A DNA stretch of 64,000 bases from Squalus acanthias (Eukaryota), in NCBI GenBank assembly GCA_030390025.1, contig CM059448.1:7502001-7566000 (forward strand), given 5' to 3'. A program made the translations under genes and the position numbers. Shown here in pieces: positions 1 through 64,000 of this stretch. The notes under the pieces are model-generated. The model was not told the DNA's origin, searched no databases, and saw only the letters and a program-made list of their open reading frames with translations. The number at the start of each line of letters is the position of its first letter. Position 1 is the first letter of the stretch.

Positions 1-140
1 CTCGGGAAATCAAGGGATATGGAGATCGGACGGGAAAGTGGAGTTGAGGTCGATGATCAGCCATGATCTTATTGAATGGTGGAGCAGGCTCGAGGGGCCG
101 TATGGCCTGACTCCTGCTCTTATTTCTTATGTTATGTTCT
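1..140 (+). mobile_element. CR1-type LINE 3' end
   Basis: gatcagccatgatcttattgaatggtggagcaggctcgaggggcc tail, same as 11449-11515. Confidence 0.85.
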
Positions 141-344
141 TAAAAGACACAAATTTCTTCAAAAACCAGAACGCCTATAAATCGATGTTGGTGTGAGGTG
201 ATCTCACCTGTACGCAGTTACCTCCCATAGTGACAAATTCAATCTCTACCGTGCAGCATGATGGGAGAAGTGCCAGGTGCAAGATTGCAATCTTAAGATT
301 AAGACCATTCACATCCTGGGTTGCACAGTAGATAAACACAATAT

Positions 345-570
345 AATCTCTCCTTTTGTTCTTTCATCCCCTCCCCCTTTTCCCAGCTTTACCCTTGCTT
401 TAAATCTATTTCATTTCCTGCCTTTTTCCAGTTCTGACGAAAGGTCTTCGACCTGAAACGTTAACTCTGTTTCTCTCTCCACGGATGCTGCCTGGCCTGC
501 TGAGTTTTTCCAGCGTTTTTTGTTGTTATTTCGGATTTCCAGCATCCGCAGTATTTTGCTATCGTATTAT
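345..570 (+). mobile_element. Penelope terminal-repeat fragment
   Basis: about 140 bp closely matching the reverse complement of 2645-2786. Confidence 0.8.
430..466 (+). ncRNA. minimal type I hammerhead ribozyme motif (Penelope-associated)
   Basis: agtt CTGACGA a aggtc ttc gacct GAAAC GTT aact: core boxes, stem II, palindromic stem III, stem I agtt/aact. Confidence 0.65.
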
Positions 571-979
571 TTACAATATTACCACCACTTGATACAGATG
601 CAAATGCATGAACGCACAGTATAAACACCTATGCTCCCTTTAAGCACACACTACAGAAAATCCTACGTGCAAGCAACAAAGAGCTCCAAGCAACCACACC
701 ACAGCTAGTGACTAGGGAGACGAAAAGGAATCAATGAGCATGTTCCATACAGTCATACCCATGACAACCACAGAACCAATTTGGGTTTATTTTAGCTTTG
801 AAAAGTAGTTGCATCATCCAACGTCATGGTGTGCTGCGTCACTTTAATGCCTCCCACTCGTTCATTTTTAAAACACTTCAAAAAAGGGGTTATATTGAGA
901 AATTATACTCATCCGATGGGATAATTTGACTGAGTCACAACTGCATTGTGCCGTCAGGCCCACTGGATAAGCGCAACGT

Positions 980-1420
980 AAAAAAATACCACAGATGCTG
1001 GAAATCTGAAAACAAAAACAAAAAAAAACAGAAAGGGCTGGAAACACTCAGCTGGGTCAGGCAGCATCCGTGGAAAAATAGCCGTCAACGCTTGAAGCCG
1101 TTGGCCCTTCTCAAGACTGGGAGATATTATCGATGAGCAGCATTGAAAAAGGAAAACAAGGGAAGGGGGGGGGGGGGTAAAATACCACAGACACACAGGA
1201 AAAGGAAGTGTTTGGGTGGAGGACAGGTGGTGATTGAATGGCAGGCCTGAGGTTAGTGGGAGGCAAAAGGGAGGCCAACGAGAGAAACCAAAAGAAATAA
1301 AAGGACAGATGAGAGACAAGAGTGCGCCAACAGCTAAAGGGGGGACAGGTCGAAAGGGGAAGGATGAAAACCCGGCAAGGTGGAGCAGACTTCAGGGGCC
1401 AGAGAACCCACTGGATAAGC
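980..1420 (-). mobile_element. degenerate Penelope terminal-repeat fragment
   Basis: gatgctggaaatctgaaa...gctggaaacactcagc..gtcaggcagcatccgtgga shared with 2660-2730. Confidence 0.65.
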
Positions 1421-2428
1421 ATGGCATCCAGTGGGTGATCAATGTGCACTGAAAGGGCCAGCTCTGCTCTAATGTGCAGAATAGCTGTTCCACTCGTTCG
1501 AGTAGTTGATCAGACCTTGAAGGAGTAATAAGAACCGTCCAATCACTCGCTGTGCTGGCCCAGTTAAGGACCACGTGCTGGATTCCCAAACACAGACCAT
1601 TTTCCGAGCAGTTCCCTCAACCTGAAAACAAATCTGTGCACTCCTATTTTTGAACTCATCCGACTCCACATTCACAGCACTTGTAACAAGAAGCAAGATT
1701 TTTTTTTGTATATATAAGTGTGGCTCCTGACATTCACAGGTAATTAAAGAAATGCTCTCCTGGAACGCACTCCAGCTTACCGTGTACATTTCACGTGGTT
1801 CCTAAAGACACCGCCTACGTAGGGGTATCTGGTGTGTAATTATGTTTTAATAGGGTGTACCAGAGTAAGAGCCCAAGAGATCCAAAGGTCAACAACTGGT
1901 CAGATGGGCAATACATTGCCATCCATTACAAAGCTTGTGAAACACAAAAAACGACATCGATCTAGCAACAGGAACACATTTAGGAACCATTTGTGACGGC
2001 TGCCAAATGAAGAATACCATGTAAAAAGGTAAATACAACACACGAGTGGGAAATTTGAAACTGAGCTGACCAAAGGTGTGAACTATATTAGAAATAATTA
2101 AAATCAGAAAACGCTGCAAATACACAGGCCAGTCGATATCCGAAGAGCAAAGAGGTTTTAAGGGTTAGGGTCAAAACGCTTTGTCGGAACTCAAAACCTT
2201 CTCCCCCAAACATTAACTTACAGATAAGGTTACTGTGCACTTTCATCTGCAATTTTTTTTTTTTTTAATCTCCATTTTCAGATTTCTGCAGTGCACAGGA
2301 CACCCTGGTCTTTGTCTATTGAAGTCTCGTCCTCCTCAGTTGCAACCGCTGCAGTACACAGTCAAACTCACCAGAGGGTGCCAGAATTCAGAAAACCGAA
2401 AGCCAAAATCTTTCGTGGAGGGCAGTGA

Positions 2429-2520
2429 TGACGTTCAATCCAAGCAGGTATATAAAAGGTTGCAGTAGCAGAGCATAGTTAGAGCTTTCAGCACTGCAGA
2501 CCCTCCAGAACAAAATCGGT
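2429..2520 (+). promoter_or_regulatory. candidate TATA promoter and short non-coding first exon of the nested gene
   Basis: TGACGT CRE-like site at 2429, TATATAAAAG at 2449-2458; only a weak donor (CG|gtagct at 2519). Confidence 0.35.
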
Positions 2521-2644
2521 AGCTTTTTACATTTGGTTACCAACTTTGTATCTATGTAATATTCGTTTTTAAAAACTAAAAAGTTTTGGTTAGTTTTGTT
2601 CCAGTTTCATGAGTTACAGTGTGCCCAAAGTCACCGAAATTTCA

Positions 2645-3650
2645 TACAATAGCAAAATACTGCGGATGCTGGAAATCTGAAACAACAGAAAATGCTGGAA
2701 GCACTCAGCAGGCCAGGCAGCATCCGTGGAAGAGAAACAGAGTTAACGTTTCAGGTCTGGGACCCTTCGTCAGAACTGGAAAAAGCTGGAGATGTAACAG
2801 ATTCTAAGCAGGTGCAGAGGCTTGGGGGGGGGGGGGGGGGGGGGAGGAGGGGAGAGAAAGAGAGGAGGAAAGAGGGGAGGATCTGAAGGAACAGTCTGTG
2901 CTAGGGTAGGAGACAGGAAAGGTTAAATGTTGCAAATGGGGATGGCAGAATCATACAGCCTGAAAAATGGGGGCAGGGGTTATAGTCTGAAATTGTTGAA
3001 CTCGATGTTGAGTCCAGAAGGCTGTAAAGTTCCTAATCGAAAGATGAAGTGCTGTTCCTCGAGCTTATGTTGAGCTTCATTGGAACAGTGCAAGAGGCAG
3101 AGGACGGAGAGATCAGAGTGGGAGTGAAGCGGAGAATTAAAGTGACAGGCGGCCGGAAGCTCGGGGTCACCCTTACGGACTGAACGGAGGTGTTCCGCAA
3201 AGCGGTCGCCCAATCTGCATTTGGTCTCCCCAATGTAGAGGAGACCGCATAGTGAGCAGCGAATACAGTATACTAAATTGCAAGTACAACAAGTAAATCA
3301 CTGTTTCACCTGGAAGGGGTGTTTGGAGCCTTGGACAGTGGGAAGGGTGGAGGTAAAAGGGCAGGTGTTGCATCTCCTGCGCTTGCACAGGAAGGTGCCG
3401 GGTGAAGGGGAAGGGCTGTTGGGGGTGATTGAGGAGTGGACCAGGGTGTCGCGGAGGGAGCGGTCCCTTCGGAATGCTGAAAGGGGAGGCGAGGGGAAGA
3501 TGCGTTTGGTGGTGGGATCACGTTGGAGGAGGATGATCCGTTGAATGTGGAGGCTGGTGGGGTGAAAGGTGAGGACAAGGGGAACCCTATTGGTGGTTCT
3601 GGAAGGGAGGGGAAGGGGTAAGAGCAGAAGTGCGGGAAATGGAACGGAGT
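2645..3650 (-). mobile_element. Penelope-like retroelement remnant: GIY-YIG endonuclease C-terminus plus terminal repeat
   Basis: IGETKCRLGDRFAEHLRSVRK...HFNSPLHSHSD...EEQHFIFRLGTLQPSGLNIEF is typical of PLE GIY-YIG; adjacent hammerhead-bearing repeat. Confidence 0.88.
2741..2777 (-). ncRNA. minimal type I hammerhead ribozyme motif (Penelope-associated)
   Basis: reverse complement reads agtt CTGACGA a gggtc cca gacct GAAAC GTT aact. Confidence 0.65.
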
Positions 3651-4667
3651 GCGTCCAGCATTTTCTGTGTTATTTCACTGAAATTTCACTTGGGCCATTC
3701 TGTACTTCCTTCTCGGAGCACAGTAGAGCAGGACGGCGATTTAAATTCTGAAGGTTTATACAGCTACTTAAGGAGAAGTTAGCGAGTTCACAGGGAAAAC
3801 TGATCAGTTATTCTCGTCAACAAACTAAACACAAAAGTTCTTCGCATTGCAAACACTTCAATTTTTTTTAAAATCTGCAATGAGTTTGATTTAACCGATC
3901 GGGTTTGTAAGCGGTTATTTAAAAAAGTGGTGATTGTAGGACTTGGAAATTTAAATCATATTTCTGCTTGACTGTACAAAATAGCCCGAGTGAAACTTAA
4001 ATGGGCAGCACTCTGCCCAGTGGTTTCCAGAGCAGCAATGGTGGAACAAGTGCCATGCCCAGCGTTACAATGTGGTGCATTCACTGGAACCATGTTCTCT
4101 CTCAATAGTTTCATGATGGTTCCTGTAAGTGCGTCTCATCTCCAGCAATATAGAAAGCTGTACTTTCTCCTGTAATCTGCCCTTGCAGAGTTGCCTGGCC
4201 CAAGCATTAGCAAATTGCTCTTTCAGCAATCTATTTATCAGATTAAAATGTAGTCTTATGACACACTAACCTCCCTCACTTTTGACTAGCAGATATTAAA
4301 CAATCATTTTACAGATTTCAAAAATTTAATATACAAGTATCATTTCCCTCAAATGGAGTTAAAATTGAGCGAGTGGTGTGATCCAAATTGAAGGTGTACA
4401 GTTTATTCACAATTTGTGGTGACTAAGTTTAAAGTGTAAACTGCCAAGGGGGTTGGAAGCTCTTAAACTAAATTATCCACTTAAAAAATGTTAACAAGGA
4501 AACATTGTTCGAGAGCAATTATGTTTTTCATTTTCATAACCAAAATCTGTGCAAGGTGGTCAAGAAATCATTATCCAATGTGAAACCAGAATTGCAATTT
4601 GTAGAGTGACTTCAAATCTGGCTTTTATATTTACAAAACAATACCTGTATTGCATTTACAGCGTAAA

Positions 4668-4961
4668 ATGGCTGCCTATACCTGGATATCATTTATGTTG
4701 GCACTGTTGTCGGTTACTCTTGGAACTTACCAAAACACTACAGAGTCCACGGAACGCTACAATTTGACAGAAACATTTAAAAGCAGCCTGGCCACTACAC
4801 CAGAGGGGACGAGCCCCACGGCCACCAACGCAAGCTACAATACAGCCAGTGTTCACCCCAGCAACAAGTCACTGGCTGCCCCTCTCGCACCTTCAGCTGT
4901 TACGCTTGCAACATGCACTGGGTTTGCAATGCTGGGCGGGGCAGTAAAGCTCCTCCCTTGA
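4668..4961 (+). CDS. putative small GPI-anchored, mucin-like glycoprotein (97 aa) nested antisense in NF1 intron 27b
   Basis: acceptor tttacag| at 4661, aaaATGG Kozak, signal-peptide-like MAAYTWISFMLALLSVTLG, 20/49 Ser/Thr core with 4 N-sequons, hydrophobic C-terminus without cytoplasmic tail, AATAAA at 5276. Confidence 0.75.
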   Translation: MAAYTWISFMLALLSVTLGTYQNTTESTERYNLTETFKSSLATTPEGTSPTATNASYNTASVHPSNKSLAAPLAPSAVTLATCTGFAMLGGAVKLLP

Positions 4962-5275
4962 AAATAAGCCCCTTCTGTACTCTTTGTAAACACTAACCAG
5001 CTGGTAAAGACAAGAAACAAAACCCGTCGAAATGATGCAGCAACATTTCAGCATGAAGCTAGAGGAGAACAAATCCTGTCTATACATCACTTCAAATGCA
5101 CCTGTAGTTTTAACGCAGCAGTAATTAACTCAATGATTATTGCAGATCAATTGCAAACATGTTGAAATACCCACATGTATAGATTTGTTGCTGCGGATTC
5201 CATTTTTTTTTAATAACATACAGCATTTCAATCAAATGTTTAAATTGTTCAAGTTGAAGTATGCCTTTCAATTCC

Positions 5276-5332
5276 AATAAAATGGTTAAAAAATTGTTCA
5301 AGGTGTCCAGCAAGATTTGTCTTTACTTTGTG
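5276..5332 (+). terminator. polyadenylation signal and downstream U/GU-rich element for the nested ORF
   Basis: AATAAA 5276-5281, 315 nt after the stop; tttgtctttactttgtg at about 5316-5332. Confidence 0.6.
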
Positions 5333-5807
5333 AGCAAATTTTCTGGGGTGGGGGTTTTGCAATTCTGGATCATTTTCCTGCTCTTGGACCCGTGAGCATC
5401 AAGCGGTTTCACTTTGGATGCTGGATAAAGCACCAATTTCAATTAATTGTAACCCAAACCACAAAAACCCGACTGCGCCAGTTTGGTATCACCATCTCCT
5501 TCATTAAGGATGGGTAATGACCTCAATAGATTGCGAGCTCGATGTTGATTACGGACAGATCTGTGCAATGGATTCACACCAATTAGACGTTAGGTCGAGA
5601 CTGCTCACAACTCATTTCACTTCGGACACTGATTCGAGATGTAAACAGGTCCGGACTGGAAAGACAACCTGTTAATCTACACCACACCCAGTCCCGAACT
5701 GGAATATCCTTTTAAAACAGTGAAATAGCTCAGCTGGTAAGGACGGCATATAGCTGAGCTATAAACACCAAAAGGTCACTGGTTAAGCTTGTTGGTCTGT
5801 GCTGGAC

Positions 5808-6121
5808 GGCGACACGGTGGCATAGTGGTTAGCACTGTTGCCTCACAGCGCCAGGGACCCGGGTTCGAATCCGGCCTCGGGTGACTGTCTGTGTGGAGTT
5901 CGCACATTCTCCCCGTGTCTGCGTGGGTTTCCTCCAGGTGCTCCGGTTTCCTCCAACAGTCCAAAGATGTGCGGGTTAGGTTGATTTGGCTATGATAAAT
6001 TGACCCTTCGTGTTAGGGGGATTAAATAGGTGGGGTTACGGGGATAGGGTGGGATATGTGTCGGTGCAGGCTCGATGGGCTGAAATGGCCTCTATCTGCA
6101 CTGTGGTGATTCTGTGATTCT
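5808..6121 (+). mobile_element. HE1-type tRNA-derived V-SINE, inserted in an older SINE
   Basis: A box tggcatagtggtt, B box ggttcgaatcc, V-domain tgtgtggagttcgcacattctccccgtgtctgcgtgggtttcctcc, tgattctg tail. Confidence 0.9.
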
Positions 6122-6846
6122 GGATTGGTTGACTTCAGTCAGGGGGGGTGGTGTTGCAATTTGCCTCAGTACCCAGGGCCAAAGAAAGGAATCAGTTCGG
6201 GTCCCAGTCATGGTTTGGGATTTTTTTGGTCCACTTGACCACGGGGAAGGACCTGGACAGGACACGTATGCTGCGCCAAGGCTGGTCGGAAAGGGGTTAG
6301 CTTCTCAGAACAGCCCCAACGCTGGATTGTGGATCCATAGGCAGGCGATTAAAAAGGCGAGATGAGAAGTTGTGTCGCACAGAGATCAAACAATGGTCAG
6401 TTCGTCAATGTCTCCGATAAGACTTTTTTGCACTTCTCCCTTTCCCCCCCCCCCCCAAAACAGTAAAATCACACCGCCGGGAGGGATGTGAATGAAAGAG
6501 ATTTAATTCAAGCAGCGTTTTAACATGATATTAATTGCTTTCGCCTTTTACTAACATTTGCAAAGTATTCAACCAACATGCATGATCAAACTTCCAAGCA
6601 ACAAAGGCTGTGTGAAAAGCAGACACCAGCACTATCTTATCTACCACAATCAGTAAAACTGCTCAATGATCACTTTAGGTGACAAAATCGTGACTGAGTG
6701 CTTCTTTGAAAAAAAATACTGCTGGACTTTTATATTAAAAAATATTCTTGCCACTGTGTCAATCCACCTTATCTCCAGGCTACACCAGTGGTGTTACTAC
6801 TAGCGGTGTTGGGGGGAGGGGAGGTTGAGGAGAGCCCAAACATATC

Positions 6847-7068
6847 TACAGTTACCAACCCTCCAGGAATGGAAGATTAATCTCCTGGACACTGATGCGA
6901 GCAACCCAGGAGAAAAAAAAAAAATCATAGGGGCATTAAAAAATGCTTTGAACATTTTCATTTATTAGTTATAAAAAAATATTGAAAATAGGGGAAAAAG
7001 GCCATTTGATCGGGCAGGGCATGTGATGGAACCTCCAGGAATACGTTCAAGCAAAGTTGGTAACCCTA
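6847..7068. mobile_element. non-autonomous hAT-like element
   Basis: TIRs tacagttaccaac / gttggtaacccta; imperfect 8-bp TSD aacatatc/cacacatc. Confidence 0.65.
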
Positions 7069-7137
7069 CACACATCCCACAGCAGCTCATTCATTGCAAC
7101 AAGAGCTGCAACCGAGAGCAAACTAAAATGAATCCTA

Positions 7138-7353
<216 letters not shown>

Positions 7354-7692
7354 CTAATTCCTCAACCAAGATAGTAGGCAAGATCCTGCTGCAGCCGACT
7401 GCCTAAATCACACTATAACCTGACAGTGAAGTCATTGCCGAAAAGCTTTGCGGATCAATGCACCATCCAGTGCTGGTACTACGCCATGGAGACCAGGAAG
7501 GTACCGAGCCAGAAGATCTCAACTGGAGCCACAGTGGAGCAGTATAAGTGGCTACAGTCCCTCTGGGCTTGGCAGGAGGGGGGGGAAAAGAGGTGGAGAT
7601 TTTGAGAAAATCAGCCAGGGTTCCCACTCCTGACCACTTGTGTGGACGCTTGTTGAGTAAGGGATTAGGCTGCGCTGTGATGACATCACGGC

Positions 7693-7850
7693 CAATGTTC
7701 ATCACGGCCACGCAGTAATGGGATAGGTCCCACGCCAGCCGCTCACTGGTTTTTACATTGTAAATACCGCGCATGCGCAGAAAGAGAGAGGAACCGCACA
7801 TTAAAAGAAACAGGCTGCGCAGAACAAAGCGCAGCTCACAGGGAACATTG
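7693..7850. mobile_element. hAT MITE (CAATGTTCCC-type TIR)
   Basis: TIR caatgttc/gaacattg; TSD atcacggc/atcacgac; homologous to 55071-55239. Confidence 0.8.
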
Positions 7851-8239
7851 ATCACGACTCTCGTACAAAGCCACAGGCACTTGAGTGAAGTATTGGTGGG
7901 TTGCAGGCACTTGTGGAACCAGAGCTCAAGCATCAGTCAATGCCATCAGAAAATGGAATAGGAAGATGAAAGAAACCAAGAGACACAGGCAATGTAAGTG
8001 TTAGTTGAGAGCGTTTGTGGATGCAGTCAGACTCAAATTCCAGCGTGCCTACTCTGTGAAGCAAACTGATACAAATGAGAGAAAATCTGATTATGCTCGA
8101 AGAGACAGTTTTAAAAGTATTCTTTAAGTTAATCAGTATTTCCATTTGCAGACAAATGTTGGGTGCGACTCAAAAAACTGTTCAGTTAGAAAGCTTCATG
8201 CTTCCAGTCTTTCCGAAAAATACGTACATGGCTGCTTAC

Positions 8240-8386
8240 CTAGTCATGAATTCCTCAAACTTGGAGCTGGTGAGGTTGAGGCTGGACCAGTGAGTGTCAG
8301 CTACAGGTTTGTGCTCGGGAGGCCCCAGGTAGGCTAACAAGGTAGCCATCTTGTCAAACGGTCTTCTGCCTACAGCTTTGTGGTCC
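8240..8386 (-). CDS. NF1: NF1 exon 35 (27a) equivalent (147 nt)
   Basis: DHKAVGRRPFDKMATLLAYLGPPEHKPVADTHWSSLNLTSSKFEEFMTR; AG|gtaagc donor. Confidence 0.97.
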
Positions 8387-8589
8387 CTGAGATCATCAGA
8401 TGATAAGTAATTCTTTGATAAGTTTACAGCAAAAAAAAATCAGTGCAAAATTGGAATGCAATTTAATATTAAGGATTCATGGATTAGAAACTGCTCCTGC
8501 AATACAGTGTCTTACCAATATGGCAACGTACTGCCCATCATGAACATTGAACACTAAGGGGTGTACATTATTTCATTAAGTTAAGCAGC

Positions 8590-9015
8590 GCCTCGATTTC
8601 AAAATTCTCATCCTTGTTTTCAAATCCCTCCATGGCCTCGCCCCTCCCTCTCTCTGTAATCTCCTTCAGCCCCACAACCCACACCCCCCCCCCCAACCGA
8701 GATATCTGCGCTCCTCTAATTCTGCCTTCTTGAACATCCCTGATTATAATCGCTCAACCTTTGGTGGCCGTGCCTTCTGTTGCCTAGGGCCTAAGCTCTG
8801 GAATTCCCTCCCTAAACCTCTCCGCCTGTCTACCACTCTCTCCTCCTTTAAGACGCTCCTTAAAACTTACCTCTTTGACCAAGCTTTTGGTCACTTGCCC
8901 TAATTTATCCTTGTGGATTGGTATTTAATTTGTTTTCTTAAAATACTCCTGTGCTGCCCCTTGGGACGTTTTACTACGTTGCAGGCGCTATATAAATACA
9001 AGTTATTGTTGTTGT
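8590..9015 (+). mobile_element. L2-type LINE 3' end
   Basis: decayed RT C-terminus (DFKILILVFKSLHGLAP...GGRAF...LWNSLP...FKTLLKTYLF) and ttgttg tail. Confidence 0.8.
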
Positions 9016-9171
9016 AAAACATATTTCAATGGCAATATGCTTCAGGGTAAAGTCCAAAGATTGTGTTAATTTTGCCATTAATTACAATCTATTATTTAAT
9101 ACAGTAAAAAATCTTACATCAATGCACATTTCCTAGCAAATTTTTCAATTATAAATTCCAATGCCCACATG

Positions 9172-9283
9172 CAATGTTCCCCCCTAATTTTTTTTTTGGA
9201 CCAGAGTTTTGCACATTAACATTGTAAAAGCCGGTCCCAGGCTGCGTGGGACCGGCAGAGAGCTGCGTGGATAGGGAACGCTG
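9172..9283. mobile_element. hAT MITE (same TIR type)
   Basis: TIR caatgttccc/gggaacgctg; TSD cccacatg/cccacata. Confidence 0.75.
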
Positions 9284-9704
9284 CCCACATATATAATTGC
9301 AACGTAAACTCATTATGTTGTAATTACACCCTTTCTCCAGCAGCCCCCCACTACGTGGAGGGTTTAATTACAGCATGACGAATTTAGATCGGCAATTATA
9401 AATGTGGGCATAGGTATTGATTATAGAAATACATAAAAATCAGGACTTTAAAATGGGGTCTGAGTAACGTCTGCATGCTCTGGTCCAATTATCCGCCGAC
9501 CTCTAACCCCGCTTCACTTGGCTGTGCAACGCCACGCGAGATTGTCTAGTCTTTCAAAATATCTTTCGCAAAATGCAAAAAAAACACAGTTGAAATTAAA
9601 CTATCAACGTTCAGAACTTTCCTATTAAATTTGACTCAGCACTCAAAAAAAAATTTCACCGAATGCAAATGGTTAGCAAAATGAAAAAATAGTCTCGTAC
9701 ATAC

Positions 9705-9851
9705 CGGTTACTGGAGAGGTACTGCCCGATTTTCTCCTGATTGTTCCACAGTAACCTGTGCAAAGCGAGAACATTCCCATCACTGATGAACGAAAGGCTG
9801 TGATTGACTGTGTCACTGGCTGGGCAGTCAGACGCTATGTCCAGAAAAAAC
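9705..9851 (-). CDS. NF1: NF1 exon 34 equivalent (147 nt)
   Basis: FFLDIASDCPASDTVNHSLSFISDGNVLALHRLLWNNQEKIGQYLSSNR; aag acceptor, CG|gtatgt donor. Confidence 0.97.
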
Positions 9852-10714
9852 CTTCCGGAGGGGTGGGGGGGGGGGTGAGGAGACACGGAGTTGTGGGGGA
9901 GGGGGGAAAAGAAGAAGAAAATACAAAAACCTCTTTTATATATTTCGAAAAAATTATTACACCAACACATACCCAAATGGGAAGACCAACAGATAAATCA
10001 CAGGCGCAATGAGATCCCAATCTCAGTTTTGGCAGTTGGAAGAGAAGATACAGATGTCATACAGCACAAAAACAGCACATCAAGTTTGTACCAAACTTTT
10101 CCCTCACATGAGCCACCCAAGTCTAATACCAATCTTCTGTTTGCTCGCCCTCACCCTTGATATTGCTCTTTCCAATGGCGACAGCAGGGCCGGAGATGGT
10201 AACAGTGGAATGACATCCACTTTGCCCAATAATCTCTCTGGAATTCCCTTCTATAACTTCACAACTCCAGTTCATGATCTTTCCCTGGAGCGCTTGTCAA
10301 ATTCCAAATTAACTTCAGGACTGAGGTGGGTTGCCAAAGTTTCTGATTTCTTTCATTCTCTTACAGCCCGATGTACGGGGCTGCTCTAAAGTAACCCGTG
10401 GGTTTGCTGTTCTTGCTTTTTACATGCTACATGTGGAGTAATAAATTCTAAAATTGTTGCCTAATAAAAGTTAATTAACTGAAACTTCCAGTTTCACCTA
10501 ATCATCTTACTTCTGCAAATAACGACATGTTTAAATTCAAGAAACAATATACACAGCACTGGTAATTGAAATATAATCATCAAATAGCTCTTGAAGCTTA
10601 TTTCTTAATATATTATACCGACTTGGAAATAAATATTCAGTCATAGTAGCAAGAAACAAACAAGAAATAGTTTCCATTTCCCACTTAAAGTGTCAGAGTA
10701 TTTACAAATGGACA

Positions 10715-11150
10715 ATTCGGCCCAACAGCTCCATGCTAGTGTTTATGCTCCACGTGCACCTCCTCCCACCAGCGTTCCCTGTAAGGGTTGTGCCCTGCTC
10801 CAGGGAACCTGCGCAGCCGGCATTTCAATGTAAAAACTGCGCATGTGCAGAATTTTGAATGGCCCGTGCAGCCCCCAAAAGGGGCAGTGCGGCACCAAAA
10901 AATTACAGGGAACATAGCCTCCCACCCCTCAACATATCCTGCTATTCCTTTCTCCCTCATGTGCTTATCTAGCTTCCCATTGAATGCATCTATGCTATTC
11001 GCCTCAACTACTGCACGTGGTAGTGAGTTCCACATTCTAACCACTCTCTGGGTAAAGAGGTTTCTCCCGAATTCCCTATTGAATATATTAGTGACTATCT
11101 TGTATTTATGGCCCCTAGTTCTGGTCTCGCCTGCAAGTGGAAACGCCTTC
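10715..11150 (-). mobile_element. CR1 LINE 3' fragment interrupted by a MITE
   Basis: FPLAGETRTRGHKYKI...FTQRVVRMWNSLP...FNGKLDKHM. Confidence 0.88.
10770..10917. mobile_element. hAT MITE inserted in a CR1 3' fragment
   Basis: TIR cagcgttccctgtaa/ttacagggaacatag; perfect 8-bp TSD cctcccac at 10762-10769 and 10918-10925. Confidence 0.88.
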
Positions 11151-11189
11151 CCTACAAAGTTCACCCTCACCCCAGGTGCCCAGTGCTAG

Positions 11190-11522
11190 ATGCACGAAGG
11201 ATGTTCCCGATGGCGGGGGAGTCCAGAACCAGGGGTCACAGTCTAAGGATAAGGGGTAAGCCATTTAGGACTGAGATGAGGAGGAATTTCTTCACCCAGA
11301 GAGTGGTGAACCTGTGGAATTCTCTACCACAGAAGGCAGTTGAGGCCAACTCATTAAATATATTCAAGAAGGAGTTAGATATATTTCTTAAGGCTAAAGG
11401 GATCAAGGGATATGGGGAGAAAGCAGGGACAGGGTACTGAATTTGGATGATCAGCCATGATCTCATTAAATGGCGGAACAGGCTCGAGGGGCCGAATGGC
11501 CTACTCCTGCTCCTATGTTTCT
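11190..11522 (+). mobile_element. CR1 LINE 3' fragment (young)
   Basis: MFPMAGESRTRGHSLRIRG...FFTQRVVNLWNSLP...IKGYGEKAG followed by an intact 3' UTR. Confidence 0.92.
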
Positions 11523-12042
11523 TGTAAGATCAATAGCCAGGGAACACAACAGAGCAGCATTTGAAAGCTTATTCCCAGTATGAGATGAAGAGCTGTTCCT
11601 AAAAGAAGCCATGGAGTGTCACAGTGAAAAGTAGCAGGGCTCTGAATACAAGACAGGGGCAAGGACTCCCTGTGCAGAAAATAGGCTGGAGGGAGAAATA
11701 CTAAGCTGCTACAGAACTGCAGCTGAATAGTTGAGATTTTTTTTAAAGTAGTTAAGAAAAAGTAATATCAAAGACATTCCTGAAAATGAAACTATTAAAG
11801 CTACAAGTGTGGTGGGCTCGGCACAAATATGAAATGCTGGAAAAATTAATCTTTTGCATTCACAGCAACCCTGGACAAAACAGCACTGAATCTTCATTAA
11901 GCATTCCTTTTGTTACTAGCATGTGCATTACACCCAAAATGAATCATTTTGCCCAGTTCTACTATGTAGGATCATATTCTCAGCAGAACGAAAATAAAAA
12001 GTAAATTCATCTTTTCAGTAAGTTCACGAATTCATTAGTTAC

Positions 12043-12140
12043 CTTCGGGCTGCATCGAAGTTGTTCTTTACAAAATCGTTGAACGGTCTCATATGTTCTT
12101 CTTTTGTAAACAGGACATGATTTGCAATACTTTGCAGAAT
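12043..12140 (-). CDS. NF1: NF1 exon 33 equivalent (98 nt)
   Basis: ILQSIANHVLFTKEEHMRPFNDFVKNNFDAARR; GT-AG. Confidence 0.97.
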
Positions 12141-12759
12141 CTGGCAAAAGCAGAATTTTTACACATATCAATGATGTTTGTTTATAAACCAGGAGGACGA
12201 GCCACAAACTCATCCCAACTAACCTGAAGTACATGCATCTGGTTACATGCTGGGATGGAGAGGGGTAGATTTGGACTGAACTTGTATTTGACCTTAGTGG
12301 TAACATCCAGCACTCCCAAAGTCAAGTGTGGTACGGGTACCGTGTGGGTTCCATATACATTACACCAAAACAATACAACGTAAACACAGGTCCAGACCAG
12401 AACCCTCATTTCTTTTCACTTGACTTTCTATCATTTAGCATCTCAACAGCAATTTGCCATTCTCGCTGATCAGTGTCAAAACAAGGTGAGCCTCAAGCAT
12501 AAGATAGGTGAAGGGTCGAATCCTTTTATAGTGTTAAACATCTGGGTAAGCCAAGAATGCAACAAGCCTTTGAACACTGATGTTGCATCTCTCGTCAACC
12601 AGTAAATGCTGCGTACATATCTCATGATTATATTTTAGTCTCATTGTAGCCCTCAGGAGCACTTTGTTCACGAGAGTAAACACCCCTCAACAGGAGGTAA
12701 CTCCTGTGACAAGTGTCAAACGTGACAAGTAACCGAATGAATTATGGCCAGGAGTGGAA

Positions 12760-13100
12760 ATAAAGCCACGAACAGAACAACACACAGAGATCCAACTGGC
12801 CATTTTTCCACTGAGTATTAGACAGAATAGTTCACCTTGATGAGTGGAAGCCCCGTCACAGCCACACCTGACCCTGTACTCACCTGACGCATTTGTACTT
12901 CGAGCAGGGATTTCTGGACACAGGAGTGAGAACCCTGGCCGATTTTTTCCTTCCCTGACCCAGGGCACACAGAGACCAATTGCAGGGGCCCCTATCACTG
13001 CCCCAGCCAAGATCGAAGTAGTCGGCAAAGAACGGGTCGAATCTGGAACCTTCTTGGTCCTAATGGGTTGGCTACTCACTGGAAAAATGTGCTCAGCTGT
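12760..13100 (-). mobile_element. old tRNA-derived SINE; related copies near 5725-6330, 32400-32610, 35240-35540, 45480-45740
   Basis: shared accaggaaggt..caggtt.gat...gtctgtgctgagttagctgatctcag head motif and ggtgagtacagggtcagg body motif. Confidence 0.55.
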
Positions 13101-13145
13101 CTGGGGGGGCCCAGAAATATTCCCTTGCGTGTTAAATTTTTTTAC

Positions 13146-13304
13146 CTTGGACATCAACTTTAATCCCCGTTCAATTCTAGGAGGCGGTTTCTTATCAAGG
13201 ATTCCTGCTTCATAGGGAGACACTATAGCAGGATTGATGAACCTTAAAAACATAGCACTTCCCACTGCACCTATACTGTTCTGGGGAAAACGCTGGCTGA
13301 CAAC
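13146..13304 (-). CDS. NF1: NF1 exon 32 (24) equivalent (159 nt), FLR motif
   Basis: VVSQRFPQNSIGAVGSAMFLRFINPAIVSPYEAGILDKKPPPRIERGLKLMSK; GT-AG. Confidence 0.98.
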
Positions 13305-15334
13305 CTGCAGGGAAGAAAAAAACAGAAACAAAAGCAGAATGTTATGTTAACAATATGACAATTTAAAATAAAATTTAAAAAGCCATTTTGAAGAGCTGTT
13401 CAATTACAGTTATGTTCAGTTTGTTGGTCTGTACAGGTTATGCTTATAATAGTCAAAATTATATCTATAAAAATACATGGTTACGAGTGTCACAGATGGT
13501 CCCCAGCACCGCACCCCCCCCCCCCCCCCCCAACCACGAGAGGACGGTGCGGTGTGGGCGAGTGTGGAGGTGGAGAAAATGCAGACTTTCAACACAACCA
13601 CACAATTTTTCAAAAAAAAAACCTCAAGTTTTTTTGAATCAATTCAGGGATGAGATAAAATAGCGGGAGCATGGAGCACTTCACTGAAGAGTTATGCCAC
13701 ATCTGTAAACGATCAAATTTTTTCTCTGTTCGTAATCTAGTCTAACATTAAGTAAAACAGACAGACGCTGCTCAAGATCACCAGGAGCCAATTTTCTAGC
13801 ATCGCTACTCGAGAGTTTGGTCAAATTTTAGATTATTTTCTCCTGCGGTCCCAGCAAAAAAAAGTAGTTTGATGGATTAGAGGTGGGGTTGGAGCAGGAT
13901 AGAAACAAGAGGGGAAAGCTAAAAGGTGTGTGGGTGAAGGCAGATGTTTTGCTTTAAAGTTGGAAAATAACCAAGAATAGAAGAAAAATGCTCATTATCT
14001 TCAACCCACAGACTACCCAAAATTTTAGGATTTAGCACAGCTGGGAGCCGCTCCAGAAGATTAGCGTTTCGATCAGTTCTCCAGTTTAGTACGAAGGTGT
14101 TTGAGCCACATGCCTTGTGATTGACATCTAGGATGAATCCAGGCATCAGCCTCCTGAATCATCCACACCACTGGAAACATTCCCAACAGTTGTGCCGAGA
14201 CCTGAAATGCGAAATCTTGAGCTACATGAAAAGTAAACTCCCTCTGCAGGCAAGAGATTACTGTTTGTTTCTAGATCTTTTTGGTGGCTGGGGCGGGGGG
14301 AAAGAGACGGTAAAATACTTCACTGGAAGTGCTCTCACTGTAACGACCTTTATTAGCACTTGGTTTAGCAAACAAAAGAAACAGCAACTCTTAAAACTGC
14401 AGGATATCACCAAGCGTACCGGCAGGCTAATACTGCGACACATTAACTCTGCCCAAACTAAGTTCATATCTGCTGTTCCTCATGCAAATATGCAGTCACC
14501 CTCCCTACAGAGGGGAAGGGGAGAGATCATCGCTCACTGAGCCACTTGAGTACTTCTTGTGCTTGGTAGCACAGAAGATTCATAGAATATTGGAAACATA
14601 TTCTCCATACAACTCCAGTTGAGCGTTTTTTTTGGTGGTAGTGAGTCAGTATGATGCATGCAACCGTTAACTGTTTAACAGATAGAGGATACTGAATGCA
14701 GACTACGATACATAACCACCAAAATGTCTGATTAAGTAAGCCATGGGCAAAAGATAAAAATCTCATTACACCCATCTTCACAACATTATTTCATTAGGCA
14801 ACTCAAAGATTGTGAAAAGAAACAGGCAAAGTTAATTAAGAGTTTAAAGATATGTGTAGTGTTGCAACATGGCTTCACTGCAGCTAGAGGCAGTCTGTGC
14901 GCTAATTAGGCTACTGCTATGTGATGTTCAACGTTTAAACTTTGTTAACTCTCTTCAAACAATATTTCAAAGGAATGGTTTCAGTAATTAGAATGTGGGG
15001 TGCCCACATCTGTGAATTCTGAAAAATATTTCATGAAAATGACACTTGCATTGTAATTTAAAACTTATTAAAAAGGCTGGGACCAAGCTTGAGTAGCCTT
15101 ATGGGGGTTTGGGGGCAAAAGGATGGAGGAGCCAAAAGAATCTCAATTCAGAGTTTAACTTGCTCTATTCATAATATTCTGGAGCAAGACAAATTGCCCT
15201 TCATAGTTTAAGCAAACTCCAGGCAACTGTCCAATGTAAAGCAGGAACCAAGGTTTCTATTTCACAATCTCCATATCTGGCTGACTAAATGTCAGCAAGT
15301 TATCAGGAGGTGCAGGAAAGCAATTGATTCAATT

Positions 15335-16305
15335 TTTAAAAATTTGTTCATGGGCATCACTGGCAGGGCCAGCATATATTGCCCATCTCTAATTTACCTT
15401 AAGGTGGTGGTGAGCTGCATTCTTGAACCGGTGCAGTCCGTGTGGTGAAGGTACTCCCACAGTGCTGTTAGGGAAGGAGGTCCAGGATTTTTACCCAGCG
15501 ACGATGAAAGAACGGTGATATATTTCCAAGTCAGGATGGTGTGTGACTTGAGGGGAACTTGGAGGTGGTGGTGTTCCCATGCGCCTGCTGCCATTGTCCT
15601 TCTAGGTGGTAGAGGTGGCGGGTTTGGGAGATGCTATCGAAGCAGCTTTGGCGAGTTGCTACAGTGCATCTTGTAGATGGTACACACTGCAGCCACTATT
15701 TGCCGGTGGTGGAGGGAGTGAATGTTTAAGGTGGTGGACGGGGTGCCAATCAAGTGGGCCGATTTATCCTGGATGGTGTCGAGCTTCTTGAGTGTTGTTG
15801 GAGCTGCACTCATCCAGGCAAGTACAAAATATTCTATCACATTCCTGCCTTGCGCCTTGTAAATGGTGGGAAGGCTTTGGCGAGTCAGAAGGGGAGATAC
15901 TTGTCACATAATACGCAGCCTCTGACCTGCTCTTGTAGCTACAGTATTTATGTGGCTGGTCCAGTTAAGTTTTTGGTCAATGGTGGCCCCCAGGATGTTG
16001 GTGGTGAGGGATTCAGCAATGGTAATGCCATTGAATGTCAAGAGCAGTGGTTAGACTCTCTTGTTGGAGATGGTCATTGCCTGGCACTTGTGTGGCGCGA
16101 ATGTTACTTGCCACTTATCAGCCCAAGCCTGAATGTCGTCCAGGTCTTGCTGCATGCGGGCATGGACTACTTCATTATCTGAGGAGTTGCGAATGGAACT
16201 GAACACTGTACAATCATCAGCGAACATCCCCACTTCTGACCTTATGAGAGAAGGTCATTGAAGCAGCAGCTAAAGATGGTTGGGCCGAGGACACTGCCGA
16301 GGGGA
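15335..16305 (-). mobile_element. CR1/L2-clade LINE 3' portion with RT remnant
   Basis: MFADDCTVF..MQQDLDDIQAWADKWQVTFAPHKCQ; PTTLKKLDTIQDK; conserved 3' tail. Confidence 0.9.
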
Positions 16306-17664
16306 ATTCTTCCTCAATATTCTTGAATGAGAACAGGAATCTGAAGCTGCAATGGTGAGTGCCACTGTGTAAATGGAGGGTGCTCCACTCCATTAGTAAC
16401 TCAGTTTTCTATATTCCCCAACCAAAGTCATGCACATTTAATGTTTAACCTCCATAACAAACTCAGTTGCAGGAATGGTTCCAATGCATGGACAGTGACA
16501 GCCAAGGCCACTGCTTTGTGATCATTTTTTAAAAATGAGGGAAACGCAGAATGCAATCTGTTTGAAAAAAAACTTTGGATCCCTTGAAACATCAGAATTT
16601 GACGTTCGCATCATCTACAACCTAGCTGCCCAAATTATACAGTGAAAAAATTTGGGAATGACAATCCCCAATACACCAGTAAAAATCCCAGGGTTTCTTG
16701 TAATAAAAATGTAATTGCTTATTCAATCACCACAAAGTGCTTACATTGTACAAAATTAAGAAAATTAATGCCTGGTTGATGAGATATCTGTAGTGACTGA
16801 CCAATTGTCGTGAGTCTGACTGTGAGAACGTGCAAGAGGGCAAAGATAGGTGTGTGATGTCAGCAAAAGATTGTTAATACACGAGATGGAAACACAGGTT
16901 AGAGATTAGGAAGGAAATGCAATTCAGAAAAACTTAGTTCGTCAAATTTCTTTTCTCTCTCACCCCCAACCCTGCCACCAAAATGCAGATTCTCATTGTT
17001 CTTCTGACAGTCCTACTCAAGAACTTAACTTGACCGTTTTCCCTTTCAGATGCTTTGTATGTGTCATTTTGCTTTTATTTCAGATCTCCAGTGGTAGTCA
17101 ATGCCAGCACTTGGTCAACTGACAAGAGATGCAATTGAAATGAAAGACCACCTTCTCTACCAGTTTTGTCTCTTCCTCCAGAGGTCAGTAAGACAGTCCC
17201 ACAAACGGCAGCCAAAGTAGGACACTAATGAAAACTGGGATTAAAACATGGGTCTTCTATTAGAGACCATTTCTTATTGTAGCTGTCCAATTGCCCAAGC
17301 ATGATTTCCTCTGTGAAGTGCCTTTAATATTTTTTCCACATTAAAAGCTCTATACAAAATACAAGTTGTGTTGTTTTCCCCAATTTTCTGCCACATTTAG
17401 GTTGCATACCATTCCCCTGACAAGAGGCTGAGAGGATTACTTGCTCCCAAGTTTGTCAATGGTGTCTAGTAATCAGATGCCAGGGAAAATGCAGGAACGG
17501 CACAAACGGATTCTTAAGCACCAAGTAATTTGCACCTCATCCAACAGCCCAAAATTATACCAGTAAAATATCACGGGGAGAATCGTTACTGCACACCCAC
17601 ATCCTGCCACTCTGTGTAGCAATTGACATAATAGTAATCTGCCTGCTTGAGGTAACAAGTTTCT

Positions 17665-17835
17665 TTTTTATTCGTTGCTGGGATGTGGGCATTGCTGGCA
17701 AGGCCAACATTTATTGCCCCTCCCTAATTGCCCTCGTGAAGGTGGTGGTGAGCCACCTTCTTGAACCGCTGCCGTCCTTGTGGTGAAGGTACTCCCACAG
17801 TGCTGTTAGGGAGAGTGTTCCAGGATTTTGACCCA
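17665..17835 (-). mobile_element. LINE 3' tail fragment (same family as 15335-16305)
   Basis: gatgtgggcattgctggcaaggccaacatttattgccc...ttgaaccgctg. Confidence 0.8.
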
Positions 17836-18259
17836 AGTGCATATTTGTTCCCTTATGTCACACAGTCATACATTTACTTCTACTGTGGAGATGCATCCTT
17901 TAAAAAAAAAAATCAACAGTTCAAAAGGCAGCTCTGCATCTTTTGAACTGAAAGCTCTTGAAGACTTGAATAGGTTGGCCCCGTCTACATGGGATATCTG
18001 CCCGACTTGCACGTGGCTGCAAAGTTAATTATAAACTGTAAAACTATGATTGGCTACCAAGCTGAACTGCTGAAACACCAAAGTTTAATTTCCCAAACAA
18101 TAGCTAGTTTTATCTTGGACTATGTAATCATCTAGATTTTCTTTTTAAAAAGAAAATTGCATCTAGTATCTGGTCATCAACTACACAATTTGATATAGGG
18201 GAAGTTTGTTCAAAAAATATTTTAAAATGCAAATTTTATATTACAACAAATGGTGCAAT

Positions 18260-18359
18260 CAATGTTCCCTCTTTGCAGCCCATTCACAGTTTCGCACATG
18301 CGTGAAACTTTAGGGACCAGCAGAGAGCTGCGTGGCCACGAAGTTTACAGGGAACGTTG
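18260..18359. mobile_element. hAT MITE (same TIR type), short
   Basis: TIR caatgttccct/agggaacgttg; internal gcagagagctgcgtgg shared with 9172-9283. Confidence 0.7.
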
Positions 18360-19852
18360 GTGCCAAAAATCTCAGAGCATCGCAAGTTAGAGTAAACCAA
18401 AATTGCCAGTGCTCGCTGAATGATAAATTCAACGAAAATCTCATCCTTTTGGTGCAGACAATCAAAGCAGAGCCTTAAATGAGAGGTCTGCTGAAATTAA
18501 AAAATGAACTTCAGAAATTGCACTGTAGAAACAGACAACTACATAACTATCTCAACTGCAATGTTATACACCTAATGTAGTTATTTTAATATTTGTCAAA
18601 CAGACATATTCAGTGAACACATATTTCTTCACTATAATCTCCGATTACGCATATACATAAGCAAGATATTTAAAGATTACTCAAACACAAGAAGTTTAAA
18701 CGAAGGTTACTAGTTTAGATTGGACAGTTTAGCGCAGTCAGCCTGTACTCAAGATGAACCCACTCAGTTTTTAGGCATCTGCACTCAAATCATTGAGGTG
18801 AAGATGTAATTCTCCTTAAAAACAGTACAAGTATTTTTTTCTAAAAGGGACACTTTTAAAAAGGCATAAATTTGAGAAAGGATAATTGTCTCAAGTTCAT
18901 GACTTTCCTTAAAATGTCTGAATACACTGAAAGGTTGGGCAGAGGGGGTGGGTGGGGGAAATGAGGAGGAATTTATAGCTCAACACTGAAAAGGTGGGTG
19001 AGGATGAATTGAGGGAAGAGTTATGCTCCAACTCAAATCTTTATTTATAATCAATGCAATTATTTATGAAGTTATAAAGTAGAAAACTATAGAAATTATA
19101 GTAGAGTAAACATCATGGGACACAAGTCAACATTTATTCATTATAGACAGCTCAAGCAACAATGTGGGTTTTTCCATTTTACTTGAAGCTGAACCAGGTC
19201 AGGGTTTATCTAATTTTTTTCAAGATTAAAAGTAGTTACTTCAATAAAGCAATCAACACCCTGCCTCCAAAAATAGCATATCAAACACAAAGTATAAGCT
19301 CCAAGATGGTTTTCATTGGTACCTAAAAGATTAACTATTTATTTTTTACAAGGTCATTTAGCCAAAAAGCCATAGTGAAACAAACAGGAGCAATGGCTTT
19401 GGTTAATAAAGCACCTCAGTTTAACACCTCACCCAGAAGACAGCACCTCTGACAATGCAGCAGTCCTTCAGTGCAGCACTGAAGTGTCAGCCGCGATTAT
19501 GCGCTCAAGTGTGCAGTGTGGCCTGAACCCACATTCTGCTGATTCAAAGCAACTGTACTACCAATTGAGGCAAACCAACACTTATGTAGAAGACTAGTCC
19601 CTGGAAATGGATAACCAGGTAAGGAGGACCAGTGGTTCATGGGTTCATTTTATGCCGAGGTAGAAGAGGGGAAGCACCTCTGTTGATTTGATACAAATAA
19701 TAGTGAAGTCTGTATTTACTGTAATGTTCAATGTTGTTCATAGTTTATTTTCAGTTACTAAATGACTGTGATAGGTACATTCTTCTGCTTACTGAAAACA
19801 AGATCATGTAGTGGCACATGTTGAGGGATCTCTATTCAACCTCTGGGTCTCG

Positions 19853-20314
19853 CTACTTTTCCCCTGATATTGGGCAGATCGAGGCATATTCTAGGTCGTA
19901 GGGGATTAGCAAGATCTGCTTGGTTACTGGCTCATTCGAAGCTCCTGATACTGAACCCAAGGAAGTATTGAGTACAGAACCCTCCAAAAGCAACAGAAAC
20001 AGTTGCTTCGGAGTAACAAAGCGACTAACGCAGCGCCACAAACTCCCAAAGTATATTGGTGCTCTACTCCCACCCTTCACTATGAAATCACATGTGGTGG
20101 CGGATGTGGAAAAAGTTAGTGGTTGCTCAACTCCAGTATTGATCAATTTGTTGGACAAAGTTGGATGAGCATCAAATGTGTTCAATACTGGCCAATAGAA
20201 GAGAATTACAGAGAGATACATGTTGATTGGAGAGATTAATGCCAGACAAGGCCTGATGCCATGGCTAAACTCCAATGCTGACATTTTTTCAGCAAAGATG
20301 GACGCCATTGCGGA
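19853..20314 (-). CDS. candidate alternative terminal or poison exon of NF1 (153 open codons, phase 0)
   Basis: acceptor taactttttccacag|, in frame with exons 30 and 23a, TAG at 19855-19853, AATAAA at 19749-19744. Confidence 0.35.
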   Translation of the reverse strand, partial: SAMASIFAEKMSALEFSHGIRPCLALISPINMYLSVILFYWPVLNTFDAHPTLSNKLINTGVEQPLTFSTSATTCDFIVKGGSRAPIYFGSLWRCVSRFVTPKQLFLLLLEGSVLNTSLGSVSGASNEPVTKQILLIPYDLEYASICPISGEK

Positions 20315-20396
20315 CTGTGGAAAAAGTTACACAACACTAATTTTAGGTGATTCTGAAAAGTAGTTGGAGAGAAACATGCAAGCTGGGATTAAATAT

Positions 20397-20418
20397 ACAC
20401 ACACACACACACACACAC
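20397..20418. repeat. (AC)11 microsatellite, read as (UG)n in NF1 pre-mRNA
   Basis: direct reading. Confidence 0.95.
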
Positions 20419-20889
20419 AACACATCAGTCCGTACCAGGTTAGCTAAAGCTTCATTTGAAAACACAGATTTATGAATGTTTTTATGAACACCTCAGTATC
20501 AGATGGGACTTTACAACAACTTTAATTAGACATGGTCTAGATAAAGGATCCCATGCAAAATGTTATCTATATTTTTCTTTCAGGTGCTGAGACCTACTGA
20601 GTATGCCCAGAATTCTCTATTTTTACAACAGGAAGTTACTCCTGTGTACGATATGGAATGATATTCTGTATACCAATGATATTTTTGCAGTTTATGTTCT
20701 GGAATGATTCAGATATTTTGGAATACCAGTGCATTCCTCCATAGAATCAGCCAGAATACCGAATTAAAACTGAAGCATTTGTCCTGCAGGCTTTGCACCT
20801 GGGAAGCAACCCACACAATTACTTGCACACAGTGTAGCTACATTAATATTGGACAGGTCAAAGCACTCACACAAATATCTCAATAGTAC

Positions 20890-21665
20890 AGCACAGGAGG
20901 CCATTCGGCCTATCGAGTCTGCACCGGCTCCTTCGAAGAGCAATCCAGTTAGTCCCACTCCCCTGCTCTTTCCCCATATCCCTGCAATTTTTCTCCTTCA
21001 ACTATTTATCCAATTCCCTTTTGAAAGCTTCTATTGAATCTATATCCACCATTCCAAATCCTAACCACTCGTTGCGCAAGCAAGTTTTTCCTCACTTCGC
21101 CTCTGGTTCTTTTGCCAATCACCTTAAACCTGTGCCCTCTCGTTATCGACCCTTCAGCCTTTGGAAACAGTTTCTCTTTATTTACTCTGGCTAAATCCTT
21201 CATGATTTTAAACACCTCGATTAAATCTCCTATTAGTCTTCCCTGCTCCAAGGAGAACAACCCCAGTTTCTCCACTTAACTGTATTCCTCATCCATTGAA
21301 CCATTCCACTATTAGAGAACCTCTTCTCTAACCCCTCCAAAGCCTTCACATCCTTCCTAAAGTGTGGTGCCCAGCATTGGACACCATACTCCAGCTGGGG
21401 CTGAATAAGTGTGTTATATAGGTTTAGCATAACTTACTGGTTTTTCTACTCTATGCCTCTATTTATAAAGCCCAGGATCCCATATGCTTTATTAACTGCT
21501 TTGTTAACTTGTCCTGCCACCTTCAAAGATTTGTGCACAAGCACCCCCAGCTGTCTCTGTTCTTGCACCCCCCTTTAAAATTGTACCATTTGGTGTGTAC
21601 GGTCTCGCCTCATTCTGCCTACCAAAATGTATCACCTCACACTTCTCTGCATTGAACTTCATCTT
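20890..21665 (-). mobile_element. CR1 LINE 3' fragment
   Basis: MKFNAEKCEVIHFG; LYNTLIQPQLEYGVQCWAP; LFSLEQGRLIGDLIEVFKIM. Confidence 0.9.
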
Positions 21666-22412
21666 AGTTGGGAACCTGGAGGTGACGGTTCTCCATTTCA
21701 GTCCCACTGCTCCTCTGACCACTCTTTTAAAGTTAATATCCTATAGAAGATCGTTGGATTCCCCTGAAGGTATGTTAACCATCCTGGACAGCTGTATTAC
21801 AGTATTCCTTCAGACCCATGAGGTAAAACACCTTGTTATTTGCAACTCTGCTGCATTCAAGTCCTTTGGTATCAAGGGGCAAGGCATGTTCTGACAAAGA
21901 TTATCTGAATATTTCTAAGTGCAAGACAAACCCCAGTTGGAGAAGCATGTGATTACATTACTTAAAATAATTCTAATACATTTGTTAAGATCAACCTTTG
22001 CAGAAATCCCCATCTACATTCATTCCTTTTCTCCCCAAGTTAACCTTTTCATCCTCCTCAGTAAAGAGTAGAGATTATTGGACTAGACATCAAAGACACT
22101 CTTAGGTCATGTGCAGGAAGGGGACATCAATCTGCCCCAGTAAAGTTTTCTCGTTCAGAATGAGTGCCAACTTAATACCGCATCTGGGAGAAGAAAAATG
22201 TCAGTCAAGACTAGGATCAGAACCAAGATCTACAGTTGTTCGTTTTTACGTTTTTTGATTCACCTCGTCTTCCCTCATGCTTTTCAAATATGGTGTTGCC
22301 TTGGCCCCTGAATGTAGCTTTCTTTTCTCTTTAAATCAAGAAATAAGACATCGGACAAATTCTCAACCTACAGTAATCACATTTTCTGAAGAACATGTAC
22401 AATCGTGATGAA

Positions 22413-23495
22413 TGGGTACGGTAGTGTAGTAATTATATTACTGGACTAGTAATCCAGAGGTCAGGACTAATAATCTGGAGAACGCAAGTTCAAATCCCAC
22501 CACAGCAGTTTGAGAATTTGAACACAATTTTAAAAATCTGGGGGGGGGGGGGGGGGAGAAAATGGCATCAGTAAGCGTGACCATGAAGCTGCCAGATGGC
22601 TGTTAAAACCCAACTGGTTCACTAATGTCCTTAGGGAAGAAAAACAGCCATCCTTACCCAGTCTAGCCCATATGTCCCACACCAACACGGTTGACTCTTA
22701 ACTGCTCTCCAAAGTGCCCTAGCAAGTTACTCCGTTGTCGCAAACCTGCTACAAACAACAGCAAGAATCAAACTGGACGGACCACTCGGTCGCAACCAAG
22801 GCATCATTTCATGAAGGCCATACCCAGCCCAGATGACCATGCAAAGTCCTCCTCACTAACATCTGGGTATGGATGGCAAAGTTGAGAGAGCTGTCCGACA
22901 GACTGTTCAAGCAACAGCTTGACAGTCACACTCTCAGATTCATAACCATCAGCTAATGTCCCAGACGCCATCACTATCCGTGGGTATGCCCTGGCAAGAC
23001 AGACCCACAATAGGTGAGGGAATAGTGGTATACAGTCAGGAGGGGGACAGCTGCAACAACACTCATGAAGCTCAACACAATCCAGGACAAACCAGTCCAC
23101 TTGATGGGCACCCAATCTGCCAGCTTAAACACCCACACCCTCCACCACCACACCATGGTTGCAGCGTGTATTATCTACAGGATGCACTGCAGCACTTCCC
23201 AAACCTACGACTTCAACTAGCTAGAAGAACAAGGGAAGCAGGTGTATGAGATCACCGTCACCTCCAGGTTCCCAACTAAGTTACACACCATCTCAATTTG
23301 GACATGTATCGCTGTTCTTTCCTGGGCATTTAGTCAAAATCCTGGAACTCCCTACTTAACAGCACTGTTGGAGCACCTTCACCACATGGACTGCAGTGGT
23401 TCAAGATAACGGCCCACCATCTTCTCGGGCAACTAGGAATGCTCAATAAACTGGTCTTGCCAGTGACGTTCATATCTCAAGAATGAATATTAAAA
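22413..23495 (+). mobile_element. tRNA-headed SINE/LINE composite: tRNA-like head, endonuclease-like remnant, RT C-terminus and LINE tail
   Basis: head ggtagtgtagt...gttcaaatccc; later segments match the 60340-60975 LINE tail. Confidence 0.7.
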
Positions 23496-25295
23496 AACGT
23501 AGTGCATTTCCTTTTAATAGGTGCTCTCCACCTGCACTAAGCAAGAACCCTTCAAAGCTGTTGCCACCACTTTATATTAAGGTTCATGTGACATTTTTTT
23601 AGTCAAATGATACACCCTCCTGTCGTTTGCACCTAGTTCTGGCTCAGCAAACCACACTAAATAAATTCACTTGCTGTAGAACTATGAAGCAATATCCCAA
23701 TCTCTTCAGTTTTATGTAACACTTTCTTCAAAAAAAGAGAAAAAGTTACACCAAAAATATTTGCAAGTGATATACTGTCAGTTTGCCCTGATTAACTGAA
23801 ACATGCACCCCCCTCACCCCCAACATTTCACCACAAAAATAGGACTGTGTGCAACATTAAATATCTAACTGTATTCATGTGAACACTAGTGGCCCTGTCA
23901 GCTGGACAGATTTGCTTTCCATCTGGCTTAGAGCTAAAATTTTGACAGTACATTCTGTCACAATAAGCCAAGTGATAGAATCTTCAGCCATGCCCAGAGA
24001 CTGGTCCCCACTATCTCAAGCCACAGATTAATTGCGGCTGAAAGATCAACATCAACTGGACAACTGTAATGACGTTCTGCTGACTGGTCCACGAGAACAC
24101 CAAAGCAGCACATGCATACTGGAAAGCTAAATGAAAAGTGCACCCAATTTATACATAACAGATAACTAAAAGGTTAGCTGCCACTTGGTGGAATATTGTG
24201 TAGGATTTATACAAAGCAGTGGTGTTAGTCACTATGAGCGGAGAGTCACATTTTTGGCAGATAGAGTAATGCTATTTCACCTGCGCTTCTTCAAAGCTGC
24301 ACCAAGCAACTATTAACTACATATCTTTTGAGAACAGCCATCCCAAAAAAGCTTTTTGGATCCTTCAGAATACTGTACGTGCAATGATTCAATTACGTTT
24401 TTTGCCAAGTTAGATATCATTGGCTGGTACAATTCTAAAGGATAAAGGCAAAATAGTTGCACGTCTGTTCAAAAATCAGGGCGAGCTGCAGGTCGTCTGT
24501 GATGCCAAAAGATTAGCTCAGGTGAGCAAAAAAAAATCAAATCAAAATCCACATACTGTACGCTTTAAAACCCTGTGCTGCTTAGAGTACCATAACCCAT
24601 GGCATATCATCACACACCTTCAGCTCCCAGATCACCATCCATACTGGTGAAGTCATTCAGAAACAGGATCACTGTCCCAAACTAGAGTTCTTCACCCAGT
24701 GCTACCAGTCAGGAGGTTTTTGCCCAGAGGATTTACACTGTGTACACCAGCTAGTTTTCAATGAGTTCAAAGCTGTAATTCAGTCAGAAGGATCGAATGA
24801 TGTCTGAATTGTCTGTCTAGCTTCTTAGGACATTTAAAATCCTACTGCTTGAATTAATGCCTTATAACTCGCTGACAGCAATCTAACATTAACCATACAT
24901 GCAACCACCGAGTTGATCAAAGTTCCAAGTAGGATGTAATGAACTGTGAAACGCTGCTCATGTCTCATGTTTTTAAGCCTTAAACAATTCGAGCTTTAAA
25001 AATATACTGTGCAGGAGTGGCAAGTCTCAGGCAGCACATCTTAAACCAGAACATCAATTCAACCCGCTTCTGAAACCCAAATTATACTGTACACAGATTT
25101 AGAATCTAAATTAAAAATAATAGGGTTAATTGGAATGAAAGCTATTTTTTGCCAGAATTAGTAGAATGATTCCAAAGTGAAGATCAAAAAGGCTGAAGGC
25201 AAAGTGGTTTTTAGAAAAAAAAAAGCACAAGGTTTTAAGAATTTGCTTTGAAAGAAAGGGTGATACAAAATTGCAATAAAGGTCACTGAACTTAC

Positions 25296-25361
25296 TGATT
25301 TTTTCATGTTTTCCTTTTTTTCTTTTACTGTAGATTTAGTCAGTAGAGAGTGGCAAGTAGC
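25296..25361 (-). CDS. NF1: NF1 alternatively spliced exon 23a (exon 31) ortholog, 66 nt
   Basis: ATCHSLLTKSTVKEKKENMKKS versus human ATCHSLLNKATVKEKKENKKS; ctgtag acceptor, TCA|gtaagt donor; not in the ORF track. Confidence 0.95.
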
Positions 25362-27149
25362 CTACAGAACAGAGATGAGCACAAACAAGTCACAGTACCA
25401 ACTTCACACAACAAAAACACATTGTTGGCTTCTACATACAACTGCACAGCAAAAAAATATACAATGATTATACTCTCAATTTTAATTAAAAATGCAAAAG
25501 GGCAAATAAAAACTAATCTGGTACAATAGTTTGGGTTTTCAGCCAAGGATGTAATACGCTAATTATTCTTAAACCTTCACTTAAAAAAAAAGGATATTTA
25601 ACTCTGCCGAGAGAGAAATGTGCAGTTTCTTTTCCATATCAAGCCATTTTTCCACAAGGTATAAACACAGATACAACTGCTTTCAATCAGTCTACTATTT
25701 CTGGCTCAATATTCAATAGAATTTTTTTTCCCCCCCAGTTTTTGTCCTGCGACCAAAATAAATTAGGATTCTGTCACTAATGCTTCAGATAGCATGTAGA
25801 ACAATACAACACTACGGTTGTCACTGAAAGTGCTTTTCCCTATCAACAGCATATTATAGGATATTGGTGGAAGGTTGGAAAGCGAAGCCCAGGGCTTGGC
25901 CACAGCTGATATTTGTGAATAGGGACATCACATTGCTAACATGCAAGTAGAGATATATCACTGCGGTGATGGATCAATGCAACAGGGTGCATAATCTGTC
26001 AATCATCCATTTCCCTCTTCCTCTGAACAAGAGCATTAAACTAAATCAACCACGATAACCTGGCAAAATGCTTGATCAAGACAAAGATGACGAGAGAGCA
26101 ATAATGAAGGCTTTTTAAACCTTCATTCAGGTGGTTACGTTTCCAGGAAGAACAAAACCATATACAATTGAGGTTATTCTGCATTATAAGTAGAGACATT
26201 TAATATCAGACATACCGTGATAATTTAAATCCATTGTGACATCCCAATTGGCTGTTAATGTGAACACTGTCACCCTCCAGGAGTACGTACATAAACTATA
26301 CATTTTGACATGGGGCAAGAAGGAAAGTCCCATTCCCCAAAATGCATTTTGTTTTGCTAGCCCAAACACCTTGAATAGAGGCATGCGTTGGTAACAAAGC
26401 AAACAGGAATTAAGAAGCTTTCCAGTCAGTAGCATGCAGGATTACTGAACAAAACTCTCAACAGCAGCATTTATACAGGACCATGGAGAACAGAGATCAT
26501 CCTTTGATCAAGAGAAGCTATCCTTACTTCCAAAGGTTTCAGCCAGTAAAACAGATTGAAGCACCACAAATGTTCCATATTGAACGAACAGCGGAGATTA
26601 AAGACCAAATTCCGTCCACTTTACGCAGCTGCATTTGAAAGCCAACAAAATCTGCCCGACAGTCGCATCTCTCTCTAATTCCAAAACAAAGTTCAAAGTT
26701 CCCCCCTCATTCACCACCGCACACCAACCTAAAGAGAGAGGAAAGCTAACCCACTCCCAGGCTTCTGCCAAATGTCACCCTGTAAGCAGCTGATCAGATC
26801 TGCATTAGCACATTCTAAAGGGTCACTCACCTGCCAAGTTTTCCTTCCCTCCTGCCTTGTGGAGAATTCCATGGTCTCCATTTGGCAGCTCGTCCAGACA
26901 ACTCAACAATCTTTAGAAGCTCACGATTGTGGAGAAAGGTTTTGTGAAACGGGATCATCTTTACATCAACATATATCCTCTGCGGATCCAGGGTTTCATG
27001 CGACAACTTTATTACTACAGCAAAGCAGTTTCTGCAGCACAAGTTGCAGCTTAAATCCAGATTTACACGATCTAACTGGAGATAAGCAGTGTGAACCCCA
27101 CCACCACTACCCTTCGTCCCGCCCCCAGGAGGGCTCATTCACACCAAGG

Positions 27150-27280
27150 AGTACCGTCACTACAAGGACTGCAGTGGTTCAAGAAGGGGGCTCACCACCA
27201 CCTTCTCAAGGGCAATTAGGGATGGGCAATAAATGCTGGCTTTGCCAGCGACGCCCACATCCCACGAGTGAAAAAAAAAT
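27150..27280 (+). mobile_element. LINE 3' tail fragment
   Basis: ggactgcagtggttcaagaagg...caccaccttctcaagggcaattagggatgggcaataaatgctggc. Confidence 0.8.
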
Positions 27281-28974
27281 ATGAAGTGCAACTCCAGTGT
27301 AATCTCAAATCGGGTTCAAAACGCGCACGTGTTTGGACCTCCCGAGTACTCTTCTAAACCTACCTAGAGTTCATTTAAATCTTCAAGAGAGTGCAGACAT
27401 GGCCATCTGCACTCGCCAACACATTTTTACTCTTCTCTCCTGAGAAACAGACTAGCACTTCCAGGCATGCAGTATAAACAGGACTGCCTGTAGCCCATAC
27501 TGCAGCTATACGGACCTCAGCTGCAGTATAATATCTTAATGCAACAGAAACACACGAAAAGTCCGGTTGGTGTCCTGAAGAAACAAAGGATTACTTTAGT
27601 TTTTGGGGAGGGGGGGGGTGGCGGTTAGACAGCCTGGTTTAGAAAAGGGTGATGCTTACCTAACAGCAATCAAAATAATTCCTTTTCTACTTAGAATATG
27701 TCCTGAAAGCTTTGATCCGATTACCAAAAAAAAAACACCAGTAAATCAGGAGAATTTACCATCAGAAACACAGTTTGGAATGAGTCAAGTGAAAAAGCAA
27801 TCGAGAATATAGCCAAGAAATGATACTATCTGCTGACAGAAGTCAAGAGTGAATACACAGTAACCTGTCAGAAATGACAGGTTGTTGGAAACTGTGGCAG
27901 AGAATGGATTTGAATACAATCTTCTCATCTCTGGGATCTGGATTCAATGGCAGCCCAATAGATGAAAGCTTTTTTCCTCTGTTGTCTACAACGCTGCTGC
28001 AGAATTGGCCTCAAAAGTTCTCAACAGGAACTCCGTCCTTCAGTCTTCAATATTTCTGCTCCTCTTCACCTCTATCAAGTGTTTTGTTCTGCTGCTTTTT
28101 CTAGGCTGTTGCCATTTTTCTGGATTCTTGCTCCCTTCCTGCACCTTCTCTCTCCCATATCCACCTTCGCACTCATTTTGCCCATTCCCCAGTGTGTCTT
28201 TTCACTTTAGGCAATAAAGTCAGTTACGGAATTGGAGGCGAGGCCCAGTTATGCTCCTCAGCACTTGTGAACCCACTTTGTAAGGTTGTAGAGCTGTTTC
28301 ACCAACACTAGGGAATGCGGGAAAACCCCATCAATGTTGCACAGAAGCACAAAAAATTATGCAAGTAGGCAGAGCCAGTGAGAAGCCACAGTTACAAGGA
28401 ATAAACATAGCAAGCTGAAAAACTGTAATGGAAAGAGGAATAAGGAGCAAGATTGTACCAGATCATCCCATCATTTAAATACAAGCTTTCTGGGATACGA
28501 GAGTTCCCTATAAGGAGCCTTGTCGGTCAGTACACAACGTTTGATGCAGATAGATTACACATCTTCATGGTTCTTCAAATGAGATGCAACCGCCACACAC
28601 CATAGACTTTGAAGGAATTGGGGGGGGCAACCACAACACAATAGTGCAGTTACATAGTGCTGCACATGGCCTCTTACTCTGCATCAGATAACACCCCAGA
28701 ATTAGCCCCACTGTCCCAATTCATTCTGACCTTTAGGTTAACTGAAACTAAGTAAGCACCCTCCCAAAACTATACCTCTGCAGAGGAAGATAGATGGAAT
28801 CATGGTTGATGCAAATCATTTGAAGAATAAAGATGACCCTAAAAAGTCCACACACCATAGGAACATAAAGTAGTACTGGTTTGGGGGTGGGGACGAGAAA
28901 AAAAAAGGAAAGGAGGCCCTCGTGTAGGAACCATAGCACCAACTGTCAGGGCACGTCATACGGCAAACAACATT

Positions 28975-29310
28975 TTTCATTTTGTATCTACAGGCATAGA
29001 GTACAAAAGCAAGGAGCTAGTGTTGAGCTTGTACAAGATCTTAGGCCACAGTTGGGACACTGTACAGTTTTGGACACTCTACAATAGGAAGAATACAGAA
29101 GTAATGGAAAAGTTAGAGTGTAGATTCACTGGGATGTTTACAGGGATAACAGGTTACTTTGAAGAAAGACTTGAGAAGTTACAGCTATTTTTTTTTTTAT
29201 TGGACCCGAGGAGGTTAAGGGGTGAACTGACAGAGTTCTCCAAGATTATGAAGTGTTCTGACAAGGTAAATAGTGATAGACTGTCAACTGGTCAGCAAGA
29301 CAGTAATGAG
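28975..29310 (+). mobile_element. decayed CR1 fragment
   Basis: VQFWTLY...ERLEKLQLF...RRLRGELTEFSKIMK. Confidence 0.75.
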
Positions 29311-29461
29311 CACTATAAAGTTGATTTTATAAACAAAATTTATGTTGCCTTCTGGTATATTTTGCTTGGAAATGTCCCCTTTCTGGTTTAGATGCTGGTG
29401 GAGTTGCCAGTTTTACAATATCCACACTTTGGGAACTTCCACTGCAAATGCTGGGGTGCAG

Positions 29462-29755
29462 CAACCATGAAGCTGTCGGATTGCTGTTAAAAACCCAACC
29501 GATTCACTAATGCCCTTTAGGGAAGGAAACCCTCCGTCCTTACCCAGTCTCTACCCTATATGTGTCTGCAGTCCCACAACAACGTGGTTGACTCTTAACT
29601 GCCCTCTGAGGTGGCCTAGCAAGCCACTCAGTCGTATCAAACCATTATCTGCAGCAGTTCAAGAAGGTGGCCCACCACCAACTTCTCGAGGGCAAGCAGG
29701 GATGGTCAATAAATGCCAGCCTTACTAGTGACGTACACAGAGAATTTTTTAAAAA
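29462..29755 (+). mobile_element. SINE body plus LINE-derived tail (family of 22413 and 39700)
   Basis: ccatgaagctgtcggattg...ttcactaatgccctttagggaagg...ttgactcttaactgccctctg followed by the shared tail. Confidence 0.75.
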
Positions 29756-32754
29756 TACAGAAATAAATGTGTCCATCTGTCTAACATCACCAGACATTTT
29801 TAATCCATTTGTCTGGTGATTAAAACACTTGCTTATTTTTGTTTTCTAATTGAAATCATTATTAACCTTATGTACTGGCCAACAGTGCAATATAATAAAT
29901 TAGGTCCACTGTAAGGCTGCCTATAATTCACTTACTAAATTTGTCACTTGTCGGTTATCAGGTCAGCCTAGAGAGGAGGTAGTTATTGTTATACTGCTGG
30001 GTTCGGACAATTCTTAGTTAAGTGGACAGCTGGATTAGCGGATGTGTAATTCAAGCTGCCACCTGAGTTATGAATAATAGAGGTATGAGGTTAGCTGCTT
30101 TAACGAGATACAAGCAGTTGGTACATTACACATTTAACTTTTGCCTCCTTCAGTCTTTCTATGGAAGAAAATTGTGAGATCCATTTAAAACACTTACTTT
30201 CTGCTAAGTGTTAAAGCTCAAGGGATTTAAGTAAAACTGCATCGTAATTATAAATAAGTGAAAAAAGGATTTCCTTTTGCGCTATTGTGGCTAAGAACCA
30301 CAGATGACATTCAGTAGAAGAAAATGTTCCCCATTGCAATATAGGCAGTCAGACTTCTAGCTCGAATACCCTTTCCCCAAAATGTTCACTGCCAGACAAC
30401 TAACAGCTGATGCTGGCTATTATTGATTATACAAAAACATTTAAGCCATCTTTAATATAATTCATAAAAGGAAACTTAATCACTTCAGCTTTTCCACGAT
30501 TTCTCTGATATTTTGAATGTGTTAGACGAAAGTAACATGGAGGAGTTGCTAAGCTCAACAGTACAAGGGATCTGAATGTGTCATTCACACTGAATGTTCC
30601 AATCGGCTAGCCATTTCCACTGTGTACATTAGTTAAACTCTCTCGCATGTTAATAAAAATTCCTCATAAATTCATTTTTTTTTTTTTAAAAAGAGCTACC
30701 AACAATGAGATACAATCTCCAAATCGGATTTAAATCAGCAGCATGCTTGTTTTACAGTGAACATGCAAAAACAAAAATCACTGAGGGGAAAAATTCCCAG
30801 TACACTTTTGGCTCATCATGTTACTTCCAGTAGATCACTCTACTTAATATCGATGGGATTTTTTTTATAATCCAGAAGATAAATATTTAAAACAAAAAGG
30901 AAAAGGGCATGCGAAACAGAACTAAACCGATAGCGTAGGTGAGTTTACAATGCCAGACCATTATTGTAGTTTCAGCAGTAATCAACAAGTGGCATAAAAT
31001 GACCTCCATCAGAATTCATACTGATCTACACATTACAGCCATTCTTTTGAGAAAACAAGATTTTTCTTTATACTCCCATTCTCTGCTCAATAACTGACAA
31101 AAATTATTCAAGTGAGAGTTTCATTTCAGTTTTAGAACCAGCTACAACAGTTACTGTAAGTGACCCCACCAAAGGTAAATGCTGGCCCCACCCTACCCTA
31201 TAAAACAATAACAACCCCAAATAATTAAACACCCACAACACAGCCGATTGTGTTTTTTTTCAACTAAATGAACAGTATATTCTCAATGTCCAGTCAAGAA
31301 CCTATTTTTGTGTCAGACAAGATTATATTACTGAGGAAAGCACAATAATGGATGTTAAGGTTTAGCAAGACAATAGGATAAAGTTACCAGATAAGCACTT
31401 TACTCATAGGTTTTGCAAAAACACCTGCACCCTGTAACCAAGTTGATATTTTCTAACCTTGCATTGTGCAACGATACAGCAGGTGATAAAGCAGGTATTA
31501 GAAAGGCATTAAGTCTGGAAAACTACAGAAAGGTCATGGTCAATCCCTTTTAAATGAATAAACTGAATATAGATGCATACAAATTCAGCATACCTTTAAA
31601 TACAACTCAGGATTGACACAAATAAAAGTCCCTAGGGAGTCACTTAGGGCACAGCAAGTGTGCTTACCCAAATTAAAACAAACATATGAGTCATTAGGAT
31701 TATTGAACTAAAAATAATGAGGGGACTCAGCACTTCTATGAAGTGAACAGAAATATTTATCAGTGATTCATCCGATTGAAACAAACTCGTGTCAGTCCTC
31801 CAGCAGAAGCATGCAAAAGAAACTGGGGGAAAAAAGTGATCTCGTTTACAAGGGAAAGCAAAATTATGCCACATATCCCCAGATCTTTGTTGCACTAGAA
31901 GAAATAATGTGAGATCTTCCAGGTGCACTCTGTAAAGAGACAGATATTCCTTCCTGTGGAACTCAAGATGTCCACTAGGGTTTGTTCCCAAGTTTTCTCT
32001 TTGCAAGATATATCTGCTGCAGGTATCTGCAGAAGCTGAGCAAAGGGTTAGAAAATGCAAAAAATTAAACCCATTTCCAAACTGGTACAAATTACTGTGC
32101 AACAGTGGAACAAAAGTTTAATAAAGGTTCCTGAATTTGGTAAAAAATGAACTTGGTACTTAAAAAGTATTAAAACCTCAATGGTGAAGGCAATTTGATG
32201 GTGCGTGCTTCTTTAATTATTGTGATTATTTCATAGACTAGTTCTCTTCTCTTTGATAAGAGTGCTTTGCGCTCACTTATTTGGGTCTGCGTAACAGCCA
32301 CAAAAAAAATTGCGAACACGGCATCTTAATGTAAACTGTGGGTGCTTTGTAAATGCCACAACTGACCTCAGACTGCATGGGAGGGGAGGAAACAATCAAG
32401 TCAACGTACCCACTCAAACATTACACTGTGACCCCAGTTGCAGTGGGCACGTAGGTAGATCTTGGGTGAGGACAGGATCTGGCTTGCATGCGAATCCCTC
32501 AAAAGTTAACAGCCTGCTCACACTGGTGCAAAAAAATGGCTCCTTGGGGGAGGCACTAGGGCATAACAGTGCAATAAAACAAGATCCCAGCATTGGTCAG
32601 CGACTTGAGATAAGAAAAGTTGTTTAAATGCAACAGTGGGCTTAATTCCTGTATGGGCACCAAGATCATTCTTAATTGATGAAACTCATGACCTGGGAAG
32701 TGGACTACATATACACAAGCTCTTAACCACATATAGCTCACAACCATAAGCATT

Positions 32755-33125
32755 CATCAAGGGTTTTGATAGAGTAAATAAGGAGAAACTTTTTCCTGTG
32801 GCAGAAGAGTCAGTAACCAGAGGACACAGATTAAAGGTACAGTAATTGGCGAAAGAACCAGAGGAGCGACGAGGAGAATTAATTATTTTTTTTTATATAA
32901 ACACAGCCAGTTGTTGTAATCTGGAATGCATTGCATGAAAGGGTGATGGAAGCAGATTCAATAATAACGTTCAAAAGGGAATTGGATACTTGAAGAGGGA
33001 AAATTTACAGGGCTACAGTGAAAGAGCAGGGGAATGGGACGAATTGTACAGCTCTTTCCAAGAGCCAGCACAGGCACGATGTGCCGAATAGCCTCTTTCT
33101 GTGCAACAGCATTCTATAATTCTAT
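32755..33125 (+). mobile_element. CR1 LINE 3' fragment
   Basis: aaggagaaactttttcctgtggcagaag...accagaggacacaga...attctat tail; similar to 57900-58235. Confidence 0.85.
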
Positions 33126-34304
33126 GAAAAGTAGAATGAGCACATTCGTTTGAAAAAAATTAATTCATAATTATCATTTACTCATTTTAAAGGCAGGTGG
33201 AGGCTTTCCTGCTAACTGTGGCCTTAATACATTTCGTGAATATTGAACCAAGCTTCACAACAGATCCTTAAATCCCTGGAAAAATATGACCTGCGATTCT
33301 TTTCTTCATCTTCCCCTTCCGCCACTTCTCCCTCCACTCCTTACGCCCTCATTCCCCCCTCCCCACCCTGTTGGGTCCCTTTTCCTTCACGGTAAAACCT
33401 GCGTTCAGTGTTTGTTGTGCTACTTTCATTTCTTTTCTTCAGTGCCTTTTTACTTCAGAAATAAAGCTGTTGAAACAGCAGCAGTTGACTTCATATAATG
33501 TTTTTATATGATAAAAAAAAATCTTGCATAGGCACACACTTCATGCCCACAAGCCTTGCTTCCTGCTGTCACAATTTTTGGTCATGCTTTTGTGTCAACA
33601 TTTACCATTATTAGGGAAATTACTAGGCCGATATTTTCAATTCAATTTGGCGATGTCAACTGTCACGATATAGTCGCAGGCTCTGGCTATCAGGTGGCTC
33701 TCTGCAGCCAGTTTCCGAAGTCTTTCTCCCAACTTAGTCACCATTTGGTATATTAAACAAAAAAAAACTTATATTCATGAACTGATCATGGGAAAACACC
33801 ATAAGAATTTCCTATTATTCAGAATAAATATTTGAGGAAACATAACACCTGGCATCATTTGTAAATGATCCTTGCTTGCTTTGGAGCTCAGCCTGGATTA
33901 AGCTGACACATTGTGATATTGGTCTCTCGGTCAGTGTCCAGTCATATAAATCCGTCTTAGAAGTAATCAGCTAACAGCAGGTTTAAAGGATGGCAAAGCA
34001 AACTGAAGCTGCTGTGAGAATCAGTTGTCATATAAAGAAAATTAAGCACTTAATACAGCTCGTATCGTGACGAAACAGTTGCACTTCAAATTTGTTGCAT
34101 CAATTACTCCATTGCTTTTTTTTAAAATAATATAAATCCCATTCCATTCTCCCATCAAAAATAATTTACCCCAGGGCCCAATGGTTTCTACTTCAATGAC
34201 CCACAATGGCCTCTATCTAATTTCCCACTGGTTCGAGTCACCAGCATCAACTTTGTAAACTCCCTTTGCCTCCTTGCAATTCCCATTACCCCAAGCCAGC
34301 ATAC

Positions 34305-34440
34305 CTGATACAAGCAATGGCAGACGCTTCTCAGCTGTGGGGGAAACTCAGATGAGGAATTAATAATTGCATGGAAAAATCTCTCTGTCATTTGCAGTAG
34401 GTTCCGTTGATTTTCATCCAGGCTTTCTGTTGGTTCTAAC
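34305..34440 (-). CDS. NF1: NF1 exon 30 (23-2) equivalent (136 nt)
   Basis: LEPTESLDENQRNLLQMTERFFHAIINSSSEFPPQLRSVCHCLYQ; CAG|gtatgc donor. Confidence 0.97.
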
Positions 34441-36044
34441 CTGTAGAACAATATTCACATGATCATTCTTATTTGGATGCCAAACCGCGCTCCCCCCCCC
34501 CCCCACATAATACACACAGAATTACTAATTTTTGCACATTCATCTATGATGTACTGAAATCAGCAGGTGAGTCACTGCATTCCATACCCATGTCAGCCAC
34601 TCTCCGTGGCTGGTTTCATTTTAAAGTATCCACATTTACCTGCCAAACATGTTAAATCTGCAGGTGACATTGTGATCGGAGCTTTTAATGTTAGTGAGCT
34701 AACGTTAGCCAACATCATATTGTCTCATCTCCAGTCTGGAGGACATTGAGGTCAATGTAAAAAAATTAAAAACAGTGTCCTGTTGAAATTGGCCCCGGTA
34801 CAGATAGGCATACCTCTTAACCGGTTTTTTAAAAAAAAAATTGGATCCTCTTCATTGGGGCCTCGTCAAATTGAGGGCCTATAAAAGGCTCAAAATTCAG
34901 AGCCAGTGCATCTTCCTCACCCCCATGTGATACTTTCACAAACTCTTGTTTACCCCCCCGCCCAAACTCAGTGATTTTCTTGCTCTCTCCATTACCCCTC
35001 CACCCAAGGTAGTTGCCCAGTTCCTTCCTCCACCTTGGTCCAATGATTGCCCCAAATCCTCGAACCCTGCATTTACCTGAAGACTTCACTTGGCCATGTA
35101 CAAAGCCACGGATAGCAACTTATGAAAAAAAACTTTTTTTCCCCTCTGCCCCCCCCACCCCCATTTTCAGTCCTCCACTTGCTCTATCGACCATTCTTTA
35201 GCTGTGAGGGCAGGCATAAACTGACTACCATTGGAAGGCCCAAGTGCTTGGTGTTAAGTGCACTACTCTGAGTCGTGCACCGAGCTACACAGACCAGGAA
35301 TGTCAAAGGTTTAATCTCAGGTCTGCGATGAATTAATTTATCTTGGCTGGGACAACAGCAGGTTGCAATCATTAGCCTGTGTACTCCTGGGCCAAGAAGA
35401 GAGAAAACACATTGGCACATGCAGGGCTCCAGTCCCTGGTCGCGAACCAGCAACCTCTACCATAAAGCACATACTTGGAAGGCCAGGTGAGAACAGAATT
35501 GGGCTCAACTGTGATGTTTTCCATGGTCAAAACAGCCTGCCAAAGCTTGCAATTTAGGCGCACATGTAAAGAATGGCCACTTAAGCAAGGTACCAGGGAA
35601 CGACCAGCACTTGTGGAACTGTATGACATCAAGAGACAGCAAGAGGAAGAAAATTGAACAAAAAGGCCGAGACAGCTGGGTAAATCACTCTTCCTCACCG
35701 AGGAAGCACCCAGGTTCTGTTCTGCAATAGCCGGAGATGAGAAACTCAAAACGTCAAGAACCATGGGTACATATGCAACCAATACAACCCATAATAATCA
35801 TGTTAGTATATTGATCATGGCACTACAAAGATATATTTATTAAGATTCTTAAGGGCCTAACTATAAACATGCAACCACCACTTTAGGTCTGCTCAAACTC
35901 GATTGCTTTGACATTGCATAAAAAGGAAAGCTGAGGAGAGCATTTTCAGGATGGAGAGCTTCATGTTGAAAGTGCTCTCCAAGGCTTCCCTTCTCCTTTA
36001 AGCATTGTATACACATTTGCTTTTCAAATAACTAGTTCTACACC

Positions 36045-36515
36045 TTCCACTCATTCAAGTGTTAAGTGAATTTTTAACGGCGTGCTAAGTCTTACTTACT
36101 GCCAAACAACCTCTCTGGCACTGAAAGTTAACTTTTACAAATGCGGAGTTTCATTCCTTCAGATTTTAATTAATGTTCAAGATTTTTTAAAAATTAAAAA
36201 ATTAATTTTTTTTAAACTTTTTCTTTCTCTGATCTCTCTCTCTATCCCATCTTTCTTTCCCTCTATTTCACTTTCTGTACATGATTTGACACTGAATTAA
36301 CTATTCCAACACTCACTTCCTTGTTCAGACTCTGCGTGTCTCAGTAAGGTTTCTTCAATCTGATTGGTTAAGAAGATATGCAGTTGCTTGCCCTGTTCTC
36401 TCAGGTTCCAGATCCCCTGTAGAGGGCATCGCGCTGTTTTGGATTTCTAATCACCGCAAGTTCCAGTGCAAAAGCCCACAGAAAAACTAGCCACTGACCG
36501 CAAAATCCGGGGCCA
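36045..36515. mobile_element. probable interspersed repeat (unclassified, possibly a non-autonomous DNA transposon end)
   Basis: compositionally distinct block ending in accgcaaaatccgggcc; family not confirmed within the window. Confidence 0.35.
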
Positions 36516-37203
36516 GTAAGTTTCAATGCTATATTAACGTGGGCCATTACCAGTGCAGTGTTTTATTTTTAAAAACACATTGTACACTCTTAAATTGCTG
36601 GTCCTAGCAGCTTCATCCAAGGCCAGGGACAAATGCAGTAATGAGACTACCATGTGACAGGCACTGCATGTCTCCAAGCTACATAGTTCTAGGGTCCTGG
36701 TTTTACTGTGCATGAAAGTTTAGATTGTTCCCAATATTGGCCACAATCTGGTCCCCAGCCGATTGTAGAATCTATCCTGAACAAGGTTTACAGATCAGTA
36801 CCAGGGTAAATCATATCCACAGTTTTACTTTTACACCAACATTAATTCAACTCCGCTCATCAGCCTTCCAACAAATTGATCCAAGTTTAGCACCGAGTCT
36901 CTCGATCAAGAAAGCTCAATACCACCCTCGGAATTTCCACAGATTGAGCCCTACTGCAGCAAGAGGTATTTAATATAGAGCTGGTGACTCTTCTGGGGGG
37001 GGGGGAATGGTGGAGGGAGATTTATTCACTCAGGACAGCTCCTTCAAATAACAGGGACACAGGATTCTTGCGCTGGCATTGCACGATTAATGGATCTGGA
37101 TTGTTATTTTCTCTTCGCGATAAAACAGACATATAATATTCTCTCATTTGAACATCCTCACAGACCAGGTCATTGACAAAAGTTACAGAAAGACAGTCCT
37201 AAC

Positions 37204-37307
37204 CTGGTAGGATCAACCTCAAAGCTGAGGTGCTGTTTCTCGGGGTCCTTAAGTACAGTTTTTAGCAATGGCTCAAGCAGCTTCTGCAGGTATGTAGCAC
37301 CATAGAC
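37204..37307 (-). CDS. NF1: NF1 exon 29 equivalent (104 nt)
   Basis: VYGATYLQKLLEPLLKTVLKDPEKQHLSFEVDPTR; cag acceptor, AG|gttagg donor. Confidence 0.96.
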
Positions 37308-38905
37308 CTGAAAGCAGCAAGAGAGCACAAGGGTAGTTTGCAATGTAGAAGCAAATCATAACAAGCATATCATAGATGTAAACTTTCCCAGGGATCCAAT
37401 TAAAGATTTGTCAACAAACTTGTACTATCAAAGCTGTGGCACCTTTGCTGTGAACAGTAGCACATTATGGGCACGAAACAGTCGTGCTCGTCATTCACAC
37501 CACACAAAACAGAATGAAACTTCAATTTAAAGCAGTCTGTATTATTAACAAGGGAACCATGTCAAGGCTGTATGTAGCCTGATCTCTGGAGGCAAATCAC
37601 TTGCAAAATTGATCTTCCAATTTATATCTACTGTCCCTTAGATTACTGCCTTCTAAATTTTCTAAGATAACCATGGGGTCTACTTAACCCCCAACCTCCA
37701 ATTAAAAGTACATAAATTTCCTAAATTCCCCTCGGTTAGTGGCAGAAAGCTAGCACGCTAACTGGTGTAACTGCCCATTGGGAACATGCCAATTAAGCTT
37801 GGCATCCTATCAATCTGTTTTAAGATTATATTCAACACAGAAATAATTTATCATTTTTTTTTTAAATAGAAAGATTTCATTAAGGTACAAATTTATATTT
37901 AATAACAGGCACAAGGAAGTTAAAGCAAATCTTAAAAGACTAAGTGGAATCGTTCACCCTCTGAGAAGCTAACGGATAGGATTCCCCACTTCTGCATTTG
38001 CCAGTCTACAATTTTCAGCCAATTCATTTTAATGGATGGTAAAATGTTGTATAGCAAGCATGGAAGCAGAAAAATCCGGCTAAGATCTCTCTGGGCAAAT
38101 GGCTGCATATCTCACACACTTTTTGGTGGAATTCAAATCTGAACGCATTTGGAACAAGAAAAAGTTTTAATTTTGCTCTGCAGAGTTAATAGGAAAGGCA
38201 AGGTACTTTTAATAAAACTGAAGTTCATAAATTCCTGAATGAACACCAAGGCTTCAACAACTGACTGCACACAAATGGATCAAGACATTTCCCCCGTTAT
38301 TAACTGGATTAGAAACAGAGACTTGCATTTCGCTACCATTGTTTTTTCGACCATATAGAAACTGTGCTTCAGAAGGGACTTTAAAAGGGAAGCACCCCAA
38401 ACATATTACAAATATCAGATCTCCCAAGGCATTGTTCATGGTGAGCAGATATGCCATTTTATAAAGATAGGAGCATTACACCATGTAACAAACAAAATGT
38501 ATTATTCTGCCTCGTGTAACTCATATCACTTAAAGGCATAACGTCTAAGTGCTGTACCATATCCTGGGGTCAATTATAGATTAATTGCTTGGGCAGATCC
38601 TGGAGTCAATTAGAAGGTATTTTCTGTTACTGGGGAAAGCTTCTTTGTAGGTTAGCTTGTAAATCCCTGGCTCCTCTGAACAAACCAGCAGAGAAAGGAC
38701 TGGATTTCTTTTTGTTTGCAGGAAAGAAACAGCATGCATAATCAAGTGTGATGGGCACACATTAATACTTGTAGTTAGTTAGATAGAATGAAATGAGTTA
38801 CCCAATCAAGAGCATTACACCATGTAACACAAACTGTAACCAAAAAAAAGTCACATATTACTAATCTCAAAAGCCCTTACGAGCATAAATGTGTGGCAGA
38901 TTTAC

Positions 38906-39067
38906 CTTAAAACAGAAAGTCATTATTTTACTCGCAAGGCTGTTGCCTCTAAAGAGGGTCTGCATGGAATCGGCGAGCTCAACCTCCTTAGAGAACATGT
39001 TCCAAAGCAGCTGGTAGAGAAGATGACGCGAGTCAAATAACGTCACCAGCACACGAGCAAGCTCATC
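38906..39067 (-). CDS. NF1: NF1 exon 28 equivalent (162 nt), carries the RasGAP arginine finger
   Basis: DELARVLVTLFDSRHLLYQLLWNMFSKEVELADSMQTLFRGNSLASKIMTFCFK; FRGNS motif intact. Confidence 0.98.
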
Positions 39068-39704
39068 CTGGGGTGGGGGGGGAGAAAACAAACACATCTA
39101 CATCAATTACAGAACTACAAAAAGTAATTGGAGATGTTGAATAAACTACTAGAAAGAACAGCGCAGGGTTAATGCATAATGCCAGTGAGAAGCAGCAAAT
39201 AATTAGGTTCGAATAGGACTCTTTAAAAAGGTTTTCCTGTCTGATATTTTTACCTCCCCCCCCCCCCCCCAAAATAAAATGCTTTTAATTAATTTCTACA
39301 CAACCAGAATGACTACTAGGGTCACTTTCCTATAAATACATATTACGAAATACAAAAAAAGTGGCATTTTCAATACAAACAAGCAAAACACAGTAACTAA
39401 TTAACTCTTATAGGAAAAGCTTCGTGCAATGGGTTAGGTCTAGTTACTGCGCTCAATAAATGAGAACACTAAATTAAAGGGCAATATTGGTGCTCTAATT
39501 TGAATGGGGTGTAGAGGAGGCAACTACTCCCTTCCCCGAGGGCTGTTTAAGAGGCAGGTGCTGAGCTTTTGACTTGTATTCCGGGGACAAGATTCGCATC
39601 CAGAAACATGTCGGATGGCACTGCCCATTTAGATGATCAGCAGCTGTCCACTGGCAGTCCTGTAAAAGCATCATCTCAGCTCCCTCCCCCACCTACAAGG
39701 TCTG

Positions 39705-40046
39705 GAGGTTTGATACGTTCTCGTGATGTGGGCAAGACTGGCATTTATTACCGATCCTTATTGATGCAACCGAGTGGCTTGCTGGGCCACTTCAGAGAGC
39801 AGTTCAGAGTTAATCACGTTGATGTGGGACTGGAGTCTCATATATGGGCCAGACCAGGTAAGGACGACAGGTTTCCTTCTCTATAGGACATTAATGGATC
39901 AGTTGGATTTTTACGACAGTCCAACAATCTTTGTGGTCACTTTAACTGATGCCAGTTCTTTATTTCCTGATTTTCTTTTTAAACTGAATTCAAGTTCCCT
40001 AACCGTCATGGTAGGATTTGAAATCAAGGTCTCCGGATTACTAGCC
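39705..40046 (-). mobile_element. tRNA-headed SINE (family of 22413)
   Basis: reverse complement shares ctagtaatcc.gag..ttcaaatcc head, body and LINE tail. Confidence 0.75.
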
Positions 40047-42189
40047 CTTCACACGGCGGATCTCCCAAGACTGCTTTCAGAATTGTACAAGTTAAAATCT
40101 TTCCTCTTAAGGGGCAATAACCGAAGCAATCTTATTGGTAACTAGCATTTTCATTATGAAGGACCATCCACCCAGACCAAAGAATAACCAGCCCCTTTGA
40201 AGTCAGTCAATGGATAAAGTCACTACTCCAGACCTGGATGCCTAAACTTAACTTTTTCAACTGTGTCAGCTTATTTACAAATCTGGGTAAGCTAATTACG
40301 ACAAGCCCGTTTCCACCCAGTGGAAGTCATTCAAGCATTGAAAAAAATATGCAACAAATATGCAAGGAGAATGCTCAAACTAACTTTAGTTTTTAAAAAG
40401 ATCAATGAGACCCATCTGTTAAGAATTTTTTTTTTTTTTTGCCCAAACCCAACTTTCTGCTGGTTTCCACTGGCAAGAATGTGCAAGAGTCAAGGTTCAG
40501 GTCTAGTGCTCAGCTCCAACCAAGTCATGCTAACCTTTTTACAACTGCTACCCAGACCTTAGCTACATGAAGCTGCCATAAGCATATCACCACCACGAAA
40601 GAAATGACTAAAGGAACTACTTAAAACCCGTTCTCTGCTCAAAGCAGTTGGAGAATTACTGCAATTGGTTCAAGAGTGCATTTTGCTTGTGTGCACATTT
40701 TAAGCTTTCCTACCTGTTGGTTGAGATTTGTGACTGGCCCAATGGAAGTCTGTGGTAAAAATGAAGAATTGCATTTTTTTGAGCTACATCCATGCAGTAC
40801 TTTTCAAGAAATTGCAATTTGTAAAACTCAACTGCGGGAACTGTTTAATAGGCCGCAAGCAGTCCAATTCCATGGAACTTGCCCCGATTTTTTTTTTTGG
40901 GTGGGGGGGGGGCAGGGGGAGAGAGGGGGCGTGGAAAAGAGGGGGCGTGGAAAAAGAGGGGAAAAGCAGCTTCAGAGGAAAGCCAGCATCCTATCACTCC
41001 CCAGAAAGTCCCCAAATAATTGAGATGTATTCTGATGTATTTTTATTTCCCTGTGGGGAAGTGAGTGACCTCTGCTTCCACCTTGCCCTAATGATGTGGG
41101 TAATTTGCCCTGATGTTAGGAGTAGTGTTTTGGGTGGGGGGTGGGGGGGGGGGGGGGAAGAGAAAGAGCAGAGGGGAAATCAATTTCCCAAACCAGCACC
41201 CTGCCATACCATTTTGTAGCACCACAATGCTACCTGGACTACTTAAATGCAATCTACTTCTGACGTTTGTGCATGCATGAACGTGCAATGGAGATGCTGG
41301 GAGTTGTAGCTGTGTCCTGGGTTTACGGTTATATCTGATTGACCTGCACGTGTGATATGTTGAACGGAGAATTGCGGTTTATCATCTTTTTAAATGGCAT
41401 TTATATGATAACAGGTATTACATGTGCACCGTACAAACTATAAACAATTCTCATTTTAAAAATGTGTTCAATACACACAAATGCAAGGGGGGGGAGGGGG
41501 GGGAAGGGGGAAAGAGCAAAGAGGACATGGCCACACTCAGAGGCGGCAGGGATGAAGACAGGCAAAAATGGGAAGGTGGAAACTGGACGCGCCACGGAAT
41601 GGGCCAATGATAAACATGGAGAAAAACAAACAAGAACCCACACTTATTACTCCGGCCCAGGTCTAAATTTCTTGCATATACTTTAAACTACGTTAATTAA
41701 CTGAAGGTTGTACTTACCGCACCAAGATCTCATTGAATGAAATTGTAATTCTGGTCCTCTGACTAATACTTTACTCAGTGTTGCTATGAACTATTCTTGT
41801 AACTTATGTGCAATTAACTTTGATTAGAAGTACATAACAAAAAATAGCCATCGACCACAACTGAGCGACATGCAGTAATTGACGCCCTTCAGCTGTCAAG
41901 TACAATACCTTATTTTATCAAAGCAACCTGACAATAACAGTCCTCTCACTCTCCACGTCTCTTTCTCCTCCACCACCACCCCACAAATTTGGCACGATTT
42001 ATTGGAGAACCACAATGCTACCCAAACAACTTTACGTATTATAACACACTGCAATTCTAGAAATCATCAGCTGTGTAATATAATAGTCAAGCATCAAAGC
42101 TCAAGAATTTTATGCTTTTCTGCCACCTTCAGGCAAAGTCAGATATGGCACTTACCTCATGTCACAGGTTATGAATGCTTCAAACAGAG

Positions 42190-43570
42190 GGCTTGCTAGA
42201 CAAAAAAAGGCCAAGGTTCATCTAGTTCGCCATCTAACATTCTGGCAGTCGCATAATACGAGAATGGAGTTGTTGACTAATCGTGGCAATCAGTTTATCA
42301 TCAATTAGTCTACAGCAGAGCCAGACACAAGGCGAAGAAAACCCACCAACGGTGCAAAGCTTTAGGAACCATCGGTTCACAGAATCACAGAATCCCCACA
42401 ATGCAGATAGAGGCCATTTCGGCCCATCGAGCCTGCACCGACACATATCCCACCCTATCCCCGTAACCCCACGTATTTAATCCCCCTAACACTAAGGGTC
42501 AATTTATCATAGCCAAATCAACCTAACCCGCACATCTTCGGACTGTGGGAGGAAACCGGAGCACCCGGAGGAAACCCACGCAGACACGGGGAGAATGTGC
42601 AAACTCCACACAGACAGTCACCCGAGGCCGGATTCGAACCACTATGCCACCGTGTTGCCCGGTTCTATCTGTTCCTCCCAAGCCTGCTACACTTACCATA
42701 TTACTATCACCTATCAAATTACTCCTACTGTATCCCAAAATATTATTTTCTGTAATAAATACATCTAATTTTCATTTGAATAAATCAACACTTCCTGCTT
42801 CCATCGTCTCCTTAGGGAGTCTGCTCCATAGATTCACCACTCGTTCGGTGAAATAATGCTTCCGCAAATTAGTTTTGAATTTAGCCCCTTCAAGTGTAGG
42901 CAATGTTTTCTGGTTTTACTGTCCAAGACAAGGTGAAACAGCTCGTCATATTCTACATTATCTAGTCCCTTTAGAATCCGAAAAACAGCAATCGTATCAC
43001 CTCTCAGCCTTCGCTTTTCCACTGAGAACATGCCCAATTTACATAATCACTCCTCATAATTCAATCCCTCCCTCCCCTCAATCATTCTGGTTGCTCTCTT
43101 CTGCATCCTTTCAATAGCTGCAACATCCTTTCTGTACTGCAGCGACCAGACCTGCACACAGTATTCAAAGTGCAGTCACGCCAATGATTTATAAAGTGGC
43201 AGGATGACCTAATTATTGTGGCTCAATAGTGACCTTTTAACACAACCCAACAGCCACGGAGCATCGTTGCGATAGCTTCAATTTATTGTCAATCAGGATC
43301 CCCAGGTGTCTTTCATTTAAGTAATAATCCCTTGCTGGATTTTTTTGTCCCCACGTGAAGCACTTCACATTTCTCTGTTAAATTTCATCTGCCACCAGTC
43401 TGCCCAATTACCAAGTATATTCAAATCATCCTGTAGCTTATCCCGTTCAGCTCTGTAGTCTACATTAGCTTCGTATTTTCTGCAAATGTAACCACTGCAC
43501 TTCCATCATTTATGAAGCTATGAAACAAAAGAAGTCCCAAAACAAACCCCTGTGGGACCCCACTGGCAAC
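42190..43570 (-). mobile_element. old CR1 LINE 3' fragment containing the HE1 insertion
   Basis: SGVPQGFVLG; MFSVEKRRLRGDTIAVFRILKG. Confidence 0.8.
42379..42659 (-). mobile_element. HE1-type V-SINE with deletion in the tRNA head, inserted in a CR1 3' end
   Basis: close match to the reverse complement of 5808-6121; short cggttc duplication at the flanks. Confidence 0.9.
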
Positions 43571-44509
43571 ATTCTCCCAGGCTGATGACAAACCATGTAC
43601 CACCACCAATGCTGTAATAACCATTAGAAATGGTGGTGAAGTAAATATAGTCAAATTAATTCACAGTGTTGATGGCATAGAAATAAACCCAATTCCAAGA
43701 TTAACGATGACTTAAGAACACAAGTACAATTCAACAAATTATTCCCGTTCCTAAGAGCACTTCACTACCTCTTCAGATAGGGACTAATTCAATCAATCAG
43801 TAAAATTATGCACTTTGAGAATAGGCACTAAAATACACAACTAGGATATTGACTCTGTGGTTCAGCTTCATCGTGAATATAGCTTGGAAGTAAAAGCATT
43901 TAATAGGCAAGTGACAAAATTAAGTAGCCATGACATGACTCCTTCCTTGGTCTTCTCATCCATCATCCATGAACTGAATTGGCTCATTCGTGAAGATGCT
44001 ACGAGGCAGTCTAACTATATGCATTTAATAATTTTATTTTTGAAAATTAGATCAGTCTTGCATGCAGAGGTGCGATTATGCAGTGGACACAAAACAGAAA
44101 GCATTGTGAAGCTATTTGGTGCATCTCAAGTTGGAAAACAAGAAACATTAAATGACAATTAGAGTATTGCAACCTTTTACAATAAAAGATGCAGTATGTA
44201 AATTTCCGTGTAAATAATTTAAGTGTATACTAAATGGTTAATTCTTTGAGGGGGTGGGTGGGTGAGAATGCATGTTATCTTGCATTTGTCACTCCTCTCT
44301 TCGCTCACGTTTTACTCTACCACTCATATTCCCAAACAACATGAGGACCTTAGCACGAGAATCATACATCCAGAGCAGTGTCTCCTCGCACAATGCATTG
44401 GAACACAGACACTACAATCCCCTTCCTCCAAATAAAAAAAAGATATGAATCACAAACATTTTGAGCTCCTTCTTAATATGGGTGATGTTTCCAAACTAAG
44501 TCCACTTAC

Positions 44510-44721
44510 CCACTGTGAGCAAGGCACCACATTAGCTAGAGCCATTGCAATGGGCAGCTCTCCCTGATCTCCCATCATGGTGACCAACTCCACAAGTCTT
44601 TCAAACCGATCAGCCAGTACCGTTTCTGCAAGTGTGTCAAACTCTGTGCCCTGTTGAAGAATTTTAGTTAGCACTTCCATGAATGTAGCTCTTGTTTGAA
44701 GATCTTTATGGTACCCCAAGC
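44510..44721 (-). CDS. NF1: NF1 exon 27 equivalent (212 nt), start of GAP-related domain
   Basis: GLGYHKDLQTRATFMEVLTKILQQGTEFDTLAETVLADRFERLVELVTMMGDQGELPIAMALANVVPCSQW; TGG|gtaagt donor. Confidence 0.98.
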
Positions 44722-45958
44722 CTAAGCACAGTAAAACAAAAAAAAAATCCAATTAGGGTTTTGTTATGGCTGGGTAGGGAACACAAGACTAAACTTCAAA
44801 ACATCATTTTTGTCAAAGGGCATTCATTGTAAAAGGATTTTCTAAAAACAATTCTTCTAAATAAACGTTAGCATGATTCATAAAACCTCAACAATGCTGA
44901 AATCCAGCATCAACCCAACACAAACGAAATATGCTAAGCGAGCACGCCTTGGAAAATTCACCACACTGGTAGAGACCCAAATTTGTCAACCTTGGAATCA
45001 TATTTTAGGATGCTTTACCGCAACTTCCCAATTTCATTTCTGATTAAGATAACCAGCAGAGGAACACAGACAGCCTTTATTCTGACGCAAGCTGGGCAGC
45101 ACAAGACACACAAACCAAAGCTATCTTGTTATTTGCTGAATCTCCACTCGTCCAATAATAGCAATTTAAACCATCACCTTTTTTTAAAAAGTTAAATTTT
45201 TTTTTTTAATTGTTCAGTTGTGACAACACAACTAGTCTGCTAAGACTTAAGCCTGGATCAGGAATTCTACGAACTTGCACTGCACTATAAACTAAAACAG
45301 ATAATAGCAATAATATATTTTATACATGTTACTGGAAATTGTGCTGTTGCTCTTTGCAACTCTGCAGTTGAAAGCTTAGACTTGATATGTTCAGCATATG
45401 AAAAACCAAGAAAACCCAGGAAGAATCTGTCCGATAGCCCAGTTAGTTTTAAAAAAGACTGCCCAGTCTGGGACTCAAGTCTTGCAGATCAGGAAGGTCT
45501 GAGTTTTGATCCAAGTCTGTGCTGAGTTAGCTGATCTCAGGAGGGGGGTAAAAGTGACACAAATCACTATCCCGTGACCCTTGTTGAGATGTGCATGCGT
45601 GGCTGTCGGTTCAGGACAGTATGTGAGGTCATTGATGCTAAAAACAGCCCAGTCCAGACTCAGGTGAAAAATAGCCAATTAAAAAAGGCTGCTGGTTGAT
45701 GCTCATGCAAACGTAACTCAGTTTGAATCAGCACCCCCAGGAGATAGTGGGAGAGACGTTTCATCTTTAGTTGAGAAACGTTATATACAACAGGACTAAA
45801 TCTAAAGTAGCTTGATTTATTTTTGATTCAAATATTTTCATCCAAGCCTGGATTTGCACGTAATTGGGTTCTGATCAGCTGCCCATGAAAAATATTGAAT
45901 TCAATCTGCATAGTGAATGCTTTTGAAGAAGTTATAAATAAATAGGCGTTTTGTTCAC

Positions 45959-46140
45959 CTATGGAGTGCATAAGCCCGCTATCTACATTTGCGTTGAGAA
46001 GGTTGGACATGGCAAGAACTGTGCAGTGCCTGAGTGACGCAAGGCGCCGCGACATCCCTCGTTTTCGTCCACCTGTTTGTGCCGTTTCCTCCTCCACTTC
46101 ACTGCAGTCATTTAGCAAATTCATGAAGAGAGTAAAGTAC
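45959..46140 (-). CDS. NF1: NF1 exon 26 equivalent (182 nt)
   Basis: YFTLFMNLLNDCSEVEEETAQTGGRKRGMSRRLASLRHCTVLAMSNLLNANVDSGLMHSI; GT-AG. Confidence 0.97.
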
Positions 46141-46301
46141 CTAAGGAAGAGCAACATTTTATGTGAATTTTTTTTTTTTAAGTTTAAAAAATTGTAAGCA
46201 CAAATATATGTGGCAGCTGAGGAATTTTCGGGCACAGTTCAAATCACCATCACATTTCAACATTTGGATTTGTTACCTCAAGTGTCCTGAACTGGACTTA
46301 C

Positions 46302-46418
46302 TTGAGGAAGAGCTGTGATTTAGCCTCCATTAGTTCCACGCCATCCCCCTCTTCTGGCTGCAAAGGTAACCCAGCAAGCAACGACACCACCGCCTCCATG
46401 CTCGCCTGGTCAAGGTCT
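46302..46418 (-). CDS. NF1: NF1 exon 25 equivalent (117 nt)
   Basis: DLDQASMEAVVSLLAGLPLQPEEGDGVELMEAKSQLFLK; AA|gtaagt donor. Confidence 0.97.
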
Positions 46419-47854
46419 CTGTAGAAGACATCCATAAAAAACAGGCACAAACTGATTTCAGGTTTTTTTTTTTAAACTTCACCTAACATGTTCTTTTCTT
46501 TTTGCGTTGTCAAGTCATTTTTTTTTTTTAAAAACACCAACATAAATCAAATTTAAGATTCGAATGCTGATTAGATTTTTATTCCATGCAAAGTTATTGC
46601 AAAGATCCTTGCATCAATAAATCTTAAAAATACTAGGTTGCGTTGCCTGGGCATTTGACGATAAAATCAAAACAAGTTTCTCTAAACTTGGGGGGAAATT
46701 TCCCCGATGCACTGCATGTAACACAATCATAAAGTTGCTCTTTATAAACAAATTCATGATTTTATTACTTATTGGATGTGGAGAAAATCCCCCCCCCCCC
46801 CGCAAATATGAGTCAGTTGTATGACCACATTTAGGATAATGTACACAATTTTGGACACCTTGTCAAAAGAATGCATGAAGCGAGTTTGAAGAATTTAGGC
46901 ATGGATGACTCCAGGATTTAGGAGACTCACTTCAACATTTGATTGGGGGGAGGGAGGGAGGGCGAGAGAGAGCGCGCAAAATAGAACAAAAATGCAAGAA
47001 AGAGGACAGAGAAAGAGAAAAATAAAAATAAAGAAAATGACAGAGAAAATAAATTCAGATCTTTGAAATGCTCGATCCTCAAGGTATGTATGTTGTATAC
47101 AACCACTGAACCAGCATATATTACTGCACAACTGAACAAAAATATTGTTAGCTACTTGAATTTTTAAAAATGCTTTAAGACATTTAGATAAGGAGCACAT
47201 TTGACTTAAAACAGAACTGGAAGACACTAGTTTAAAATTATTAAGCCTCAAGTGAGATGAGAGATTACAGAATTTATTTTAACACTCAAGAGTATTGGAT
47301 CTGTGGAACAACAAAGCAATGAATGTTATGTGGAATTGCTCAAAATAAAACTAGATACATATCTGTTTCATTGTGGAATTGAAGGTTGCAGTGGACAATT
47401 ATTAGACGGATTATCAAATACTCCTGTGACACAATGGGTCCAGAGTTGCTGGGACTGGAAGAGGACAGTAATGTGTGTGAGGGGCAGCAACCACGATCAA
47501 ATAATGGAGATGTGGGAATGGACATATATTCTGCACTTTGGTTGATTACCTTTGGGACTTGGGAGTACATTGGGACAGGACGAGGCCATTCAGCCCCTCG
47601 AGCCTGTTCCGCCATTCAATTAGATCATGGCTGATCTGTATTTAAGCAAATCTTTTCCTCAAGTATTTAAATTGGTGCGGTGGATGGTAAAATAAGTCGG
47701 CTTGAAAAGTTAGAAGGCTTTTTTTCTTGCTCCAGGCTTTATTATATACTCTTAATAAATACAAATGATCACTTCAAGGAAAGAGGACGATCTCTTAAGC
47801 ATTCATAAATCTCAGCTTGGAAACATTTAATGGAGGAAAAAAAAAGGGCTTTAC

Positions 47855-47938
47855 CTCGTTAAGCATTTCACATCATCATCAGCAGCCTGGTTTGATGTTC
47901 CCATAACCCAATCCGTCAGGTACTCCACCATCTTGTTC
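47855..47938 (-). CDS. NF1: NF1 exon 24 equivalent (84 nt)
   Basis: NKMVEYLTDWVMGTSNQAADDDVKCLTR; GT-AG. Confidence 0.97.
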
Positions 47939-48193
47939 CTGGACACAAAAAAAGTGTAAACTAAACACCATATTGCAGCACGGGTTCACAGCATCAATCT
48001 CCCAACCCAGCTGATCTCCCAATTTCAGACGTTGATGACAAACATCTGCTTACAAAAGGAGGAAGAAATATCATTCACAATTATGACAACTTGCATCAAT
48101 ACTCCTTACTTATATCCCAAGTCTCTGGATACTATAATTCTTGGTCATCTTTGTATTTCCTCATCCCAGTAACATTTGTATTAAAATGCTCAC

Positions 48194-48316
48194 CTAAATT
48201 TCATCTCTTGACAGAAGGAGAGATCATCTCGTCTCTCCATCATTACTTCCACCAGTTGACAGAGTTTGGTTTTGATCTGGATTGCATGGACTGTATTCCC
48301 AAGGACACGTACATAC
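48194..48316 (-). CDS. NF1: NF1 exon 23 equivalent (123 nt)
   Basis: YVRVLGNTVHAIQIKTKLCQLVEVMMERRDDLSFCQEMKFR; AG|gtgagc donor. Confidence 0.97.
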
Positions 48317-48599
48317 CTGCATTGAACAGCACAACAGGACAAGCTGAAGTCATGTAATCTGGAACTTATTTGGGGAATTTATCTTTAGCACCTACTTGGT
48401 ATGTGAAGAGAGTGAATGCTAATACAGCAATGTCAGGTGATTAAAAGATTAGTTGGGTCAGTCGTTTGGCATGACACATGAAATCAGTTCTCAAATAAGC
48501 AGCCGAACGATATGGATCGGCCACTCGCATCAATCTGCTACTCCTAGAATCTAAAGCAAATTAAAGGCCACCTGACTTTAAAGGTACAGCTGCTCTGGA

Positions 48600-49260
48600 T
48601 GTTGTGGTCAGAGCTCCTGCCATCTCCACCCTAGCTTCTCTCAGCAACCAAGACGCACCCCATCTGAACCGAGTGACGCCAACCTATTTAGCACCACCTT
48701 TATCCTATCCAATATCTCTGCTCCCCACTCTTCGACTGCAATATTAACTTTATCCTCTTTTGTGAAGAATGATGCAAAAGTACTCATTCAGTAACTCTGT
48801 CATGCCCTCTGCCTCCACAAGATGATTTCCTTTCTTGTGCCTAATTGGTCCCACTCTTCCTTTAACTATTTATGTATATATTATTTATTTTAAAAATTGG
48901 GTTCCCATTTATATTGCCCACTAATCTTTTTCATACTCTCTCTCTGTCCCTATTATACCCCCGGCATTCTGCCTGGTTTTCGATTGCATTCTGTACCTGG
49001 CATGTCATAAACCGCCTTTTTCTCTTTTATTTAACCTCTATTTCCTTTATCATCCAGGGAGTTTTCTAGCTTTGGATGCCCCATCTTTCTTCCTTATGGG
49101 AATATGTTTGGTTTGTACCTGAACTACCTCCGCCATCAAGGTCTGCCACTGCTCATTAATTGCTTAACTTGGTCAATCTTTGTTTCCAGCCCACCTGTGA
49201 TAGATCCCTTCTCAAATCATTCATATTGGCTCTCTTCTGGTTGGCTATTTTCACCTTTGA
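48600..49260 (-). mobile_element. decayed CR1 ORF2 upstream fragment
   Basis: NQKRANMNDLRRDLSQVGWKQRL-like segment and ctgaatgagtacttttgcatc motif. Confidence 0.6.
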
Positions 49261-49541
49261 GGTGATCCAGTTAGCCTCAGTTCCCCAGGTGAAGGGAAAT
49301 GGGAAGAGAAGGTAGGAAAAAAGGGAAGGGTTTCGGATTCCATTTGCCACTGTTGGAAGTGCACACATGTGGACTTTGGGTGCAGCCAGGATTGGGCTTG
49401 CTGTGATGCCACCCCACCCCAGAGACAAATTGCCCACCAACATTCACCATCAAGGCTCATGTATGAATAATGGCTACTTGTGCATGGTAGTCGAAGAAGA
49501 CCAGCAGCTATGGTACCAATGGAAGGAGGCAATGTCTTCAG

Positions 49542-49673
49542 NNNNNNNNNNNNNNNNNNNNNNNNNNNNNNNNNNNNNNNNNNNNNNNNNNNNNNNNNNN
49601 NNNNNNNNNNNNNNNNNNNNNNNNNNNNNNNNNNNNNNNNNNNNNNNNNNNNNNNNNNNNNNNNNNNNNNNNN
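49542..49673. other. assembly gap (132 N)
   Basis: run of N. Confidence 1.
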
Positions 49674-49806
49674 AATTGAGCATCATGGTCTCAATGCTGG
49701 CCTGTCCCAGGTGCTCTGAACTGCCATCAGTGTGATTATCGAGTAAGTTCTTCATAATTGCTATAGTCTGTTCCACAAATGGTGTGTTTGTATCATTCAA
49801 TAAAAC
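49674..49806 (-). CDS. NF1: NF1 exon 22 equivalent, 3' end lost in assembly gap
   Basis: VLLNDTNTPFVEQTIAIMKNLLDNHTDGSSEHLGQASIETMMLN then N run; about 7 nt and the donor are missing. Confidence 0.95.
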
Positions 49807-50265
49807 CTGTATGAAAATACAAGTTATACTTTAGGGAGCATCATCGTGTTCATTTAAAACAATGTATCTGTAATAGCTCAGCCAAATGGGAATGCAGTTC
49901 CCTCTGTCATACCCCAAAATTTTACTGAAAAGAAAAACCCACTATAGTCTGTTACTGAAACACAAAAACCTGAAGTATTCAACATTTGGCATAAAATAGA
50001 AGACAGGTGCATATTTAAACTGCTCTTCTGCAGGGCAATGCCATCAGATACTGCAGTATAGTACTTCATAAGTACAACAATTACTTCAAGAAGTGAAATT
50101 ACATGAAATACACCTAATTATGCTTTTAATCAATTTCAACACCCTCCATCCACAATGACACAAACTTGGATAACATAATAGAGCGAGCTTTGGGCTCATG
50201 TTATTTTAATTCAATAGCCATTTAAGTAAAAGGTGACCAGTAAGTTCAGTTACTTGGATACTCAC

Positions 50266-50706
50266 CTGACCTTGCAAGTCAAAAAACCTGCTGATGCAAT
50301 TTTTCAGCTTGTTGAAGAGCATTGGGTAAAGTACAGGGCTCAGCTCCAGTCCAACCAGGTCTTTAATGTTAGTCCTAATCTGAAGCCCTACTTTTTCATG
50401 ATTGCACACCATCAGTGTGAGCAGCCGTTCCAAAAATTTGCTGACTGGAGTCTCTGCGCTTCCTTCAGTTGAGACCATAGATATCATGGAACCCTTCCTT
50501 TCAGTGATTGGCCCCATGGGAGGGCTGTATGTAACTAAGCCTGGGTTAGTGCGATGCTGGAGACAGACACCTCCTATTGCACACAAGAAGCCTGTCATGT
50601 TAATCCATTCCTGTAGAGAATCAGTGTCCGACAGGTCTATCGAGCCACCCCCACTTACATGTGACATCCGGCGCTTAACAAGCGTCTTATGAAGACTTTC
50701 TGTCAC
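50266..50706 (-). CDS. NF1: NF1 exon 21 (16) equivalent (441 nt)
   Basis: VTESLHKTLVKRRMSHVSGGGSIDLSDTDSLQEWINMTGFLCA...SRFFDLQGQ; CAG|gtgagt donor. Confidence 0.98.
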
Positions 50707-50859
50707 CTAAATGTGGAAGCATTTGTCAGTACATATTATAGCAAATGAATTATTAAAAAGGGAAGAAATTATTCTAAGTGTACAACAGAACCAAACTTTT
50801 ATTAAAAAAAAGGCTTCACCAAAATATAAACAAATTATGCAAGTCACACAAGAAAAGCA

Positions 50860-51820
50860 CATCATAACAGAATTGGAGGCAACCTTGTGGAATGGATGGT
50901 TAATTGGTTGAGAGGCAGACATTGGGATAAAAGGGCCATTCTCAGATTGCTGGGCACTGACAGGTGTTGTTCCCCCAGGAAGCTATGCTGGGGCCTCAGC
51001 TTTTCACTCTATTCCCAGATTCAGGTTACTTTTGTGTATGGAGTAAATTATATCCAAGTTTCCAGATGATATTAAACATGGAGGTGTAGTGAATTGTGAA
51101 GCAAAAATAAATTTCAAAAGGGCAGATTAAGCACGTGGGCAGAATAGCAGGTGTCGTTTCATGTGAAAATGAGAGATACTGTAATATACTTTAGATGCAA
51201 GAATGGCAGATAACAAGATACACTGAATTAGGAAGCACATGAAGGAACAGATGAAAGGATTTTGGGGTCTTGAAAGCTAGCTTACAGGTGCAGAAAGCAA
51301 TCAAAAAGACCAATAGGATCTCAAGCTTCATCACAGGTGTTCAGAGAAACTAAATACAAGGAAGTACTGCTACAGTTCTTTCGAGCAGGCAATACTTGGA
51401 GTGCTGTGTTCAGCTTTGGGCACCTCACCTTAAGAAGAGTATGCTGGCTTTGGAAGGAGAATAAAGGATGATCTGATTGAGGAGCTAAAATAATGCCAGG
51501 TTTGACAGTAGATGGGAAAAGACTCTTCCCTACAGTAGGGGAAATCTAAAACAAGGGGATAGAATATTATAATTAAGCCAGTTAAAAGAGCAAATCAAGA
51601 AAACGCTTCTTTACATCACGGGTTATTAAAATGTGGTATGCAGTGCTCCAAGAGTTCATAGATTCAGAATCAATTGAGGTGTTTAAAAGCAAGATAATTA
51701 CTAAAAAGTGAGTATTTAAGGGATGTTGAGAGGGAAGGAAACTGGGATTGAAGAGATAGAGCTGCCATGGCCAACAATGACACAGCAAACTTGAAGGTGC
51801 AATGGCCTGCTCCTGTATAT
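50860..51820 (+). mobile_element. old CR1 LINE fragment
   Basis: EWMVNWLRGR; ttggagtgctgtgttcagctttgggcacct; CR1-like tail. Confidence 0.75.
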
Positions 51821-52356
51821 AACACTTTCCAGACCATCCACAAGGCTACCTATGTCACAGGATGTAATGCAGAAGAGGTTTCGATTAGATGACTATGACA
51901 AAGAGGATAATTTAAGTCTCTGAAACGGGCACATTAATAGTTTCCTTATGCTCAATCTCACGCGGCTAAACGTCAGTTGTCCCTCTAAGAGGTTGGATGC
52001 AGATCTTGCAGCAGGACAAAATACACTCGTCCTCCTCCAATATTTAGTGCTGGAAATACTCAGGTCAGGCAGGTCATCTGTAGAAAGAGGAAACTTTCCT
52101 CTCCACAGATGCTGCCCGAGTTGCTGAGTGTTTCCAGCATTTTCTGCTTTATATTTAAGTATTCCCATGTCAGTTATGAATCCTTTTTCCGTGCCCCAAC
52201 ATGATTTAAACTTCAACAGCAGAAAAGCATCTCTTATGGCCCAATGTGATTCTATGCTAGCCATCCCTACACCTTCTATGACAGAGACTGGTGCCAAATC
52301 ACAGCTAGTTTTGATAAGTGTCCACTTGTATTACGCTCCAAAACTTATAGACTTAC

Positions 52357-52440
52357 CTGTCCATCCTCAATCTTAATTTTAGGATAATTGAGAATTAACT
52401 TGGTAGCATGTTCCCACTTTGTATGTGTATCTTCCCAGGC
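52357..52440 (-). CDS. NF1: NF1 exon 20 equivalent (84 nt)
   Basis: AWEDTHTKWEHATKLILNYPKIKIEDGQ; tag acceptor, CAG|gtaagt donor. Confidence 0.97.
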
Positions 52441-53519
52441 CTAAAAACAAAGCAGCAACAAGTCTACATAAGGAAAGGGAACTGGTGTAAATGCAGAACA
52501 TATGGCCCAGTTGTCAATATCCAAATTTGGCCATCACAGATGGGATAAAAAGCATCACTTGGTTTCAGCTAGGCTGAATGTTGTTAAGTTTTATTTACAA
52601 ACAACACCACCAATTACTACAGTAGGCATTTCAGAGAAAATATGGTAGACATAACAGAGATGTTGCAGTGATTGAGATTTAACAGTCTGAAGCCAGGTCT
52701 GTGGTTTACTTAGTATCTAAGGAGGCAAAAAAGTGTATACAAGTTGGACACATACCTAATTTAAAAAACGATCTTTCACTAAAGCTAACCTATCACAGTT
52801 TAGGGCTATTCTTTGGATGGCTACACAGTGCTGCATTTCCAAATCTTAATCTCTACCCTATGAATGAACATCACTTGTGTCAATTCTTCTAAATATTGGA
52901 ATAACTTTCCAGGTTTCAAAATGCACACATCCTTTCTATTATATAAAAAATGCAATAATTACTTGAAAAGAAAAATGCTCAAGTTTCTTTTGACTGCTCC
53001 TCGGCCTCCATTAGTAGTGCTGAGACCATCATGAGAAGGGGGCGCAAATGGCCGGGTGATAATTGAACCTACAATTTCACAGTCTTCACCCTCCCTTCTG
53101 TGGCAAAAGGCCAGGCCCTCATTTGGCATTTCCCCATCAGGTTGCTGTTGAGAATTGCAACCCAGGTGAGCAACAGCCTATAAAGTATAAACCCATAACT
53201 TATTCCAAGGTAACACATGTTACAGATCCAACATGGTTTGCCAGTGCACAGCTTCTGTTCATTTCTAATGCCGATAATGCACCAAGTACCTGAACTTCCA
53301 CTGGGTGATTCAGTACAAACAGCACCTTTTACCAGTTGCATTACTCTTTAAAAGAAAGCCAAAAGATTTGACCCACATTTCAGGGCCAATAGTACATTTT
53401 GCAACACCTTAAACACCACACAAGTTAAAATGCCCACCTTCTGCTGTAATATGCACAGTGGAAACGGGCATCTTGCAACTCCGACACATTAATGCAAAAA
53501 AAAACATTTTAACATTTAC

Positions 53520-53593
53520 CTCAGTGTTCCCTGCTGTTGGATGCTCTATCCTCCTCAGTAACGCCATCACCCGTTTCTGAAGAGCTGCTCGCC
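53520..53593 (-). CDS. NF1: NF1 exon 19 equivalent (74 nt)
   Basis: GRAALQKRVMALLRRIEHPTAGNTE; GT-AG. Confidence 0.97.
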
Positions 53594-54169
53594 CTGTAGT
53601 TTAAAATCAATATAAACACGAGAACATAAAAAATTAATCAAGTGAACACTCAGCAAAAACGATAAGAGCATGAGCCACCAGTACAGATCGGATCTATTTT
53701 AGTGAGGGCTTACAAAGCTGATTCTCACTAAATGAAGTGGCAAGATAGATCACATTCTAGTTTAGCTACTAGGAGGTGCCGTGAGCATTTTTATTTATGT
53801 TTTGGAGTTAGAAATTATTAACGTTGGAAGAAGCATTTAAAAGATGCAGTGCTCCCAACGTGAACATTTTCAAATGCAACCCAGTGTCTGATGAGAAGCA
53901 ATCACTAAAAAGAGAAAATCTAGTAAAATGAAAATAAAATGGGTACTACACGGGGTTAAAATGCTTTCCTTTCACATCAGGACCGGAATTAAAATCCAGA
54001 CCAGAATGTCTGTCTCCTCACTCAGCTAGCTGAGAGTCTTGAGTCAGCACAAGTCCATAGCACACATAACTTAGAAGCTTCATTCAGATGGAGTAAGGAC
54101 GGTCCTATACAGAAAAATAGAAATGTCATACTGGCAAGCAAGGTGTGCTCTTTTAAGGTTAGTGCGACA

Positions 54170-55560
54170 TATAGTCTTACAGCACAAAAACAGGCCCTTC
54201 GACCCAACTGGGCTATGCTGGTGTTCATGCTCGACACGAGCCTCCTCCCACCCACTCTCCATCTAACCTCATCAACATATCCAATTACTTCTCCCCCATG
54301 TGCTTATCTAGCTTCTCCTCAATGCATCTATGCTATTCACCTCAACTACTCCTTGTGATAGCAAGTTCCTCATTCTTGCCACTCTTTGGGTAAAGAAGTT
54401 TCTCCTAAATTCCCCATTTGATTTATTGGTGACTATCTTATATTTATGGCTCCTAGTTTTAGTCTCCCCCACATGTGGCAACATCTCTATGCCCCTGCCT
54501 GTTCAGCCTTTCCTGATAGTTTTGACCTCTCAGTTCTGGTATCATCCTTGAATCTTTTTTGCACATTTCCAGTGCCTCTATATCCTTTTTATAAGATGGA
54601 GACCAGAACTGTGCACAATATTCCAAGTGTGGTCTCATCAAGGTTCGATACAAGTTTAACATAAATTGCGCTGCTTTTCAACTCTATTCTTCTAGAAATG
54701 AAACCCAGTGCTTGGTTTGCTATTTTTTAAAATAGTCTTTTTAACCTGCGTTGATCCTTTTAGTGATTTGTGTATCTGTACCCCCTAGATCCCTTTGCTC
54801 CTCTACCCCAGTTAGACTCTATTCGCCAAGCAGTATGTGGCTTTCTTATTCTTTCTACCAAAATGTACCACCTCACACTTATCTATATTGCAGTTAATTT
54901 GCCAATTACACGCCCATTCTGCAAGTTTATTAATGTCATCTTACATTTTCTCAGTCTCCCTCAGCAATTACTGCACCCCAAATTTGGTGTCGCCCACAAA
55001 TTTTGAAATTGTACTTCCGATTCCCAAGTCCAATTCGTTTATGTAAATTGTCAACAACAGTGGTGTCAGCCAATGTTCCTGCTAATGTGCGCGGCCGCGC
55101 AGTAATCTCAAAAAGGTCCCGCGCAGGCCGCTCACTGGCTTCTACATTGTAAATACCGCGCAAGCGCAGAACTTTAAAGGGACCGCGCATTAAAAGAAAC
55201 AGGTCGCGCAGAACAAAGTGCAGCTCACAGGGAACATTGGTCCCAGCACCTATCCTTGCGGAACACCACTTCCCACCTTTTGCCAATCTGAGTAGCTACC
55301 CTTAACCCTTGCTCTCTATTTTTTGCTCTGCAGCCAATTTGCTATCCATTCTGCTACTTGTTCCAACTCCACATGCGCTGACTTTAGTCATGAGTCTACT
55401 ACTCAGTACCTTATCAAAGGCCTTTTGAAAATCCAAATAAATCACATCTACTACATTATCCTTGACTACTCTGTTCCTTCTTCCAAGAATAAGGTTGGTC
55501 CTTGCCTTTTGAAATCCTTGCTGACTAGTCTATTATATTTTCCTTTTTTGTGTGTTATGA
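54170..55560 (-). mobile_element. CR1 LINE 3' fragment with nested MITE
   Basis: MLNLYRTLMRPHLEYCAQFWSP...; tail homologous to 10715-11150. Confidence 0.88.
55071..55239. mobile_element. hAT MITE inserted in CR1 ORF2
   Basis: TIR caatgttcc/ggaacattg; TSD gtgtcagc/gtcccagc. Confidence 0.85.
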
Positions 55561-56170
55561 CACATTATTGGGGCAATGTAGAGGAAGAATTTCTCAACAT
55601 CTAAATGATCCAACACATCACATCACATCACAAGAGTTTGCTTAATGCTGGCTCTGAATGGAATGAAAATCATGAAATGTAGAGCTCGCCATTCTACGGC
55701 ACACATCTCTCCAAGCCTGACCAGGCCAAAATTCACCCAATAATTGGAGCAGGAGCGAAACATCAATGAGCTGAAGTTCGATTGTGCGCAAAAGGTTAAA
55801 TCTTATCCTAAAGCAAAGAAAGTTATTTCCATTCTGAGCCATTCACAACTCCTCCCCCTTCAAGTTTTGGCAAAAAAAAATCCCATTCTTGCCTTATTGC
55901 CTAAAATGGTCTTTTTATTTTTTTAAAACTTAGTGAATGTATCATTTCCTTAAAAGGGACGAGGTGTTCAGTACCAATCAATTTAGCACATCCCAGAATA
56001 CCAGAAGATCCAAGACTGGGCCGCCTGAAGAACAAGTTCTCTAATTTTACACAATGCAATTTGGAAACTATGAGGAAGAGGTCAAGCTGTCTCTCTCCTT
56101 CTGTAAATGGAAGTTCATTAACCAACACGCAGCCACTGGGTTAGAAGGCACAAAATACATTGGCAATTAC

Positions 56171-56417
56171 CCGTCGACATCATGTTGCTGACCGACGCAA
56201 ACTCCATGAACGTATTATAATTTGGGAGGATGCTCTGGACAGGCACGTCATCGACTCCACACCTAATATCAGCTTCCTCACAGAGGTGCCGAAAGCATGA
56301 CATGGACACAAGGACTGCTTCAATATCCGGACTCCACAAGAACATGTAGAGCGCCACTTCTAGTTTTGTCTGTGCTTGACGGCAAATGGGGATCCCGCTG
56401 CCTAGCGTGGCATTCTC
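56171..56417 (-). CDS. NF1: NF1 exon 18 (13) equivalent (247 nt)
   Basis: ENATLGSGIPICRQAQTKLEVALYMFLWSPDIEAVLVSMSCFRHLCEEADIRCGVDDVPVQSILPNYNTFMEFASVSNMMST; cag acceptor, G|gtaatt donor. Confidence 0.96.
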
Positions 56418-56869
56418 CTGCAGTCAAAAATTCATTCAATTTACTCAAAGAATCAGTTGCCATAAATGTTCAAACTGTCAGACATGTTAGCATTTTTTAA
56501 AGTCACAGTAGTTAGTGTTATACACACACATGTACTATATACATCTTTTGTTAAGACTTTCAAGGTACCCATTACATAATACCATTTGATTTTCATCCAG
56601 TTACATAATGATGCATCAGTTTGTAATCAAGCATATTACAAGGCAGATTATGGCCCAAACACAGCTACACAAGTGTATCCTTAGCCTCCCCAAATCAGAG
56701 AACGTTAACAATCCATTCAAAATAGCTTCTCCATAAACACTGCATTGCAAACTAAACATGATACTTAGATTTTGCAGTGGAACAAGAATTACTGACGTGC
56801 CGAAGGATCCTGATTCTTGACTCAAGATGAGTAAAGCACTTTGGTTCTTTTATTACCTTCAGATCATTT

Positions 56870-58236
56870 AAATAGCTGGTTAGGGATAAAGCAGGAGCTT
56901 GGAGATTAGTAACTGTTAATACTACATTAAATTAGTAACTTAATATTAATAACTTGAATTAGATACATCCAAGTCTGAAGTCTCTGTAAAGTTAGTTAAT
57001 AGTCGAATAAATAAAGGCATGACAGGGCAGCTCGGTCCAGCGGAATGCACATCCTGGGCCATGTGGGAACTCCAGGACGCTTCCCATGTCCTAGACAACC
57101 ACGTGTGCAGGAGGTGTCAGCTGGAGGAGCTCGAGCTCCGGGTTTCGGAGCTTGAACAGCAGCTGGCATCACTGCGGTGCATCACGAGGCTGAGAGCTAC
57201 GTGGATAGCACGTTTCAGAAGGTGGTCACCCCGCAGCTAAGGAGTGTGCAGGCAGAGAGGGAATGGGTGGTCGCCAGATAGAAGAGGACCACCAGGCAGG
57301 TAGTGCAGGAGTCCGAGTGCATCTCTCTCCACCCAGTATTCTGTTCCTCTGGGGAGTACAGCCAGAGCCAAATCCACGGCACCACGGGTGGCTAGCTGGT
57401 GCCAGGGTTAAGGAGGTCACCGAGCGGCTACAGGACATTCTGAAGGGGGAGGGTGAACAGCCAGAGGTCGTGGTCCATATCAGTGCCAACGACATAGGTA
57501 GAAATAGGGATGAGGTCCTGCAGGCAGATTTCAGGGAGCTAGGAAAGAGATTAAAAAGCAGGACCTCAAAAGGTAGTAATCTCTGGATTACTCTCGGTGC
57601 CACGCGTGGCTATAGAATTAGGAGGATACAGCAGATGAATGCGTGGATGGAGAGATGGCGCAGGAGGGAGGACTTTAGATTTGGCCTAAACTGGAGTAGT
57701 GTGTCCAATTCTAGGCACCGCACTTCAGGAAAGATGTGAAGGCCTTAGAGAGGGTGCAGAAGAGATTTACGAGAATGATTCCAGGGATGAGGGACTTCAG
57801 TTACGTGGATAGACTGGAGAAGCTGGGTTGTTCTCCTTTGAACAGAGAAGATTGAGGGGAGATTTGATAGAGGTGTTCAAAATCATGATGGGTCTGGACA
57901 GAGTAGATAGAGAGAAACTGTTCCCATTGGCAGAAGGGTCGAGAACCAGAGGACACAGAATTAAGGTGATTGGCAGAAGAACCAAAGACGATATGAGGGA
58001 AAACTTTTTTACTCAGCGAGTGATTAGGATCTGGAATGTACTGCCTGAAAGGGTGGTGGAGGCAGACTCAATCACAGCTTTCAAAAGGGAGTTGGACAAG
58101 TACCTGAAGGAAAAAAATTTGCAGGGCTACGGGGAAAGGGCAGGGGAGTGGGACTAGCTGAAGTGCTCTTGCAGAGAGCCGGCACAGGCTCGACGGGCCG
58201 AATGGCCGCCTTCCGTGCTGCAACTATTCTATGATT
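56870..58236 (+). mobile_element. internally deleted CR1 element: ORF1 (Zn finger, coiled coil, SGNH esterase) joined to the ORF2 3' end
   Basis: CTSWAMWE...HVCRRCQLEELELRVSELEQQL; GARVKEVTERLQDILKGEGEQPEVVVHISANDIG; from about 57690 LEQRRLRGDLIEVFKIM. Confidence 0.88.
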
Positions 58237-60339
58237 TAGAAACATTATTGTGCAAATCGCAATGCTAACTTCTAAAAATTTAGAATTTGTAAATTAATCT
58301 CCAACCAGTAAAATTTTACTGCTAGGGTCTTAACCAGCACTGTTATCATACAAATGCTCATCAAGCTTGTATCAAATCACTCTCTGTACCCACGTTACAA
58401 CATCGCAGAATGGAATTTGGTGCAAGTGCTTTAATCATTCATATGATAAGTGCCAACTGTAATTGCCATCCCAACACTACAAAATATTCTTTACAGACCC
58501 ATAACTTAATCCATGTAGAATGCCAAAAGATGCATTGCCCATTGACACACCCAAAAATGAATGACTCCGTTAAAAGAGAGAAAAATCACAATGTAAATCT
58601 ATGTAGCTACTAAAGTGAAGAAGTTTACGGTGTTAAATAGGGATGACTGTTAATTGGCTTGTTGCTCAGAGTCTACCCTGCTAGAAACCTCGTACTCCAC
58701 ACTAAGAATCACAAGCATTTTTCTAAACTGCTTGCATTATTGTGGGCAGAATTAATTGACTTCTACATGCTAGAAATTTTAATAGAAAATAAACCACTGC
58801 TATGCCAGTATATGGGCGCACTTTGGTAACTTAAGGTACTTCAATGACAATTTCATTTAACAGTTTTGTATTTAAAAGGTTTAACAATAATTTCCACAAA
58901 TATCTGCAAGAAAAACCCTCTTTAAATTTTGCCATCTGCCATGCAGCAGCTGCAACAGCAGCACTTTGGACTCGATGAGGAGACCAACAAGAGTGAAATT
59001 CCGATCTGAACTAATATTCTCAGGAAACAAGGCTGTTGATCCTGGTGATTGGGGGGAGGGGGGGGGGGGGAGGAAAGAGAGAGGATGGAAGAGTAAACTG
59101 GCGAAGGGGGAGGGGAGGAAGGAGAGAATCCCCTTCCCCAAATTACCCAAGAGTACCACTCATCTGGTTAACCATGCGATAGGACTGACAACTACCCCAC
59201 AGATGTCTGTGTATGGCATGGTCCTGCCTTCAGCAGAGTACAACATGGATCCCAATGGGATTTAAGGGAAAGGATAGCGGAAAAACAGGACAACTTATTT
59301 CTGGCAGCAAGCGACTGCGGTACTCAGTCACCAAATCATGCAACACTCATTAACTGTAGAAATCGGCAACAAGTCGCCGCAAAATAAATTTACCTTAAAA
59401 ACTGGTAAATGCTGTGAAAATAAATGATACATGGAACACTTGAAACTACTTGGGTTTTATCTCTATTTGTAGGAAAAGCACAACAGTCACTGCATTCCAA
59501 AGTAATCAATTGTATGGGAAGTGCTTTGAGATGTTGGAGGACTGTGATAAAGTGCTGAGTAAATAAAAATGGGAACAGACTGCCTATCTAAATTTCTACT
59601 GAATAAGCACTGTAAGGCTGTTACTTTGTGACATTGACACAGCAAGTTAAAATTTCAGAAATGCAAATTTGAACCCAGAATCAAGACAACTTTGCACCTG
59701 TCGGCCTACTAACGTTAGGTGAAAATAGTGAGCATATCAAACTAGAAAATGTATTTTATTGCCTTGCTCCTTCACGGGTCACATCAATTACGAAACAGTT
59801 CCCGAACAGTCAGCAATAAATATCACTCTTAACTGGGAAGAGAACTTTCTCTCTAATTTGGCATCCATCCAGAGGCAAGCACCCTTTCACAGTACAACAA
59901 ACCAAATGAGAATGACGGGAATATACAGGGCCATAAAAGCTGTTTCCGCACTGCCTCGGTACTGGATCTTTGTGCTTGAAAGTGTTATTTTATGGCGTCA
60001 AAATGAAATAATCAACTCCTGCCCCCCAAACACACCCCCCACACATCCTATTCTCTTAATCCCAAAATAAAATTAAAATCGATGTACGTTAGCCCTGTAA
60101 AAAAAAAAAAATTCGTTACCTTTCTATTCTCAACAACAATGTGCAGTTATACAGCAGCTTCAATGTAGGAAAAAAATCCTACAGAATGTACGGCGAGCCT
60201 TCGTGGGGAGGTTAAGAGCGATGACCAAAGGTTTGGTTAAAGGGATAGGTTCAAGGGGCTTTTAAAAAAATAGCAAGTAAGAGGAAGAGGGACTTGGGGC
60301 CGAGATGGCTGAAGGCTACCATTAAATCCTCGTTAACAA

Positions 60340-60975
60340 CATCCATCATGCAGGATGAGCAACAAGAGCAGGTCAGAGGCTAGGTATTCTGCAGCGAGTG
60401 TCTCACCTCCTGACTCCCCAAAGCCTACCCAACATCTGCAAGGCACAAGTAAGGAATGTGATGGAATACTCTCCACTTGCCTGGATGAGCACAGCTCCAA
60501 CAACACTAAAGAAGCTCGACACCATCCAGGACAAAGCAGCCCGCTTGATTGGCACCCCATCTACCACCTTAAACATTCACTCCCTCCAGCATGGCGCACC
60601 GTGACTGCAGTGTGTACCATCTACAAGACGCACTGCAGCAACTTGCCAAGGCTTCTTCGGCAGCACCTCCCAAACCCGCGACCTCTTCCACCTAGAAGGA
60701 CAAGGGCAGTAGGCGCATGGGAACACCACCACCTCCAAGTTCCCCTCCAAGTCACACATCATCCTGACTTGGAAATATATCAACCGTTCCTTCATCGTCG
60801 CTGGGTCAAAATCCTGGAACTCCCTACCTAACAGCACTGTGGGAGTACCTTCACCATATGGACTGCAGCGGTTCAAGGCAGCAGCTCACCACCACCTTCT
60901 CAAGGGCAATGAGGGAAGGGCAATAAATTGCTGGCCTTGCCAGCAACTCCCACATCCCATAAACGAATTTAAATA
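60340..60975 (+). mobile_element. CR1/L2-clade LINE 3' portion
   Basis: KAQVRNVMEYSPLAWMSTAPTTLKKLDTIQDKAARLIG; matches the reverse complement of 15335-15950. Confidence 0.9.
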
Positions 60976-61441
60976 AAGGATGAGCAACCCATCTGTGAGT
61001 GGGGGGCAGAGGAGAGAGAGAGAAAAAAATAGGGGTGATGGTTGAGCAAGAACCACCAATCATGCCCTGCAAAGTGCCCCTCTTGCCAACGGTGTGGAGT
61101 AATTTACTGGAGCCATGCAGAATTCTGTGGCTAATGGCAACCTATTCTTCCACCTAAGGAAGGGCACCCTGGTGTAGGTTTTATAAGCTAGAAATGAAAG
61201 TTAAAGATTGCACGCAAAGATGACTATTATCTTTCTATTACTCATACCATCTGCAATATCACCATGCCAAGAGTGCATTTATTTCGCAAAAAACTAAATT
61301 TTTAAGCAGTTCAGCTAACATTTACTCGGGGGAGCTGGGGGTGGGGGAGTAAGTAGATTTTCTTAAAGATTTTATTTATTTTTAAAGTTGTCAATCATCT
61401 TTAAGTCATCCCAGAGGGGAAGTTCTGAAGTCTTGTACTAC

Positions 61442-61565
61442 CTTATTCTTCAGTAGAAACTTATTCCGACAGATTAGAATCTCCCGCAACCACTTGAGAA
61501 TCTCTGTGCTGTTCAGCATCTGATGAGCGATCAATTTCTTACAGATGAAAAATAGAACCTGAGAG
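61442..61565 (-). CDS. NF1: NF1 exon 16 (12a) equivalent (124 nt)
   Basis: SQVLFFICKKLIAHQMLNSTEILKWLREILICRNKFLLKNK; cag acceptor, AAG|gtagta donor. Confidence 0.96.
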
Positions 61566-63545
61566 CTGTCAGCACAAAAGAAGCGTTATTAGAAACAAGA
61601 CAAGACATCAGAGTTTCAGTTAGATACTTGGTGGTGGGGGGAAAATGACAGCTCGTGAGAGAGGGAGAACTTAAATTGCATCTTTTATGGACTGCCTGGG
61701 GGTTGGAGGGAGCACAATTAAAGCAGAGCTAGTTTTATCATGCAACCCATTACAAAACATCCCTATTTCGGAATGTCCACTGCTTTACAAGTTGACCACT
61801 TGACTTTTTTTTAAACCAGGTGAGACACCAAGTATGCAGCAAGCTTGCTATTCTCAAATTATATCATTTCATTCTCTCAAAGTTTGATCCTGAGACTAAC
61901 TTCTGAACTTGAGCTGAACTGCAACTGCTGTTTCTTGAAGTTGTGAGCCTGACTAAAAATGGACTGCACACAATAAGTACTCCATAGCCTCGCCCAATTT
62001 TAAGAAACACATGATTTGTAAAATCTCCAATTTTGAAAGGAGACATCAGATTTTTAAACCGATTATTGCAACTCCACAATGATTTGCTATTTCAGGCCTC
62101 AAAACAGGCAGAGGCACTCAGTTGATGTTGATGAATGACTTCACAAAGTTAGGTGATTGCCATCCTTTGCTTTTTGGTCCTCAATGTGAGCAGGTGGTGG
62201 CAGAGCAGGAGAGAGACTACAGCAGCATCCAGCTATTGAATGTTCCACTTTCAGATCCTCCATCCAGGACTGAACAGAATGACAATTACCACTGGATTCT
62301 GCAGCGCTGCTTGCTGATGGGACTCCAAGCACAGGGCTACCGTATAGATTTTTGCACACATCATGCTGTCCATGAAGCTACAAGAATCAGCTTGAAATGA
62401 GCGGGTTAGAGAGACTTTAAACAAGGTTTCCAAAGTAGACTGTGGAAGGAAAGAGAATACATTGAAAGTACTTCTTCCAAACCCAAACAGTTTTCCTTTA
62501 ATATAACTGCATGTGGAGTACCTGAATTTCAAACACATTTTGAAATCATAAAATTTGTTTCCATTAAAGTTTTCTTTTTACTCTGTTGAAGCTTATTGCT
62601 CTCCTGTTTTTAGCTTCCCCCTTCCCATACCAAAGGGAAATACCAGATAATGTGTTTCCAAGCTTTGAATAATGCCACATCTGTCGGCATCTACAATCTA
62701 CTCCTGATAATTTGGGGTAGATGGTTTGTTAAATTTGAATTATCCCATAATTGAACGAAAACAGTGCAAACCAGACAAAACAGCAATTTAGTACTAAAAA
62801 TACAAATTATCAGATAGTTTGAATTAAGTGCTTTAAGAATAGACTAAGCGTGCAAAAAGCAGCCCTAGGACAACACTATCCAATATGCCCTCATTGCAGA
62901 AATGAAACTAGTCTCCAATTGGAAGATTAAATATCTTGTGTAGGTTGCTTAACTAAGCAGCAGAAAAAGAAAAAAAAAAGTTTAAGTTTTTGTTTTATTA
63001 CTGAAAATAGAGGATTCAGTGGAACCGGACCCGAATGACTAAATCCAGCCACAAGTGTGGCAACAGGCCCATAGCAATCTGGCAACTTTCTGTTGATTTG
63101 GTTTTTCAATCCAATTAATTGTGCATATCCATGTATCGGTACATATCAAGTGTACAAATAAAATAGGGGCCCATCATTTCCACATGCATATCAAGATTTA
63201 ACAGTGCAATCTTGGTAGAACTACAAGACCAAGGCACTGGACTGAAGATGCTCAATTAAAACTTTTTAAAGGGAGGCTATCTTGTAATACTTATGCTGGG
63301 AATTATTTCTACAATGCTTCAATGTTATTAAGGCAAGGGGGGAGGGGGAGAGAAAGCATGTTGCAATGCAAATAATGTACATATATTTAACAGCCAAAGA
63401 TATTCTTAAAGAATACTAACGTCTACATGCAAGAACTATGTAGTTCTGTTGTGAAAACAGAACGGGTAAAAGAACAGTGTATTCAAAATATGAAGAATAC
63501 ATTCGGAAGTTTACGGAATACCTGCTATAAGCTTAAGTTCCTCAC

Positions 63546-63625
63546 CTTATATCCCAGAAGGTTTCTATTGGTGCATCTGGGTTCCATAACTCTATATTTT
63601 CTGGTTGGTGAAGAACTAACAAGGC
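63546..63625 (-). CDS. NF1: NF1 exon 15 equivalent (80 nt)
   Basis: ALLVLHQPENIELWNPDAPIETFWDI(S); cag|GCC acceptor, AG|gtgag donor. Confidence 0.96.
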
Positions 63626-64000
63626 CTGAAAATAGAAATGGCGGGGAAAGTTTTAATTTAGTGTAAATGCAAGCTTGGCCCAACAACAGCAAGAGCTTTT
63701 GATCAAATCTTTGAGTCTCCCAACAATCAATGCACTGATGTCTTCACCCAACACCAAAACCATTTGATCTCTCAAGCCTTAGATTATCAGTGTGGTTAAC
63801 CTCAAGTAAACATTGGAGCACTCAGTCTGGGTAGGTGCTTTCTTTTCTTAAAGAGCCGCTGTTAAAAAAAAAATCTAATCCACGAAGGAAGACATAAAAT
63901 GATGGAAATGCATAGCAGTTCTATCGGCATTTGTGAAGGTAGAGCAACATTCCAGGTACAACCCTTCGCCAGAACTGAAAACAAAAGCAAGCTAGCAATT

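Follow-up and report, generated by a model that had tools for sequence, protein, structure and literature searches.

The intron of the Squalus acanthias NF1 gene that houses OMG, EVI2B and EVI2A probably contains a fourth nested gene: a real, fast-evolving and weakly expressed gene whose product, a small glycopeptide with a probable GPI anchor, would be CD24-like in action without being CD24. The window analysed here is a stretch of 64,000 nucleotides (contig CM059448.1, positions 7502001-7566000) from a genome totalling 3.7 Gb. Positions refer to the window, seven-digit positions refer to the contig, and those prefixed L003 or L007 lie to the left of the window. The candidate is a 97-codon open reading frame (ORF; protein P0001), accompanied by the following features:

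4668-4961, + strand: 97-codon ORF, ATG in AAAATGG, TGA stop, whole coding sequence (CDS) in one exon
4628-4661, + strand: predicted 3' splice site, with a branch-point-like TTTAC at about 4630-4634, a pyrimidine tract and a CAG ending at 4661
4668-4724, + strand: signal peptide predicted by heuristic, residues 1-19, cleavage between TLG and T
4725-4871, + strand: predicted mature ectodomain, residues 20-68, 20/49 Ser/Thr, no Cys
4872-4958, + strand: predicted GPI attachment signal after omega residue S68 (alternatives N66, S76), with spacer and hydrophobic tail
4962-5332, + strand: predicted 3' UTR, with AATAAA at 5276-5281 and a U/G-rich tract downstream at 5314-5332
2429-2594, + strand: candidate promoter/first exon A, with a CRE-like TGACGTTCA at 2429-2437 and TATATAAAAGG at 2449-2459
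L003:5824-5942 (left of the window), + strand: candidate promoter/first exon B, with GC box, TATA, initiator and donor
7139-7249, - strand: NF1 exon (HQVHEKEEF...YYIARR), with the GT donor of the host intron at 7138

The CAG acceptor at 4661, the ATG at 4668 in a Kozak context, the 294-nt frame and the AATAAA at 5276 followed by a GU-rich element had all been named in a preliminary description of this DNA and were recovered at those positions. The acceptor (TGTATTGCATTTACAG, last base 4661) ranks first among the 14 HAG sites in 4300-4720, with pyrimidines at 10/15 positions and an AG-free zone of 53 nt. The interval from OMG to the ORF contains two promoter candidates of the TATA type. The donor of candidate A (G/GTTAGT, near 2588) is weak. 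Candidate B occupies a region (L003:5800-5942) that combines a GC box, TATAAAT, an initiator-like TCATTTC about 29 nt further on and the donor CCG/GTAAGC, and which is a candidate core promoter with a short exon; it holds an internal ATG whose frame, if joined to 4662, stops one base before the main ATG. The codon-position GC content of the ORF (0.46/0.58/0.52) is OMG-like, and was set aside because the value follows from the amino-acid content.

The following NF1 exon (FKTGQING...) begins at contig position 7441869, giving a host intron of 67.3 kb, which we take to be intron '27b' from its nested genes and exon ends. Exon mapping places the stop of the ORF 2.18 kb into this intron on the strand opposite NF1, matching the antisense location about 2.2 kb inside intron 27b that had been proposed. 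The possibility that the ORF belongs to a dispersed repeat is not borne out: 4400-5500 has one match genome-wide and is single copy, and local repeats gave no matches in 3788-5790. Rfam likewise returned 0 matches over 1500-7100. A high-copy insertion of SINE/LINE type occupies 2640-3690, within the presumed 5' UTR intron, and the contigs of relatives break at its edges. Three nested antisense genes are described for the mammalian NF1 intron in the available part of PMC7692384, which also places human NF1 at 17q11.2, and three genes are given for it in the figure legend available from the TOGA2 preprint (10.64898/2026.06.30.735536); the accessible portion of PMC6896060 confines its treatment to mammals. 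Neither a fourth nested NF1 gene nor nested NF1 genes in sharks were found in the literature searched, which comprised listings, abstracts and passages of papers, mostly from outside the subscription journals.

The sequence left of the window had been pointed to as the place to look for OMG, EVI2B and EVI2A, and in the 150 kb read there for nested genes all three are present and intact:

7493099-7494937, + strand: OMG, 612 aa, with LRRNT/LRR, Ser/Thr region and hydrophobic end, assigned by domain content and position
7491914-7492008, + strand: candidate OMG promoter and first exon, TATAAATA, with donor G/GTAAGT 94 nt later
7475345-7476358, + strand: EVI2B, 337 aa, 42-65% identical to 19 relatives from sharks and rays, of which several bear the name EVI2B
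7454698-7455441, + strand: EVI2A, 247 aa, above the cut-off of the EVI2A family (PF05399)

These genes lie 9 kb (OMG), 27 kb (EVI2B) and 47 kb (EVI2A) left of the window within the 67-kb intron, and the order along the NF1 direction is 97-codon ORF, OMG, EVI2B, EVI2A. OMG has a candidate TATA, a good acceptor about 1.1 kb beyond the candidate exon-1 donor (7492008) and its own AATAAA 821 nt past the stop. Mammalian OMG has about 440 residues compared with 612 here, and the extra length is accounted for by the Ser/Thr stalk, in which a 156-nt repeat is present in 3.1 copies (95% match, L003:2085-2563). The ectodomain of EVI2A contains 5.0 near-identical 45-nt repeats (99% match, 7454795-7455021, equivalent to L007:2795-3021) for an acidic 15-mer in which a Tyr follows three Glu, a pattern that may be akin to the tyrosine-sulfation motifs of selectin- and chemokine-binding mucins. 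The best EVI2B matches are from Heptranchias (65%) and then other sharks; the shark and ray orthologues (P0004-P0022) are mostly named 'uncharacterized', 'mucin-like' or 'leukosialin(-like)', and the cluster is poorly annotated. Between EVI2B and OMG, about 5 kb of simple repeats of AGAG/ACAG type (7483650-7488800) generate spurious frames of 780-830 codons.

The ORF displays the placement and layout of an NF1-nested gene, lying inside the intron on the opposite strand with a single-exon CDS behind an acceptor. The gap from acceptor AG to ATG is 6 nt, as against 7 nt in OMG, 5 in EVI2B and 17 in EVI2A. With OMG, which is GPI-anchored according to the available part of PMC5370280, the ORF shares the antisense nest in the same NF1 intron, a Ser/Thr-rich region and an acceptor 6-7 nt before the ATG; with EVI2A and EVI2B it shares nested antisense placement, a single coding exon and the layout of a mucin-type surface glycoprotein. 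It is unlike OMG in length (97 versus 612 aa) and in domain content, since a Pfam scan of P0001 found neither the LRRNT nor the leucine-rich repeats that are present in the 612-aa OMG, and BLASTP gave no alignment between them (best E 2.5). EVI2A and EVI2B have a true transmembrane helix and a cytoplasmic tail, whereas P0001 is predicted to have neither, shows no family match of the EVI2A/EVI2B type and does not align with these proteins (E 15 each). The earlier view that the ORF fits none of OMG, EVI2A and EVI2B therefore holds. Because it aligns with none of the three intact neighbours, one of them an LRRNT/LRR-bearing OMG, the idea of a reduced OMG is refuted and that of an LRR-less OMG duplicate is left without sequence support.

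The signal segment of the predicted protein contains an uncharged 10-mer of KD 2.5 with small residues at -3/-1. Our recount of residues 20-68 agrees with the original one in both the Ser/Thr content and the four sequons (N23, N32, N54 and N66). GPI signals consist of small omega and omega+2 residues, a polar spacer and a hydrophobic C-terminal tail. S68-L-A (tail 29) or N66-K-S (tail 31) fits the omega rule, so that the proposal of N66 or S68 as omega site stood as regards these residues; the hydrophobic end proposed with it proved weak. The tail runs to the stop with no cytoplasmic tail and is of moderate hydrophobicity (15-mer KD 1.33, best 19-mer 1.53, compared with 2.03 for the 15-mer of the OMG tail), failing a KD threshold of 1.5 and passing one of 1.25. 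The GPI signal is thus plausible but weak. An additive membrane-insertion sum gives +3.4 kcal/mol for the tail versus -4.6 for the EVI2B helix, and the tail is predicted not to be a good transmembrane helix. Since it is too weak for such a helix and ends at the stop, GPI anchoring or secretion would be the alternatives.

The chance expectation for such an ORF was calculated with our own heuristic rules for signal peptides and GPI-like ends, set after the ORF was known. In the first rule set (C-terminal 15-mer KD of at least 1.5) 0/362 local ORFs pass signal and GPI, the 97-aa ORF itself being excluded, and in the relaxed set (1.25) the 97-aa ORF is the only one to pass of the 362 (60-200 aa, both strands, 214 kb). 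In 79.8 Mb of order-5 Markov null sequence, signal and GPI rules are passed by 201/117,910 ORFs (about 1 per 400 kb), of which 113 add a hydrophilic core, 22 add at least 25% Ser/Thr and 0 add at least two sequons; acceptor and Kozak context alone are passed by 16,317 null ORFs (14%) and form no part of the 0/117,910 figure. For a window of 64 kb the chance of such an ORF is thus far below 1 in 400, a figure to be discounted because the rules were fixed after seeing the ORF.

Word-indexed protein searches found no homologue among 12 candidates of 53-170 aa or among 635 of 171-2000 aa. A phmmer search of 1.84 billion representatives gave two matches, both to tandem-repeat proteins and both rejected, as were Thy-1 among PDB sequences (E 0.84), a Pfam match to YiaAB on the signal peptide (E 0.08) and a second match in the shark's own genome, on C13, in an unrelated frame (E 1.7). 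None of 547 pattern matches on metagenome contigs was confirmed, and one metagenome 21-mer match was rejected, its contig having 62% GC and nothing similar in the flanks. An exact sequence look-up returned 0/4 with the OMG and EVI2B controls included, and is hence uninformative. As a control for sensitivity, the first 97 residues of EVI2B pass the library-wide threshold for 7/19 shark and ray orthologues, and a pure mucin stretch does so for 4/19; had a close shark carried an annotated orthologue, the search would therefore probably have found it. Short ORFs without homology often remain unannotated.

In the Atlas, a language-model resource, the nearest cluster to the ORF is CD24 at 0.90, a lead only, with 146/256 features versus 170 typical of family members. 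The recognition value of 1827 is under the level typical of known families, and shuffled proteins attain 0.9 in 4-10/100 cases. Further look-alikes are C1orf54/DUF4634 (PF15465; 0.87) and an unnamed 131-aa chordate cluster (0.86), a feature likeness below 0.9 with no alignment; Pfam gave no DUF4634 match in P0001 at E<=10. The resemblance to CD24 and CD52 lies in a signal peptide, a short glycosylated mature peptide, a GPI signal and no cytosolic domain, as judged for the ORF by sequence heuristics. The CDS of CD24 and of CD52 is split over two exons, whereas that of the ORF lies in one. The CD24 profile (PF14984) gave no hmmscan match to the ORF at E<=10 and five sub-threshold matches genome-wide; the CD52 profile (PF15116) gave no match on the ORF and 11 sub-threshold matches genome-wide; none of these lies at the ORF locus. 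CD24, as set out in the available part of PMC9680537, is a mature peptide of 27-32 residues from a precursor of 76-82 residues, compared with a predicted mature peptide of about 49 aa for the ORF. The same part of that source gives its conserved residues as glycosylation sites, reports its origin as before the reptile-bird split and places the human gene at 6q21, whereas the ORF lies in the NF1 intron; synteny is not shared. CD24 is without a cytosolic domain, resides in rafts and binds Siglec-10, the last likewise true of CD52 (PMC7379889, available part), and the literature searched gave no record of CD24 in fish. On profile and synteny the predicted protein fails as a member of CD24/CD52, and by sequence it is also neither OMG, EVI2A nor EVI2B. 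The original reading of the ORF as a fourth nested gene with CD24/CD52-like architecture thus survives in its architecture, and as the best reading, without a profile match to either family.

The frame can be followed in two relatives through the DNA-type runs X7 and X8 (organisms C and D), each of which yields one 3035-nt contig over 3621-5785. Substitutions over 4045-5785 number 104 in X7 and 101 in X8 (about 6%; about 94% identical). Among the 12/45 indel rows listed, 2-base deletions fall inside the ORF at 4769 in both X7 and X8 and at 4740 in X7. A 2-base deletion taken alone breaks the frame, and the shifted frame stops at 4778. In the X7 piece 16/42 gap letters are listed and the other 26 include 5 deleted letters. 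Indels are split by the read aligner (as in rows 4220 and 4221) and small ones are hidden, so the true losses could be in-frame ones of 3 bases. Both deletions lie in the mucin part; the mucin part of the EVI2B orthologues checked (5/19) has 4-9 indel events. The deletions, as aligned, appear moderately adverse to an intact gene. The share of shared words over 4600-5400 is 0.19 versus 0.15 expected from flank-level substitutions, near enough to the flank expectation that there is no clear excess conservation.

None of the runs listed as containing the stretch is on record as RNA; six, each with part of the stretch, are guessed to be RNA and come from organisms A and B in two studies. Contigs were obtained from 4/10 listed runs, namely X1 and X3 (guessed RNA) and the DNA-type X7 and X8. 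X1 and X3 were picked for containing the stretch and are unstranded. The repeat at 2640-3690 crowds the tables of the four runs, so that 195 substitution rows, 33 indel rows, 218 joints and 2827 loose ends fall outside the rows listed. X1 contains a contig at 4555-5080 (depth 6.5) and X3 one at 4905-5195 (depth 8.3), each with 0 mismatches. Depth is lower in the remaining unique contigs of the listing (in X1, 2.1 at 1965-2223 and 2.8 at 5513-5790; in X3, 4.5 at 1929-2138). The deepest unique-sequence contig listed in both runs thus sits on the ORF/3' UTR, a weak enrichment. The X1 contig spans the acceptor with 107 intronic bases upstream; it is therefore unspliced and may be NF1 pre-mRNA. There is no joint at 4661 among the 15 of 233 joints listed, and the X1 bin at 4668-4811 is as deep as the contig itself, so that a spliced branch concealed at this place is less likely. 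Depth in the X1 bin at 4524-4667 is 14.4. The listed contig, which starts exactly at 4555, accounts for 5.1 of this; the excess suggests a short, deeper contig outside the list, absent from X3. None of the listed contigs reaches the poly(A) signal at 5276 (X1 ends at 5080, X3 at 5195). Cover is zero in X1 and X3 in the bin of candidate A (2364-2507) and bare at 3660-4523, neither of which is taken to prove silence. A low-depth contig occurs within 1929-2223 in both runs, which were not selected for it, and the contigs run through a strong donor (AAG/GTAAAT) at 2029.

Several other explanations of the locus need to be weighed against a functional fourth gene. The ORF could be the relic of a once-functional small glycoprotein gene, now silent or decaying, open in Squalus and frameshifted in relatives. 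A relic would account for the losses of 2 bases at 4740 and 4769 in relatives of about 94% identity and for a divergence at flank level, as well as for the contig left unspliced at the acceptor, the unseen first exon, the weak GPI tail and the lack of an annotated orthologue despite 19 elasmobranch EVI2B proteins in the collection. Nevertheless, the reading frame is intact here, as are its acceptor, its Kozak context and its poly(A) signal, a neutral 294-nt frame would often break at such divergence (on a rough estimate about 1 in 5 survive), and the gap letters listed for the relevant X7 piece are 16 of 42. We regard a relic as unlikely.

A chance ORF in neutral intron sequence, with the RNA-type contigs being NF1 pre-mRNA or DNA, would agree with the failure to find homologues, with signal-plus-GPI-like null ORFs arising about once per 400 kb, with rules tuned post hoc, with some shuffled proteins reaching the Atlas value of the ORF and with the cover of other patches of the intron. 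This is hard to reconcile with a full feature set that occurs in none of the null ORFs, on the strand used by nested genes and with its ATG 6 nt past the top-ranked acceptor of the area, and makes chance quite improbable. Finally, the ORF might be an alternative last exon of the OMG unit, in which the non-coding exon 1 of OMG skips the OMG coding exon and splices to 4662, replacing OMG with a short GPI glycopeptide. The ORF is on the same strand, 14.6 kb downstream of the candidate OMG exon-1 donor; neither local promoter candidate has RNA support, and the upstream ATG frame of candidate B would end just short of the main ATG. OMG, on the other hand, has a good acceptor and its own poly(A) signal, and two TATA-type candidates intervene between it and the ORF, so that we consider this the least probable of the readings.

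For the fourth nested gene that we favour, transcription would begin at its own promoter, located between 4661 and the poly(A) site of OMG, and would be low or take place in an unsampled tissue. A short non-coding first exon would be spliced to 4662 and the transcript cleaved near 5300, giving a two-exon + strand transcript like that of OMG. By the established rules of the secretory pathway, the product would enter the ER, lose its signal peptide after G19, acquire N-linked glycans at as many as four Asn and O-linked ones at many of the 20 Ser/Thr, and undergo transamidation at about S68, or be secreted if the weak tail fails. The predicted result on the outer cell surface is a heavily glycosylated, GPI-anchored and Cys-free peptide of about 49 residues. 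Having neither fold nor cytoplasmic tail, it would serve as a glycan scaffold, either recognised by receptors of the lectin type or coating membrane rafts against adhesion, as with CD24 and CD52.

More speculatively, the NF1 intron of early jawed vertebrates may have contained four single-exon surface glycoproteins. The fourth, a CD24-like GPI glycopeptide whose shortness and fast evolution defeat annotation pipelines, would persist in sharks and rays without annotation, would have been lost or missed in bony vertebrates, and would give cartilaginous fishes an independent small glycan 'self' ligand predating CD24 and CD52; we put this forward as a possibility that we ourselves find doubtful. 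Such a gene would settle no long-standing question, and it may be lineage-restricted or decaying. The case would illustrate a blind spot, in that mucin-like genes of fewer than 100 aa are invisible to homology search. Nested genes have their textbook example in NF1 intron 27b, where OMG, EVI2B and EVI2A already stand in mammalian order in this shark; a fourth gene, if true, would alter the view of how the cassette formed. Cartilaginous fishes would then gain a surface glycopeptide of the CD24/CD52 type, a class reported from amniotes.
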